In this document: piece by piece, positions 1 through 50,526 of the stretch
Position numbering within the stretch: the stretch's first letter is position 1
How the letters are laid out: every line of letters starts with the position of its first letter
From: Rickettsiales bacterium
GTDB taxonomy: Bacteria; Pseudomonadota; Alphaproteobacteria; Rickettsiales; SXRF01
Direction: 5' to 3'
NCBI GenBank assembly: GCA_947459535.1
Contig: CANHDY010000003.1
Location: forward strand, 1-50,526
DNA: 50,526 nt
Translations under genes and position numbers: made by a program
The notes under the pieces: model-generated
What the model saw: the letters and a program-made list of their open reading frames with translations, nothing else
Told to the model about the DNA's origin: nothing
Database searches by the model: none

Positions 1-106
1 AAACCGTGGCTCGGCTCACACCATATAAACGAGCGGCTTCCGACTTGCTTCCACCATTCGCGACGTGCTTGTTAACAAGACGCCTTATATCTTTGCTATA
101 GCTCAT
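1..106 (-). CDS. IS630-family transposase, N-terminal HTH fragment (partial)
   Basis: Not in the ORF track. Manual translation from ATG at 106 gives MSYSKDIRRLVNKHVANGGSKSEAARLYGVSRATV, matching the IS630 N-terminal pattern MxYSxDLR...GGSxxEAAxxFxVSRxT. Confidence 0.8.
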   Translation of the reverse strand, partial: MSYSKDIRRLVNKHVANGGSKSEAARLYGVSRATV

Positions 107-147
107 CCCCGAACTATAACATGTATAATTATTTATTCAAGTGAGTA
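1..147 (-). mobile_element. Left end of an IS630-family insertion sequence, running off the window edge
   Basis: Transposase N-terminus starts at 106 on the minus strand. The element end (TACTCACTTGAATAAATAA on minus) abuts a TA at 148-149, exactly where the pilin-like reading frame breaks. TA targeting is typical of IS630. Confidence 0.75.
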
Positions 148-801
148 TATATTATAGGCCTTGATGGGTAATAATACTGCATAAGAGCCGGCTCCAGTTT
201 CAAATGGATCCCCCGTGAGCCAGAAATAATGCCCTGTATTGGTAAAATATCCATTAGTTAAAAGTACATCTTGAGCATTAAAATATAAAACACTCCAAAC
301 AGGCCTGCCCCCATATTGTCCGCCGCCAGTAATTGCTGCTGGAATAGTGGCGTTGATAAATCCTCTCGTCCAAGTCACGGTGCCTAATTTAACATCCCCC
401 ACCATTCCTGCCTGTTGTAACCACCACCATGCCTGCTCAATTTCAAAATTGCCTGTCGGGGAAGTGGAGCTGATATCATCGAAGACGACTGTGTTTCTTA
501 TGAAACCATCTCCATTACCATCTTCTATGCTGCCAGCAACAACCAACGGATAGGGCGATACGGTCGTAGTAAACCCAAGCCTTCCAGCATTTTTGCAATC
601 TCCGGGTAAGCAATTATATTTTAATCGAAACGCCATGATAGCCGTATCGAATTGTTCCGGCTGTTTAATAAGACGGCGGATTTCTGCGCTGGTGATTAAA
701 TCACGCCCGACTAACACCCCACCGATGACAAGGCCAATAACGATCATCACGATGGCAATCTCGATAAGGGTAAAGCCAACGATGAACTTACGATGCTGCA
801 T
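133..801 (-). pseudogene. Type IV pilin/pseudopilin-like protein, 3' end disrupted by IS630
   Basis: Prepilin cleavage motif G|FTLIEIAIVMIVIGLVIGG. The last codons (YSLE*) are read from the IS end. Related proteins usually continue with a DxKxDDG motif after AYNI. Confidence 0.75.
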
Positions 802-1346
802 TTATCAACTTTGCAATCAGTAGATTAATAAATAACCAGGTATTGGTTGCCTACCGAATGGATTGATCACGTGGCTTCCATGCCTGATATTCTATTAGAA
901 AAGTTTTATTAAGGCAATCTGCAACAAAGTATAAACTTAAAAAACAATGGCTATTCTGAAAAACAAAAGCCATCCTACCCCCCCTCATCGTAAGCGCGCG
1001 CGAACATGTGATGCCACTCAACTATTTTCTGGCCTGATAATTGCATAAATATTAACACCATCTTTGAAACCCTCTGGCAGGAAAATCTATGCAGCTCATA
1101 CAGAACAATCTTTACACTTCTAGTGCATCAATCCTTAGCGGGCGCAGCCACCCACCACGCGCCGCGCTGGGGCGTAGTAATAGATCATCCTAATACCGCT
1201 CTAATAGCCTTGTGCTGCTTGTGTGAGTGGTTCAAACCCAAAATACCGCCCCAAATTAGCATCAGGGGACTTGAGTAATTTTCCCACCCCTTGTAAAGTC
1301 TCAAGAAATTGCATTAGGCGGTTCGAACTTTTTCCGCGCTGGTGCA

Positions 1347-1417
1347 CCAGGCTTCGCCCTTACGGGCTACGCCTGGCTTACGCCACCGTAACTCCTCCGA
1401 AGCTTTAGCGAAGGTGG
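1347..1417. repeat. Two REP-like GC-rich hairpins
   Basis: CCAGGC-TTCGCCC-TTAC-GGGCTAC-GCCTGG (1347-1376) and CCTCCGAAGCTTTAGCGAAGGTGG (1394-1417). Confidence 0.6.
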
Positions 1418-1419
1418 AA

Positions 1420-1446
1420 CGGTGAATTTTATTCGGTGAATTTTAT
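1420..1446. repeat. 13-bp direct repeat CGGTGAATTTTAT x2
   Basis: Copies at 1420-1432 and 1434-1446. Confidence 0.8.
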
Positions 1447-1457
1447 AAGGGACAGAA

Positions 1458-1646
1458 ATGTACAAAGATGAAATCGAAGAGATTATCAAAGACGCTGAAA
1501 AATCTCTTAACCCCAAACCTTCAGAAAACAGGCAAGGATTGTATATTGCAATATTTATTATGGGAATGCTTGTCGGGGTGCTACTCGCTGGTTATGCAAT
1601 TAATGAATCTAAAAATTCTACTTATCGCGAAGACCTTCTATATTGA
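1458..1646 (+). CDS. Small hypothetical protein with one transmembrane segment
   Basis: 62-aa ORF with an AAGGGA RBS-like sequence and hydrophobic stretch LYIAIFIMGMLVGVLLAGYAI; AT-rich. Confidence 0.45.
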   Translation: MYKDEIEEIIKDAEKSLNPKPSENRQGLYIAIFIMGMLVGVLLAGYAINESKNSTYREDLLY

Positions 1647-1751
1647 ACAAACTAAAAGCATACGGTGCGGTCTTAATATTATTTTTACAATCAGTGCGAT
1701 GTTTAAGTACAATAATCTCACTACAAGCTTTTTCACACTACAATTGAAGCA

Positions 1752-1780
1752 TTGAAACAGGCATCAAATGATGCTATTAT
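1752..1780 (+). promoter_or_regulatory. vapBC promoter with an operator palindrome
   Basis: TTGAAA-N17-TATTAT, with the inverted repeat GCATCA-AA-TGATGC (1761-1774) in the spacer, typical of toxin-antitoxin autorepression. Confidence 0.6.
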
Positions 1781-1806
1781 CGTGCCTGTTAAGTTGAGAG
1801 AGTGGT

Positions 1807-2004
1807 ATGCGGACGACGATAGCGCTGGATGATGAGCTGGTGGCCAAGGCGCAGGCCTTTACCGGGCTTAAAGAAAAATCTTCCTTAATCCACGAGGCAT
1901 TAAAAGCGCTGGTTGCGCGTGAGAGCGCGCGGCGGCTGGCGCTGCTTGGTGGCAGTGCGCCGGCACTGAAAGCACCGCGGCGGCGGCGCTCTAAAGCGCG
2001 ATGA
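1807..2004 (+). CDS. vapB: VapB antitoxin
   Basis: MRTTIALDDELV...EALKALVARESARRLALLGGS pattern; overlaps the downstream PIN gene by ATGA. Confidence 0.92.
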   Translation: MRTTIALDDELVAKAQAFTGLKEKSSLIHEALKALVARESARRLALLGGSAPALKAPRRRRSKAR

Positions 2005-2369
2005 TTCTGGTGGATACCTCCATCTGGGTCGATCACCTACGCCGCGGTGACGAAAAACTTGCTGCGCTGCTGAATGATGGGCTGGTGCTGCTTCATTGTT
2101 TTGTTATTGGCGAGCTGGCTCTAGGTAATTTACCGCGACGCAAGCAAGTTTTAGATTCATTGCAAGATTTGCCATTAGCGAACCAAGCCAGTGATGCAGA
2201 AGTGTTTGATTTTATCAATCGCCACGCCTTGCCCGGTCTGGGCATTGGTTATGTGGATGCTCATCTGCTTGCAGCGGCGCGGTTAAACGGCGTGCGGCTA
2301 TGGACAAGGGATAAGCGCCTGCGCGAGGCGGCCATTAAGCTGGGACTTGCCTATGGGGAGGGGGTGTGA
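2001..2369 (+). CDS. vapC: VapC PIN-domain toxin
   Basis: MILVDTSIWVDH...GELALG...YVDAHLLAAA...LWTRDKRL PIN motifs. Confidence 0.93.
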   Translation: MILVDTSIWVDHLRRGDEKLAALLNDGLVLLHCFVIGELALGNLPRRKQVLDSLQDLPLANQASDAEVFDFINRHALPGLGIGYVDAHLLAAARLNGVRLWTRDKRLREAAIKLGLAYGEGV

Positions 2370-3523
2370 TGCGGCTTGGTTTGGCAGTATTGCTGCTGCT
2401 TTTTTCTGCGCAGCAGGCGGCGGCGAAATCGGCGATTTTTTTTCATCCCGATGGCATGGGGGTGAATAGCTGGCAGGCGATGCGCTACCAGACGGTGGGT
2501 GCGCAGGGGGCGCTGAATTGGGACAAGGTGACGCATATGGGCGTGTATGTCGGCACGATGGAAGACAGCCTCGTTGCCAGCTCCCACGGCGCGGCGACCA
2601 CCCATGCGTATGGTGTGAAGGTGCCGCGCGACAGTTTTGGCATCAGTCGCGGGCATCCGATTCGTTCCGCTAGCGGATTTGATGGCAGCATCACTCAGCA
2701 GGCGCGTGCCAGAGGGCTGAAAACCGCACTGGTTAATTCCGGCAGCATCATGGAGCCGGGTACGGCGGCGTTTGTGGCGCGCGCAAAAAATCGCAAAGAT
2801 CATGATGATATTGCCGATCAGGTGACCCGAAGCGGTGTGGATGTGATTCTCTCCGGCGGTGAGCGCCATTTGCTGCCAGAGGGTGTGCGTGGTCGTCATG
2901 GTATTGGTACGCGGGGCGATGGCCGCAACCTGATCGAGGAAGCACAAAAGCTTGGCTACCATGTGGTGTATACGCGCGAGGAACTTAATGAAGCGGTGAA
3001 GGCCAGGCCTGCGAAGCTGCTCGGTGTGTTTGCCGAGGAGCATAGCTTTTTTGACAAAGATGAAAGCCGGCCAACTTACCTTGAAAGCGCGCCGACCATT
3101 GCCGAGATGATGCAGGCGGCAATCACGCTCTTTAAAGGGCATGATTTTCTGATGGTGGCGGAAGAAGAGGGCACGGATAATTTTGCTAATGAGGGACGGC
3201 CGCAGGCGGTGATGGAAGCGGCGCGGCGCGCGGATGAGGCGATTGGCGTGATGCTGCGGGCGGCTGAGCAAGACCGTGGATTGTTGCTGCTGACGGTGTC
3301 GGACAGCGATGCGGGCGGCCTTCAGCTGCAAGCGGACGAGGATGGCGGCGTGCTGCTGCGACCTGTCGGCCGCGCGGATTATGCGGGCGGCATTCTTGCC
3401 CGCAGCAACCGGGTGCTGCCTGCGGTGGTGGATAATACCGCGATTTTTTCGCTGCTTGCCTGCCACCTGTTTGCTGTGTGCGGTAAACCGCAATCATCTA
3501 TCGGTGTGGTTGAACTAATCTGA
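2366..3523 (+). CDS. Alkaline phosphatase family protein (secreted)
   Basis: Signal peptide; HPDGMG metal motif; SSHGAATT nucleophile region; VDVILSGG; LLGVF; EEEGTDN. Confidence 0.85.
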   Translation: MMRLGLAVLLLLFSAQQAAAKSAIFFHPDGMGVNSWQAMRYQTVGAQGALNWDKVTHMGVYVGTMEDSLVASSHGAATTHAYGVKVPRDSFGISRGHPIRSASGFDGSITQQARARGLKTALVNSGSIMEPGTAAFVARAKNRKDHDDIADQVTRSGVDVILSGGERHLLPEGVRGRHGIGTRGDGRNLIEEAQKLGYHVVYTREELNEAVKARPAKLLGVFAEEHSFFDKDESRPTYLESAPTIAEMMQAAITLFKGHDFLMVAEEEGTDNFANEGRPQAVMEAARRADEAIGVMLRAAEQDRGLLLLTVSDSDAGGLQLQADEDGGVLLRPVGRADYAGGILARSNRVLPAVVDNTAIFSLLACHLFAVCGKPQSSIGVVELI

Positions 3524-3670
3524 GTTGATTAGTCTACTTTTATACGCAGCCGTATGAGGCGCTTCTATCTATGTGGCTGTAAATAATTGCCAATCCTTTA
3601 ATTGACAGCGCCCTGCTTCAGGCATAAACTTATAGTTGTTATTCTAACTATTTATTTTTGCGGGTATGAT

Positions 3671-4303
3671 ATGCGGGTGGGCAGTTCGGCATTGCTGCGC
3701 CGCGGGGCGCAGGCAAAATATACGGCAATTTTACGCGCAGCCAGCCGACTTTTTCTCAGGCATGGCTACACGCGCACCAGCATGGATGCGGTGGCGAAGG
3801 AAGCTGACGTTTCCAAGCAGACTGTTTATAGCTATTTCAAAAATAAAGATGAGCTATTCTGCCGGATGATTGAGGAGGAGTGCGCGCGTCACACGCCGCC
3901 AGACTCAATGCTCGAAGATGCGGCGCTCAGTATGGAAAACGCACTGTTTAAAATCGGTATGGGCTTTATTGATATGATCAGCAGCCCGCGCGGCCTTGCG
4001 ATTCACCGGCTGGTGATGGCCGAGGTGGAGCGCCACCCCCGCGTGGCCAAGCTGTTTTACGATTCCGGTCCGCTGCAGATGCAGGGATTGCTGGTACGTT
4101 ATCTGAACCGGCAGGTGCAGCTGGGAGCGTTGGTGATTGACGACATTGAGCGCGCCGCTTCAGATTTTTTTGCATTGGTGAAAGGGCGCTATCATCTGCG
4201 GATGCAGCTGCGCGTTAAACCACTGCCCACCAGCAGAGATATAGAAAAGCATCTGCATGATACGGTGCAGGTGTTTTTGAAGATTTACGGCAGTAAAAAT
4301 TAG
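3671..4303 (+). CDS. TetR/AcrR family transcriptional regulator
   Basis: AILRAASRLFLRHGYTRTSMDAVAKEADVSKQTVYSYFKNKDELF HTH; start moved to the ATG at 3671. Confidence 0.92.
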   Translation: MRVGSSALLRRGAQAKYTAILRAASRLFLRHGYTRTSMDAVAKEADVSKQTVYSYFKNKDELFCRMIEEECARHTPPDSMLEDAALSMENALFKIGMGFIDMISSPRGLAIHRLVMAEVERHPRVAKLFYDSGPLQMQGLLVRYLNRQVQLGALVIDDIERAASDFFALVKGRYHLRMQLRVKPLPTSRDIEKHLHDTVQVFLKIYGSKN

Positions 4304-4327
4304 ACCTGGCGTGAATATCCGCACGGT

Positions 4328-4750
4328 CTAGTAAAGATGGCGCTTCAGCAAATCGCGAAGCGTGACCAATTCCTGGCGAACCACTGTCAGCTGGTTGAGT
4401 TTCTTTTCACCAATACCGCCAGATGCGCTGCTCGTGGCTGAAATTTCTGCCGCATCTTTACCGATGGCTTTGCGCGCTCCCTCAATGGTGTAGCCCTGAT
4501 GATAAAGCAGATCCTTGATGGTGGCAATCAGCGCTACATCCTGCGGGCGATAATAGCGCCGGCTGCCGCGCATTTTAAGTGGCTTGATTTGCGGAAACCG
4601 TGTTTCCCAGAAACGCAGCACATGCTGCGGTACACCCAGAGAGTCTGCCACTTCGCTGATCGTGCGAAAAGCTTGCGCCGATTTCTCAACTCCGGCGCGT
4701 GGCGCGCCAGTTTCTTCGAGTAATAGTTCGGGCGGGCTTGCTGGGTTCAC
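4328..4750 (-). CDS. MerR-family regulator (conserved downstream of ihfA)
   Basis: [13 protein letters not shown]...[25 protein letters not shown]; canonical alphaproteobacterial fabH-ihfA-merR order. Confidence 0.92.
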
Positions 4751-4792
4751 AGATTGGCGCTCCTTATGCCCTCAGCATGGACTCAGGAAGGG

Positions 4793-5134
4793 TTAAAGAC
4801 CCTGCTTGGCCAGCTGCTCGTTCACCTTGGCTTTTAAAAGGTTTGAAGCATTGAATGAGAGCACGGTACGCGCCGTGATAGGCACTTCCACGCCGGTTTT
4901 CGGATTGCGACCCATGCGCTGCTTTTTGTGGCGCAGGTTGAACGTGCCAAACGACGAGAGCTTCACGCTATCGCCCTGTTCCAGTGCGGTGCAGATTTCC
5001 TCGATCACCGAATCAACAAGTGCATTGCACTCCTGCAGCGACAGGCCAATTTGTTTATAGATGGCATTGCTGAGGTCAGCGCGGGTGAGAGTTTTACCTT
5101 CGTCGGTGATGATATCGGTCATGGCAGGGCTCAT
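4793..5134 (-). CDS. ihfA: Integration host factor alpha
   Basis: TLTRADL...VKLSSFGTF...GRNPKTGVEVPI. Confidence 0.95.
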   Translation of the reverse strand: MSPAMTDIITDEGKTLTRADLSNAIYKQIGLSLQECNALVDSVIEEICTALEQGDSVKLSSFGTFNLRHKKQRMGRNPKTGVEVPITARTVLSFNASNLLKAKVNEQLAKQGL

Positions 5135-5187
5135 TGTTTGATGATGAATGGCACCAGTATAGCGTTTTTTAGAATAAAATCAAGTAT

Positions 5188-6150
5188 CTACCAGCGAAGC
5201 AGCGCGCAGCCCCAGGTAAAGCCCGCGCCCATGGCCGGGCAGGCGATAAGCTGGCCGGGCTTCAGGCGGCCATCCTTGGCCGCCACATGCAGCGCCAGCG
5301 GGATGGAAGCCGCCGAGGTATTGGCGTGCAGGGGCACGGTGGAAATCAGCTTTTCGGGGGGTAGTCCAAGCTTTTCGCCGACACTGGCCAGAATACGCTG
5401 GTTGGCCTGATGCGGGGCGATCCAGTCAATATCACTGGCTGTAAGCCCGTTTTCTGAAAGCACCGCGAGTGTTGCTTCCGGCATTTTGGCCACGGCATGG
5501 CGATAAACCTCTTTGCCGGCCATGGAAAGCACGCCCGCTTTCTGATTGGTGGCGACACCACCGCTGGTTATCAGCATGGAACCAAACGCGCCATCGGAAT
5601 AGATGCGCGAGCCGATAATGCCGCGATTCTCCCCCTCGCGTGCTTCCAGCAGCACCGCCGCTGCGCCATCGCCAAACAGGATGCAGGTGGTGCGATCCTG
5701 CCAGTCGATAATGCGCGAGAAAATTTCTGCGCCGATGACCAGCGCGCGATTGGCCTGTGCGTTTTTCAACATGGCATCGGCGACACTGAGCGCATAGACA
5801 AAGCCGCTGCAGGCGGCATTCAGATCAAACGCAGCGCCTGCTTTCATGCCAAGCTTGTGCTGCACTTTCGTGGCGGTTGCGGGCAGGGTATCGTCCGGTG
5901 TGGCGGTGGCGACGATGATGAGGTCAACCGATTCTGCCCCTACGCCAGCACGCTCCAGAGCTTGCTTCGCGGCGTGGGCTGCGAGGTCGGAGGTGAGCTC
6001 ATTGTCTGCTGCCAGGTGGCGCTGGCGGATGCCAGTGCGCTCAACGATCCACTCATCGCTCGTGTCGACCAGCTTTGCCAGCTCATGGTTGGTCATCACG
6101 CGCTGGGGTAAATAGGCGCCTGTGGAAAGAATGATACTACGGCGCATCAA
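5188..6150 (-). CDS. fabH: 3-oxoacyl-ACP synthase III
   Basis: AACSGF, FGDGA, PHQANQRI and NTSAASIP motifs. Confidence 0.97.
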   Translation of the reverse strand: MMRRSIILSTGAYLPQRVMTNHELAKLVDTSDEWIVERTGIRQRHLAADNELTSDLAAHAAKQALERAGVGAESVDLIIVATATPDDTLPATATKVQHKLGMKAGAAFDLNAACSGFVYALSVADAMLKNAQANRALVIGAEIFSRIIDWQDRTTCILFGDGAAAVLLEAREGENRGIIGSRIYSDGAFGSMLITSGGVATNQKAGVLSMAGKEVYRHAVAKMPEATLAVLSENGLTASDIDWIAPHQANQRILASVGEKLGLPPEKLISTVPLHANTSAASIPLALHVAAKDGRLKPGQLIACPAMGAGFTWGCALLRW

Positions 6151-7220
6151 TCCGCCTCGCCTTCCAGCGCATCCAGCGGCACACCGGGCATGGCCGGCGG
6201 TGTCGAGAGCTTGATTTCCTGCATGATGCGCTGGTTGATATGGTGGGCAACCAGCTCAATTGCTACACTCACGGCGTTGCAAAATCCTTTCGCGTCGGCA
6301 CCGCCATGGCTTTTCACCGCAATGCCACCAAGGCCAAGGAACATCGCGCCGTTGCGCTTGCGGTCATCCAGCTTGTCTTTCACCACGCCCAGCGCACCGG
6401 CTGCCATCAGCCCGCCTAGGCGCGCCGGAATTGAGCTTGAGAAAGCCTCGCGCATGTAGGTGCGGATCAGACGGGCAGCGCCTTCTGCTGTTTTCAGGGC
6501 GACATTGCCGGTGAAACCATCCGTCACCACGACATCCACCGTACCCATCGCAATATCATTGCCTTCGACAAAGCCATGGAAATTCAAATCCAGACCGGAT
6601 GATTCAATCAGTCTGCGCGCATCTTTCACTTCGTCGCGGCCTTTCAGGTCTTCCGAGCCAACATTCAGCAGCCCGATTTTGGGTCTGGAAAGTCCGAGCA
6701 CCGCGCGCGCATACGCATCGCCCATCACGGCGAAGCGAAATAGATCCTGCGCGTCACATTCAACATTGGCTCCCAGATCCAGCATCACACACTCGCCTTT
6801 GAGTGTTGGGAAAAGTGCTGCAATTGCCGGGCGCGATACGCCGGGGAGTGTGCGCAGAATGAGTTTGGACATGGCCATGAGTGCGCCGGTATTGCCCGCG
6901 GAAACCACTGCGCAGGCTTTTTCTTCTTTCACCGACTCAATGGCCAGCCACATGCTGGATTTTCGGCCGCGACGCACCGCGACGGATGGCTTATCATCAC
7001 CCGCAATAACCTCTTCGGTATGCACAATCTCACAATGCTTGGCCAGCTGGCCGAGATCAGCAAGCAGCGGCTCTAAGATATAGCGATTGCCAAACAGAAG
7101 AAAACGGCTGCCGGGGTGGCGAATAAGCGCCAGCTGGGCGCCTTTGAGCACGGCGTGCGGGGCATGATCACCGCCCATCGCATCCAGCGCAATCGGGAGT
7201 CTCAGTTTACTTGCAGCCAT
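6147..7220 (-). CDS. plsX: Phosphate acyltransferase
   Basis: IALDAMGGDHAP, SAGNTGA, DGFTGNVALK, KSHG. Confidence 0.97.
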   Translation of the reverse strand: MAASKLRLPIALDAMGGDHAPHAVLKGAQLALIRHPGSRFLLFGNRYILEPLLADLGQLAKHCEIVHTEEVIAGDDKPSVAVRRGRKSSMWLAIESVKEEKACAVVSAGNTGALMAMSKLILRTLPGVSRPAIAALFPTLKGECVMLDLGANVECDAQDLFRFAVMGDAYARAVLGLSRPKIGLLNVGSEDLKGRDEVKDARRLIESSGLDLNFHGFVEGNDIAMGTVDVVVTDGFTGNVALKTAEGAARLIRTYMREAFSSSIPARLGGLMAAGALGVVKDKLDDRKRNGAMFLGLGGIAVKSHGGADAKGFCNAVSVAIELVAHHINQRIMQEIKLSTPPAMPGVPLDALEGEAD

Positions 7221-7320
7221 GTGGATTCGTGGTTGTCGTGGTTATCGTATTGATCGTGATTATCGTAGCTATAGCGTTTCAGGATAATCTCGACAACCAC
7301 GAATCACGACAATCACGTGG
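7221..7320. repeat. Degenerate 9-mer tandem repeat with inverted copies
   Basis: TCGTGGTTG TCGTGGTTA TCGTATTGA TCGTGATTA TCGTAGCTA (7227-7271), then inverted units CGACAACCA/CGAATCA/CGACAATCA. Confidence 0.8.
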
Positions 7321-7503
7321 TTAGCGGTTCACCTTAGACTTCGTGACCTGACGGCCTTTGTAGTAACCATCGGGCGAAACATGATGGGGGCGCTTGAGTT
7401 CGCCGGTGGTTTTATCTTCCACCACAGTTACTTTATCGAGCGCGTGGTGCGAGCGGCGCATGTTGCGGGCGCTGGGGGTCTTTTTTCGCTTGGGTACAGC
7501 CAT
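7321..7503 (-). CDS. rpmF: 50S ribosomal protein L32
   Basis: [19 protein letters not shown]...RPHH...GYYKGRQV. Confidence 0.96.
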
Positions 7504-7579
7504 GGTCAAACATCCTTATTTTTTTGTGAGGGAGCCTTATACAGCAAGAACCGCTGGCTTGGAAAGCAGTTTTTTAAGC

Positions 7580-8815
7580 TTAAACGGCAAGCTTTCTAAG
7601 CAGCTCGGATTCGGCCTGACCACCGTACATGTAGTCACGGGTGATTGGCAAGGCATTGATTTTCTTTGAAAACTGGATCTGCCACGCCATGGTTCCGGAG
7701 TAGATCATCGCCAGTTCGCAGCCGGTTAGGTACAGGTCGAACATGCGGTAAAACACCTCGCCATTCATGGCGCGGATGCGCTCGCTGTTAGCACGGTAGC
7801 GTTTTTTCCACTCGCGCAGCGTGTAGGAATAGTGCAGGCGCAGCACCTCGGCATCGGTCACCCAGAAGCCAGCTTTTTCGATAAAGGGGATGGTCTCCGA
7901 AAGCGCCGGCAGGTAGCCTTTTCTGAACATGTATTTTTCCAGCCATGGCTGCGTGGCGAGCGAGGGTTTGTTATAGCCGATCGAGTGCAGCAGCATGAGG
8001 CCATCTTCTTTCATCAGCTCATGCACTTTGCCAAAATATTCCGGATAGTGAGGCAGGCCAACATGCTCGAACATGCCCACCGAAACAATGCGATCAAAAG
8101 TCTCGCTCACGTGGCGATAATCCTGCAGTCGGATATCGATTTTATCTTGCAGCCCGGCGGCTTTCACACGCTCTACGGCCAGCTGGTGCTGCTGCGCCGA
8201 AAGTGTGACACCCACGACGCTCACGCCTTTTTGCTTCGCCATTTCCATCGCAAGCCCGCCCCAGCCGCAGCCAATATCCAGCACGCGCTGGCCGGGCGAT
8301 AAATTTAGCTTGGCGATGATGTGGTTTTTCTTATTGATTTGTGCCTGTTCCAGCGTGTCGTGCTCGCTTTTGAAATAGGCGCAGGAATACTGCATGTCCT
8401 TGTCGAGAAACAGCTGGTAGAGCTCATTGGAAATATCGTAGTGGAACTGGATATTTTTGGTGGCGTTGCCGATGGCGTTATTCTGCCAGATGCGGCGCAG
8501 CGCATAGCGCGCCAGCGTGATGGCTTTTGCAAAAGGAAAATCACGAAACGCCTGGTTGTTGGCCGCCAGCACGCGCAGAAATTTATCAAGATCACCGTCA
8601 TCAATCGTCATCGTGCCGAACATGTAGGCCTCCGGCAGGTTGATCGATGGGTTAGTGACCAGCTTCCAATGCAGCGCTTTATCATGCAGCGTAATCGCGG
8701 TGGATTCGCCCGGGCTACCTGCATAGTGGTGGCGTTTGCCGGTGGCATCGGTGACGGTGAGTTCGCCGCGTTTGATGATATGGCGAAAGAGCGCGCCGGC
8801 GGGAAAATCGAGCAT
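7580..8815 (-). CDS. cfa: Cyclopropane-fatty-acyl-phospholipid synthase family SAM methyltransferase
   Basis: HYDISNE, MQYSCAYF, LDIGCGWGG, VSVGMFEHVG. Confidence 0.93.
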   Translation of the reverse strand: MLDFPAGALFRHIIKRGELTVTDATGKRHHYAGSPGESTAITLHDKALHWKLVTNPSINLPEAYMFGTMTIDDGDLDKFLRVLAANNQAFRDFPFAKAITLARYALRRIWQNNAIGNATKNIQFHYDISNELYQLFLDKDMQYSCAYFKSEHDTLEQAQINKKNHIIAKLNLSPGQRVLDIGCGWGGLAMEMAKQKGVSVVGVTLSAQQHQLAVERVKAAGLQDKIDIRLQDYRHVSETFDRIVSVGMFEHVGLPHYPEYFGKVHELMKEDGLMLLHSIGYNKPSLATQPWLEKYMFRKGYLPALSETIPFIEKAGFWVTDAEVLRLHYSYTLREWKKRYRANSERIRAMNGEVFYRMFDLYLTGCELAMIYSGTMAWQIQFSKKINALPITRDYMYGGQAESELLRKLAV

Positions 8816-8839
8816 GGCAGGTATCCTTGCTAATGAGGG

Positions 8840-9679
8840 TTAAGCGTCTGAGAGCTTACCTTTAGAAATGATCTGGTCAACAGGATCCAGCGCGCCATCG
8901 GCAATCAGGGGTTGTTTTTTTACTTCAGCATAAATCGGCGCGAAGTCCGGCTTGGTGGCCTCAAACAGATCTTCCAGCGAATCAATCACGAAGTAGGTTT
9001 TCTGCAGGTCGTCGATGCGGTAGTCGCTGCGCATGATGCGTTTTAAGTCAAATTTCAGCCGGTTAGGCTTGTCACTTTCCAAACAATAGACCGATTCGGT
9101 TTTGGAGGAAACAATGCCCGAACCGTAAATGCGAAGCCCTTCTTCCTGTTGGATGAGGCCGAATTCCACCGTAAACCAGTATAGGCGTTCGATTTCCTTA
9201 TCAGCATCCAGCGTATGCGCTTTCAGCGCTCCTTTGCCCCATTCCTGCATGTAATCGGCGTAAACCTGATGCGCGAGCATCGGCACATGGCCAAACAGAT
9301 CATGGAAAATATCCGGTTCCATCAGATAATCAATCTTCGCCGGCTCGCGAATCCACCATGTGACTGGGAACTGGCGCTTGGAGAGATGCTCCAGAAACAC
9401 CATCGGCGGCAGGTAGCCCGGCACGGTGACAAGCCGCCAGTTTACCGTTTTCTCGAGCATATCAGAAACGCGGCGCCAGTCGGGAATCACGTCGCTTTCT
9501 TTCATGCCGAGCATCTCCAGCGAGCTGAGATACTCTTTGCATGCGCGGTTTTTAAGCAGCGGATACTGGCGGTTGCTCAGGGTGCGCCACATGCCATGAT
9601 CCTCGGCGGTGTAGGCGGCCGGATCAAAGTCGAATGTGTAGTCGGCGCGCATGTTTTCCGGGTGTTCGTCTGCTCTCAT
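8840..9679 (-). CDS. phhA: Phenylalanine 4-monooxygenase
   Basis: EPDIFHDLFGHVPML, RLYWFTVEFGL. Confidence 0.96.
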   Translation of the reverse strand: MRADEHPENMRADYTFDFDPAAYTAEDHGMWRTLSNRQYPLLKNRACKEYLSSLEMLGMKESDVIPDWRRVSDMLEKTVNWRLVTVPGYLPPMVFLEHLSKRQFPVTWWIREPAKIDYLMEPDIFHDLFGHVPMLAHQVYADYMQEWGKGALKAHTLDADKEIERLYWFTVEFGLIQQEEGLRIYGSGIVSSKTESVYCLESDKPNRLKFDLKRIMRSDYRIDDLQKTYFVIDSLEDLFEATKPDFAPIYAEVKKQPLIADGALDPVDQIISKGKLSDA

Positions 9680-9699
9680 TTTTCCTCCAAACGCATTTC

Positions 9700-9795
9700 T
9701 ATGGCCAATTGCGTTGTTATCTGCGTGCTCGAATCCTTATGTAGCGCTGCTACACTGCGGTTCTCCGCGCGCAGCTGCCTAGCATTTGGCGCATA
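9700..9795. repeat. RPE-1-like long palindromic element
   Basis: Imperfect terminal inverted repeats TATGGCCAATTGC...GCATTTGGCGCATA; core GTGCTCGAATCCT...CTGCGGTTCTCCG resembles the Rickettsia RPE-1 core. Confidence 0.7.
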
Positions 9796-9843
9796 TAAAT
9801 GCGTTTGAAAAACCATGCCAGACTATATACATTAAGGCAAATT

Positions 9844-10293
9844 ATGACACCTTCTTCAAAAAAACAATCGATTACCATTCGCGAACTGAAAACCCGCGCG
9901 CAGCTGGAGACGATTTACCCGCTGGTAAAGCAGGTGAACCCGCAAGTATCTAAACGTGAGTTCATGACCGACCTTGATACCATGCTACCGCTCGGCTATC
10001 GCTGCGTTGGTGCATTTTCCGGCGATAAACTCGTGGGCGCGTGTGGCCTGTGGATCGGCCGGCGGTTCTGGTGCGGAAAATACTGCGAGGTTGATAATCT
10101 TGTCGTTGATCTAAAAGGGCGCAGCGGCGGCATCGGTGCGCTTATGATGCGCTGGGTGGAAAAAGAAGCGAAAAAAGAGAAATGTGCGATCGTGATGGCA
10201 GATAGCTATACGACCAACCATGCCTCACATCGCTTTTATTTCCGCGAAGGATACATTATAAAGGGGTATTGTTTTTATAAAGAACTCAGTTAA
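9844..10293 (+). CDS. GNAT family N-acetyltransferase
   Basis: [15 protein letters not shown] motif A; N..SHRFY...GY motif B. Confidence 0.9.
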
Positions 10294-10385
10294 TTCCCCG
10301 CGAAAGCGGGGATCCTGTAGAAAAAAGGATCCTGTGATGGTTACTACATCTGCAAAACAAGACCCCGCAATAAATGCGGGGATCA
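10291..10385. repeat. Double-hairpin RPE-like element spanning the GNAT stop and hppD start
   Basis: TTCCCCGCGAAAGCGGGGATC ... GACCCCGCAATAAATGCGGGGATC. Confidence 0.8.
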
Positions 10386-11449
10386 GCGCCAACCCCATGG
10401 GCACGGACGGCTTCGAGTTTGTCGAATATGCGGCGCTTGATCCGCGCCCGCTGGAAGAGCTGTTCGCCAAGCTCGGCTTTACGCGCGTGGCGCAGCACCG
10501 CTCGAAAAATGTTCATCTGTGGCGTCAGGGCGATATTAATTTTATTTTGAATGCCGAGCGCAATTCGCAGGCTGAAGGGTTTTACAACGCGCACGGCCTA
10601 TCCGCCAATGCGATGGCGTTTCGCGTGAAAGACGCGGCCTTTGCGATCAAGCGCGCGAAAGAACTGGGCGCAAAAGTGGTGGAATCAAAAGTCGGACCGA
10701 TGGAACTGGCCATTCCTGCGATTGAGGGCATCGGCGGCAGCCTTCTCTATCTCGTGGATCGCTACGGCGATCGCGGATCGATTTATGATATTGATTTTGT
10801 GCCGCTGCCGGGGGTGGATCAGCATCCGGCGGGTGTGGGGCTTACTTACATCGACCATCTCACGCACAATGTTGAGCGCGGTAACATGGAAAAATGGGCG
10901 GATTTTTATTCACGCCTGTTTAACTTCCGCCAGATCCGCTATTTTGATATTGAAGGTAAGCTCACCGGCCTTGTCAGTAAGGCGATGACCAGCCCTTGCG
11001 GCAAGATCCGCATCCCGATCAACGAATCGTCGGATGATAAATCGCAGATCGAAGAATATCTGCGCGAATACAAAGGCGAAGGCATCCAGCATATCGCGCT
11101 GGCAACGGACGATATTTACAAAACCGTGGCGCAGCTGAAGCAGCATGTGCGCTTCATGGATCCGCCGCCGGAGACTTATTATGACAATCTCAAAAAGCGC
11201 GTGCCGCACAGCAAGGAAGAAGTGAGTAAGCTGAAGCCGCTTGGTATCCTCGTTGATGGTGCGCCGGAGAGCAAGCCGGGTGCGAATGATGGCGGCATTT
11301 TGCTGCAGATTTTCACCGCCACCGTCATCGGCCCGATTTTCTATGAAATCATCCAGCGCAAGGGTGATGAAGGTTTCGGCGAAGGCAATTTTAAGGCTTT
11401 GTTCGAGTCGATCGAAGAAGATCAGATCAAGCGCGGCGTCCTAAAGTAA
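10334..11449 (+). CDS. hppD: 4-hydroxyphenylpyruvate dioxygenase
   Basis: [43 protein letters not shown]. Confidence 0.97.
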
Positions 11450-11566
11450 CTCTACTGCGGCGGAAAATCTGCTTGGAAATTTCGTACTCAAAAGTCACGT
11501 ACTTGATGTACGCTAGACTTTTTGCGTGCGAAATTTCCTTCGCGCTTTCCTCGCCGCAGCGAGTTA
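11447..11566. repeat. 120-bp palindromic MITE/RPE-like element
   Basis: TAACTC..CTGCGGCG...GGAAATTTCG..AAAAGTC / GACTTTT..CGAAATTTCC...CGCCGCAG..GAGTTA; central CACGTAC-TTGAT-GTACGC; TA ends. Confidence 0.85.
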
Positions 11567-11604
11567 ACAAAAACCGTATGCATCAACAGCAATATCGAGG
11601 GTAC

Positions 11605-12318
11605 TTAGTTAAGAGACAGACCAGCCGAGCCCTGCCGGCTTTGCGCAAGGCGCTGCACAAAACTGCCGCCGCGCAGGGTTTTCCCCACCATCTCCACCAT
11701 GGAGCGCTGCAGCTCGGGTGTGTCGAAATTTTCTGCGATTTCAGCGGCGAATGTGGCGGGTACCTGCTCGCGCCCTACCTGCTCGAGCACCGCTTCCGGC
11801 AGCTTTGACATGCTGTAAGCCACCCGCAGGTTGCCTTTATCCATCTGCAGCGGCGGCAGCTTGCGCACATCCACCCTGCCGCTTTCAACTTCCTTGAACA
11901 CACGCGCGGCATCCAGCGTGTCGGTGTGGCCACGCGCCATGTTTTTGTAGGCGGCGATCACGCGCACGTCCTCCACCGAATAACCATCCGCCTCGCGCAG
12001 CACATAGGCCGCCACTTTGCCCGGGCCGGTGCCAATGGCGTTAGTGTTCACGGCGTGATCCAGCCTGTGGTGGCCATCCGCGACATAAAGCGCGCCATTC
12101 AGACGTTCATGCAGCAGCAGTGGATCGCCGTCTAAGACTGGATTCCAGCTTTCGCGGCGGATGCGATGTGCCTCGGTGACGCCTTTGCTATCGCCATGCG
12201 CGCGGAACTGATAGGCCTGCGCATCGGTCTTGATGGCCTCGGGCGCCACCATCACGAGGCTCAGCTTTTCAAGCGCAAGGCGCGGTTGTTGTAATGTAAA
12301 CATCCCCATACACGCCAT
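11605..12318 (-). CDS. ParB/Srx N-terminal-like domain protein (orphan context)
   Basis: LHERLNGALYVADGHHRL ParB-like motif; the true start is probably the ATG at 12309 or 12303. Confidence 0.7.
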   Translation of the reverse strand: MACMGMFTLQQPRLALEKLSLVMVAPEAIKTDAQAYQFRAHGDSKGVTEAHRIRRESWNPVLDGDPLLLHERLNGALYVADGHHRLDHAVNTNAIGTGPGKVAAYVLREADGYSVEDVRVIAAYKNMARGHTDTLDAARVFKEVESGRVDVRKLPPLQMDKGNLRVAYSMSKLPEAVLEQVGREQVPATFAAEIAENFDTPELQRSMVEMVGKTLRGGSFVQRLAQSRQGSAGLSLN

Positions 12319-12371
12319 TCTAGCGTGCAGGAAGCGAGTAGCCCAGCATTCAAATATGAAGTTTTGATGAC
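12317..12371 (-). promoter_or_regulatory. Pho-box-like direct repeat plus -10 element
   Basis: Minus strand GTCAT-CAAAAC-TTCAT (12371-12356), then GC-TAGAAT (TAGAAT at 12322-12317). Confidence 0.55.
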
Positions 12372-12482
12372 GAATATAGCCCTGAAATGGTAAAGTGGAT
12401 GATATTGATTTTTAAACATTAACTGAAAATAAACCATGGCTGTCTATAGTCATAGCACCACAAAACGATAGTGAGCTAATTT

Positions 12483-13094
12483 ATGGCATTAACGACTGTG
12501 CCCAAGAATGTCCGCGCTAGTGATCGGCTGGATCTTGGAAATCAGGAAGAAGAAGGCTTTGTCGTACGCAAACGCTTTTTATCGATCCGTAAAATGGCGC
12601 AGCTCTGCCTCAGCGGTGTTATTATTGTGCTGGGTGTCGTGATTCTGCTCAGGAATGATACACTAGTTGGTTCGCTGCTGTGTGTCGTTGTTGGCAGCAT
12701 GTTGCTGTATCTCGGACGCGTTATTGAAAAGCAGCAGATGATAATCAACGCGACAGAATTCATGAATGCGGTATATTCGTCTGCATTGTGTAAAGGCTAC
12801 ACGTTCTCTTTCATTGTACGATCAAAGGGCGCGATCATTTATCTTGATCGCGGATTTCAAGAGCTTTTTCCTGATTTCATAGTGCAGCCTGATCGCGAGC
12901 TATCAACGCTTTGCGATATATATCAGTTTAAGCCCGAGATTGCCGCAAGGCTCACTGATCATGTTCGTAGCGGCACTGAAGGTGCGCTCGATTTTGATCT
13001 CGCAGCTGGATCTAACCGCGCACAGCAAGTCATTCGCGTCACATGCGAACCGATCGCCCGTCCGAAGGGCTACGTGCTGGTGCGCGGTAAGTAG
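12483..13094 (+). CDS. Hypothetical membrane protein (two TM helices plus a PAS-like cytoplasmic region)
   Basis: Two hydrophobic helices, then FIVRSKGAIIYLDRGFQELF and a terminal beta strand GYVLVRG reminiscent of PAS folds. Confidence 0.6.
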   Translation: MALTTVPKNVRASDRLDLGNQEEEGFVVRKRFLSIRKMAQLCLSGVIIVLGVVILLRNDTLVGSLLCVVVGSMLLYLGRVIEKQQMIINATEFMNAVYSSALCKGYTFSFIVRSKGAIIYLDRGFQELFPDFIVQPDRELSTLCDIYQFKPEIAARLTDHVRSGTEGALDFDLAAGSNRAQQVIRVTCEPIARPKGYVLVRGK

Positions 13095-13097
13095 AGC

Positions 13098-13343
13098 TTA
13101 AGCAGCCGCTTTTGTCAGCATCGAATAAAGCTCGTCTTTAAGCGCGAGGCGCTGCTTTTTGAATTTTTCCGCCAGAATGTCGGAGACCTTGTCGATCTCC
13201 TGCTCAATGCGGTGCACCTGCTTGCATACGGCTTCATATTCATCAAATAGCCGGGCGAAGTGGGCATCATTTATTTTCAGCGCGTGAATCTGCTCTTTGA
13301 ACTCGGGAAATTCCTGAAGCAGTGAATAAGATTCGTTGAACAT
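13098..13343 (-). CDS. YdcH/DUF465 family protein
   Basis: EFPEFKEQIHALK..DAHFARLFDEY...KKQRLALKDELY. Confidence 0.88.
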   Translation of the reverse strand: MFNESYSLLQEFPEFKEQIHALKINDAHFARLFDEYEAVCKQVHRIEQEIDKVSDILAEKFKKQRLALKDELYSMLTKAAA

Positions 13344-13398
13344 GAAAAGCTCCTTTTCGTTGACTCAGGCAACATTAGCAGCATGTGTCATGATAGCC

Positions 13399-13412
13399 TT
13401 GATTCATATCAA
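13399..13412. promoter_or_regulatory. FNR/FixK box upstream of the ydcH-like gene
   Basis: Perfect TTGAT-TCAT-ATCAA, with a -10-like GCTAATGT on the minus strand about 30 nt downstream of the box centre (class II spacing). Confidence 0.7.
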
Positions 13413-14179
13413 GCGCCAGCAATAACAAGGTGAGCGCCAATTTTCTGATATTCATCAAAGAGTTTGGGGGTGCGGTTTTCGCCCGCCCTGCAGATGGCCT
13501 CATCCATGTTAATGGTGCCAAGCAGCGCTACCCCCAGCTCGCGTGCGAGTTTTTCGCCGCCGCCGCTGCCAAACATGCTGCCCGACATATTTTCCACCAC
13601 ACCCAGCACCGGCACATGCACTTTGCTAAACATCTGGGCGCATTTGCGCGCATCCAGCAGCGCGACTTCCTGCGGCGTGGTGACGATGATCACGCCGGAG
13701 AGCGGCACTTGCTGCGCCATGCTTAAATGAATATCGCCAGTGCCTGGTGGCATATCCACCAGCAGTACATCGAGAGATGCATCCTTCGTGCCCCAGCGTG
13801 TCATACGCAGCAGCTGGTTCAGTGTTTTGGTAATCATGGGCCCGCGCAGCACCGCCGCACTATCACCAATAATGAAACCGATCGAATTGCACACGATGCC
13901 GGCCGCCTCAAGCGGTATCATCTGCTCTTTAAATTCCGGCTGGCCGGAAAGCCCCATCAGGTAGGGAATGCTGGGGCCGTAAATATCCGCATCCAGAATG
14001 CCAACGCGCTTTCCCGCCGCCGAAAGCGCCATGGCCAGGTTCACTGTGGTGGTTGATTTGCCCACGCCGCCCTTGCCAGACGCCACCGCGATGACTCTGC
14101 CCACAAAAGGTAGCGGCTGGCGCACCCAGAGTGCTGGTTTTTTTAGCGGCGTTTCATCCTGAATCATCGTTGATGTCAT
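13409..14179 (-). CDS. mrp: Mrp/NBP35 (ApbC) family ATPase
   Basis: ASGKGGVGKST, DADIYGPS, DMPPGTGD, VTTPQ, VENMS. Confidence 0.92.
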   Translation of the reverse strand: MTSTMIQDETPLKKPALWVRQPLPFVGRVIAVASGKGGVGKSTTTVNLAMALSAAGKRVGILDADIYGPSIPYLMGLSGQPEFKEQMIPLEAAGIVCNSIGFIIGDSAAVLRGPMITKTLNQLLRMTRWGTKDASLDVLLVDMPPGTGDIHLSMAQQVPLSGVIIVTTPQEVALLDARKCAQMFSKVHVPVLGVVENMSGSMFGSGGGEKLARELGVALLGTINMDEAICRAGENRTPKLFDEYQKIGAHLVIAGA

Positions 14180-14267
14180 GGTCTTGCAATCTAGCTGTTT
14201 CCTCCTATATAGTTGCCCGAGCGAAAAAAACCAGTACCGCCTTCAGGCGGGAACCAGTGGAGGGTGC

Positions 14268-15395
14268 ATGGCGTGGGATAATCAGGGTCCGTGGGGCAAA
14301 CCAGGCGGCAGCGGTGGCATGGGTGGTGGTCCACGCCGGCCGATGGGCGGCGGTGGCGGCGGTAAGCCGCAAGGGCCGGATCTTGATGAGCTGCTGCGCA
14401 AAAGCCGCGAGCAGTGGAAAACCATGTTTCCCCAAGATGGCAATGGCGGCGCGAAAGGCCTCGTGCTGCTGCTGATTATCGTGGTGCTGCTGTGGCTGTC
14501 GTCGGGCGTGTATTTTGTGAAAGCCGATGAACAGGGCGTGGTGCTTCGTTTTGGCGAATATCATCGCACCACCGGCTCAGGCCTTAACTATCACCTGCCT
14601 TATCCATTTGAAGGCGTGCTGACACCGAAGGTGACAGCCGTGAACCGCGTGGAGGTTGGCTATCGCTCCGGATCAGCGCGCACAAACCGCGAAGCGACGG
14701 CGATTCCCGAGGAAAGCCTGATGCTGACTGGCGATGAAAATATCGTCGATATCACTTTCGAGGTGCAGTGGAAAATCCGCGAAGCACCAGATTTCCTGTT
14801 TAATATCAGAAACCCCGAAGACACGGTGAAAGCTGTTTCTGAAAGCGCGATGCGCGAGGTGATCGGCCAGAGCCAGATTGCTACCGTGCTTACCGCTGGC
14901 CGCGAGGATGTGGCAATGAAAACCAGAACCCTCATCCAGCAAACGCTGGACGATTACAAAGCTGGTATTGAGATCATCGCGGTGAACCTCCGTGATGTGA
15001 ATCCGCCGGATCAGGTGCGGGCGGCGTTTCTTGACGTGCAATCGGCGCGTGCCGACATGCAGACCTCAATCAATCAAGCTGAAACCTATCGCAGCGATAT
15101 CGTCCCACGTGCTCGCGGTGAGGCAGAAAAGTTGGTACTTGACGCCCAAGCCTATAAACAGGAAGTGATTGCTAGAGCGCAGGGGGAAGCCTCGCGTTTC
15201 TCCGCTGTCTATGAGGAATTCAAAATGGCGCGTGATGTGACCAAACAACGCATTTATCTGGAAACAATGGAAGATATTCTTTCTGGCATGAACAAGGTGA
15301 TTATTGATGAAAAAGGTGCGGGCGGCGTGGTGCCGTACCTGCCGCTTGATTCGCTCAAAGCCAAACAGCCAGCAGCTCAGGAGGTGAGGCCATGA
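14268..15395 (+). CDS. hflK: FtsH protease modulator HflK
   Basis: MAWD..GPWG N-terminus, PDLDELLR, SPFH domain, MLTGDENIV. Confidence 0.96.
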   Translation: MAWDNQGPWGKPGGSGGMGGGPRRPMGGGGGGKPQGPDLDELLRKSREQWKTMFPQDGNGGAKGLVLLLIIVVLLWLSSGVYFVKADEQGVVLRFGEYHRTTGSGLNYHLPYPFEGVLTPKVTAVNRVEVGYRSGSARTNREATAIPEESLMLTGDENIVDITFEVQWKIREAPDFLFNIRNPEDTVKAVSESAMREVIGQSQIATVLTAGREDVAMKTRTLIQQTLDDYKAGIEIIAVNLRDVNPPDQVRAAFLDVQSARADMQTSINQAETYRSDIVPRARGEAEKLVLDAQAYKQEVIARAQGEASRFSAVYEEFKMARDVTKQRIYLETMEDILSGMNKVIIDEKGAGGVVPYLPLDSLKAKQPAAQEVRP

Positions 15396-15535
15396 CAACC
15401 CAAACTTTCCTCCCCCTCTCAGGGGGAGGATCAAGGTGGGGGTTACTTCTTACCTTCATCACACAATCTATAACCCTCACCCCCGCCCTCTCCCTGAAAG
15501 GGAGAGGGAGTATCATGTTGGAGGCCAAGCCATGA
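15392..15535 (+). CDS. 47-aa repeat-derived mini-ORF overlapping the hflK stop and hflC start
   Basis: Manual translation: MTTQTFLPLSGGGSRWGLLLTFITQSITLTPALSLKGRGSIMLEAKP*; ATGA overlaps at both ends. Confidence 0.45.
   Translation: MTTQTFLPLSGGGSRWGLLLTFITQSITLTPALSLKGRGSIMLEAKP
15408..15510. repeat. REP-like double-hairpin element (CTCCCCC..GGGGGAG family)
   Basis: TCCTCCCCCTCTCAGGGGGAGGA..GGTGGGGGT / ACCCTCACC..CCCTCTCCCTGAAAGGGAGAGGG. Confidence 0.85.
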
Positions 15536-16449
15536 AGTGGTTAAGTGTCGCAATTATTGCTTTTTTTATCGGGCTGTTTGTGCTGTTTAACTCGCTGTTT
15601 GTGGTGCGCCAGACGGAGCAGGCGCTGGTGCTACAATTCGGCAAGCCGATTCGCGTGGAGCAGGATCCTGGCCTTGAGTTCAAGGTGCCTTTTTTTCAGA
15701 ATGTTGAGTTTTACGACCGCCGTCTGCTCGACTTTGATGCCGAGCCGAAAGAAGTCACCGCGGCTGACCAGAAACGCCTGGTAGTCGATGCGTTTGTACG
15801 TTACCGCATCACCGATCCGCTGCTGTTTAAACAAACGGTGGGCAGTGAGATCAATATGCGCAGCCGCCTGAACTCGATTCTGGAAGCGAGCCTACGTCAG
15901 GTGATTGGTCGGGTGCCGCTGTCTGATGTGATTTCTGAACAGCGTGACGATATTATGGAGCGCATCCGCGTGCTGGTAAACGCGCAGGCTTCGGGTGCAC
16001 AGCTCGATACGGAGGGTAACCTGATCAAGGGCCAGTCGCGCGGGTTTGGTGTGGATGTGGTGGATGTGCGCATCATGCGCGCGGATCTGCCGAGGGAAAA
16101 TTCAGAAACGATCTATAAACGGATGCAAACCGAGCGCGAGCGCGAGGCAAAAGAATTCCGTGCCAAAGGTGCGGAAGAAGCACAAAAGATTCGTTCGCAG
16201 GCCGATAAAGAACGCACCATTCTTTTAGCGGAAGCGAAAAAAACCGCTGAGATCACGCGCGGTCAGGGCGATTCGCAGGCGACCAAGATTTTTGCTGATT
16301 CATTTGGCAAGGACGAAGAGTTTTTTAAATTCTACCGTACCATGCAGGCCTACCGCAAAACCCTTGGCAAAGACGACACTACCATGGTGCTCTCGCCTGA
16401 TAGTGACTTCCTGAAATATATTGAGCGTGGCTCGCAGGGCGGAAGGTAG
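15532..16449 (+). CDS. hflC: FtsH protease modulator HflC
   Basis: QALVLQFG, DQKRLVVD, RMQTERERE, LSPDSDFLKY. Confidence 0.96.
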   Translation: MKWLSVAIIAFFIGLFVLFNSLFVVRQTEQALVLQFGKPIRVEQDPGLEFKVPFFQNVEFYDRRLLDFDAEPKEVTAADQKRLVVDAFVRYRITDPLLFKQTVGSEINMRSRLNSILEASLRQVIGRVPLSDVISEQRDDIMERIRVLVNAQASGAQLDTEGNLIKGQSRGFGVDVVDVRIMRADLPRENSETIYKRMQTEREREAKEFRAKGAEEAQKIRSQADKERTILLAEAKKTAEITRGQGDSQATKIFADSFGKDEEFFKFYRTMQAYRKTLGKDDTTMVLSPDSDFLKYIERGSQGGR

Positions 16450-16534
16450 CGATCATCCCGTTGATGACATATCGGTAACTTGAATTTTAAGTGATGTGGT
16501 ACTAGCTATCACATCACTTCAACGTGAGGTTCCT

Positions 16535-17938
16535 ATGCGCCGCCTAATTTCTGCTGTGGTTATTACCTTGGCACTTGCTCACCCCTCCTATGCTCAGGCG
16601 CCTGTGCCGCAAGCTGGTTTTGCTGACCTGGTGGAAAAGCTCTCGCCAGCGGTAGTGAATATTTCCACCACCCAGAAGGTGAAAAACCCGCCCATGATGT
16701 TTGGCATGCCATTTGAGGGGCTGCCAAATAGCCCGGAGATGGAGCCGTTTCGTGAATTTTTTGATCGCTTTGGCCAGGGTATGAAGCAAGCCCCCGAGCG
16801 CGAGGCAACCTCGCTGGGCAGCGGCTTTGTGATCGATCCTAAGGGCTATGTTATCACCAACAACCATGTGGTGGAGCAGGCTGAGGAAATCACCGTGATT
16901 TTTTCGGATAATACCAAATACAAGGCCACCATTGTCGGGCGCGACAAAAAAACCGATCTGGCGCTGCTTAAAATTGATGCCAAAAAAGACCTGCCATTTG
17001 CTGTGATGGGTGATTCGGATACCATGCGTGTCGGCGACTGGGTGATTGCCATCGGCAACCCGTTCGGCCTTGGCGGATCGGTCACGCAGGGGATTATTTC
17101 GGCCAGGCAACGATCCATCAATGCCGGGCCTTTCGACGACTTTCTGCAAACTGACGCGCCGATCAACCGCGGTAATTCCGGCGGCCCATTATTTAACACC
17201 AAGGGCGAGGTGATTGGCATCAATACCGCTATTTTTTCGCCCTCCGGCGGTTCGGTGGGGATTGGTTTTGCCATTCCTACGGCGCTCGCAAAGCCAGTGG
17301 TCGAGCAGCTCAAGGCCAGCGGCAAGGTGACGCGCGGCTGGCTCGGCGTGAAGATTCAGGAGGTTTCGGAAGAAATCGCTAACAGCGTCGGGCTGGATAA
17401 GCAGATGGGTGCGCTGGTACTGGATGTAAGCAAAGGCAGTCCGGCCGATAAGGTTGGTATTCAGGCGGGCGATGTCATCACCCATTTCGGCGGCAAGGAA
17501 ATCAAGGAAATGAAAAACCTGCCAAGGCTGGTCGCGGAAGCGCCGATTGGTAAACCGGCTGAGATCCGTTTCTGGCGCTCGGGCAAGGCCATGAGCGGTA
17601 TGATCACCGTTGGTGAGCTGAAGGACGAGGCGGAGAAGGCGGGCGCGGGTAGCAAAGGCTCGCCAGCTGCGCCGGCAGCAGGTGAAGTGGTGCTGGGCAT
17701 GCGGCTGGTGCAGGGCGACGGTGAGCTTCAGGTGGCTGAGGTGGAAGCTGGCTCCGAGGCCGCAAAGCGCGGCGTGAGGGAAGGGGATGTGATTCGCGAG
17801 GTGGGCGGCGAAAAAGTCACCAGCACCTCCGGCCTCAAGCAAGCCATGCAAAGCGCCAAGAAGGCGGGACGTAAATTTGCGCTGGTTCGTATCTCACGCG
17901 GCAGTGAAGAGGCATTTATCCCGCTGCCGGTGGAGTAG
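16535..17938 (+). CDS. degP: DegP/DegQ (HtrA) serine protease with PDZ domains
   Basis: TNNHVV, DLALLK and GNSGGPL catalytic triad; two PDZ domains. Confidence 0.95.
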   Translation: MRRLISAVVITLALAHPSYAQAPVPQAGFADLVEKLSPAVVNISTTQKVKNPPMMFGMPFEGLPNSPEMEPFREFFDRFGQGMKQAPEREATSLGSGFVIDPKGYVITNNHVVEQAEEITVIFSDNTKYKATIVGRDKKTDLALLKIDAKKDLPFAVMGDSDTMRVGDWVIAIGNPFGLGGSVTQGIISARQRSINAGPFDDFLQTDAPINRGNSGGPLFNTKGEVIGINTAIFSPSGGSVGIGFAIPTALAKPVVEQLKASGKVTRGWLGVKIQEVSEEIANSVGLDKQMGALVLDVSKGSPADKVGIQAGDVITHFGGKEIKEMKNLPRLVAEAPIGKPAEIRFWRSGKAMSGMITVGELKDEAEKAGAGSKGSPAAPAAGEVVLGMRLVQGDGELQVAEVEAGSEAAKRGVREGDVIREVGGEKVTSTSGLKQAMQSAKKAGRKFALVRISRGSEEAFIPLPVE

Positions 17939-17963
17939 AGCTCTCCAAGAGGGTCAAATAAGC

Positions 17964-18494
17964 TTACGCTCTGGCGGCGCCTTGGGATAGTGCTTTAGCG
18001 CGCTCTGCATCAATCTTGGCGACAAAAGACTTCACATCATCGAGGCGTTGATTTGAGTCCTGAAGCTTCTGTTCGAGCGCAGTGTTGTGATTGGTCAATT
18101 CATCAAATTGCTCTTTGCCAGCTTTAGCTTTTTTGACACCACGCACAACACCCACAATAGTACCAACAGCTGCAAGTGCAGCTATACCTATTGCCGCGCC
18201 TAAACCGGTTTTTGCAGCTCGAACACCGATATTGCCGTGGGTTGCTTCTGAAATCGCGGTTGCTGCCATGTCAAGCGAGCTTAGTTTTGCAGCATTCTTG
18301 CCATTAATGACAACATGGCTACCAAAGTCTTCCATTGCCGCGGTTGCTTTTTTGGGAGCAGTAAGATTGCCTGCCAAGCCACCCACAACTGCACCGGTAG
18401 CAGCGCCTATCGCGCTGTCTAAGTTTGCATAACCAAGAGCGCTAGCTACTGTTCCTGGCCCTTTATATTCCGGTTTTTTGTCGTTGCTCGCCAT
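17964..18494 (-). CDS. Orphan protein with glycine-zipper-like hydrophobic segments and a coiled coil
   Basis: AIGAATGAVVGGLAG and GLGAAIGIAALAAVGTIVGVV; C-terminal heptads; AGGGGA RBS. Confidence 0.8.
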   Translation of the reverse strand: MASNDKKPEYKGPGTVASALGYANLDSAIGAATGAVVGGLAGNLTAPKKATAAMEDFGSHVVINGKNAAKLSSLDMAATAISEATHGNIGVRAAKTGLGAAIGIAALAAVGTIVGVVRGVKKAKAGKEQFDELTNHNTALEQKLQDSNQRLDDVKSFVAKIDAERAKALSQGAARA

Positions 18495-18526
18495 GTTTAT
18501 TCCCCTGTAAATTTGATTATTATCCG

Positions 18527-18591
18527 ATCTTAACAGATTGAGGGGGGGGGTAAATTGCTAAAATATGAAGATTTAATGACGGTCAGATGAC
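18527..18591 (-). promoter_or_regulatory. Pho-box-like triple direct repeat, G9 tract and -10 element
   Basis: Minus-strand half-sites GTCAT (18591-18587), GTCAT (18580-18576) and TTCAT (18569-18565) at an 11-bp period; TAAGAT at 18532-18527. Confidence 0.55.
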
Positions 18592-19494
18592 ATACATTAA
18601 AGCGCTTAAATCACAATGATTTAGCTGGTTTTTCGCCTGCGCGCGCACGTTTGGTTTGGCGTGGTAGGCAATGCCGAGGCCTGCGGCGAGCAGCATGGGC
18701 AGGTCGTTCGCCCCGTCGCCGATGGCGATAGCTTCAGCCGGAGAGATGCTAAGTTTGGTGCATCCCTCATTCAGCGCGGCGAGTTTGGCATTTTTATCGA
18801 GAATGGGGGGGATGACGCGGCCACTCAATACTCCCCCCCAGCTTGCGGGGGAGGTTGGGTGGGGGTGAGTTTTGCGTAACTTGTCACCCCCCTCTTGATC
18901 TCCCCCCGCAAGCGGGAGGAGAATTTCTAATTGATTACTCCGCTCCTCATCAAACCCGAGCCGCGCTTTGATGCGCTGGGTATAAAAGCTGAAGCCGCCA
19001 GAGACGAGCATGGTGTAAATACCAGCATCTTTTAGCGCTTTCATCAGCGCCTCGGCGCCGGGCATGAGCCGCACGCGCTCATCGTAAACTTCTTCCAGGG
19101 CTGATTCGGGCAGGCCAGCAAGGAGGCCTACACGCTCTTTCAGCGCCTGCTCAAAATCCAGCTCGCCATTCATCGCGCGCGCCGTGATGGCTTCGATTTT
19201 ATCCCTGAGGCCGACATAATCCGCCAGCTCATCAAGGCATTCATTCTCGATGATGGTCGATTCCATGTCCGCAACGAACAGCTTATAGCGCGGGCGGGGA
19301 TGGGGCTGGATAATGATGTCAGATGACAGATGACGGATGACGGATGACGAATAGTTCTCGACGATCAAACGACAAGCGATGCCTGCTTCCAGCCAGCAAA
19401 CCTCTTGCGCCTTAAGCTCGCGCGCGGCGCTATCCACCTCTTGCGCTGTCAGTGGGTTTTGTTTGGGGTTGGCAAGCAGGGTGATGGAAAACAT
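18583..19494 (-). CDS. serB: Phosphoserine phosphatase, carrying a palindrome insertion
   Basis: ADMESTII, AMNGELDF, LVSGGF and GDGANDLPML HAD motifs. Confidence 0.94.
   Translation of the reverse strand: MFSITLLANPKQNPLTAQEVDSAARELKAQEVCWLEAGIACRLIVENYSSSVIRHLSSDIIIQPHPRPRYKLFVADMESTIIENECLDELADYVGLRDKIEAITARAMNGELDFEQALKERVGLLAGLPESALEEVYDERVRLMPGAEALMKALKDAGIYTMLVSGGFSFYTQRIKARLGFDEERSNQLEILLPLAGGDQEGGDKLRKTHPHPTSPASWGGVLSGRVIPPILDKNAKLAALNEGCTKLSISPAEAIAIGDGANDLPMLLAAGLGIAYHAKPNVRAQAKNQLNHCDLSALMYVI
18831..18921. repeat. REP-like double hairpin inserted in frame in serB
   Basis: CTCCCCCCCAGCTTGCGGGGGAG...CTCCCCCCGCAAGCGGGAGGAG; encodes about LLPLAGGDQEGGDKLRKTHPHPTSPASWGG. Confidence 0.88.
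19320..19354. repeat. Heptamer tandem repeat C(A/G)GATGA x4 inside serB
   Basis: CAGATGA CAGATGA CGGATGA CGGATGA CGAATAG. Confidence 0.85.
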
Positions 19495-19500
19495 AATTTT

Positions 19501-19569
19501 ATCATTCCCGCATTAGCGAGAATCCTGTAAATGGTTTAGCTCAGGATGCCTGCTTTCGCAGGCATGACA
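19501..19569. repeat. RPE-like double hairpin between divergent serB and miaA
   Basis: ATCATTCCCGCATTAGCGAGAATCC...GGATGCCTGCTTTCGCAGGCATGACA; matches the GTCATTCCCGCGAAAGCGGGAATCC repeat type. Confidence 0.8.
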
Positions 19570-19578
19570 AGGAAAAAA

Positions 19579-20430
19579 ATGAAAAAAATTCATATCATCG
19601 CCGGGCCAACCGCCAGCGGTAAGTCAGCACGAGCACTGGCGCTGGCGGAAAGCACGGGCGGCGTGATCATCAACGCGGATTCGCAGCAGCTTTTTAAAGA
19701 CCTGCCGATTCTGACCGCGCGCCCAACCAAGCAGGACGAAGCGCGCGCACCACACAAGCTTTACGGTCTCTTGAACGCCAATGAATCACCCTCGGCCGGG
19801 AAATGGCTGAAATGGGCGAAGATGGAAATTGACTGGGCGCTGGGTGAGGGGCGCCCTGCGATTGTGGTGGGAGGCACTGGACTATATCTGAGGGCGCTCA
19901 CCCAGGGGCTGGCCGAAATTCCTGAGATTGATGCCGCTGTGACCAACCAAGCGGCCAATGATTATGAGGCGATGGGAAAAAGCGCTTTTGAGGAGCGGCT
20001 GAAAGTAGTCGACCCAGAGTTTTTCAAGCGACTTAAGGTTTATGATAAGCAGCGGCTGATTCGCGCCTATGCGGTCTGGCTTGGCTCTGGCAAATCACTA
20101 ACCTACTGGCAGCAGCAGGAGCAAAAACCGTTTTATTCTGCGGATTATTACGAAATCGAAAAGATAGAGGTGGAGCGCGAAGAACTTTATCGCCGCTGTA
20201 ACCAACGTTTTGATAAAATGATAGAAATGGGCGCAGTAGAGGAAGTGCGTGAATTTATCGAAAGCCGCCAGCTGGCTGCTGCTGGTTTGGAGAAGATTAT
20301 CGGCTTCAGGGAGCTTTCTGCCTATCTGCGCGGCGAGCTGGCTCTTGAACAAGCAATTGATAAAGCAAAACAAATGACCAGAAACTACGCGAAGCGCCAG
20401 ATGACCTGGTTTCGGCATCAATTGTCATGA
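19579..20430 (+). CDS. miaA: tRNA dimethylallyltransferase
   Basis: IAGPTASGKS, INADSQQ, VGGTGLY, TRNYAKRQMTWF. Confidence 0.97.
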   Translation: MKKIHIIAGPTASGKSARALALAESTGGVIINADSQQLFKDLPILTARPTKQDEARAPHKLYGLLNANESPSAGKWLKWAKMEIDWALGEGRPAIVVGGTGLYLRALTQGLAEIPEIDAAVTNQAANDYEAMGKSAFEERLKVVDPEFFKRLKVYDKQRLIRAYAVWLGSGKSLTYWQQQEQKPFYSADYYEIEKIEVEREELYRRCNQRFDKMIEMGAVEEVREFIESRQLAAAGLEKIIGFRELSAYLRGELALEQAIDKAKQMTRNYAKRQMTWFRHQLS

Positions 20431-20476
20431 ATTCGTCACTTACTTGTTGTGCAGTATTAATTTATGCTGCTACATC
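20424..20476 (+). promoter_or_regulatory. Pho-box-like direct repeat plus -10 element
   Basis: GTCAT-GAATTC-GTCAC (20424-20439), then GCTACATC (20469-20476), which fits the Caulobacter-type GCTANAWC -10 consensus. Confidence 0.5.
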
Positions 20477-20512
20477 AAATGTAAATTTTAATAAACTAAA
20501 ATGTGTAAGTGA

Positions 20513-22720
20513 ATGACAAAACAAGACAAGAAAGACCCCATGCTTCCATGGCATGTGGTGTTTGTGGCTAGTACAACACCGGAAAAACTCAGGGATTTTC
20601 AGGTTGCTGCTAAGGCTAAAGGGTGGCCAATTCTTTTTGCGGATATCCGTGAGATTATAGGCGTTTATCACAACGTGGACGAAAACGGCAAAGATTTTAA
20701 GGTCAATGCTGGCTTGAAGCGTAGCGTGATTGAACGCTTTGTTGATGTGCTGCGTAAGGATGACAACAATCTCAAGCAGTGGTGCCAGAATAACGGGTTG
20801 GAGTTTGATCGTGCCCGGGTGCATTTCATGACCGAGGATTCGGGTTTTAGTGCACCAAAGGAGATATGGGACAAAATTGATAAGGACGGAATCCCTGACT
20901 ACGTTCAGAAAAGAATTGATGAATCGAGTTCCCGCAGGCTTGGCGGGCCAGGTGTGGAGACTGGCCCTGTGGTAAGTGCGCTTCTGGGCGCGGGTAATCT
21001 GATGGGGCGTATTTTGCAGGCGGCTGGACCAGACATTCAGCGCGTTCATATCGAGGCGAAACAATATAGCACCGTCGCGGTGCTTTCGCTGAACCACCCG
21101 AACCACACCTTCAAACCACTAACGGTAGAGGTTGCCAGCTATATTCGTCCTAATTCTGACGATGGCCCGCGTGTCAGTAATTATAATTATGTTCGCTCTA
21201 AGGAAAAGCCATATAGTTCGGCTGCTGCATTGGGTGAGCAATATATTTCCAATTACAGCCCGCGCGCAAAGATTGTTGATTATCTGGCCGAGGATGTCTG
21301 CAAGCTCAGCCCTGCTCAGAAAATAAAAACACCCCTTAAACGCCAACCCGCCAAGCAGTTCAAAGCGGCATTGCTTGGAGCAGATCGCGATGAAAAGGAC
21401 TCGCTGCGCCAGTTTCTGATGGAAGCAGGTAAACGAGATCAGATGGCGCCGACAGAAATCGTATCATTTGATGCTTCCCATCAGCCTATTGAGGTCGGAT
21501 CTACCTCAATGCGGGCGAATGCCGCGTTATCATACGTGGAAAATCTACTGAGTGAGACTAACGCAGTATTATTGCCACCGTCTGATATTGAAAACTCGGC
21601 CGATCCATCATTCGATCGTGCAAAGCAGCTTTATGACCTGATGTCGCTCATTGTGGCCAAGCAGCTGAACCCGCGCGATAGCAACAAGCCTATCATTATC
21701 ATGAACCACAAGGGTGCCTGGGATGATGCAGTGAGGCTCCATTATGACCTCGCGAACATGTCGCTGACGAAGGAGCACTCTATTTTACTACCCGTGGATG
21801 TTAATGGTAATGGTGCTGCTGTTAAGGCTCATTCCAATAGCTATTTTCATGTGCTTAGCGGCGATGACCAGCGCAAAATCGAAAAAGCTGCAAGCTATCT
21901 GCTGTCGCAGGCAAGGCAGGGCTTTGTATCGGTAGAAAGTTCAGAGCAGCCAACCATGCAAAAGGGCACTTCGCCCGATAAAGATCAGCGATTCAAGGTG
22001 GCGGTATTTTGTTCCGCCAGCTGCGAAAATGCCACACTTAATGCATCACTGAAGGACTTATCATACCGCCTTTCAAAAGATGGTTATGGCATCATTTATG
22101 GCGGGGGTGACCGCTACACAATGGGCGCGGTACTGGATGGTGTTAGGCGGCATCGCGATGAGCTGATAAAGCACGGTATGACGGCAGATGCGGCTAAAGA
22201 AGCAACCTATATCGCTGGCATAAGCACCGATTTAATCGCCGCGGCTGAAACAGAAAAAGGTGAGCTTTCGCCAGACCTTAACTATCGCGAGCTGACCCGC
22301 GATATTTATGACCGTATGGCCAAAATGCTGGTACCTTCTGATGCCATTGTCATCGCACCGGGTGGTGCTGGAACCGTGCAGGAATGGATGGCGGCGCTTA
22401 TGCTGCGAAAACTCGAGCCAGAGAGTTTTGCCGGTAAGCCTATTGTGGTCTATAATCCCCAGCTTCTTAAAGAAAAACCGGGTCTTGCAGAACATGAGAA
22501 AAAAGTCTGGGACGGCCTGCTTAAGCACATGCTTGGCGAAAAGGACTATCGCCTTTTAACCTCGGCAGAGCCAACGATGCAGGCGGCGCGTCTCAGACGT
22601 AGTCGTGAGCTGGGCGTCTATGTGGAGACGCAGGTCGAAGATGTTCAGCAGCGTCTTGATCAGCTTGCTCGTGAAAAAAATACTGCACACAGGCAGAGTG
22701 CTGGCGTTGCTATCGGATAA
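20513..22720 (+). CDS. Ham1/ITPase-like domain fused to a degenerate and an intact LOG (SLOG) domain
   Basis: N-terminal: VASTTPEKLRDF, DENGKDFKVNAGLK, TEDSGF, GGPGVET, NYSPR. Middle: YDLMSL..KQL...KPIIIMN..GAWD. C-terminal: VAVFCSAS, IIYGGG, DRMAKM..SDAIVIAPGGAGTVQE, KPIVVYN. Confidence 0.8.
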   Translation: MTKQDKKDPMLPWHVVFVASTTPEKLRDFQVAAKAKGWPILFADIREIIGVYHNVDENGKDFKVNAGLKRSVIERFVDVLRKDDNNLKQWCQNNGLEFDRARVHFMTEDSGFSAPKEIWDKIDKDGIPDYVQKRIDESSSRRLGGPGVETGPVVSALLGAGNLMGRILQAAGPDIQRVHIEAKQYSTVAVLSLNHPNHTFKPLTVEVASYIRPNSDDGPRVSNYNYVRSKEKPYSSAAALGEQYISNYSPRAKIVDYLAEDVCKLSPAQKIKTPLKRQPAKQFKAALLGADRDEKDSLRQFLMEAGKRDQMAPTEIVSFDASHQPIEVGSTSMRANAALSYVENLLSETNAVLLPPSDIENSADPSFDRAKQLYDLMSLIVAKQLNPRDSNKPIIIMNHKGAWDDAVRLHYDLANMSLTKEHSILLPVDVNGNGAAVKAHSNSYFHVLSGDDQRKIEKAASYLLSQARQGFVSVESSEQPTMQKGTSPDKDQRFKVAVFCSASCENATLNASLKDLSYRLSKDGYGIIYGGGDRYTMGAVLDGVRRHRDELIKHGMTADAAKEATYIAGISTDLIAAAETEKGELSPDLNYRELTRDIYDRMAKMLVPSDAIVIAPGGAGTVQEWMAALMLRKLEPESFAGKPIVVYNPQLLKEKPGLAEHEKKVWDGLLKHMLGEKDYRLLTSAEPTMQAARLRRSRELGVYVETQVEDVQQRLDQLAREKNTAHRQSAGVAIG

Positions 22721-22778
22721 TCATTGACGCAAGCTGGCTGCAGCACTAGGCTACATGCCCTTTACAACGCGGTGTGCC

Positions 22779-24629
22779 ATGAAATCTGCAACGAAAATAA
22801 CGACGCAGCGAGCTGACCATTCTGCCGCCGACCTTCTCGGTGCGGAGGCGATTGTGCGTGCGCTGGCGAATGAAGATGTGGATACGGTGTTTGGTTATCC
22901 AGGCGGTGCGGTGCTGCCGATTTATGACGCGCTCTTCAAGCAGAACCATGTACGCCATATTCTGGTGCGTCATGAGCAGGCGGCAACCCACGCCGCGGAG
23001 GGCTATGCGCGCTCCACCGGCAAGGTGGGCGTGGTGCTGGTGACGAGCGGCCCGGGCGCAACCAACGCGGTCACCGGACTCACCGATGCGATGCTGGACT
23101 CGATCCCGATGGTGTGCATCACCGGGCAGGTGCCCACGCACCTGATTGGCTCGGATGCGTTTCAGGAAGCGGACACGACCGGCATTACACGTTCATGTAC
23201 CAAATATAACTATCTGGTTCGCTCGGTGGAAGAGCTGCCGGGCATCATCCACGAGGCGTTTCATGTCGCGCGCAGCGGCAGGCCGGGGCCGGTGGTGATT
23301 GATATTCCCAAAAATATCATGAACCAGAAGCTGGTTTATCTCGGCAAGCCGGAGACGGTGCGCGCCTCGTACAACCCGCAGGTGAGGGGCGATGAGGCGC
23401 AGATCGACAAAGCGATTCAGCTGATGGCCACCGCCCGCAGGCCGATTTTTTATGTCGGCGGCGGCGTGATTAATTCTGGCCTGGATGCTTGTGCGAAGCT
23501 GACTGAATTCGTGCGCATGACCGGCTTTCCCTGCACCAACACGCTGATGGGGCTTGGTGCGTTCCCGGGTAGTGACCCGCAATTTGTCGGCATGCTCGGC
23601 ATGCATGGCAGCTTGGAAGCCAATATGTGCATGGCCGAGTGCGATGTGATGATCAATATCGGCGCGCGGTTTGATGACCGTGTGACCGGCAGGCTCGATG
23701 CATTTTCGCAGAAATCCAAAAAAATCCATGTCGATATTGACCCCAGCTCGATCAACAAAAACGTGCGCGTGCATGTGCCGATTGTGGGCGATGCTGGCGT
23801 GGTGATCGAGCAGATGATGGCGGCGTGGAAACGTCATCCTGTGGCGCAGCGCCGTAGCGCTGCGAGCACAGGATCTCGTACGGCTGGGGATCCTGTGCAG
23901 CCGCATAGCGGCTCACAGGATTTAGCAGACTGGTGGCAGAAAATCGAAGGCTGGCGCGCGAAGAAAAGTTTTTCTTACGATCAGGGAAGTGAAATCATTA
24001 AACCGCAGCACGCGCTGGCGCGCCTTCAGGCGCTGACGAAAGCGCGCTCGCCTTACATCACCACCGATGTCGGCCAGCACCAGATGTGGGCGGCGCAATA
24101 TTTGATTTATGAAAAGCCCTATAAATGGATGACGAGTGGCGGCCTGGGGACGATGGGCTACGGCCTGCCATCAGCGATGGGCGTGCAGATCGCGCATCCG
24201 GACGAGCTGGTGGTGTGTGTCACCGGCGAGGCCAGCTTCATGATGAATATTCAGGAGCTGTCGACCATCACCCAGTACCGCCTGCCGGTCAAAATTTTTA
24301 TCCTGAATAATCACTGCATGGGCATGGTGCGCCAGTGGCAGCAAATGTTCCATGGCTGTCGCTACAGCGAGTCGTACATGGACTCGCTGCCGGATTTTGT
24401 GAAGCTCGCCGAGGCGTATGGCATGCGCGGCCTGCAATGCAGCAAGCCTTCCGAACTGGATGCCACCATCGAACAGATGCTATCCATTCCCGGCCCGGTG
24501 CTGTGCGATATCATCGTTGACCCGGAAGAAAACGTTTACCCGATGATTCCCGCCGGCGCCGCGCATTATGAACTGCTGCTACGCCCTGAAGATAATAAAG
24601 GCGACATTAAAACGGGGGATTTGCTGTGA
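22779..24629 (+). CDS. ilvB: Acetolactate synthase large subunit, carrying a palindrome insertion
   Basis: FGYPGGAVLP, RHEQ, TSGPGATN, DVGQHQMW, GLGTMGYG, GMVRQWQ. Confidence 0.97.
   Translation: MKSATKITTQRADHSAADLLGAEAIVRALANEDVDTVFGYPGGAVLPIYDALFKQNHVRHILVRHEQAATHAAEGYARSTGKVGVVLVTSGPGATNAVTGLTDAMLDSIPMVCITGQVPTHLIGSDAFQEADTTGITRSCTKYNYLVRSVEELPGIIHEAFHVARSGRPGPVVIDIPKNIMNQKLVYLGKPETVRASYNPQVRGDEAQIDKAIQLMATARRPIFYVGGGVINSGLDACAKLTEFVRMTGFPCTNTLMGLGAFPGSDPQFVGMLGMHGSLEANMCMAECDVMINIGARFDDRVTGRLDAFSQKSKKIHVDIDPSSINKNVRVHVPIVGDAGVVIEQMMAAWKRHPVAQRRSAASTGSRTAGDPVQPHSGSQDLADWWQKIEGWRAKKSFSYDQGSEIIKPQHALARLQALTKARSPYITTDVGQHQMWAAQYLIYEKPYKWMTSGGLGTMGYGLPSAMGVQIAHPDELVVCVTGEASFMMNIQELSTITQYRLPVKIFILNNHCMGMVRQWQQMFHGCRYSESYMDSLPDFVKLAEAYGMRGLQCSKPSELDATIEQMLSIPGPVLCDIIVDPEENVYPMIPAGAAHYELLLRPEDNKGDIKTGDLL
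23832..23921. repeat. 90-bp RPE-like double hairpin inserted in frame in ilvB
   Basis: GTCATCCTGTG-GCGCAGCGC..GCGCTGCG-AGCACAGGATC ... GATCCTGTG-CAGCCGC..GCGGCT-CACAGGAT; encodes RHPVAQRRSAASTGSRTAGDPVQPHSGSQD. Confidence 0.9.
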
Positions 24630-25036
24630 TGCGCGCGACGCAACAGGATAGCCAGATCGCAGCGGTTAACACCGAGCTTGCCATGCTGCGCATACTGGAA
24701 TTGCTGCAGCCGTCCATTGGTGTTGATATAACGTATCGCTCACGAACCAACCTGACCAATCTTGTGAGAACGTCTGACACAGGCATTCATTCCGGGCAAA
24801 ACCGCGAGTTCGTCTCAGACACGCTCAGGGAAATGGAAAAACTTGGCTACGTGGAAGCCACTGAAAACGCTGTTGGTAAGCGCTACTCGATCACACAAGT
24901 AGGTAATGATAAGCTAGCGGAGCTACGATCTGATCATGAATTGTTGGAGACGCGAAGCGATCTTAATACACAAAAATCTCGTGGTATAGGTCGTGTAAAG
25001 ATAGGCGCAACTGAGGAAAGAAGAAGAGGCGTATGA
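24626..25036 (+). CDS. Orphan, possibly winged-helix protein between ilvB and ilvN
   Basis: TLREMEKLGYVE...GKRYSITQVG resembles a wHTH wing; 4-bp overlaps with both neighbours. Confidence 0.6.
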   Translation: MMRATQQDSQIAAVNTELAMLRILELLQPSIGVDITYRSRTNLTNLVRTSDTGIHSGQNREFVSDTLREMEKLGYVEATENAVGKRYSITQVGNDKLAELRSDHELLETRSDLNTQKSRGIGRVKIGATEERRRGV

Positions 25037-25581
25037 CCACCGAAACCCTCGATATCGTCTACGACATTCCGACCTTCAAAGCCGAGGCTTCGCGCCATAC
25101 GCTCGCGGTGTTGGTGGATAATGAATTTGGTGTGCTGGCGCGGGTGATTGGTTTATTCTCTGGGCGCGGTTACAACATTGAGTCGCTCACGGTGGCCGAG
25201 GTGGAGCATGAGAAAAAACTCTCGCGCATCACCATCGTGACTTCCGGCACCGAGCATGTGGTGGAGCAGATTAAAAAGCTGCTTGAGCGCATGGTACCGG
25301 TGCATAAGGTGCATGATTTGACGGTGGAGGGCGCGCATGTTGAGCGTGAGCTCGCGCTGCTCAAGGTTGCGGCGAGTGCTGAAAACCGGCAGGCGGCACT
25401 GAAAACCGCTGATATGTTTCGTGCGAAAGTGATTGATTCGACCCCGGAATCATTTGTGTTTGAAATGACCGGCGAGGCGCGTACCATCGACGAATTCATT
25501 AGCATGATGCAGCCACTCGGGTTGACCGAAATCTGCAGAACGGGTATTGCTGCGGTTTCGCGCGGAAAACAAGGTATTTAG
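25033..25581 (+). CDS. ilvN: Acetolactate synthase small subunit
   Basis: HTLAVLVDNEFGVLARVIGLFSGRGYNIESLTV ACT domain. Confidence 0.96.
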   Translation: MTTETLDIVYDIPTFKAEASRHTLAVLVDNEFGVLARVIGLFSGRGYNIESLTVAEVEHEKKLSRITIVTSGTEHVVEQIKKLLERMVPVHKVHDLTVEGAHVERELALLKVAASAENRQAALKTADMFRAKVIDSTPESFVFEMTGEARTIDEFISMMQPLGLTEICRTGIAAVSRGKQGI

Positions 25582-26613
<1,032 letters not shown>

Positions 26614-26614
26614 A

Positions 26615-26686
26615 TTAGCCCCGCCGAATGGCGGGGTCTGGTATATTATAAGCGGGGATCGGACCCCGCAATAAATGCGGGGCCAA
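26615..26686. repeat. RPE-like double hairpin between ilvC and leuA
   Basis: TTAGCCCCGCCGAATGGCGGGGTC ... GACCCCGCAATAAATGCGGGGCCAA; shares an identical 21-mer with the copy at 10361. Confidence 0.85.
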
Positions 26687-26687
26687 C

Positions 26688-28226
26688 ATGACCAAAGACA
26701 AAATCATCATTTTTGACACCACACTGCGCGATGGCGAGCAGTCGCCCGGCATGTCGATGAATTTGGACGAAAAGCTCATGGTGGCGGAAGCGCTGGATGC
26801 GATGGGTGTCGATGTGATTGAGGCTGGGTTTGCCATGGCGTCGCAGGGTGATTTTGAATCGGTGCGTGAGATTGCACGCCGCATTAAAAATGCTGCTGTG
26901 TGCTCGCTGGCGCGTGCCAAGGCGGCCGATATTGAACGCGCTGCAGAAGCGCTGAAAGGCGCGCGGCAGCCGCGTATTCACACTTTTATTTCCACCAGCG
27001 ATATTCACCTGAAATACCAGTTCCGCCTTTCCAAAGAGCAGGTGCTTGAGATTATCCGCGAGACGGTGACACTCGCGCGCAGCTTTACGGACAATGTCGA
27101 ATGGTCGGCGATGGATGCGACGCGCAGCGATAAGGATTATCTGTGCAAAGCTGTGGAAACAGCAATCAAAGCCGGAGCGACGACGGTCAACATCCCCGAC
27201 ACCGTGGGCTACGCTACGCCGGATGATTATGGCGCGCTCATTAGCTACCTCAAAAATAATGTACCGAACATCGACAAGGCGATTATTTCCACCCATTGCC
27301 AGAACGATCTGGGGCTTGCCACTGCCAACAGCCTCGCCGCTGTTCGTGCAGGCGCAAGGCAGGTGGAATGCACCATCAATGGCATTGGCGAGCGCGCCGG
27401 CAACACCGCGCTGGAAGAGGTGGTGATGGCGATTAAAACACGCGCTGATATGTACCCCTACCAGACGAATATCGACGCCACGCACATCACCAAGCTTTCG
27501 CGCCTCGTGCAGAGCATCACTGGCGCGATGGTGCAGGTGAATAAAGCGATTGTCGGCGCGAATGCCTTTGCCCATGAATCGGGTATTCATCAGGATGGGA
27601 TGCTCAAGCACGCCGGCACCTATGAAATCATGACGCCGGAATCAGTTGGGCTTGCAAAGTCGAATCTCGTGCTTGGCAAACATTCTGGCCGCGCCGCGTT
27701 TCGCGATAAGCTTACGGAGCTGTCGATTGAAGTGGGCGAGAATGCGTTTGAAGATGCGTTTCACCGTTTCAAAGAACTCGCGGACAAAAAGAAAGATGTG
27801 TATGACGAAGATATCATTGCGCTGCTCGATGCTGAATCGCGCCGTGATGATGCGATTCAGCTGGAATCACTTCATATCACCTGCGGAACGATTGGCCCGC
27901 AGACCGCGATGCTCTGCCTGCGCGTGAATGGCGAAATCCGCCGTGCAACAGTGGAAGGCAATGGCCCGCTGGATGCCACCTTTAACGCGATTGGCGCGCT
28001 GGTGCCACACCGCGCGACGCTTAAGCTCTATCAGGTGAATGCCGTGACCCAGGGGATCGACGCGCAGGCGGAAGTGACCGTACGACTGGAAACACCGGAA
28101 GGTCGTATCATCAATGGCCATGGCTCGAGTATTGACACCATGGTGGCTTCGGCGATGGCCTATGTGAATGCGCTGTGCAAGCTGCAGATGATTCAGGAAC
28201 GGCAGGCGCTCATTCCGGCCGTTTGA
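26688..28226 (+). CDS. leuA: 2-isopropylmalate synthase
   Basis: [39 protein letters not shown]. Confidence 0.98.
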
Positions 28227-29164
28227 TGATCCCGCTTAGCCGCAGACAATTTATTGGCCTGGCGAGCGTTTCGGCTTTGTTAGGAATATCAGGCGCTGGA
28301 ATAATAGCATCGCGGCCTCTTCGTTTCAGCGTTCATATTCGTACCGATGTTCCCTGGATGTTGGAAAAAGGAAATGCCGTCATCGCTGGTGTAAAGCGCC
28401 ATGGGCATATTGCATATCTCAGCGATTATCGCAAACCTACCGATGATGCAGATATTTCAGTGATTCACAGCTGGGGTCAGAAACAAATTATTCAACATAC
28501 TAAACGCCTCAATCGACGTTTGCTGGTTATGGAGGCTGGCTTTTTTCAGCCCCGTTTTGAGTGGTGCTCACTAGCTTGGGACGGGCTGAATGGTCTGGGA
28601 TTTGTTCCTTCTTCCCGCGATAGCGGCGCTCGATTTGAGAAGTATTTTGGTCATTTACTGAAGCCTTGGCGTTATGACCAAGAGGGTTATGCGTTGCTGA
28701 TTGGTCAGGTGCCCTGGGATCCTGCCATTTATGGTTTAAACATGAATCAATGGATTGCTGATATGGCGCAGCAATTGCTGGCACGGGGCTGGAGTGTGTT
28801 ATATCGGCCGCATCCAAAACACGTCGAATTGTTACGTCGCCGCGGCGAAATGCTATCCGTACCTGCCGGCACAACGCTTTCTAGCGGCAGTCTTGCAGAA
28901 GACTTGGATGGAGCAGCAGCTTGTTTTACTTATTCTTCCAATGCCTCTGTCGAAGCTGTGATGACCGGTGTTCCTACTGTGACGATGCACGAGGGAGCTA
29001 TTACCTGGCCCGTTACTTCACACAATATCGATCAACCGTTTTACTATCCTGACCGTACACTTTGGTGCCATGATATGGCATGGCGACACTGGCGAATAAG
29101 CGAGATCTCGGATGGTGGCGCATGGAGTCACATGTCGCGAGCATTGCCAATCTACCTTAGGTAA
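28226..29164 (+). CDS. KpsS/capsule-synthesis-like glycosyltransferase with a twin-arginine N-terminus
   Basis: SRRQFIG plus hydrophobic helix; LLIGQVPWD, YRPHPK and TYSSNASVEA..GVP resemble the Capsule_synth GT-B C-domain. Confidence 0.65.
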   Translation: MIPLSRRQFIGLASVSALLGISGAGIIASRPLRFSVHIRTDVPWMLEKGNAVIAGVKRHGHIAYLSDYRKPTDDADISVIHSWGQKQIIQHTKRLNRRLLVMEAGFFQPRFEWCSLAWDGLNGLGFVPSSRDSGARFEKYFGHLLKPWRYDQEGYALLIGQVPWDPAIYGLNMNQWIADMAQQLLARGWSVLYRPHPKHVELLRRRGEMLSVPAGTTLSSGSLAEDLDGAAACFTYSSNASVEAVMTGVPTVTMHEGAITWPVTSHNIDQPFYYPDRTLWCHDMAWRHWRISEISDGGAWSHMSRALPIYLR

Positions 29165-30062
29165 CAATCAGACAGAATCCGATGATTATCATTGTTCCGA
29201 GCAGCATGCGACGTTTAAACTGTATGCGCTCTTTCAGATAGAAATATCCTAGAATTATCTGAAATAAAATGCTCAAACGTTGCAATGTGAGTGCAACTGA
29301 AGTATCAAAATTCAGCATTACCACAGATAAAAGCAGGTGCATGAGCGGCAAGCATAATGCGGATATCAGCAAAGTTCTCATCGGTAGTTCTGCAACGCTA
29401 ATAGCAACCGATTTCATCCGCCCACTCAATGCAGCGGAAGCTGTACTGAGTGTCCCTACAAAAAAAAGCAGGATTAAAGAAACGCTAAGAACATCAAAGG
29501 TCAGTAGTAGCTTCTTTTGTAAAGTTGCTGCGTAAGCAGTTGGAATAGTCGCAAGAAAAGCGCATCGCACCGCACGAGAGCTGCGCAGAAGCATGAAGGG
29601 TTGCAACAATCGGTGCTTTATACCCGCCTGTGTCTCTGGCGACAAAAACAATGCATAGATGCTGCCGCATATTAGCAGCATGCCTATAAACTGATTGAGG
29701 GATGGAAACTCGCCTAGGAGAAAGAAACTGAAAGCTAGAGTATAGATTGGAGTCAATGCTGAGAATGCTGTCACATTGGCGATATCGGTTCTTGAATAGG
29801 CATAAAAATAAAGCTCTCGCGATATGGCAAGCAATGCTGCCATGGATAGAATGATTGTCCAATGGTCAGTCATCAAGGATAAGGCACTATGCACATCCAC
29901 ACTAGCCAACCATACTGGTAATAGGACAAGTGCTGCCGCTAAGTGGCCGGCAGAAAGTAGTGCGGTACTGGAAAGCAGCTTATTTGCTTTCATCACCTGT
30001 GAAATGTAAGCAAAATAAAAAGCAGTTATCAGAGCGCTTGCTAGTGCCAATAGAACATCCAT
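29157..30062 (-). CDS. EamA/DMT-family transporter
   Basis: About 10 TM helices in two repeats; FFLLGE and FYLKER repeat ends. Confidence 0.85.
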   Translation of the reverse strand: MDVLLALASALITAFYFAYISQVMKANKLLSSTALLSAGHLAAALVLLPVWLASVDVHSALSLMTDHWTIILSMAALLAISRELYFYAYSRTDIANVTAFSALTPIYTLAFSFFLLGEFPSLNQFIGMLLICGSIYALFLSPETQAGIKHRLLQPFMLLRSSRAVRCAFLATIPTAYAATLQKKLLLTFDVLSVSLILLFFVGTLSTASAALSGRMKSVAISVAELPMRTLLISALCLPLMHLLLSVVMLNFDTSVALTLQRLSILFQIILGYFYLKERIQFKRRMLLGTMIIIGFCLIVT

Positions 30063-30137
30063 AGCAACTTACTATAGCTGATTCATTGCAAATGGGTTTA
30101 CATATGTGTTTGATTGTTGATTAAAGTAGGCATTTAG

Positions 30138-32024
30138 ATGAATAGTGTAATCCAGCAGCTTTTCTCGGTTGACCTGCGCTCGCTGGCGCTGTTTCGCGTG
30201 ATGCTGGCGCTTTCCATCCTGCTGAACCTCGCCATTTTACTGCCTGATCTTTCGGTGTTCCTCAGCGATAGTGGGCTTTATCCCCGCCGCACTGCGATGG
30301 GCTCGTCTTATGGCTGGTCGCTTTATTTTATCCATGGTAGCAGCTGGTTCTCACTGCTGATGCTGCTGCTAAACAGCCTTGCAGCGCTGCTGCTGCTGGT
30401 GGGGTATCGCACGCGCTGGATGACTATTTTCTGCTGGGTATTTGCTGTCTCACTCGATAGTAGAATTTCGGGTCTTACCAGCGGTGCGGACACTTATCTG
30501 CGTCTTTTGCTTTTCTGGGGCATGTTCCTGCCGCTCGGCGCGCGCTATTCGGTGGATGAGGCGATGAATAAAGCGCCTGCGCCAGCTGCACCTTATTTTT
30601 CATGGGCGGTGGTAGGGGTACTGGTGCAGGTGGCCTGCCTTTACCTGTTCAGCGCGCTGCTTAAAACTGGCGCGCACTGGCGTGAAACCTATGATGCTGT
30701 TTATTATACGCTCAGCACGCCGGAAATCACTACCCCGCTGGCCGCGTATGTGGCTTCGCATGTTGATATGCTGCGCGGCCTGACATTTTATGTGTATCAT
30801 CTCGAGCTGGTTGCGGTGCTTTTCCTTTTTGCGCCCATCTTCACCGCGCCGGCTCGGCTGGCGATCATTGGCCTGCTGGCGCTGATGCATATTGGCTTTG
30901 CGCTCTTTCTTTCGATTGGATTTTTCCCGCTCATTAGTCTTGCGGGGCTTACGGTATTTCTGCCGCCACTTTTCTGGGAAAGGCTGCTGCCAGAGCGCCG
31001 CCAGCGCATTCGCATCTACTACGATGAAGACTGTGGTTTCTGCCGCAAAACCTGCCTGATATTTCGCGCGCTGGGCATGCCGCCAGCCACCGAAGTGCTG
31101 CCAGCGCAGCAAACTGCCGAGATACGAGAGATATTGGAACGGGAAAATAGCTGGGTAGTGGAGGATGAAAAAGGTAGGCGGTGGCTGCGCTGGGAAGCAG
31201 TGGCATGGTGCTGGCGGCGCTCGGCGATATTATGGCCGCTGGGTTTGATATTCGCCGCTCCGCCAATGAACATGCTTGGCGACAGGATCTATCGATTTAT
31301 CGCCACCCATCGCGGTGATTTTGGAACACTCAGCGCAAAGCTCGTGCCTGAAAAAGAGCACGATCCCGCGGCGCCACTGCCCGTTGCTGTCAGCTATCTG
31401 ATGGCGGCGCTGGTGATGGTGGTGGTGGCGTGGAATATCGCAACATTGAAGAGCAAACCACAAGCTATTTACCCGTCATTGATCTCGGATACGGTGCAGC
31501 TGCTGGGGCTGCGACAGAAAATGGGCTTCTTTGCGCCGCAGCCAATCAGTCGTTCGCGCTGGGTGGTCGTGGAAGGAGAGCTTGTAAACGGCCAGATGGT
31601 GAATGCGCTGTTTGAACGGGCGGAGCCGCCGTCGCACCAGATGGCCGCCCATGGATTTGCGATGAACCCTGGCTATCGCTGGCGCAAGTTTTTCTCCAGC
31701 ATTAATATCGAGCGTCATCGCATGATCATGGGGCGCTACTTCTGCCAGCGCTATGATGCATGGAAAACACCCGGCATAGCAGCGATGAAGGCCGTGCATG
31801 TTGTGCTTTATCAGCAGCCAACTCCGCCGCCGGGCAATGCGGCAGCCGAGACACAAAAACTACTCCACCTGCGCTATGACTGCGCATCGCGCAAGGCAGA
31901 AGTTTTATTTAAGAAGCAAAAGAGAGCCACTGACAATCTTCACAATGACAAAACGACCAAGCCAGCGCCAGAACTGGAGGCTTATATTGACGCGGTTGTA
32001 CGCGAACCCGGATCTGATCAGTAA
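30138..32024 (+). CDS. HTTM-domain membrane protein fused to a DCC1-like thiol-disulfide oxidoreductase domain
   Basis: DLRSLALFR, LLLVGYRTR and FLPLGARYSVD HTTM motifs; IYYDEDCGFC DCC motif. Confidence 0.85.
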   Translation: MNSVIQQLFSVDLRSLALFRVMLALSILLNLAILLPDLSVFLSDSGLYPRRTAMGSSYGWSLYFIHGSSWFSLLMLLLNSLAALLLLVGYRTRWMTIFCWVFAVSLDSRISGLTSGADTYLRLLLFWGMFLPLGARYSVDEAMNKAPAPAAPYFSWAVVGVLVQVACLYLFSALLKTGAHWRETYDAVYYTLSTPEITTPLAAYVASHVDMLRGLTFYVYHLELVAVLFLFAPIFTAPARLAIIGLLALMHIGFALFLSIGFFPLISLAGLTVFLPPLFWERLLPERRQRIRIYYDEDCGFCRKTCLIFRALGMPPATEVLPAQQTAEIREILERENSWVVEDEKGRRWLRWEAVAWCWRRSAILWPLGLIFAAPPMNMLGDRIYRFIATHRGDFGTLSAKLVPEKEHDPAAPLPVAVSYLMAALVMVVVAWNIATLKSKPQAIYPSLISDTVQLLGLRQKMGFFAPQPISRSRWVVVEGELVNGQMVNALFERAEPPSHQMAAHGFAMNPGYRWRKFFSSINIERHRMIMGRYFCQRYDAWKTPGIAAMKAVHVVLYQQPTPPPGNAAAETQKLLHLRYDCASRKAEVLFKKQKRATDNLHNDKTTKPAPELEAYIDAVVREPGSDQ

Positions 32025-32059
32025 TCTGTTGCCTTATTTTGAGGCCGCGCTACAAGTAG

Positions 32060-33133
<1,074 letters not shown>

Positions 33134-33237
33134 TTTGCATCCCACCGTGGCTTCCAATCTATTTGTGTGAAAGCCATGCAGGCGTCGTTTTTTTGCGAGC
33201 GATGAAGCAGCTTTTACGCAATACCCATCGAAGAGTA

Positions 33238-33253
33238 TTAAGATTTACTTAAC
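33238..33253 (+). promoter_or_regulatory. CtrA box upstream of mreC
   Basis: TTAA-GATTTAC-TTAAC matches TTAA-N7-TTAAC. Confidence 0.65.
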
Positions 33254-33334
33254 AGCCGGGATAAAAGTTGTCTTATCGAGATTTCTTTCTTGCGCGTTAT
33301 TTGCGAAAGAGTAACAATTGACATGTAACATATT

Positions 33335-34171
33335 GTGTCTATGGCAGTGAAACGACCACAATCTATTCGCATTGCGCCGCCCTCCTTTCGGCTGTGGTTT
33401 TCTCGTGCTGGCCTCGCGCTCATGCTCGCGGCATCTGCGTCACTTGTCATGATGAGCAAGGCAGAAAATCCAGCCGCAGTTAAGCTGCGTACCAGTATCA
33501 GCGATGCGCTGGCACCGGTTCTGGCGGTGGCAGCCAGCCCTATGGATGCTGTTTCGGCAGCGGGTCAGTCGCTGGCAGGGATGGTGAATCTGTATCACGA
33601 AAATATTGCGCTTAAGAATCAGAACATCGAGCTTCTCAAGTGGCAGGCGATGGCTAAAGATATGCAGCAGGAAAACGAGTCGCTTCGTCGTCTGCTCAAT
33701 GTGGTGCCACAACCTGGCCGCAGCTATGTCTCTGCCCGTGTTGTGGCCGATGCTTCCGGTCCTTATGCGAATGCGGTATTGATTCAAAGTGCGGATACGC
33801 TGACGGTAGAAAAAGATCAGGCGGTGATTAATGATCGTGGCTTAGTTGGTCGAGTGGTGGATGTAGGAACAAAAACCGCGCGCGTGCTGCTGCTGACGGA
33901 TATCAACTCGCGTGTGCCGGTGGTGCTGGAGCGTACCCGTGAAAAGGCTATGCTTGCCGGTAGTAATGATGGTCTGCCCTCGCTGCTCTATCTCGCGGTG
34001 AATACACAAGTGGCTCTGGGTGATCGGCTGGTGACCTCTGGTGATGGCGGCGTATTTCCGCCGGGTGTTCCGGTGGGCGTGGTGAGTGCCAATGACAATG
34101 GCATATTTAAGATCGAGCCGTTTGTTCGGGCATCGCAGCTTGAATATGTCAGTGTTGTCACGACCCATTAG
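33335..34171 (+). CDS. mreC: Rod shape-determining protein MreC
   Basis: ENESLRRLL, GLVGRV, VTSGDGGVFPPGVPVG; operon position. Confidence 0.95.
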   Translation: MSMAVKRPQSIRIAPPSFRLWFSRAGLALMLAASASLVMMSKAENPAAVKLRTSISDALAPVLAVAASPMDAVSAAGQSLAGMVNLYHENIALKNQNIELLKWQAMAKDMQQENESLRRLLNVVPQPGRSYVSARVVADASGPYANAVLIQSADTLTVEKDQAVINDRGLVGRVVDVGTKTARVLLLTDINSRVPVVLERTREKAMLAGSNDGLPSLLYLAVNTQVALGDRLVTSGDGGVFPPGVPVGVVSANDNGIFKIEPFVRASQLEYVSVVTTH

Positions 34172-34176
34172 TTTCC

Positions 34177-34716
34177 ATGATTACCGATCGTTTTAGGCAG
34201 TTCTGGCTGTTGGTTCTGGCAGCGGTTCCCGGTATGCTGCTGCTGCTTGCCATCATTCTCACTATGGCACCCAAGCATGTGGAGGGGCTGTCGCGTTTCA
34301 TGCCGCTGCTTTACCTGCCGGTGGTCTATTATTGGGGCATGCACCATGCACGCCACATGCCGTATTGGCTGGTGTTTGCCGCAGGGCTGGTGGTCGATGC
34401 GCTGGGCGCGCAGCCCACCATGGGGCTTCATGCCTTGCTGCTGCTGGGATTCCTGATGGCGGTGCATCGCCAGCACCGAACCATGCACAAGGAAGGGTTT
34501 GTGCTGCAATGGGCGATGTTTGCTGCCCTCATATTGGGGCTGGCCTGCTGCCAGTGGGTGCTGATGATGCTTTATTATCAGGCCTATGTCAGCCCTGCTT
34601 CCGGTGTGATGCAATGGGTTCTGACTGTGTGTCTCTATCCGCTGTTGCATCAGCTCTTTGATGGCATGAACCACGTGCTGCAACATCGGCGCTATCTCTT
34701 GCTGCATGGCAGGTAG
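34177..34716 (+). CDS. mreD: Rod shape-determining protein MreD
   Basis: Hydrophobic; VYYW...P...VFAAGLVVDAL; lies between mreC and mrdA. Confidence 0.88.
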   Translation: MITDRFRQFWLLVLAAVPGMLLLLAIILTMAPKHVEGLSRFMPLLYLPVVYYWGMHHARHMPYWLVFAAGLVVDALGAQPTMGLHALLLLGFLMAVHRQHRTMHKEGFVLQWAMFAALILGLACCQWVLMMLYYQAYVSPASGVMQWVLTVCLYPLLHQLFDGMNHVLQHRRYLLLHGR

Positions 34717-34719
34717 TCG

Positions 34720-36525
34720 ATGCCCAGGGAGAATGATAAGCAACGCATTTTTTCCAGGCGCGCGCTGATTCTTGGTGGTTTGCAGGGCGCTGCATTTTCT
34801 ATTCTGGCCGGGCGGTTATTTTACCTTCAGTTCATGAAGGCGGATGAGTATAAAACACAGGCGGAAAATAACCGGATTAAACTTCAGCTCATTACGCCGG
34901 AGCGTGGCCAGATTCTCGATCGCTTTGGTCTGCCGCTGGCAACGAATGAAAAGAATTTCCGCCTGTTTATTGACTACAGCACGCTGAAGCAGAAAGATTT
35001 TATCGCCAGTGTGGAAATGCTGCAGACCATGCTGCCGCTGCCGGAAAAACGCTACAAACAATTGTTGAAGACACGCGTTAGCACGGCCTCTATGCCCGAA
35101 TTGCTGCATGAGCACCTCAGCTGGCAGCAGGTGTCGATGATTGAGCTGAATCTGCTGTCGCTACCGGGTATGTATGTGGATATTGGGCAGGTGCGTCACT
35201 ATCCGCTGAAGGATGAAGCGGCGCATCTACTTGGCTATGTGGGTGCGGTATCGGAAGATGACTTGTCGCCGGACGACCCGCCGCTGATGCGTCTGCCGGA
35301 TTTTAAAATCGGTAAAAACGGCGTGGAAAAAATGCTGGAAGACGAGTTGCGCGGCACTGCCGGCATACGCCAGCTGGAGGTGAATGTGCGCGGGGTACCG
35401 GTGCGCGAGGTGAGCAACCGCGAAAGCGTGCCAGGCAAGAATATTCGTCTGACGATTGATCGCCAGCTGCAGGATTATATTGCTGACTATGTGAAGGAGG
35501 AGAGTGCCTCGGCGGTGGTGATGGAGGTGGATACGGGCAATGTGCTGGCGCTGGTCTCCATGCCGGCATTTGATCCGAACAGCTTCAGTGTCGGTATTTC
35601 CAGCGATGAATGGGACGCACTCAATAAAAACAAAAAAAATCCACTCATGAACAAGGCGATTACCGGTCAATACCCGCCGGGATCCACCTTCAAAATGCTG
35701 GTCGGGATGGCGGGCATTGAATCCGGTATGTTCAATACGGCTTCGAGTGTTTTTTGTCCGGGGCATTTCATGCTGGGGGATCACCGCTTTAATTGCTGGA
35801 AACCGGAAGGCCATGGCACGGTGAATTTTCATGATGCGGTGGTGCAGTCCTGCGATACCTATTTTTATACGGTGGCGCAGCGCATCGGCATTGAACGCTA
35901 TGCGGAAGTAGCGCGGCGATTTGGTCTGGGTCAGCTCTATAATATCGGGCTGATAGGTGAAAAAGCGGGCATTATTCCGGATCCCGAATGGAAAATGAAA
36001 CGCTTCAAACAGCGCTGGACGGGCGGGGATACCATTAACTGCTCCATCGGTCAGGGGTTTGTGCTTTCAACGCCGTTGCAGCTGGCCACCATGACAGCGC
36101 GTATGTGTAGCGGACGACAAGTGGTGCCGCGCCTTTATGTTCCTGACGATGCACGGCCAGTTAATTTTGATCCCATCGCTATCAAGGAATCGCTGCTGAG
36201 AGTTAATCTCGAATCGATGATTGATGTGGTCAATAGCGAAATGGGTACCGCCTATGGCAAGCGCATCATGGAGCCGCGCTTTGCGTTTGGTGGCAAGACT
36301 GGCACGTCACAGGTGCGGCGCATCACGCAGCGCGGGGTGGATCAGAAAACCATCCCATGGGAGCAGCGCCACCACGCGCTGTTTGTTGGTTTTGCGCCGG
36401 TAGACAAGCCGAAATATGCCTGCTGTGTCGTGGTGGAACATGGCGGCGGCGGATCAGCGGCTGCTGCGCCGGTTGCTCGTGATATTCTGCTCAAAATCCA
36501 GCAGCTTGATGAGGCAAGAAGCTAA
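34720..36525 (+). CDS. mrdA: Penicillin-binding protein 2
   Basis: PPGSTFK (SxxK), SCD (SxD), KTGT. Confidence 0.96.
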   Translation: MPRENDKQRIFSRRALILGGLQGAAFSILAGRLFYLQFMKADEYKTQAENNRIKLQLITPERGQILDRFGLPLATNEKNFRLFIDYSTLKQKDFIASVEMLQTMLPLPEKRYKQLLKTRVSTASMPELLHEHLSWQQVSMIELNLLSLPGMYVDIGQVRHYPLKDEAAHLLGYVGAVSEDDLSPDDPPLMRLPDFKIGKNGVEKMLEDELRGTAGIRQLEVNVRGVPVREVSNRESVPGKNIRLTIDRQLQDYIADYVKEESASAVVMEVDTGNVLALVSMPAFDPNSFSVGISSDEWDALNKNKKNPLMNKAITGQYPPGSTFKMLVGMAGIESGMFNTASSVFCPGHFMLGDHRFNCWKPEGHGTVNFHDAVVQSCDTYFYTVAQRIGIERYAEVARRFGLGQLYNIGLIGEKAGIIPDPEWKMKRFKQRWTGGDTINCSIGQGFVLSTPLQLATMTARMCSGRQVVPRLYVPDDARPVNFDPIAIKESLLRVNLESMIDVVNSEMGTAYGKRIMEPRFAFGGKTGTSQVRRITQRGVDQKTIPWEQRHHALFVGFAPVDKPKYACCVVVEHGGGGSAAAAPVARDILLKIQQLDEARS

Positions 36526-36527
36526 GC

Positions 36528-36944
36528 TTATTCCTCGTCAATATATTGCTTTTCCATCTTTTCATGGCGTTCCTGCGCCTCGATGGTCATGGTGGCAATC
36601 GGTCGTGCTTCCAGGCGTTTAAGGCCAATCGGATCGCCGGTTTCTTCGCAATAGCCATAGGTGCCATCATCGATGCGCTTCAGCGCGGCATCGATTTTGC
36701 CGATTAATTTTAAATAGCGGTTGCGGGTGCGTAGTTCAACGCCGGCTTCGGTTTCAAGCGAAGCACGGTCAGACAGATCAGGCTCGCGCCAGTTTTCTTC
36801 CTTGAGGTTGTTGATGGTTTCCTGCGATTCGGCTAGCAATTCATCGCGCCATGCCGTCAGTTTCTGGCGGAAATATTCCAGCTGTTTGGCACTCATGTAT
36901 TTTTCATCGGCGGTGGGTTTGTAGCCCTTGGGAAGTTTGGTCAT
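36528..36944 (-). CDS. dksA: RNA polymerase-binding protein DksA
   Basis: DLSDRAS, YGYCEETGDPIGLKRLEARP. Confidence 0.96.
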   Translation of the reverse strand: MTKLPKGYKPTADEKYMSAKQLEYFRQKLTAWRDELLAESQETINNLKEENWREPDLSDRASLETEAGVELRTRNRYLKLIGKIDAALKRIDDGTYGYCEETGDPIGLKRLEARPIATMTIEAQERHEKMEKQYIDEE

Positions 36945-37054
36945 CGCACACCTCTTCAATGGTTTGATGGTTGTTTAGGATGATTGGTTAAAATTTTTAC
37001 CCTGTTATCGAAGGAAAGCGTGTATAGCGCCAGAGCATTTAAAAAGCAACCCGT

Positions 37055-37513
37055 TTAACCTTTTGGTCTGTCAGCCTGTGCTTTGGCTGCCATTTCCAGC
37101 TTGGCCTGCTCTACGGCGGCGCGCAGCTCAATATCATCGAGCAGTGCCAGCAGTGCGGGATCGCTTGCCGTGGCGCGATGGCTGGCAAGTTCGCTGCTAA
37201 GACTACTTAGTGTGCTGAGCGTCACCTGCCCAAGCAGCAGCTGCTGACGCAGCATATCCAGCTTATCCAGCAGGTTTTGCCCGCGTGTCAGCAGCTGGCG
37301 GCGCTGCACCTCATCGTCCGAAACCTCCTGCAGCGCCAGCATGGTGTGCACATCAGCGGTGGGGGTAATGTCACTTAGGCTTGCGGGTGCGTCGGCGCCG
37401 GAATCCAGCGCGCTGAGAACATCCGCGAAGCTGCTGCCCGAGGCGCTGGCGGCGCGGGCGCGGCGGCGTATTTCGGCGGCAGTTTTAATCGGGTTGGAAT
37501 CACTGATACGCAT
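37055..37513 (-). CDS. fliX: Flagellar assembly regulator FliX
   Basis: LALQEV, GQNLLDKLD, DIELRAAVE.AKLE; divergent from flgI as in Caulobacter. Confidence 0.9.
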   Translation of the reverse strand: MRISDSNPIKTAAEIRRRARAASASGSSFADVLSALDSGADAPASLSDITPTADVHTMLALQEVSDDEVQRRQLLTRGQNLLDKLDMLRQQLLLGQVTLSTLSSLSSELASHRATASDPALLALLDDIELRAAVEQAKLEMAAKAQADRPKG

Positions 37514-37645
37514 GAAAACATCATAGTCCAAGCCGAGGCATGACGTAAAGCGGCATGAGTAGAGGTGGTGAAGGCTGCTGTGGCAGCTTTTACCTACTCT
37601 ACTATCAAAGGCCATTTTTATTTATACAAAACAACAATCTAACTT

Positions 37646-37661
37646 TGGCACGGCTTTCGCA
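37646..37661 (+). promoter_or_regulatory. Sigma-54 promoter of the flgI operon
   Basis: TGGCAC-GGCTT-TCGCA, with GG-N10-GC spacing. Confidence 0.75.
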
Positions 37662-37692
37662 TGGTGGATGGCGATGATTTCAAGGGGAATGT

Positions 37693-38829
37693 ATGACTGC
37701 ATCGACTGGACTTAAACCTTTCTCGTTGCTTTTGGCCGTGTGGGTGGCGGTTGCCAGCCTGCCAGTGCCGGCTCGGGCGGAGGCGCGCATCAAGGATATT
37801 GCGACATTTGAAGGCATTCGTGAGAACATGCTGATGGGCTATGGCCTGGTGGTGGGGCTGAAAGCTACCGGCGATAATCTTAAAAACAACGCCTTCACCG
37901 AGCAGAGTTTAGTAGCGTTTCTGGAACGCCAGGGGGTGAATACACGTGGTACTGAGCTGAAAAGCAAAAATGTGGCTGCGGTGACCGTTACTGCGATGCT
38001 CCCGCCTTTTTCACGCAGCGGCAATAAAATCGATGTGACAGTGAGCGCGATGGGCGATGCCAAGGATTTAACTGGCGGCACACTGCTTGCCACGCCGCTT
38101 TATGGTGCGGATGGTGAGGTGTATGCGGTGGCGCAGGGGTCGATTTCCATTGGCGGTTTTCAGGCAGGTGATGGTGCAACCACAATTACAAAAGGCGTGC
38201 CCACTTCGGGGATTATTGCCAGCGGGGCGATTGTGGAAAAAGAAATTGAATTTGCTCTCAATTCACTGCCTGAGCTGAAAATTTCGCTTAGAAACCCTGA
38301 TATCACTACAGCCAAGCACGTCGCGGAGGCGATTAACAATAATATTGGGCCGGGTATTGCCATGGTTGCTGATCCGGGCACGGTTCAGATCGCTGTGCCG
38401 CCTGCCTATCTCGGCAACAACACCCAGCTGCTTGCCGAGGTGGAAAAGCTGACGGTACCAACCGATCAGGTGGCGCGGATTGTGATTGATGAAGCATCCG
38501 GCACCATCGTCATGGGCGAGAATGTGAAAATTGATACGGTGGCGGTGGCGCAGGGCAACCTGATTGTCAAAATTGAAACCACCCAGCAGGTTTCGCAGCC
38601 GGGTGTGCTGGCACCGGTTGGTGCCGAGACAGTGACCACGCAGCAAACGGCTGTGACGGTTGAAGAAGCTGGCCCGGGCAAGAAAATGGCGGTGCTGGAA
38701 GGTGGTGCGACGCTTAAGGATCTGGTTGCTGGCCTCAATGCGCTTGGTGTTTCCCCGCGTGATCTGATCACGATTCTGCAGACCATCAAAGCCGCCGGCG
38801 CGCTGCAGGCGGAAATTCAGACGAGGTAA
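37693..38829 (+). CDS. flgI: Flagellar P-ring protein
   Basis: RIKDI..FEGIREN.L.GYGLVVGL, KNVAAV, IKAAGALQAE. Confidence 0.97.
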   Translation: MTASTGLKPFSLLLAVWVAVASLPVPARAEARIKDIATFEGIRENMLMGYGLVVGLKATGDNLKNNAFTEQSLVAFLERQGVNTRGTELKSKNVAAVTVTAMLPPFSRSGNKIDVTVSAMGDAKDLTGGTLLATPLYGADGEVYAVAQGSISIGGFQAGDGATTITKGVPTSGIIASGAIVEKEIEFALNSLPELKISLRNPDITTAKHVAEAINNNIGPGIAMVADPGTVQIAVPPAYLGNNTQLLAEVEKLTVPTDQVARIVIDEASGTIVMGENVKIDTVAVAQGNLIVKIETTQQVSQPGVLAPVGAETVTTQQTAVTVEEAGPGKKMAVLEGGATLKDLVAGLNALGVSPRDLITILQTIKAAGALQAEIQTR

Positions 38830-38833
38830 TGCG

Positions 38834-39175
38834 ATGATGATCTCAGGTGTGGATGCGGCGCAGGCCATGGCAGGTATCGCGGGAAGGCAGCAGCCGGCGG
38901 AGCTTTCGCCGCTGGGGCTTAAAGCGCGCGCGTCGCGCATGACCAACGAACAGATTGATAAGACAGCGAAAGATTTTGAATCGATGTTTCTATCACAGAT
39001 GCTTGAGCAGATGTTTGGAGAATCGGTCGGTAGTGAGCTGTTTGGTGATGAGCAGACCAGCGAGATCTACAAAGGGTTGGTGGTGGAGCAGTATGGCAAG
39101 GAAATTGCCCGCTCGGGTGGCATAGGAATTGCAGACTACGTAAGGAAAGAACTACTCAGATTGCAGGAGGTGTAG
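38834..39175 (+). CDS. flgJ: Rod-binding protein (short FlgJ)
   Basis: AKDFESMFLSQML...GGIGIAD.V..ELL. Confidence 0.9.
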   Translation: MMISGVDAAQAMAGIAGRQQPAELSPLGLKARASRMTNEQIDKTAKDFESMFLSQMLEQMFGESVGSELFGDEQTSEIYKGLVVEQYGKEIARSGGIGIADYVRKELLRLQEV

Positions 39176-39176
39176 C

Positions 39177-39641
39177 ATGAGTACCAGAACCGATATGAGC
39201 ATGGAAACTGCGGCCGGCGTTCAGCTGGATGTGCGGGCGATTATCACTGTTACGGCGCGTCTCGCGCAGCTGCTGGCAGAAGAGGTGGATCTGCTCAGCG
39301 ATATGAAAGTATCGAAAATTGAGCACCTGCAGAACGAAAAAATCTTTTTGACCAATGCACTCGAAGCGCAAAAGAAACTGATTGATCGCAATCCGCACAT
39401 GCTCGAGACCATTCCCTCGCAGGATCGCGGCGATCTTGAGCAGGTGGTCGAGGTATTCAGCGGTATTCTCGAGGAGAATCATCGCAAGCTCCTGCTGGCC
39501 AAAGAAATCAACCACAAAATTGTGCAGGCCATTACCAGTGTGGTGAAAGAAAACACCCAGAGCAAAGTGTATGACGATCGTGGCATCAAGGATATCGCGC
39601 CGTATGAGTCGCTTTCTGTCACACTGAACCAAACCATCTGA
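39177..39641 (+). CDS. FlgN/FlbY-like flagellar chaperone
   Basis: Helical; RLAQLLAEE..LL..K pattern; lies between flgJ and flgK. Confidence 0.6.
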   Translation: MSTRTDMSMETAAGVQLDVRAIITVTARLAQLLAEEVDLLSDMKVSKIEHLQNEKIFLTNALEAQKKLIDRNPHMLETIPSQDRGDLEQVVEVFSGILEENHRKLLLAKEINHKIVQAITSVVKENTQSKVYDDRGIKDIAPYESLSVTLNQTI

Positions 39642-39658
39642 AGCGAGTGTAAGCGGCT

Positions 39659-42376
39659 ATGACCCTCTCTCTTGCGCTGAATAACGCCTTAAGTGGCCTT
39701 AACGTCAACCAGCAATCGCTATCGGTGTTGTCGCAGAACATTGCCAATGCCAACACGCAGGGCTACACGCGCAAGGTGATCAATCAGGCGGCGCTCTATC
39801 TTGATGGCCGCGGCGCCGGAGTCAGCATTGAATCAGTTTCGCGTAAGGTGGATGACTATCTGCTGCGCTCTGTCCGCCTGCAAGGCAGTGTGGTGGGGCG
39901 CGGTGAGGTGTATTCGGACTATGCGGATCGCACGCAGCTGCTGCTCGGCAGACCCGGCAGCCAGAACAGCCTGCCGAGTTTTGTTGGCAATTTCTTTAAT
40001 TCCATTCAAACACTGGCGCAGACACCGGAAAACACCACACTACGCGTTGGTGCGGTCAATAGCGCTACCGCGATGACGCGTGAAATCCGTACCTTGTCGC
40101 AATCACTGCAGGATATGCGGCTGGAGGCGGAAAATGATATTGTGCAGTCGATTAACGTCATCAATGCCACGTTGCGTGATCTCAAGGCGCTCAATGCCAC
40201 GATTGTTAATGATTCGCAGCTTGGCAAAAATGTCGGCGAATTGCTCGACCGCCGCGACCGGGCGCTTGCCACACTTTCTGAATATCTCGATATCGGCACC
40301 TATCAACAGGCGAATGGGCAGATCAATATCTTCACCAGCAGCGGTGCCAGCCTGCTGGATGATAATGTGTATCAAATCAGCTATCTACCGCAATCCTCAA
40401 CCACGGCCTTCATTAACGATTCGGTCAAGGCGCCGATTAATATTTTTCGTGTGAATGATAGTGGCCAGCTGACTGGTAACCCTGTGCAGCTGGTTTCTGG
40501 CGGCAGAAGCGCGCAGGTGACCAGTGGACTGGTGGGCGGCAAGCTGCGCGGTCTTATTGATATGCGCGATAAGCAGCTGCCGAATCTGCTGGCGCAGCTG
40601 GATGTGGTGGCGTCTAACCTGCGTGATGAGTTTAACCGCGTGCATAATAGCGGCATAGGTTTTCCTGGCGCTAATAGCTATACCGGCGCACGTCAGGTGA
40701 ATGCTGGCAGTTTCAGCCAGTGGAATGGCCAGATGCGCCTTGCGCTGATGGATGGCACAGGGCGTCCGATCCCATCATCCTACCCGGATGAAACTTCTGG
40801 CGTGCGTCCGTTGCTGCTGGATTTCACCAAGCTGAATACTGGTAGTGGCGCGGGCTTTCCGACAATTCAAGGCATCATTGACGAAATCAACCAATATTAC
40901 GGGCCACCGCAAAACAAGGCGGTGGTAGGCAATCTTAATAATATCCGTCTGGCTTCCAACAGCACGATACTGCCCGGAAGCCCGCCGCAGTTTAATTTTG
41001 ATTTCGACCTTGAGAATATCTCCGGTAGCAGCTCGAATTTTTTTGTCACCGGTGTTCAGGTGCTCGACAATACCGGCACAGATATCACCAACGTGTCGCA
41101 AACCATTCCGCAGGTGGATTTAACTGGCACCGGCACCTATACCACGACCGCCGGCAGCAGCACCGTCACCGTGCGTGCTGCAGCAAATCACGGCTTTACC
41201 AACGGCCAGACGATCTATCTCTCAACACCGCCGGGCAGTGTTGGCGGTATTCCAGGGGCGCAGCTGGGGGGATTTTTCACCATCAGTAATGTGACCTCCG
41301 ATACGTTCGAGATCACCGCAGGCACGCTCGCTACGTCCAGTGGTCCCGTCGATGTCGCCGGACAGAACGCAAAGCCACCTTACAAGGAAGTTGCGGCAGG
41401 TGAATATGGCCGCACAACGGATCGCGGCACCATTACCGCCAATCTTGCTGGTAATCCTAACGCGCTGTTTTACACCGTGCGCGTGAATGTGGCGGTGAAA
41501 GATGCGGCGGGCAACATGACCACCTCGCAGATCAGCTATCAGGTGGATAATAACCAGCCGAACCTGCGCAACCGACGCTACTCCACCAATGGTGTCAGCG
41601 GTGGTGGACAGCTCGTGGCGCCAACAAACTTTCGGCCGCTTGCGCGCGCCATGCTGGTGGATGAAAACGGTGTTGAGTTGCCGAAAGTCAACGGTCAGTA
41701 CACAACGCAGCAAAATGGTTTTCTCCGCCTCGTGGCAGATAACCCAGACGTTTCAATCGGCATTGATAGTTTAAACAGTGCCGAAAATGGCAGCCCGAAC
41801 AGCAGCCCACCGGTCGCAGGCACGGGTAGAGGGTTTTCTTATTTCTTTGAGCTGAATAACTTCTTCCGTCATTTTGACACGAATGGCGACAGCGTTACCA
41901 ATGCCGCACTTAATCTGGATATTGAGGAGCGCATCGCACGCAATCCCAACTTGATTTCGCTTGGTCAGCTACGTCAGAGCCCGCGCCCGGCGGATCCGAA
42001 TCAGGCGCCGCTTTACACCTATGAGCGCAATATCGGCGATAATAGCATCATTCAGCAGCTGGCAGGGATTTCCAGCAAGATTATCCGCTTTCAGGCGGCG
42101 GGCGGGCTGGGTGAATCGTCCACCACCTTTGGCAGCTATAGCGGTGCGATTATCGGATCAGCAGCGACAACCGCCTCATCCGCGGAGGCGGATTTAAAAA
42201 ATGCCAAGGCACTGATGTCTGGCTTCAGCGATCGGTCTGATTCGATCAGTGGGGTGAACCTCGATGAGGAACTCGCCAATACAGTGATTTATCAGAATGC
42301 CTACACCGCCTCCACCCGGGTGATTACGGTGGTGAGCGAATTATTCGATGCGCTTTTGAATACGTTTGGAAGATAG
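39659..42376 (+). CDS. flgK: Hook-associated protein 1 (enlarged)
   Basis: ALSGL...SQNIANANTQGYTRK; C-terminal SGVNLDEELAN...QNAYTAS. Confidence 0.95.
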   Translation: MTLSLALNNALSGLNVNQQSLSVLSQNIANANTQGYTRKVINQAALYLDGRGAGVSIESVSRKVDDYLLRSVRLQGSVVGRGEVYSDYADRTQLLLGRPGSQNSLPSFVGNFFNSIQTLAQTPENTTLRVGAVNSATAMTREIRTLSQSLQDMRLEAENDIVQSINVINATLRDLKALNATIVNDSQLGKNVGELLDRRDRALATLSEYLDIGTYQQANGQINIFTSSGASLLDDNVYQISYLPQSSTTAFINDSVKAPINIFRVNDSGQLTGNPVQLVSGGRSAQVTSGLVGGKLRGLIDMRDKQLPNLLAQLDVVASNLRDEFNRVHNSGIGFPGANSYTGARQVNAGSFSQWNGQMRLALMDGTGRPIPSSYPDETSGVRPLLLDFTKLNTGSGAGFPTIQGIIDEINQYYGPPQNKAVVGNLNNIRLASNSTILPGSPPQFNFDFDLENISGSSSNFFVTGVQVLDNTGTDITNVSQTIPQVDLTGTGTYTTTAGSSTVTVRAAANHGFTNGQTIYLSTPPGSVGGIPGAQLGGFFTISNVTSDTFEITAGTLATSSGPVDVAGQNAKPPYKEVAAGEYGRTTDRGTITANLAGNPNALFYTVRVNVAVKDAAGNMTTSQISYQVDNNQPNLRNRRYSTNGVSGGGQLVAPTNFRPLARAMLVDENGVELPKVNGQYTTQQNGFLRLVADNPDVSIGIDSLNSAENGSPNSSPPVAGTGRGFSYFFELNNFFRHFDTNGDSVTNAALNLDIEERIARNPNLISLGQLRQSPRPADPNQAPLYTYERNIGDNSIIQQLAGISSKIIRFQAAGGLGESSTTFGSYSGAIIGSAATTASSAEADLKNAKALMSGFSDRSDSISGVNLDEELANTVIYQNAYTASTRVITVVSELFDALLNTFGR

Positions 42377-42387
42377 TGAGGTGAGAG

Positions 42388-43299
42388 ATGAGTATTGGCC
42401 GCGTTAGTACTTTTGGGCTTCAGCAGACGACGCTTCGCGATGCGTCGCGTACGCAGGAGCAGCTTTCTCAGCTTCAGATACAGCTCTCGAGCGGTCTTAA
42501 AGCACAGACATTTGAGGGCATTGCCAACCAGACGGAGCAGTTTCTACAGCTCGATACGCGCATTTCCCGTACCAGACTTTTTACGGAGAATAATCGTGTG
42601 GCGATTACGCGCATGAGCACGACCGATAACGTGCTGAGCCAGTCGATTGAAACCGTGACCAGCCTCAAAAGCCTGATCATGCAGCGTCGCAACGGTGCGA
42701 TAGCAGGCAATATGGCGTTTCCTGAGCAGCTGGAGGGCATCTGGAAACGACTCTCTGCAGAACTTAATACCACGCTTGAAGGCCGCTATCTTTTCAGTGG
42801 CACGCGCACGGATGTCGCCCCGATTAAAAGCTCTCCCTTTCCAACATTGCGTGTCGATGGCGTACCGGATGATGGCTATTATAATGGCAGCAGCGATGAT
42901 ATGACCATTCGTGCGGATGATAATATCGATATCACTTACAACGTGCGCGCCAACGAACCGGCATATCAAAAAGTTTTTGCAGCGCTTGCCATGGCCAAAA
43001 AAGGTCATGAAACGGATAATCAGCAGGATTTGATTAAGGCCTTCGAGCTGGCTGATCAGGGGCTGAAAGAAGTAATCTCCGTGCGCGCGCGTGTCAGCGC
43101 CAACAAGTTGTCATTAGAACAGATTGTCGAGCGCCAAAGCTCGCTGTCTCTCTATTGGACGGGGGTCAAAGAAGAGATTTCTAACACCGATCTGGTGACG
43201 GTTTCCACCCAGGTAGCTGTCAATCAAGGAGTGCTGCAAGCGTCATTTCAGGCATTTGCACGAATTAATTCCTTGAGGCTCGTCGACTTTTTACGCTAA
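42388..43299 (+). CDS. flgL: Hook-associated protein 3
   Basis: QLSSGLK, EGRYLFSGTRTD..P, LQASFQA...SLRLVDFLR. Confidence 0.9.
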   Translation: MSIGRVSTFGLQQTTLRDASRTQEQLSQLQIQLSSGLKAQTFEGIANQTEQFLQLDTRISRTRLFTENNRVAITRMSTTDNVLSQSIETVTSLKSLIMQRRNGAIAGNMAFPEQLEGIWKRLSAELNTTLEGRYLFSGTRTDVAPIKSSPFPTLRVDGVPDDGYYNGSSDDMTIRADDNIDITYNVRANEPAYQKVFAALAMAKKGHETDNQQDLIKAFELADQGLKEVISVRARVSANKLSLEQIVERQSSLSLYWTGVKEEISNTDLVTVSTQVAVNQGVLQASFQAFARINSLRLVDFLR

Positions 43300-43316
43300 A
43301 TTAGAGGAGATATTTC

Positions 43317-43823
43317 ATGTTTTCATCAGCAGGGTATTACGGCATGCCAACACAACTTCCCATTTCCAGCGGTCAGGATGTCGCCGGCGCGCCTGCAGGC
43401 GTCATCAAATCGCGCTTTGGCGAGGTGGCGGTGGATCCAGCCAAAATTCTTTCATTTCCTCGTGGTCTGCTTGGCATGCCGGAGCGTTTTCAGTTTATTC
43501 TCACCAGCTTCCCCACTGATAAAATGGCGCAGTTCAAACTGCTGCAATCAACCGAAGACGAGGCGCTCTCTTTCATCACTCTGCCGCTGGATCTGGATAA
43601 CCCGATTATTGCGCGTGGTGATATTCTGCTTGCCTGCCGCGATCTTGGTATCGCCGAGCAGGATCTTGCGATGCTGCTCATTGTTTCTGTGCATCGCACA
43701 CCGGATCAGGTGAAACTTTCGGTGAATGCTCGGGCACCGCTGATGGTCGATGCGCAGCGCCGCCTCGGGGTGCAGCATGTATTTTCGAGTGATGACTACA
43801 AAGTCCAGCACATGCTTGGGTAG
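43317..43823 (+). CDS. fliW: Flagellar assembly factor FliW
   Basis: IKSRFGEV, FPRGLLG, LQSTED..LSF, SVNARAPL. Confidence 0.9.
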   Translation: MFSSAGYYGMPTQLPISSGQDVAGAPAGVIKSRFGEVAVDPAKILSFPRGLLGMPERFQFILTSFPTDKMAQFKLLQSTEDEALSFITLPLDLDNPIIARGDILLACRDLGIAEQDLAMLLIVSVHRTPDQVKLSVNARAPLMVDAQRRLGVQHVFSSDDYKVQHMLG

Positions 43824-43828
43824 AGGCA

Positions 43829-45451
43829 ATGTCACTTGGCAGCAGCCTGATTGATTCTTATCAGAAAGCCGATGCACTCCTGTGCAGGGGCGAACTGCAG
43901 CAGGCAGCTGATATCTGTAAACAGATGCTGGAGAGCAATCCAAACTTTGCTTATGGGTATCACTTGATGGCCTCGCTGTTCAAGGTCACGGGTAATTTTG
44001 AAAAAGCACTGAGTTTTGCGGATCTTGCGATCAAGCTTGATCCTAATGTGCCCAGCTTTTATCTGCAGCGTGGCACGTTGCTCATGGCGCTGCATTGTTA
44101 TGAAGCTGCTGAGGATGTGTTCCGTAAAGCCCATCAGATGAAGCCGGATTTGATTCAGGCGCTTCTGATGGCGGCGGATGCTTGTGTTCATCAAGGACGC
44201 CACGATGATGCGGCGCGTACCTTTGCACTAGCGCGTAGCCGCGCCACGGATCATGAGCAGGCGGATATTGATCAGCAGGAAGGATTATGCCAGCTATCGC
44301 TCGGGCAACTGGCACTAGCCGAGGCTCTGTTTGAAAGGGTGATAGCGCAGCGGCCGAATCAAGCCGGAGGTTATCTGCATAAAGGCCGTATTCTGCTGCA
44401 TCAGCAGCGAGATCAGGAGGCGGAAGTCTGCTATGCACGGGCGCTCAATTGTGATCCCCACCTGCAGGAAGCGCTGCATGGCATGGCGGTGGTGAATGAA
44501 CGTCAGGGCCAGATCGATACGGCGGTGGCGTTTGCTATTCAGGCGGTGAGTGCGCATGGCACCGTGCTTGATAGCCTGCTACTACTCGGACAGCTATTGC
44601 TGCGGAAACAGAATTTCTCCGCTGCAGAGCAGATGTTCCGCCAGGCACTGGCCGTGGTGCCAGATCAGGTGGTGGCGCTGTGCGGGCTGTCACAATCATT
44701 GATAGCGCAGCGCAGGCAGCATGAGCTGGCAAGTTTTCTTGCGGATCAGGCCGCGATCATGCCGCAGCACGAAGGGCTGATTTTTCTTGCAGCAGCTGCA
44801 AGTGGGCAGAATGCTTTGCGAGCGCCACAAAACTTCATCAGCAGCTATTACGATGAGCTGGCGCGGCGTTATAATTATTTTCTCAGGCCGCTCGATATGT
44901 ATCAGCCGCACCAGTGTGCTGAAATGCTGCGCGCGCTACCACAGCTACAGGGGCGAACGAGCCTCAGCCTAGTCGATCTAGGGTGTGGAGATGGGCGTCT
45001 TGCGGCGGCGCTGGGTGATTTTGTCGAGTCACGCTTGGGGGTTGATCTTTCCAGAGAGATGCTGAATCTTGCGCAGATACATCGCCGCTATCAGGAAACT
45101 TACACACTTGATATAGTCGAGTTTGCCATGGGTAGTGATCGCATGTTTGATGTGGTGGCTGCGATTGATGTGCTTGTGCATCTGGGTGATCTTGCGCCTT
45201 TTTTCCGTGCCGCCCGAAACCTTCTCGCTTCTGCCAGCGTCATGGTGTTTACGATTGAAAAATCCAATTTAGAAGCTGCCTACACGCTGCGTCCGAACGG
45301 GCGTTATATGCATAGCCATGGCTTCATCCACGCATTGCTGCAGGATGAGGGCTATAACTGTGTGTTTTCTGAAGAGGTGTTGCTTCGTCTTGAGGCGGGC
45401 GTGCCGGTGATGGGCATGGTCTATGTCGTTCAGAAAATGACGGTGCACTGA
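43829..45451 (+). CDS. TPR-repeat protein with a C-terminal class I SAM methyltransferase
   Basis: Multiple TPRs; VDLGCGDG, GVDLSREML, GRYMHS. Confidence 0.88.
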   Translation: MSLGSSLIDSYQKADALLCRGELQQAADICKQMLESNPNFAYGYHLMASLFKVTGNFEKALSFADLAIKLDPNVPSFYLQRGTLLMALHCYEAAEDVFRKAHQMKPDLIQALLMAADACVHQGRHDDAARTFALARSRATDHEQADIDQQEGLCQLSLGQLALAEALFERVIAQRPNQAGGYLHKGRILLHQQRDQEAEVCYARALNCDPHLQEALHGMAVVNERQGQIDTAVAFAIQAVSAHGTVLDSLLLLGQLLLRKQNFSAAEQMFRQALAVVPDQVVALCGLSQSLIAQRRQHELASFLADQAAIMPQHEGLIFLAAAASGQNALRAPQNFISSYYDELARRYNYFLRPLDMYQPHQCAEMLRALPQLQGRTSLSLVDLGCGDGRLAAALGDFVESRLGVDLSREMLNLAQIHRRYQETYTLDIVEFAMGSDRMFDVVAAIDVLVHLGDLAPFFRAARNLLASASVMVFTIEKSNLEAAYTLRPNGRYMHSHGFIHALLQDEGYNCVFSEEVLLRLEAGVPVMGMVYVVQKMTVH

Positions 45452-46617
45452 TGAGTGCGCTGCTACAGCATCCGCTGCTTGGCGAGTTTCAGTGCCTCGG
45501 GGATCGCTGCGCGGATACGTGCTGCAAAAGCTGGTCGATGCAGCTCGATGCCGCTACCTATGAAACCTACCAGCGAGAAGCACCCGAGCTTCTGGATGCA
45601 GTGGAGGCGGCAGAAGAATCACCATGGATCATGCGTAAGGATAAACAGACCGGTTATTGTGTGAAATTCGATAATGGCCTGTGCGGCATTCATAAAAATT
45701 ATGGCGATAAGTTTCTCGGGGATGCCTGCCATTTTTATCCGCGCGCCACACGCACGCTTGGCGATCAGACGATCATGACCGCCACGCTGTCCTGTCCCGA
45801 AGTGGCAAGGCTGGCGCTTTATGCGGATGCGCCCTTTGGCTGGCGCGAAACAACGGCTGACCGTTTGCCGCACAGCCTCAAGGACTATCTGCCCGAGGCG
45901 CTCAGCGGCGAGCAGGCGCGCCATGTCCACGAAGCTTTTCTTCATGCCTGCGAAGATGCCGCTCCAGCCGAACAGATTCTTGCACGCATAGCCAGTGTGG
46001 CACGTTCCATGATGCTTCTGGATCAGGCAAGCTGGCCACAAGCGGTGGGTTTTTATTTGCGTATGGCCGACGGTCGTCTGCCTGCTGCTAAGGCGGATGT
46101 GAATGACCCGTTTAACCTGCTCCACGCGCTGATGGGGATTATTGTCGCCACTCGCAAGCCGATGAGCGAGCGCTTGCGCCAGACAGTTTCACAGATGCAG
46201 ACGATGCTGGCTGTCACTCTCGACTGGCAGACCACGCAGATGCACACCACCGATGCCAGCGCGCCAGCTTATCAGCAGGCGCGGCAGAACTGGGATGAGC
46301 ACGCCGCGTATTATCAGCCGCTTCTGAAACGCTACCTGCAGATGCAACTCTCTGTTTCTCTTTTTCCATTTTCGGGGCTTGGATCAAACGCGCCGGAGCG
46401 TATCACGCTGATCGGTGTCAGGTTCGCCACCATCAGGCTGGCACTGATGGCAGCGCATCAATGCCGCGGCGAGCAGCTGAATCAGGAGGAGGTGGTCAAA
46501 GTGGTGCAAAGCTTATCGCGCTGTCTGGATCATCTGGGCGATGCAGCCTTTTCACTCGCCATTTATCATGAAACGGGCTGGGATCAGGAAGCGCGTCTTC
46601 GTGGGCTGCTGATATGA
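45451..46617 (+). CDS. fliB: Flagellin lysine-N-methylase family protein
   Basis: FQCLGDRCADTCCKSWSM, C......LCGIH and C..YPR, LSCPE cysteine pattern. Confidence 0.85.
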   Translation: MSALLQHPLLGEFQCLGDRCADTCCKSWSMQLDAATYETYQREAPELLDAVEAAEESPWIMRKDKQTGYCVKFDNGLCGIHKNYGDKFLGDACHFYPRATRTLGDQTIMTATLSCPEVARLALYADAPFGWRETTADRLPHSLKDYLPEALSGEQARHVHEAFLHACEDAAPAEQILARIASVARSMMLLDQASWPQAVGFYLRMADGRLPAAKADVNDPFNLLHALMGIIVATRKPMSERLRQTVSQMQTMLAVTLDWQTTQMHTTDASAPAYQQARQNWDEHAAYYQPLLKRYLQMQLSVSLFPFSGLGSNAPERITLIGVRFATIRLALMAAHQCRGEQLNQEEVVKVVQSLSRCLDHLGDAAFSLAIYHETGWDQEARLRGLLI

Positions 46618-46693
46618 AACCTAAAAATTTTCTTGTGATTCTTCAGTGGTGTGCTAGCTTCATGCACATAAAGTTGAATTTTCTAATGCGGCA

Positions 46694-46708
46694 TTAACGA
46701 AGCATTAA
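46694..46708 (+). promoter_or_regulatory. CtrA box upstream of flagellin
   Basis: TTAA-CGAAGCA-TTAA. Confidence 0.6.
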
Positions 46709-46810
46709 GGAATTCACAGTAAAACTGTAGGGTAGTGTGGTCATAGAAGACCGCATTGGTACGGAGAGCATGTAGCACTCCATGTTTAACATCCATGTAG
46801 GAGACGACCC

Positions 46811-49800
46811 ATGGTCAACTCAATTAACACCAATATTGCGTCTTATTTTGCGCAAGCAAACATTAGCCGCGCATCCGATATGTCCTCATCGTCAGTCGCG
46901 CGTCTTTCGAGCGGTAACCGCATCGTAAGAGCGTCCGATGACGTAGCAGGTCTTTCTATCGGTACCAGCCTTCGCACCAGCGTTTCGGCACTGCGTACCG
47001 CACTCGTGAACGCCTCGCAGGGCTCCAGCCTGCTTCAGGTCGCTGACGGTGCGCTCTCGCAGGTGACGGAGATTCTGCAACGTCAACGCGCCATTGCCTT
47101 CCAGGCGGGTTCGGGTACGCTGCAAAACTCTGACCGCGTGTTCCTCAACCAGGAATTCCAGGCACTGACCTCTGAGGTCGATCGTCTGACGGGTTCCACC
47201 AACTTCAACGGTGTGCGCCTGCTCAACGGTTCGCTCACCAGTGCTGCTGGTATTAATTCGAATAGCAACGCTTCCACGGGCGGCGAACTTCGCCTGAATT
47301 TCAACGATCTCATCACGGCTGGTGAGTCGGTGATTGTTGGCGGCGTGACCATGGTTGGTCTGAATGCTGCTTCGACTGATCCGCGTGGTTTCGTTGTCAC
47401 TGCAGATATCAACACCACCCTGCAGAACCTTGCTAACGCACTCAACAACCTTGCTTCCAACGCGACCTACGGTACTTCAGTCGGTCAAGCAACATACAGC
47501 GTTGATGGCAACTCGCTGGTGGTTAAATCCCGCACTGGCGGCACGCTCAGCAACAACTTCACCTCTTCTTCTGTGGCAACCGGCCAGTCGCTGAACGGCC
47601 TTGGATCTGCTGCTGTTGGCACGGCCGCTGGTGATGACATCACCATTAACCTTGCGAATTCCGGCTTTGTCGTCGGCCAGCGCGTGGTGTTTAATGGTAT
47701 GTCGGCTGTCGGCGGTATCACGCTCTCTGGTGAATATGTTGTGACCGCAGTAAGCGGCAGCAACTTTACCATTGATCAGGCTGGTACGCCTGGCAACACC
47801 ACCAACGTGAACCAAGGTGCTAACGCGATCGTCTATGCTGCGACCGCTGCTTACACCAGCTCGGTTTCTTATGGTGAGGCCTCCTTCAACACTGGCGGTT
47901 CCAGCTTCAGCCTGTTTTCAACCACGGGTGCCACCTCGGCAACCACGGTGGTTTCTGCAAACACGGCGGCTGCAGGTACACCATTCCAGAATGGCGATTC
48001 CATTACCGCAACCGTCAATGGCGTGACCAAGACCCTCTACACCTTCGGTGCAGCAGGTGACAGTGGTGCACGTACATTGAAAGACGTGGTGGATGGTATC
48101 AATGCTAACTTTGCCAACACTGGTTTCAAAGCAGCGCTGACCTATAGCGGTGGCGGGTATAACATTCGCCTCAGCTATGCCGGCAATGCGAGCAACGTGG
48201 TCATTGATTACGGCAGCAACTTTGTTGGTACCAACTATGCAGTGGCTGGCCAGGGTATTGGCACAACCGCTGCAAACGGTGCGACAGCCGCCGCATCTGC
48301 AACCCGTGCACTGTTTGGCACCAGCTACATCGATGTGCTGAACACTGCGAGCAGTGTCGCGAACTTAACCACCTCCGTGGTTGGTACCGATGCTACCGCT
48401 CCGTTTGCGGTTGGCAACACCATCACGCTGAACGTTAACGGCAAGAGCGAAATCCTGCACACGATTGCTGCAAGTAACACTCTGACGCAGATTGTCAGCG
48501 GTATCAACTCGCGTACAGCCGATACCGGTGTCGTGGCGATGATCAGCGGCACAGGCGGCGCTTACAACATTCGCCTGTTTGTTTCTGATTCAGCTGCTTC
48601 CCCAACTGTTGCAGGTAGGACGAACGATGTGATCACCGTCAGTTCAGCCACAGCGCTGGGCAGCGGTACGGTGAACGCAGCCACGGTTGGCACGATCGAT
48701 TCCAGCACAACACTCGTTCGCAACAGCAACTTCGGTCTTGCGGGTGGTCTGGATAACGGCATCAGCGCGGGCAGTGTTTCGGTCACCGGTTCGGTGGGCG
48801 ACAGCATCCTGACTTCGCTGGCACAGACACGTGCTAATACGTCGTTGATTTTCACCACTAACGCGTCGGCGAACGATACCATTACCCTTGGTGGTAAGGT
48901 GTTCACGTTCACCAGCAACACGACACGTGCGGTGGATGAGATCCTGATCGGTGCGTCGGTTTCAGAAACGATCGATAATCTGATCAACACGCTGCGCAGC
49001 TATCTGTCGAATGGTAACGCTACGACAGCAGAGGCCTACCAGCTCAACCAGATGGAATTTGCCCGCAGCGGCAATACCTTCACGGTGACGGGCAAAGGTC
49101 TTGGTAACATTACCACCATCAATGGTGCGAATGCGACCATCGCACGTTCCAACACCAGTGGCACGTCGCTCACATCGGGCACGTTCGACAATGCCTCCAG
49201 CACCTATGGTGTGGATGTAACCGGCATTACCAACGCGGATTTCCGCGGTGTGCTGCAGGGCTTCCAGGCCACTTATACGGGAACGGCGGATACGGTGAAC
49301 CTGTCGATCAAGATCGGCAACTTTACCTACACGGCAAGAAATATGGATACCACGGTGTCTTCTAACACCCGCGTACGTCTGTATTCCGATACCGTGGATA
49401 GTAAAAACGGTGGGTATTTCGATATCCAGCTTGCTTCGGGTGCTGTTGCCAACGGCTTCAGTGACCAGGCGGGTGCGGATGCGATTGCCAGCCGCCTCAA
49501 CGTGGCCTTCACCACGCTGACCTTCCGTCAGGAACGCCAGATCTCGAGCTACAGTGGCACGCAGGGTATCTCCTCCAACGGCACCATCATTGGTTCGCTG
49601 GTAGGTACCAAAGTGTCGGCTCAGGTGAATGATTTCAGCAACCTCCGTCTGTCTGATATCAAAGTCACCGCACCGACCGGAAGTGCTACCGATGCGAAGA
49701 TCAGTCTGCTGATTAATGGTGTTAACTACACCACCACGGCAGGTCTGGGCTCAAAGATCGGCGCGAATCAGACCTTCCGTCTGGTCAGCGAAGTGGATGC

Positions 49801-50311
49801 GAACCAGTATCTCGAGTTCACCACGGGTAACACCTCGATCGATATCAGCTCTGCGGCCAATGCTGCAGCAGTTGAAGACGCTCTGAAAAGCGCGTTTGGT
49901 GCGACTTCCGGCTCTGCCGCGCTGTCGTTCCAGATCGGCTCCAGCGCGACCGACACGCTGTCGGTATCGATTGGTGATGCGACCACTGACTCGTTGTTTA
50001 ACGGTGAAGTGCTCGATGTGTTGAGCCAGGTCAGCTCAACCCGCGCTGCCGCTGTACTCGATACGGCACTTCAGAAAGTGACCAGCATCCGTGCGGATGT
50101 GGGTGCGCTCCAATCCAGGTTTAACTTTGCTTCGGCGAACATTCAGATCGCCGTGCAGAACCAGGATGCTGCGCAGTCTCAGCTGCTCGATACTGACATT
50201 GCCTCTGAGTCGACCTCGTATGCCACCTCGCAGGTGAAACTGCAGGCTGGTATCTCGGTACTCGCTCAGGCTAACCAGCAGCTCCAGGCCCTCCTGAAGC
50301 TGATCGGTTAA
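46811..50311 (+). CDS. fliC: Giant flagellin (1166 aa)
   Basis: INTNIAS...RLSSGNRI...QVADGAL N-terminus; RADVGALQSRF...DTDIASE...LAQANQ C-terminus; central region of roughly 850 aa. Confidence 0.96.
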   Translation: MVNSINTNIASYFAQANISRASDMSSSSVARLSSGNRIVRASDDVAGLSIGTSLRTSVSALRTALVNASQGSSLLQVADGALSQVTEILQRQRAIAFQAGSGTLQNSDRVFLNQEFQALTSEVDRLTGSTNFNGVRLLNGSLTSAAGINSNSNASTGGELRLNFNDLITAGESVIVGGVTMVGLNAASTDPRGFVVTADINTTLQNLANALNNLASNATYGTSVGQATYSVDGNSLVVKSRTGGTLSNNFTSSSVATGQSLNGLGSAAVGTAAGDDITINLANSGFVVGQRVVFNGMSAVGGITLSGEYVVTAVSGSNFTIDQAGTPGNTTNVNQGANAIVYAATAAYTSSVSYGEASFNTGGSSFSLFSTTGATSATTVVSANTAAAGTPFQNGDSITATVNGVTKTLYTFGAAGDSGARTLKDVVDGINANFANTGFKAALTYSGGGYNIRLSYAGNASNVVIDYGSNFVGTNYAVAGQGIGTTAANGATAAASATRALFGTSYIDVLNTASSVANLTTSVVGTDATAPFAVGNTITLNVNGKSEILHTIAASNTLTQIVSGINSRTADTGVVAMISGTGGAYNIRLFVSDSAASPTVAGRTNDVITVSSATALGSGTVNAATVGTIDSSTTLVRNSNFGLAGGLDNGISAGSVSVTGSVGDSILTSLAQTRANTSLIFTTNASANDTITLGGKVFTFTSNTTRAVDEILIGASVSETIDNLINTLRSYLSNGNATTAEAYQLNQMEFARSGNTFTVTGKGLGNITTINGANATIARSNTSGTSLTSGTFDNASSTYGVDVTGITNADFRGVLQGFQATYTGTADTVNLSIKIGNFTYTARNMDTTVSSNTRVRLYSDTVDSKNGGYFDIQLASGAVANGFSDQAGADAIASRLNVAFTTLTFRQERQISSYSGTQGISSNGTIIGSLVGTKVSAQVNDFSNLRLSDIKVTAPTGSATDAKISLLINGVNYTTTAGLGSKIGANQTFRLVSEVDANQYLEFTTGNTSIDISSAANAAAVEDALKSAFGATSGSAALSFQIGSSATDTLSVSIGDATTDSLFNGEVLDVLSQVSSTRAAAVLDTALQKVTSIRADVGALQSRFNFASANIQIAVQNQDAAQSQLLDTDIASESTSYATSQVKLQAGISVLAQANQQLQALLKLIG

Positions 50312-50332
50312 CCCGGGAGACTCTACGGGAAT

Positions 50333-50359
50333 GGCCGGGGTGGTAACCCCATCCCGGCC
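50333..50359 (+). other. Stem-loop after the flagellin stop
   Basis: GGCCGGGGTGG-loop-CCATCCCGGCC. There is no U-tract, so it is more likely an mRNA stabiliser or weak terminator. Confidence 0.5.
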
Positions 50360-50379
50360 TGACCTGTAAGGAGGACGAT

Positions 50380-50526
50380 ATGGATGCATTAGGACCCATT
50401 AAACCAGCAGCTCGAACGCCCATGCCGGTGAAAGCCTCGGCGGTGCTTCCCGCTGCTTCAGCTGCACAAAGCATTCAGTTGCCGCAAGGCAATCTAGAAA
50501 CCGTGCAGTATGATGCTAAAGTGGCG
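50380..50526 (+). CDS. Partial ORF after flagellin (unassigned)
   Basis: Strong RBS AAGGAGG, then MDALGPIKPAARTPMPVK..., open to the window end. Confidence 0.6.
   Translation, partial: MDALGPIKPAARTPMPVKASAVLPAASAAQSIQLPQGNLETVQYDAKVA

Follow-up and report, generated by a model that had tools for sequence, protein, structure and literature searches.

Why do three genes of a Rickettsiales bacterium carry the same short direct repeat in front of them, and which regulator might read it? The window analyzed here is the whole stretch of 50,526 nt from contig CANHDY010000003.1 (assembly GCA_947459535.1; GTDB SXRF01). A sequence-only reading of this DNA had described three orphan genes, each preceded by an 11-bp-period repeat resembling the PhoB pho box and by a -10-like hexamer, and had suggested that one response regulator activates them. 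All three boxes were recovered by direct reading and by pattern search, in sense orientation upstream of the named open reading frames (ORFs). They are members of a genome-wide set of about 70 PhoB-like sites found in a group of uncultured bacteria.

Three boxes and their target genes

The features are as follows. Box cores (16 nt, as originally described) were read directly from the sequence, and bit scores refer to a position matrix with a 22-nt window.

12371-12356, minus strand: box 1 core GTCATCAAAACTTCAT, sense, upstream of 11605-12318
12353-12374, minus strand: box 1, 22-nt matrix window TTCGTCATCAAAACTTCATATT, 27.2 bits
12322-12317, minus strand: -10-like TAGAAT, starting 34 nt past box 1
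11605-12318, minus strand: target gene 1 (237 aa), assigned to neither a Pfam nor an NCBIfam family
18580-18565, minus strand: box 2 core GTCATTAAATCTTCAT, sense, upstream of 17964-18494
18591-18576, minus strand: third half-site of box 2, in phase, GTCATCTGACCGTCAT (direct reading)
18562-18594, minus strand: box 2, three half-sites in 11-bp phase, 25.0 and 17.3 bits
18542-18550, minus strand: run of nine C between box 2 and the -10
18532-18527, minus strand: -10-like TAAGAT, starting 33 nt past box 2
17964-18494, minus strand: target gene 2 (176 aa), assigned to neither a Pfam nor an NCBIfam family
17937-18585, no strand: block comprising gene 2 with its promoter plus the two promoter-proximal box 2 half-sites (blastn)
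20424-20439, plus strand: box 3 core GTCATGAATTCGTCAC, sense, upstream of 20513-22720
20421-20442, plus strand: box 3, matrix window ATTGTCATGAATTCGTCACTTA, 22.7 bits
20471-20476, plus strand: originally proposed -10 candidate TACATC, weak, starting 32 nt past box 3
20513-22720, plus strand: target gene 3, 735 aa, C-terminal LOG-type domain

Box 1 is identical in the closest relative (G002), and a variant, TTTGTCATGAAAATTTCATATT, occupies the orthologous place in a second relative (G003). Because TAGAAT overlaps the first ATG of the ORF, gene 1 probably has a short leader or none and starts at the in-frame ATG at 12309 or 12303. Its product carries an invariant DGHHR motif, and the predicted model (pLDDT 82.5) is similar to ParB, Noc, and KorB in their N-terminal and helical domains (E 5e-5 and TMq 0.44 against 7nfu_A). 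Homologues were found in 11 of the 18 family genomes and in none of the 12 other families searched. Of 11 gene 1 loci in other genomes, 9 have a box in sense orientation that scores 20 bits or more, within flanks that cannot be aligned; of the other two, one has no box and one has no upstream DNA.

Box 2 consists of GTCAT (18591-18587), GTCAT (18580-18576), and TTCAT (18569-18565), and it overlaps the serB stop codon. Its TAAGAT is followed by AGGGGA and then by the ATG at 18494. The C run has counterparts of 7 to 9 C at the same place in six more promoters of the genome. In front of unrelated genes, these seven promoters all carry a common module of roughly 55 nt (box, TTGyTT, run of 7 to 9 C, ATTTGT, TAAGAT), which an eighth promoter carries without the C run. 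Gene 2 yielded no usable Atlas match, and its only homologue among 30 relatives is in G003 (44% identity), where the orthologous promoter has the box ATTGTCATTAAATCTTAATATA (21.9 bits) and TATGAT at +34 but no C run. A blastn comparison of positions 17200-19400 located the block 17937-18585 in the window genome and in G003; it is absent from G002, whose degP-serB gap at this place is 12 nt.

Box 3 overlaps the miaA stop codon (20428-20430), and long homologues of gene 3 in other genomes have a sense-oriented upstream box of 13-23 bits in 7 of 7 cases. Hexamers at +34, +33, and +32 are all present as described, but TACATC makes a poor -10, and TATTAA at 20455 and TAAATT at 20482 are alternative candidates. 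Gene 3 matches Pfam PF03641 (E 1.4e-12) and TIGR00730. The term orphan therefore suits gene 2 and should be dropped for gene 1, with its ParB/Noc-like predicted fold, and for gene 3, with its LOG domain.

A genome-wide set of oriented and phased sites

Because the motif was picked after the three regions had been viewed, their likeness could reflect a chance resemblance of AT-rich upstream DNA, a reading to which we assign a negligible probability and which the following controls refute. The original pattern matches 4 times in the window; 100 dinucleotide shuffles average 0.36 matches, and none of them reached 4. Across the genome, 44 matches occur at spacing N6 versus 15, 16, 10, 16, and 18 at N3, N5, N8, N11, and N12, control spacings that were chosen to be off codon phase and to lack the heptamer repeat. 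Crude coding calls cover 90.7% of the genome, and 33 of the 44 N6 matches lie outside them. The remaining 9.3%, counted as non-coding, holds 73 of the 80 matrix sites of at least 14 bits. With shuffled spacers, 1.3 such non-coding sites are obtained for the whole genome rather than 63 in one count and 73 in another, an enrichment of about 50-fold. A strict 17-mer of the box is present in 18 of 18 family genomes at 6-25 copies each, and its reversed control has 0 copies in all 31 genomes searched.

This matrix scan, which the sequence-only reading had called for, also revealed a strong bias toward gene starts. Thirty-seven sites face only a gene start lying no more than 200 nt away, and 6 face only away from one (p 1.6e-6); 15 more are in divergent spacers and 15 neither face a start nor point away. 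No further pattern match was found before housekeeping genes of the window by pattern and matrix search, as had been noted at the outset.

The consensus of the genome-wide matrix sites is yTGTCAY-mAAAny-TTCAY. T precedes the first half-site in 44 of 58 sites, and three spacer columns are A in 52, 52, and 50 of the 58 (free columns biased). The second half-site is mostly TTCAY, with T (44 sites) or G (13 sites) as its first base (n=58). Neighboring boxes are 11 or 22 nt apart in 10 of 20 pairs. Starts of TANNNT downstream of these 58 boxes peak at +11 (5 sites), +23 (10 sites), and +33/34 (16 sites), such that the proposed distance of 32-34 nt is the commonest, +33/34 being the largest peak, of several phased offsets rather than the only one.

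Targets without families and the virB2 promoter

No Pfam family (E 0.001) was assigned to 52 of 60 genes downstream of boxes, compared with 5 of another 43 genes in the window (Fisher p 1e-14), although some short targets (64-87 aa) may be false genes given the crude gene calls. The targets are patchy in occurrence and fast-evolving, and BLASTP among 63 of them found one related pair. Boxes are nevertheless retained before fast-diverging homologues in other genera.

Among the Pfam-positive exceptions are the virB2 pilin gene and virB4; virB6, virB8, and virB9 lie downstream, and VirD4 is present in the genome. Of all the boxes, the one in the promoter of the virB2 pilin operon is the best conserved. 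In each of the 15 relatives examined it reads aCTGTCAAAAAAyTGTCACAAT, 7 nt, and then TAnnnT, which places a near-perfect Pho box 10 nt upstream of the -10, even though VirB4 is only 36-56% identical across these relatives. Because a VirB-type type IV secretion operon has its promoters among the targets, the earlier remark that the scattered genes are possibly effectors gains substance.

Candidate regulators and known systems

The likeness to the PhoB pho box is close. Like the E. coli Pho box, the sites have TGTCA half-sites that recur with an 11-bp period and a 4-nt spacer rich in A/T, they form in-phase arrays as at E. coli PhoB promoters, and the geometry of the virB2 promoter is textbook PhoB. 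The PhoB protein of this genome (L001) passes the PhoB equivalog model (333.7 bits; cut-off 296.2), its DNA-binding domain is closest to DNA-bound E. coli PhoB (1GXP, E 4.9e-27), and its recognition helix (RTVDVHVRRLRK) differs from that of E. coli (RTVDVHIRRLRK) by one residue. Among 121 genomes of the order, at least three strict box matches occur in 34 of 73 genomes with PhoB and in 0 of 48 without, a profile that is statistically weak because kin are not independent. Moreover, the PhoB-less genomes are for the most part small and could be missing further regulators as well, and many PhoB genomes have few or no boxes (e.g., families f12 and f14). No PhoR passes its model (best 179.6 bits; cut-off 334.2), which reaches that cut-off in just one of 14 control genomes.

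We therefore weighed several explanations. The one we favor, and consider reasonably probable, is that a PhoB-type regulator drives a regulon of type IV secretion and candidate effectors. An ordinary phosphate-starvation regulon, whose targets would be unrecognized phosphate-scavenging or phosphorus-sparing functions without a link to secretion, seems to us improbable. PhoB and a Pho-box-like motif are indeed present, and Pho regulons are large and variable, with some clear members lacking boxes, according to the available part of PMC4415409. The comparison of orphan genes with pst and pho genes, the sharpest of the tests, nonetheless speaks against it. Boxes precede the orphans, but of the 24 genomes that have DNA upstream of pstS, 23 show no sense-oriented box of at least 7 bits within 500 nt of it, and the sole exception is a 9.1-bit box in a PhoB-less genome. 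Since pstS is the most conserved PhoB target, this is not a classical phosphate regulon. No box was found near phoB, pstB, or the phoU-like gene of the window genome or at the alkaline phosphatase gene of the window (2366-3523). Targets that are mutually unrelated, patchy, fast-evolving, and mostly without Pfam families, and a best-conserved box that belongs to the pilin operon, are also at odds with it.

The boxless pstS and phoB are odd for PhoB as well, and the same regulon could instead be read by a different OmpR-family regulator, which we judge unlikely but the more serious contender. Six genes encode an OmpR-type DNA-binding domain, any of which could bind 11-bp direct repeats. The candidates are two CopR/CusR-like paralogues with adjacent kinases (C8:29686-30357 and C26:12529-13230), an OmpR-like protein (C15:18549-19235), and a receiver-less winged-helix protein that evolves fast (C26:20817-21365). 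All 18 family genomes have the CopR-like protein at 79-100% identity, but homologues of it with at least 56% identity were not found in G025 and G030, which have 9 and 5 strict boxes. The winged-helix protein is just 41-92% identical within the genus, whereas the box is invariant. In addition, the helices NVIDVHISRLRQ, SIDVQITRLRK, and HTLETHIYRLRG are unlike the TGTCA-reading helix of PhoB, and no candidate gene has a box upstream. Quite implausible, in our estimation, is a self-spreading repeat or portable promoter cassette without a dedicated regulator. The 55-nt module would suit such a cassette, and so would the fact that close relatives have or lack gene 2 together with its promoter and most of its box, as a single block. 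Outside the subfamily with that module, however, only the 18-22 nt box is shared, within flanks that cannot be aligned, boxes are kept at orthologous promoters across genera while their variable positions change, and orientation and helical phasing to -10 hexamers fit a protein-binding promoter element.

The proposal of one response regulator is thus supported, and each computational check that it had called for turned out in its favor. For the PhoB-driven regulon, we infer PhoB binding, activation as opposed to repression, the signal, and secretion of the targets. The boxes are predicted to be bound by an OmpR/PhoB-family response regulator as a tandem dimer, most likely by the single PhoB of the genome (C15:23615-24340). 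The regulon would span about 60-70 promoters, comprising one VirB-type operon (virB2-virB4-virB6-virB8-virB9) and dozens of scattered, fast-evolving genes without known families as candidate secreted effectors. Phosphorylated PhoB would bind head-to-tail on two 11-bp units (TGTCAY, an A-rich minor-groove stretch, and TTCAY) and recruit sigma-70 RNA polymerase to promoters without a good -35. At virB2 the box would act from 10 nt before the -10, the distance known from E. coli pho promoters. In the case of the three window promoters, where the box is two helical turns further upstream and the -10 is at +32 to +34, activation might involve extra weak in-phase half-sites or an upstream polymerase contact.

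The distance of 32-34 nt in the window, versus 10 nt in classical PhoB promoters, counts against the PhoB reading, as does the lack of an exact fit of any of the three window boxes to the published degenerate PHO consensus; E. coli work suggests strict box spacing (PMC10294691, in the portion available). PHO boxes are described as two 11-nt direct repeats with the core CTGTCAT and head-to-tail binding (PMC4415409, in part) and as located around -35 (PMC8601176, in excerpt). The same excerpt gives E. coli phoA as CTGTCATAAAGTTGTCAC, 10 nt, and TATAGT, and the virB2 box has the same distance and likewise replaces the -35. Most sites here are farther from the -10 by one or two helical turns, and their second half-site is mostly TTCAY rather than GTCAY. 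Unlike in the E. coli Pho regulon, pstS, phoB, and alkaline phosphatase are boxless, with a secretion system and functionally uncharacterized genes as the targets.

The PmrA half-site is of the TTAA type, and Zusman et al. in 2007 reportedly used the PmrA site for effector prediction. In Legionella pneumophila as well as in Coxiella burnetii, PmrA has a tandem-repeat site at Icm/Dot genes and about 40 scattered effector genes (PMC6989116, as far as its accessible text goes). A winged-helix response regulator, predicted here, and a tandem-repeat site at secretion genes plus scattered genes are common to both systems. The half-site, the bacterial class, and the secretion type (IVB there, VirB-type IVA here) differ, and PmrA models score far below cut-off in the window genome. 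The ChvI-type BvrR and BatR of Brucella and Bartonella directly control the virB2/virB1 promoter (PMC9491525 and PMC5381568, each in part), pairing an alphaproteobacterial OmpR-family regulator (predicted here) with a host-interaction type IV secretion promoter. In those partial sources the BatR site is about 300 nt upstream of virB2, and the motif of BvrR, an element of 14 bp, differs from a Pho box. Among the six OmpR-type genes of the window genome, none stood out as a ChvI-type regulator.

A further likeness concerns the C run, although the sole orthologue compared (G003) lacks it. In Bordetella fim promoters a stretch of C separates the BvgA site from the -10, and seven promoters here likewise have a homopolymeric run of 7-9 C in the promoter spacer, 3' of the putative response-regulator site.

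An 11-bp-period direct repeat in the window and genome-wide

The sequence-only reading had proposed that three orphan genes share an 11-bp-period direct repeat in sense orientation, followed after 34, 33, and 32 nt, respectively, by a -10-like hexamer. By reading the sequence directly, we found each box at the position and on the strand claimed, each hexamer at its distance, and the third half-site of box 2 in 11-bp phase. The features concerned are as follows.

12371-12356, minus strand: box 1 (16-nt core), with the hexamer TAGAAT at 12322-12317
18580-18565, minus strand: box 2 (16-nt core), with the hexamer TAAGAT at 18532-18527
20424-20439, plus strand: box 3 (16-nt core), with the hexamer TACATC at 20471-20476
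11605-12318, minus strand: gene 1, the ORF downstream of box 1
17964-18494, minus strand: gene 2, the ORF downstream of box 2
20513-22720, plus strand: gene 3, the ORF downstream of box 3

The hexamer of box 3, TACATC, is a weak -10 element. The pattern GTCAT-N6-KTCAY occurs four times in the window (the three boxes and an extra pair in box 2), and 100 dinucleotide shuffles of the window gave a mean of 0.36 matches, with no shuffle reaching four. As had been supposed, none of the housekeeping genes of the window is preceded by a copy of the box, according to both pattern and matrix searches.

Across the assembly (1.89 Mb, 130 contigs), in which the window is contig C3, the same pattern was matched 44 times at the N6 spacing versus 15, 16, 10, 16, and 18 times at N3, N5, N8, N11, and N12, control spacings that are off codon phase and free of a heptamer repeat. 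Our own coding calls are crude and span 90.7% of the genome; 33 of the 44 matches fall outside them. Separately, GTCAT recurs genome-wide at spacings of 2, 9, and 16 (period 7), where a heptamer tandem repeat raises the counts.

The columns left free by the pattern are strongly biased, giving the consensus (G/A)yTGTCAY-mAAAny-TTCAY-AT over 58 sites. A matrix scan of upstream regions had been suggested as a check, and a 22-nt position matrix with a spacer background returned 63 non-coding matches of at least 14 bits versus 1.3 in shuffled spacers (71 versus 3.1 at 12 bits). This one-step matrix replaced an iterative matrix with a genome-wide background, which had drifted to AT-rich spacer composition. 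Of the 80 genome matches that score at least 14 bits, 73 are non-coding. Thirty-seven of these face a gene start only (within 200 nt), 6 face away only, and 15 lie in divergent spacers, while the remaining 15 have no called gene nearby and are found with short or atypical ORFs or at contig ends.

Ten of the 20 neighboring site pairs are separated by 11 or 22 nt and are thus in helical phase. Likewise, TANNNT hexamers downstream of the box start most often at +11 (5 of 58 sites), +23 (10 sites), and +33/34 (16 sites). The 32- to 34-nt offset described from the window is therefore present and is the commonest, but it is one of a phased series rather than a single fixed distance. Finally, the strict 17-mer TGTCAYNAAANNTTCAY has 16 copies in this genome and 6 to 25 in each of 18 genomes of the family, and its reversed control has none in all 31 genomes searched.

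Genes downstream of the box

Downstream of the 73 non-coding sites are 63 distinct ORFs of at least 60 aa, and the first 60 by site score were scanned, which left out three weak-site ORFs on contigs C10, C17, and C11. No Pfam family was found at an E value of 0.001 for 50 of 57 targets, or for 52 of 60 when the three window genes are counted, versus 5 of 43 other window genes (Fisher p 1e-14; ORF 9215-9808, a likely shadow of 8840-9679, was excluded from the 43). Of the window genes, genes 1 and 2 have no Pfam family, whereas gene 3 has a LOG domain. The association of the box with orphan genes, as drawn from three cases, extends to the genome. The named exceptions are a VirB2 pilin, VirB4, an M23 peptidase, DUF1150, DUF7790, and an ABC permease with a weak site; two more Pfam hits fell far under Pfam's own cut-offs. 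Gene duplication was rejected as the source of the shared promoters, because BLASTP at 1e-4 identified only one related pair among the 63 ORFs.

On contig C84, virB2 and virB4, both with boxes, open a cluster that also holds virB6, virB8, and virB9. The genome also encodes VirD4, and a second cluster (virB3-virB4-virB6, contig C48) carries no box. One type of site thus precedes genes for a secretion machine (virB2 and virB4) and many scattered genes unrelated in sequence. It is very probable that a response-regulator site defines a regulon of secretion and orphan genes.

The strongest case of conservation is the virB2 promoter. All 15 relatives examined carry aCTGTCAAAAAAyTGTCACAAT, then 7 nt, and then a TAnnnT hexamer with TG upstream, such that the -10 element starts at +11 in every one of them, after a 10-nt gap. 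The adjacent VirB4 protein is only 36 to 56% identical in the relatives (52% in the closest relative, G002, and 56% in the related genome G003), and other proteins compared with G002 are 92 to 100% identical. We also observed that the box-controlled VirB4 (C84:3602-6491; loci L138-L153) is hypervariable and its promoter box almost invariant over 13 genera. VirB4 was found in all 31 genomes searched, with two or more copies in 28; this duplication is reminiscent of the Rickettsiales rvh system.

Sequence features offer only hints that the targets are substrates of the secretion system. Positive charge at the C terminus is a feature of some type IV substrates. C-terminal net charge did not differ between the 60 targets and 1,744 other proteins, and the K+R content at the C terminus was slightly lower in the targets. 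An N-terminal hydrophobic stretch, used as a crude signal-peptide proxy, also did not distinguish targets from other proteins. Gly-Arg-Gly (GRG) occurs within the last 8 residues of 9 of the 60 targets versus 8 of the 1,744 other proteins, a pattern that was spotted post hoc. One of the 8 non-target GRG proteins is encoded beside a box gene, as is one of three further proteins with a Gly-Lys-Gly tail.

The three window genes and a C-run promoter module

Homologues of gene 1 are present in 11 of 18 genomes of the family, and 12 other families have none. They share an invariant DGHHR motif, and the gene 1 model (pLDDT 82.5) most closely resembles Noc, ParB, and KorB in their N-terminal and helical parts. 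A sense box of at least 20 bits lies upstream of the homologue at 9 of 11 loci in other genomes; of the other two loci, one lacks a box and one lacks upstream DNA. Five of the nine boxes are within 150 nt and four are 899 to 964 nt away, and at these four loci the homology covers the C-terminal half of a 524- to 668-aa frame. Gene 3 encodes a LOG domain and has long homologues in several genera, all seven of which carry a box (13 to 23 bits). At homologous loci, the flanks of the boxes cannot be aligned, and the box alone persists.

Gene 2 was found only in G003 (44% identity) and had no usable ESM Atlas match. In G002, the gene and promoter are absent, as are two half-sites of box 2, the promoter-proximal ones, and the degP-serB gap is 12 nt. 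Box 2 is also one of seven promoters that share a module of about 55 nt, consisting of the box, N10, a TTGyTT that resembles a -35 element, A, 7 to 9 C residues, ATTTGT, and TAAGAT. An eighth promoter has the module without the C run. Their locations by contig of this genome and position are listed below.

C3, 18562: module with C run
C27, 19774: module with C run
C68, 1122: module with C run
C62, 2676: module with C run
C62, 3311: module with C run
C40, 16163: module with C run
C33, 1261: module with C run
C35, 931: module without C run

The runs comprise 7, 8, 8, 9, 9, 9, and 9 C residues, and the sole orthologue compared, from G003, has no C run. In phase-variable promoters with a homopolymeric tract, tract length varies from strain to strain or inside a population and alters the promoter spacing. 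Here, the C run sets the spacing between the -35 and -10 elements at 15 to 16 nt, so these promoters could be tuned by slippage. The genes that follow the module encode small, hydrophilic, unrelated proteins; the module represents a portable, candidate phase-variable promoter family.

Two further observations concern the neighborhood of these genes. A 203-aa, membrane-looking protein of no family is encoded at 12483-13094, divergently from gene 1, and the box faces away from it. In addition, serB (18583-19494) contains a segment of roughly 110 nt (18823-18934) in which C and G form long runs; it splits the Pfam and NCBIfam match in two, and this genome and G002 do not align there. The segment resembles a G/C-rich palindromic repeat that is translated as part of the gene.

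Pho box likeness and the candidate regulator

The PHO box is described in PMC4415409 as two 11-nt direct repeats, each with a 7-nt core, CTGTCAT, and about 4 less conserved A/T-rich bases, which are bound head to tail. PHO boxes lie around -35, with 10 nt between the box and the -10 element at phoA (PMC8601176). The resemblance to the pho box had been noted in the window, and column counts over 58 sites agree with the two-repeat 11-nt definition. The element is predicted to work like a Pho box. Scanning the genome with the published degenerate consensus TKTMAYHWWHYNKTMAY gave 22 matches (20 non-coding) versus 2 for its reverse, and the window boxes are each one or two letters off. The Pho-box position, about 10 nt before the -10 element, is seen at the virB2 promoter of all 15 genomes examined and at 5 of the 58 sites; the window boxes, at 32 to 34 nt from their -10 candidates, are two helical turns beyond it.

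Elsewhere, the Pho box is a site for phosphorylated PhoB and mediates induction when phosphate is limiting. It also precedes genes for phosphate uptake and scavenging there, an association that is absent here. The comparison of orphans with pstS/pho genes that had been proposed came out on one side only, with boxes before family-less targets but not before pstS/pho genes. In 23 of 24 genomes, pstS has no sense box of at least 7 bits (pstS was located with PF12849; TIGR00975 found none), and there is no box near phoB, pstB, or a phoU-like gene. Alkaline phosphatase is a classical Pho target elsewhere; the window's gene of this family (2366-3523), which follows a PIN-domain gene, has no box near it or upstream.

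Six genes in the genome encode an OmpR-type DNA-binding domain.

C15:23615-24340: PhoB, above the equivalog cut-off
CtrA, above the cut-off
CopR/CusR-like protein, first of two paralogues
CopR/CusR-like protein, second of two paralogues
OmpR-like protein
C26:20817-21365: 182-aa winged-helix protein without a normal receiver

PhoB scores 333.7 bits with TIGR02154 (cut-off 296.2), and its DNA-binding domain is nearest to that of Escherichia coli PhoB crystallized on DNA (1GXP). Its recognition helix, RTVDVH(V/I)RRLRK, is of the TGTCA-reading type, with one Ile/Val change relative to 1GXP, and the helices of the other five regulators differ. In E. coli PhoB, the C-terminal domain is able to bind in the unphosphorylated state. 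The PhoB helix residues that touch bases were reportedly identified by Blanco et al. in 2002. The order was profiled over 121 genomes with a completeness of 90% or higher. Of the 73 that encode PhoB, 34 have at least three strict boxes, versus 0 of the 48 that lack it (maximum 2), with the caveat that kin are not independent. Many genomes that carry PhoB are without boxes. For PhoR, the best match to TIGR02966 was 179.6 bits, under a cut-off that the model clears in only one of 14 control genomes. Regarding autoregulation, no box of at least 6 bits was present in the spacers adjoining the six regulator genes, except downstream of ctrA, facing the next gene.

Weighing the evidence for and against PhoB, we consider PhoB the probable regulator of the box. 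Another OmpR-type regulator could bind the box instead, but this appears unlikely. CopR-like homologues of at least 56% identity were not found in the related genomes G025 and G030, which have nine and five boxes, respectively, and the receiver-less 182-aa protein (identity within the genus: 92, 59, and 41%) diverges too quickly to be matched to a site that does not vary. Its gene is 8 to 18 kb from phoB in the eleven relatives that have both on one contig. CtrA was set aside as the regulator: its gene is present in box-free genomes (38% identity matches), and its known site is of the TTAA type.

Taken jointly, these data allow a tentative reading for several families of this uncultured alphaproteobacterial order. 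PhoB, uncoupled from phosphate uptake, may act as the master switch of a hypervariable VirB-type system and a fast-turnover effector arsenal. Each effector gene would move as a compact cassette under a Pho-box promoter of its own; in some cassettes, C runs would permit on/off switching, and many of the products would share a Gly-Arg-Gly tail as a possible export signal. The present analysis adds the secretion-system link, the lack of boxes at pstS, and the profile across the order. If the reading is true, the box would be a ready tool to list the effectors of unculturable organisms. A single short DNA signal would then suffice to catalog what is secreted by a bacterial group known only from metagenomes: about 60 genes per genome that are unnamed in databases, along with the predicted export machine. 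It would also show clearly how a deeply conserved regulator of nutrition, or the site that it binds, can be co-opted for cell-cell interaction.

In the literature searched on the Pho box or PhoB with type IV secretion effectors, no such regulon is described. Closest in logic is the PmrA regulon of Legionella and Coxiella, described as comprising about 40 effector genes (PMC6989116), although its regulator, site, and secretion system all differ from those here. The control of virB by BvrR/BatR, as presented in PMC9491525 and PMC5381568, is also similar, but again regulator, site, and secretion system differ. If our reading holds, the regulon would parallel that of PmrA, with an independent origin in another bacterial class and under another regulator.

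At C1:35369-35423, three phased boxes (offsets of 22 and 11 nt), whose two half-sites both read GTCA, precede the gene for a 463-aa protein without a Pfam family. No other array in the genome is as pstS-like, yet the gene concerned is not a phosphate gene.
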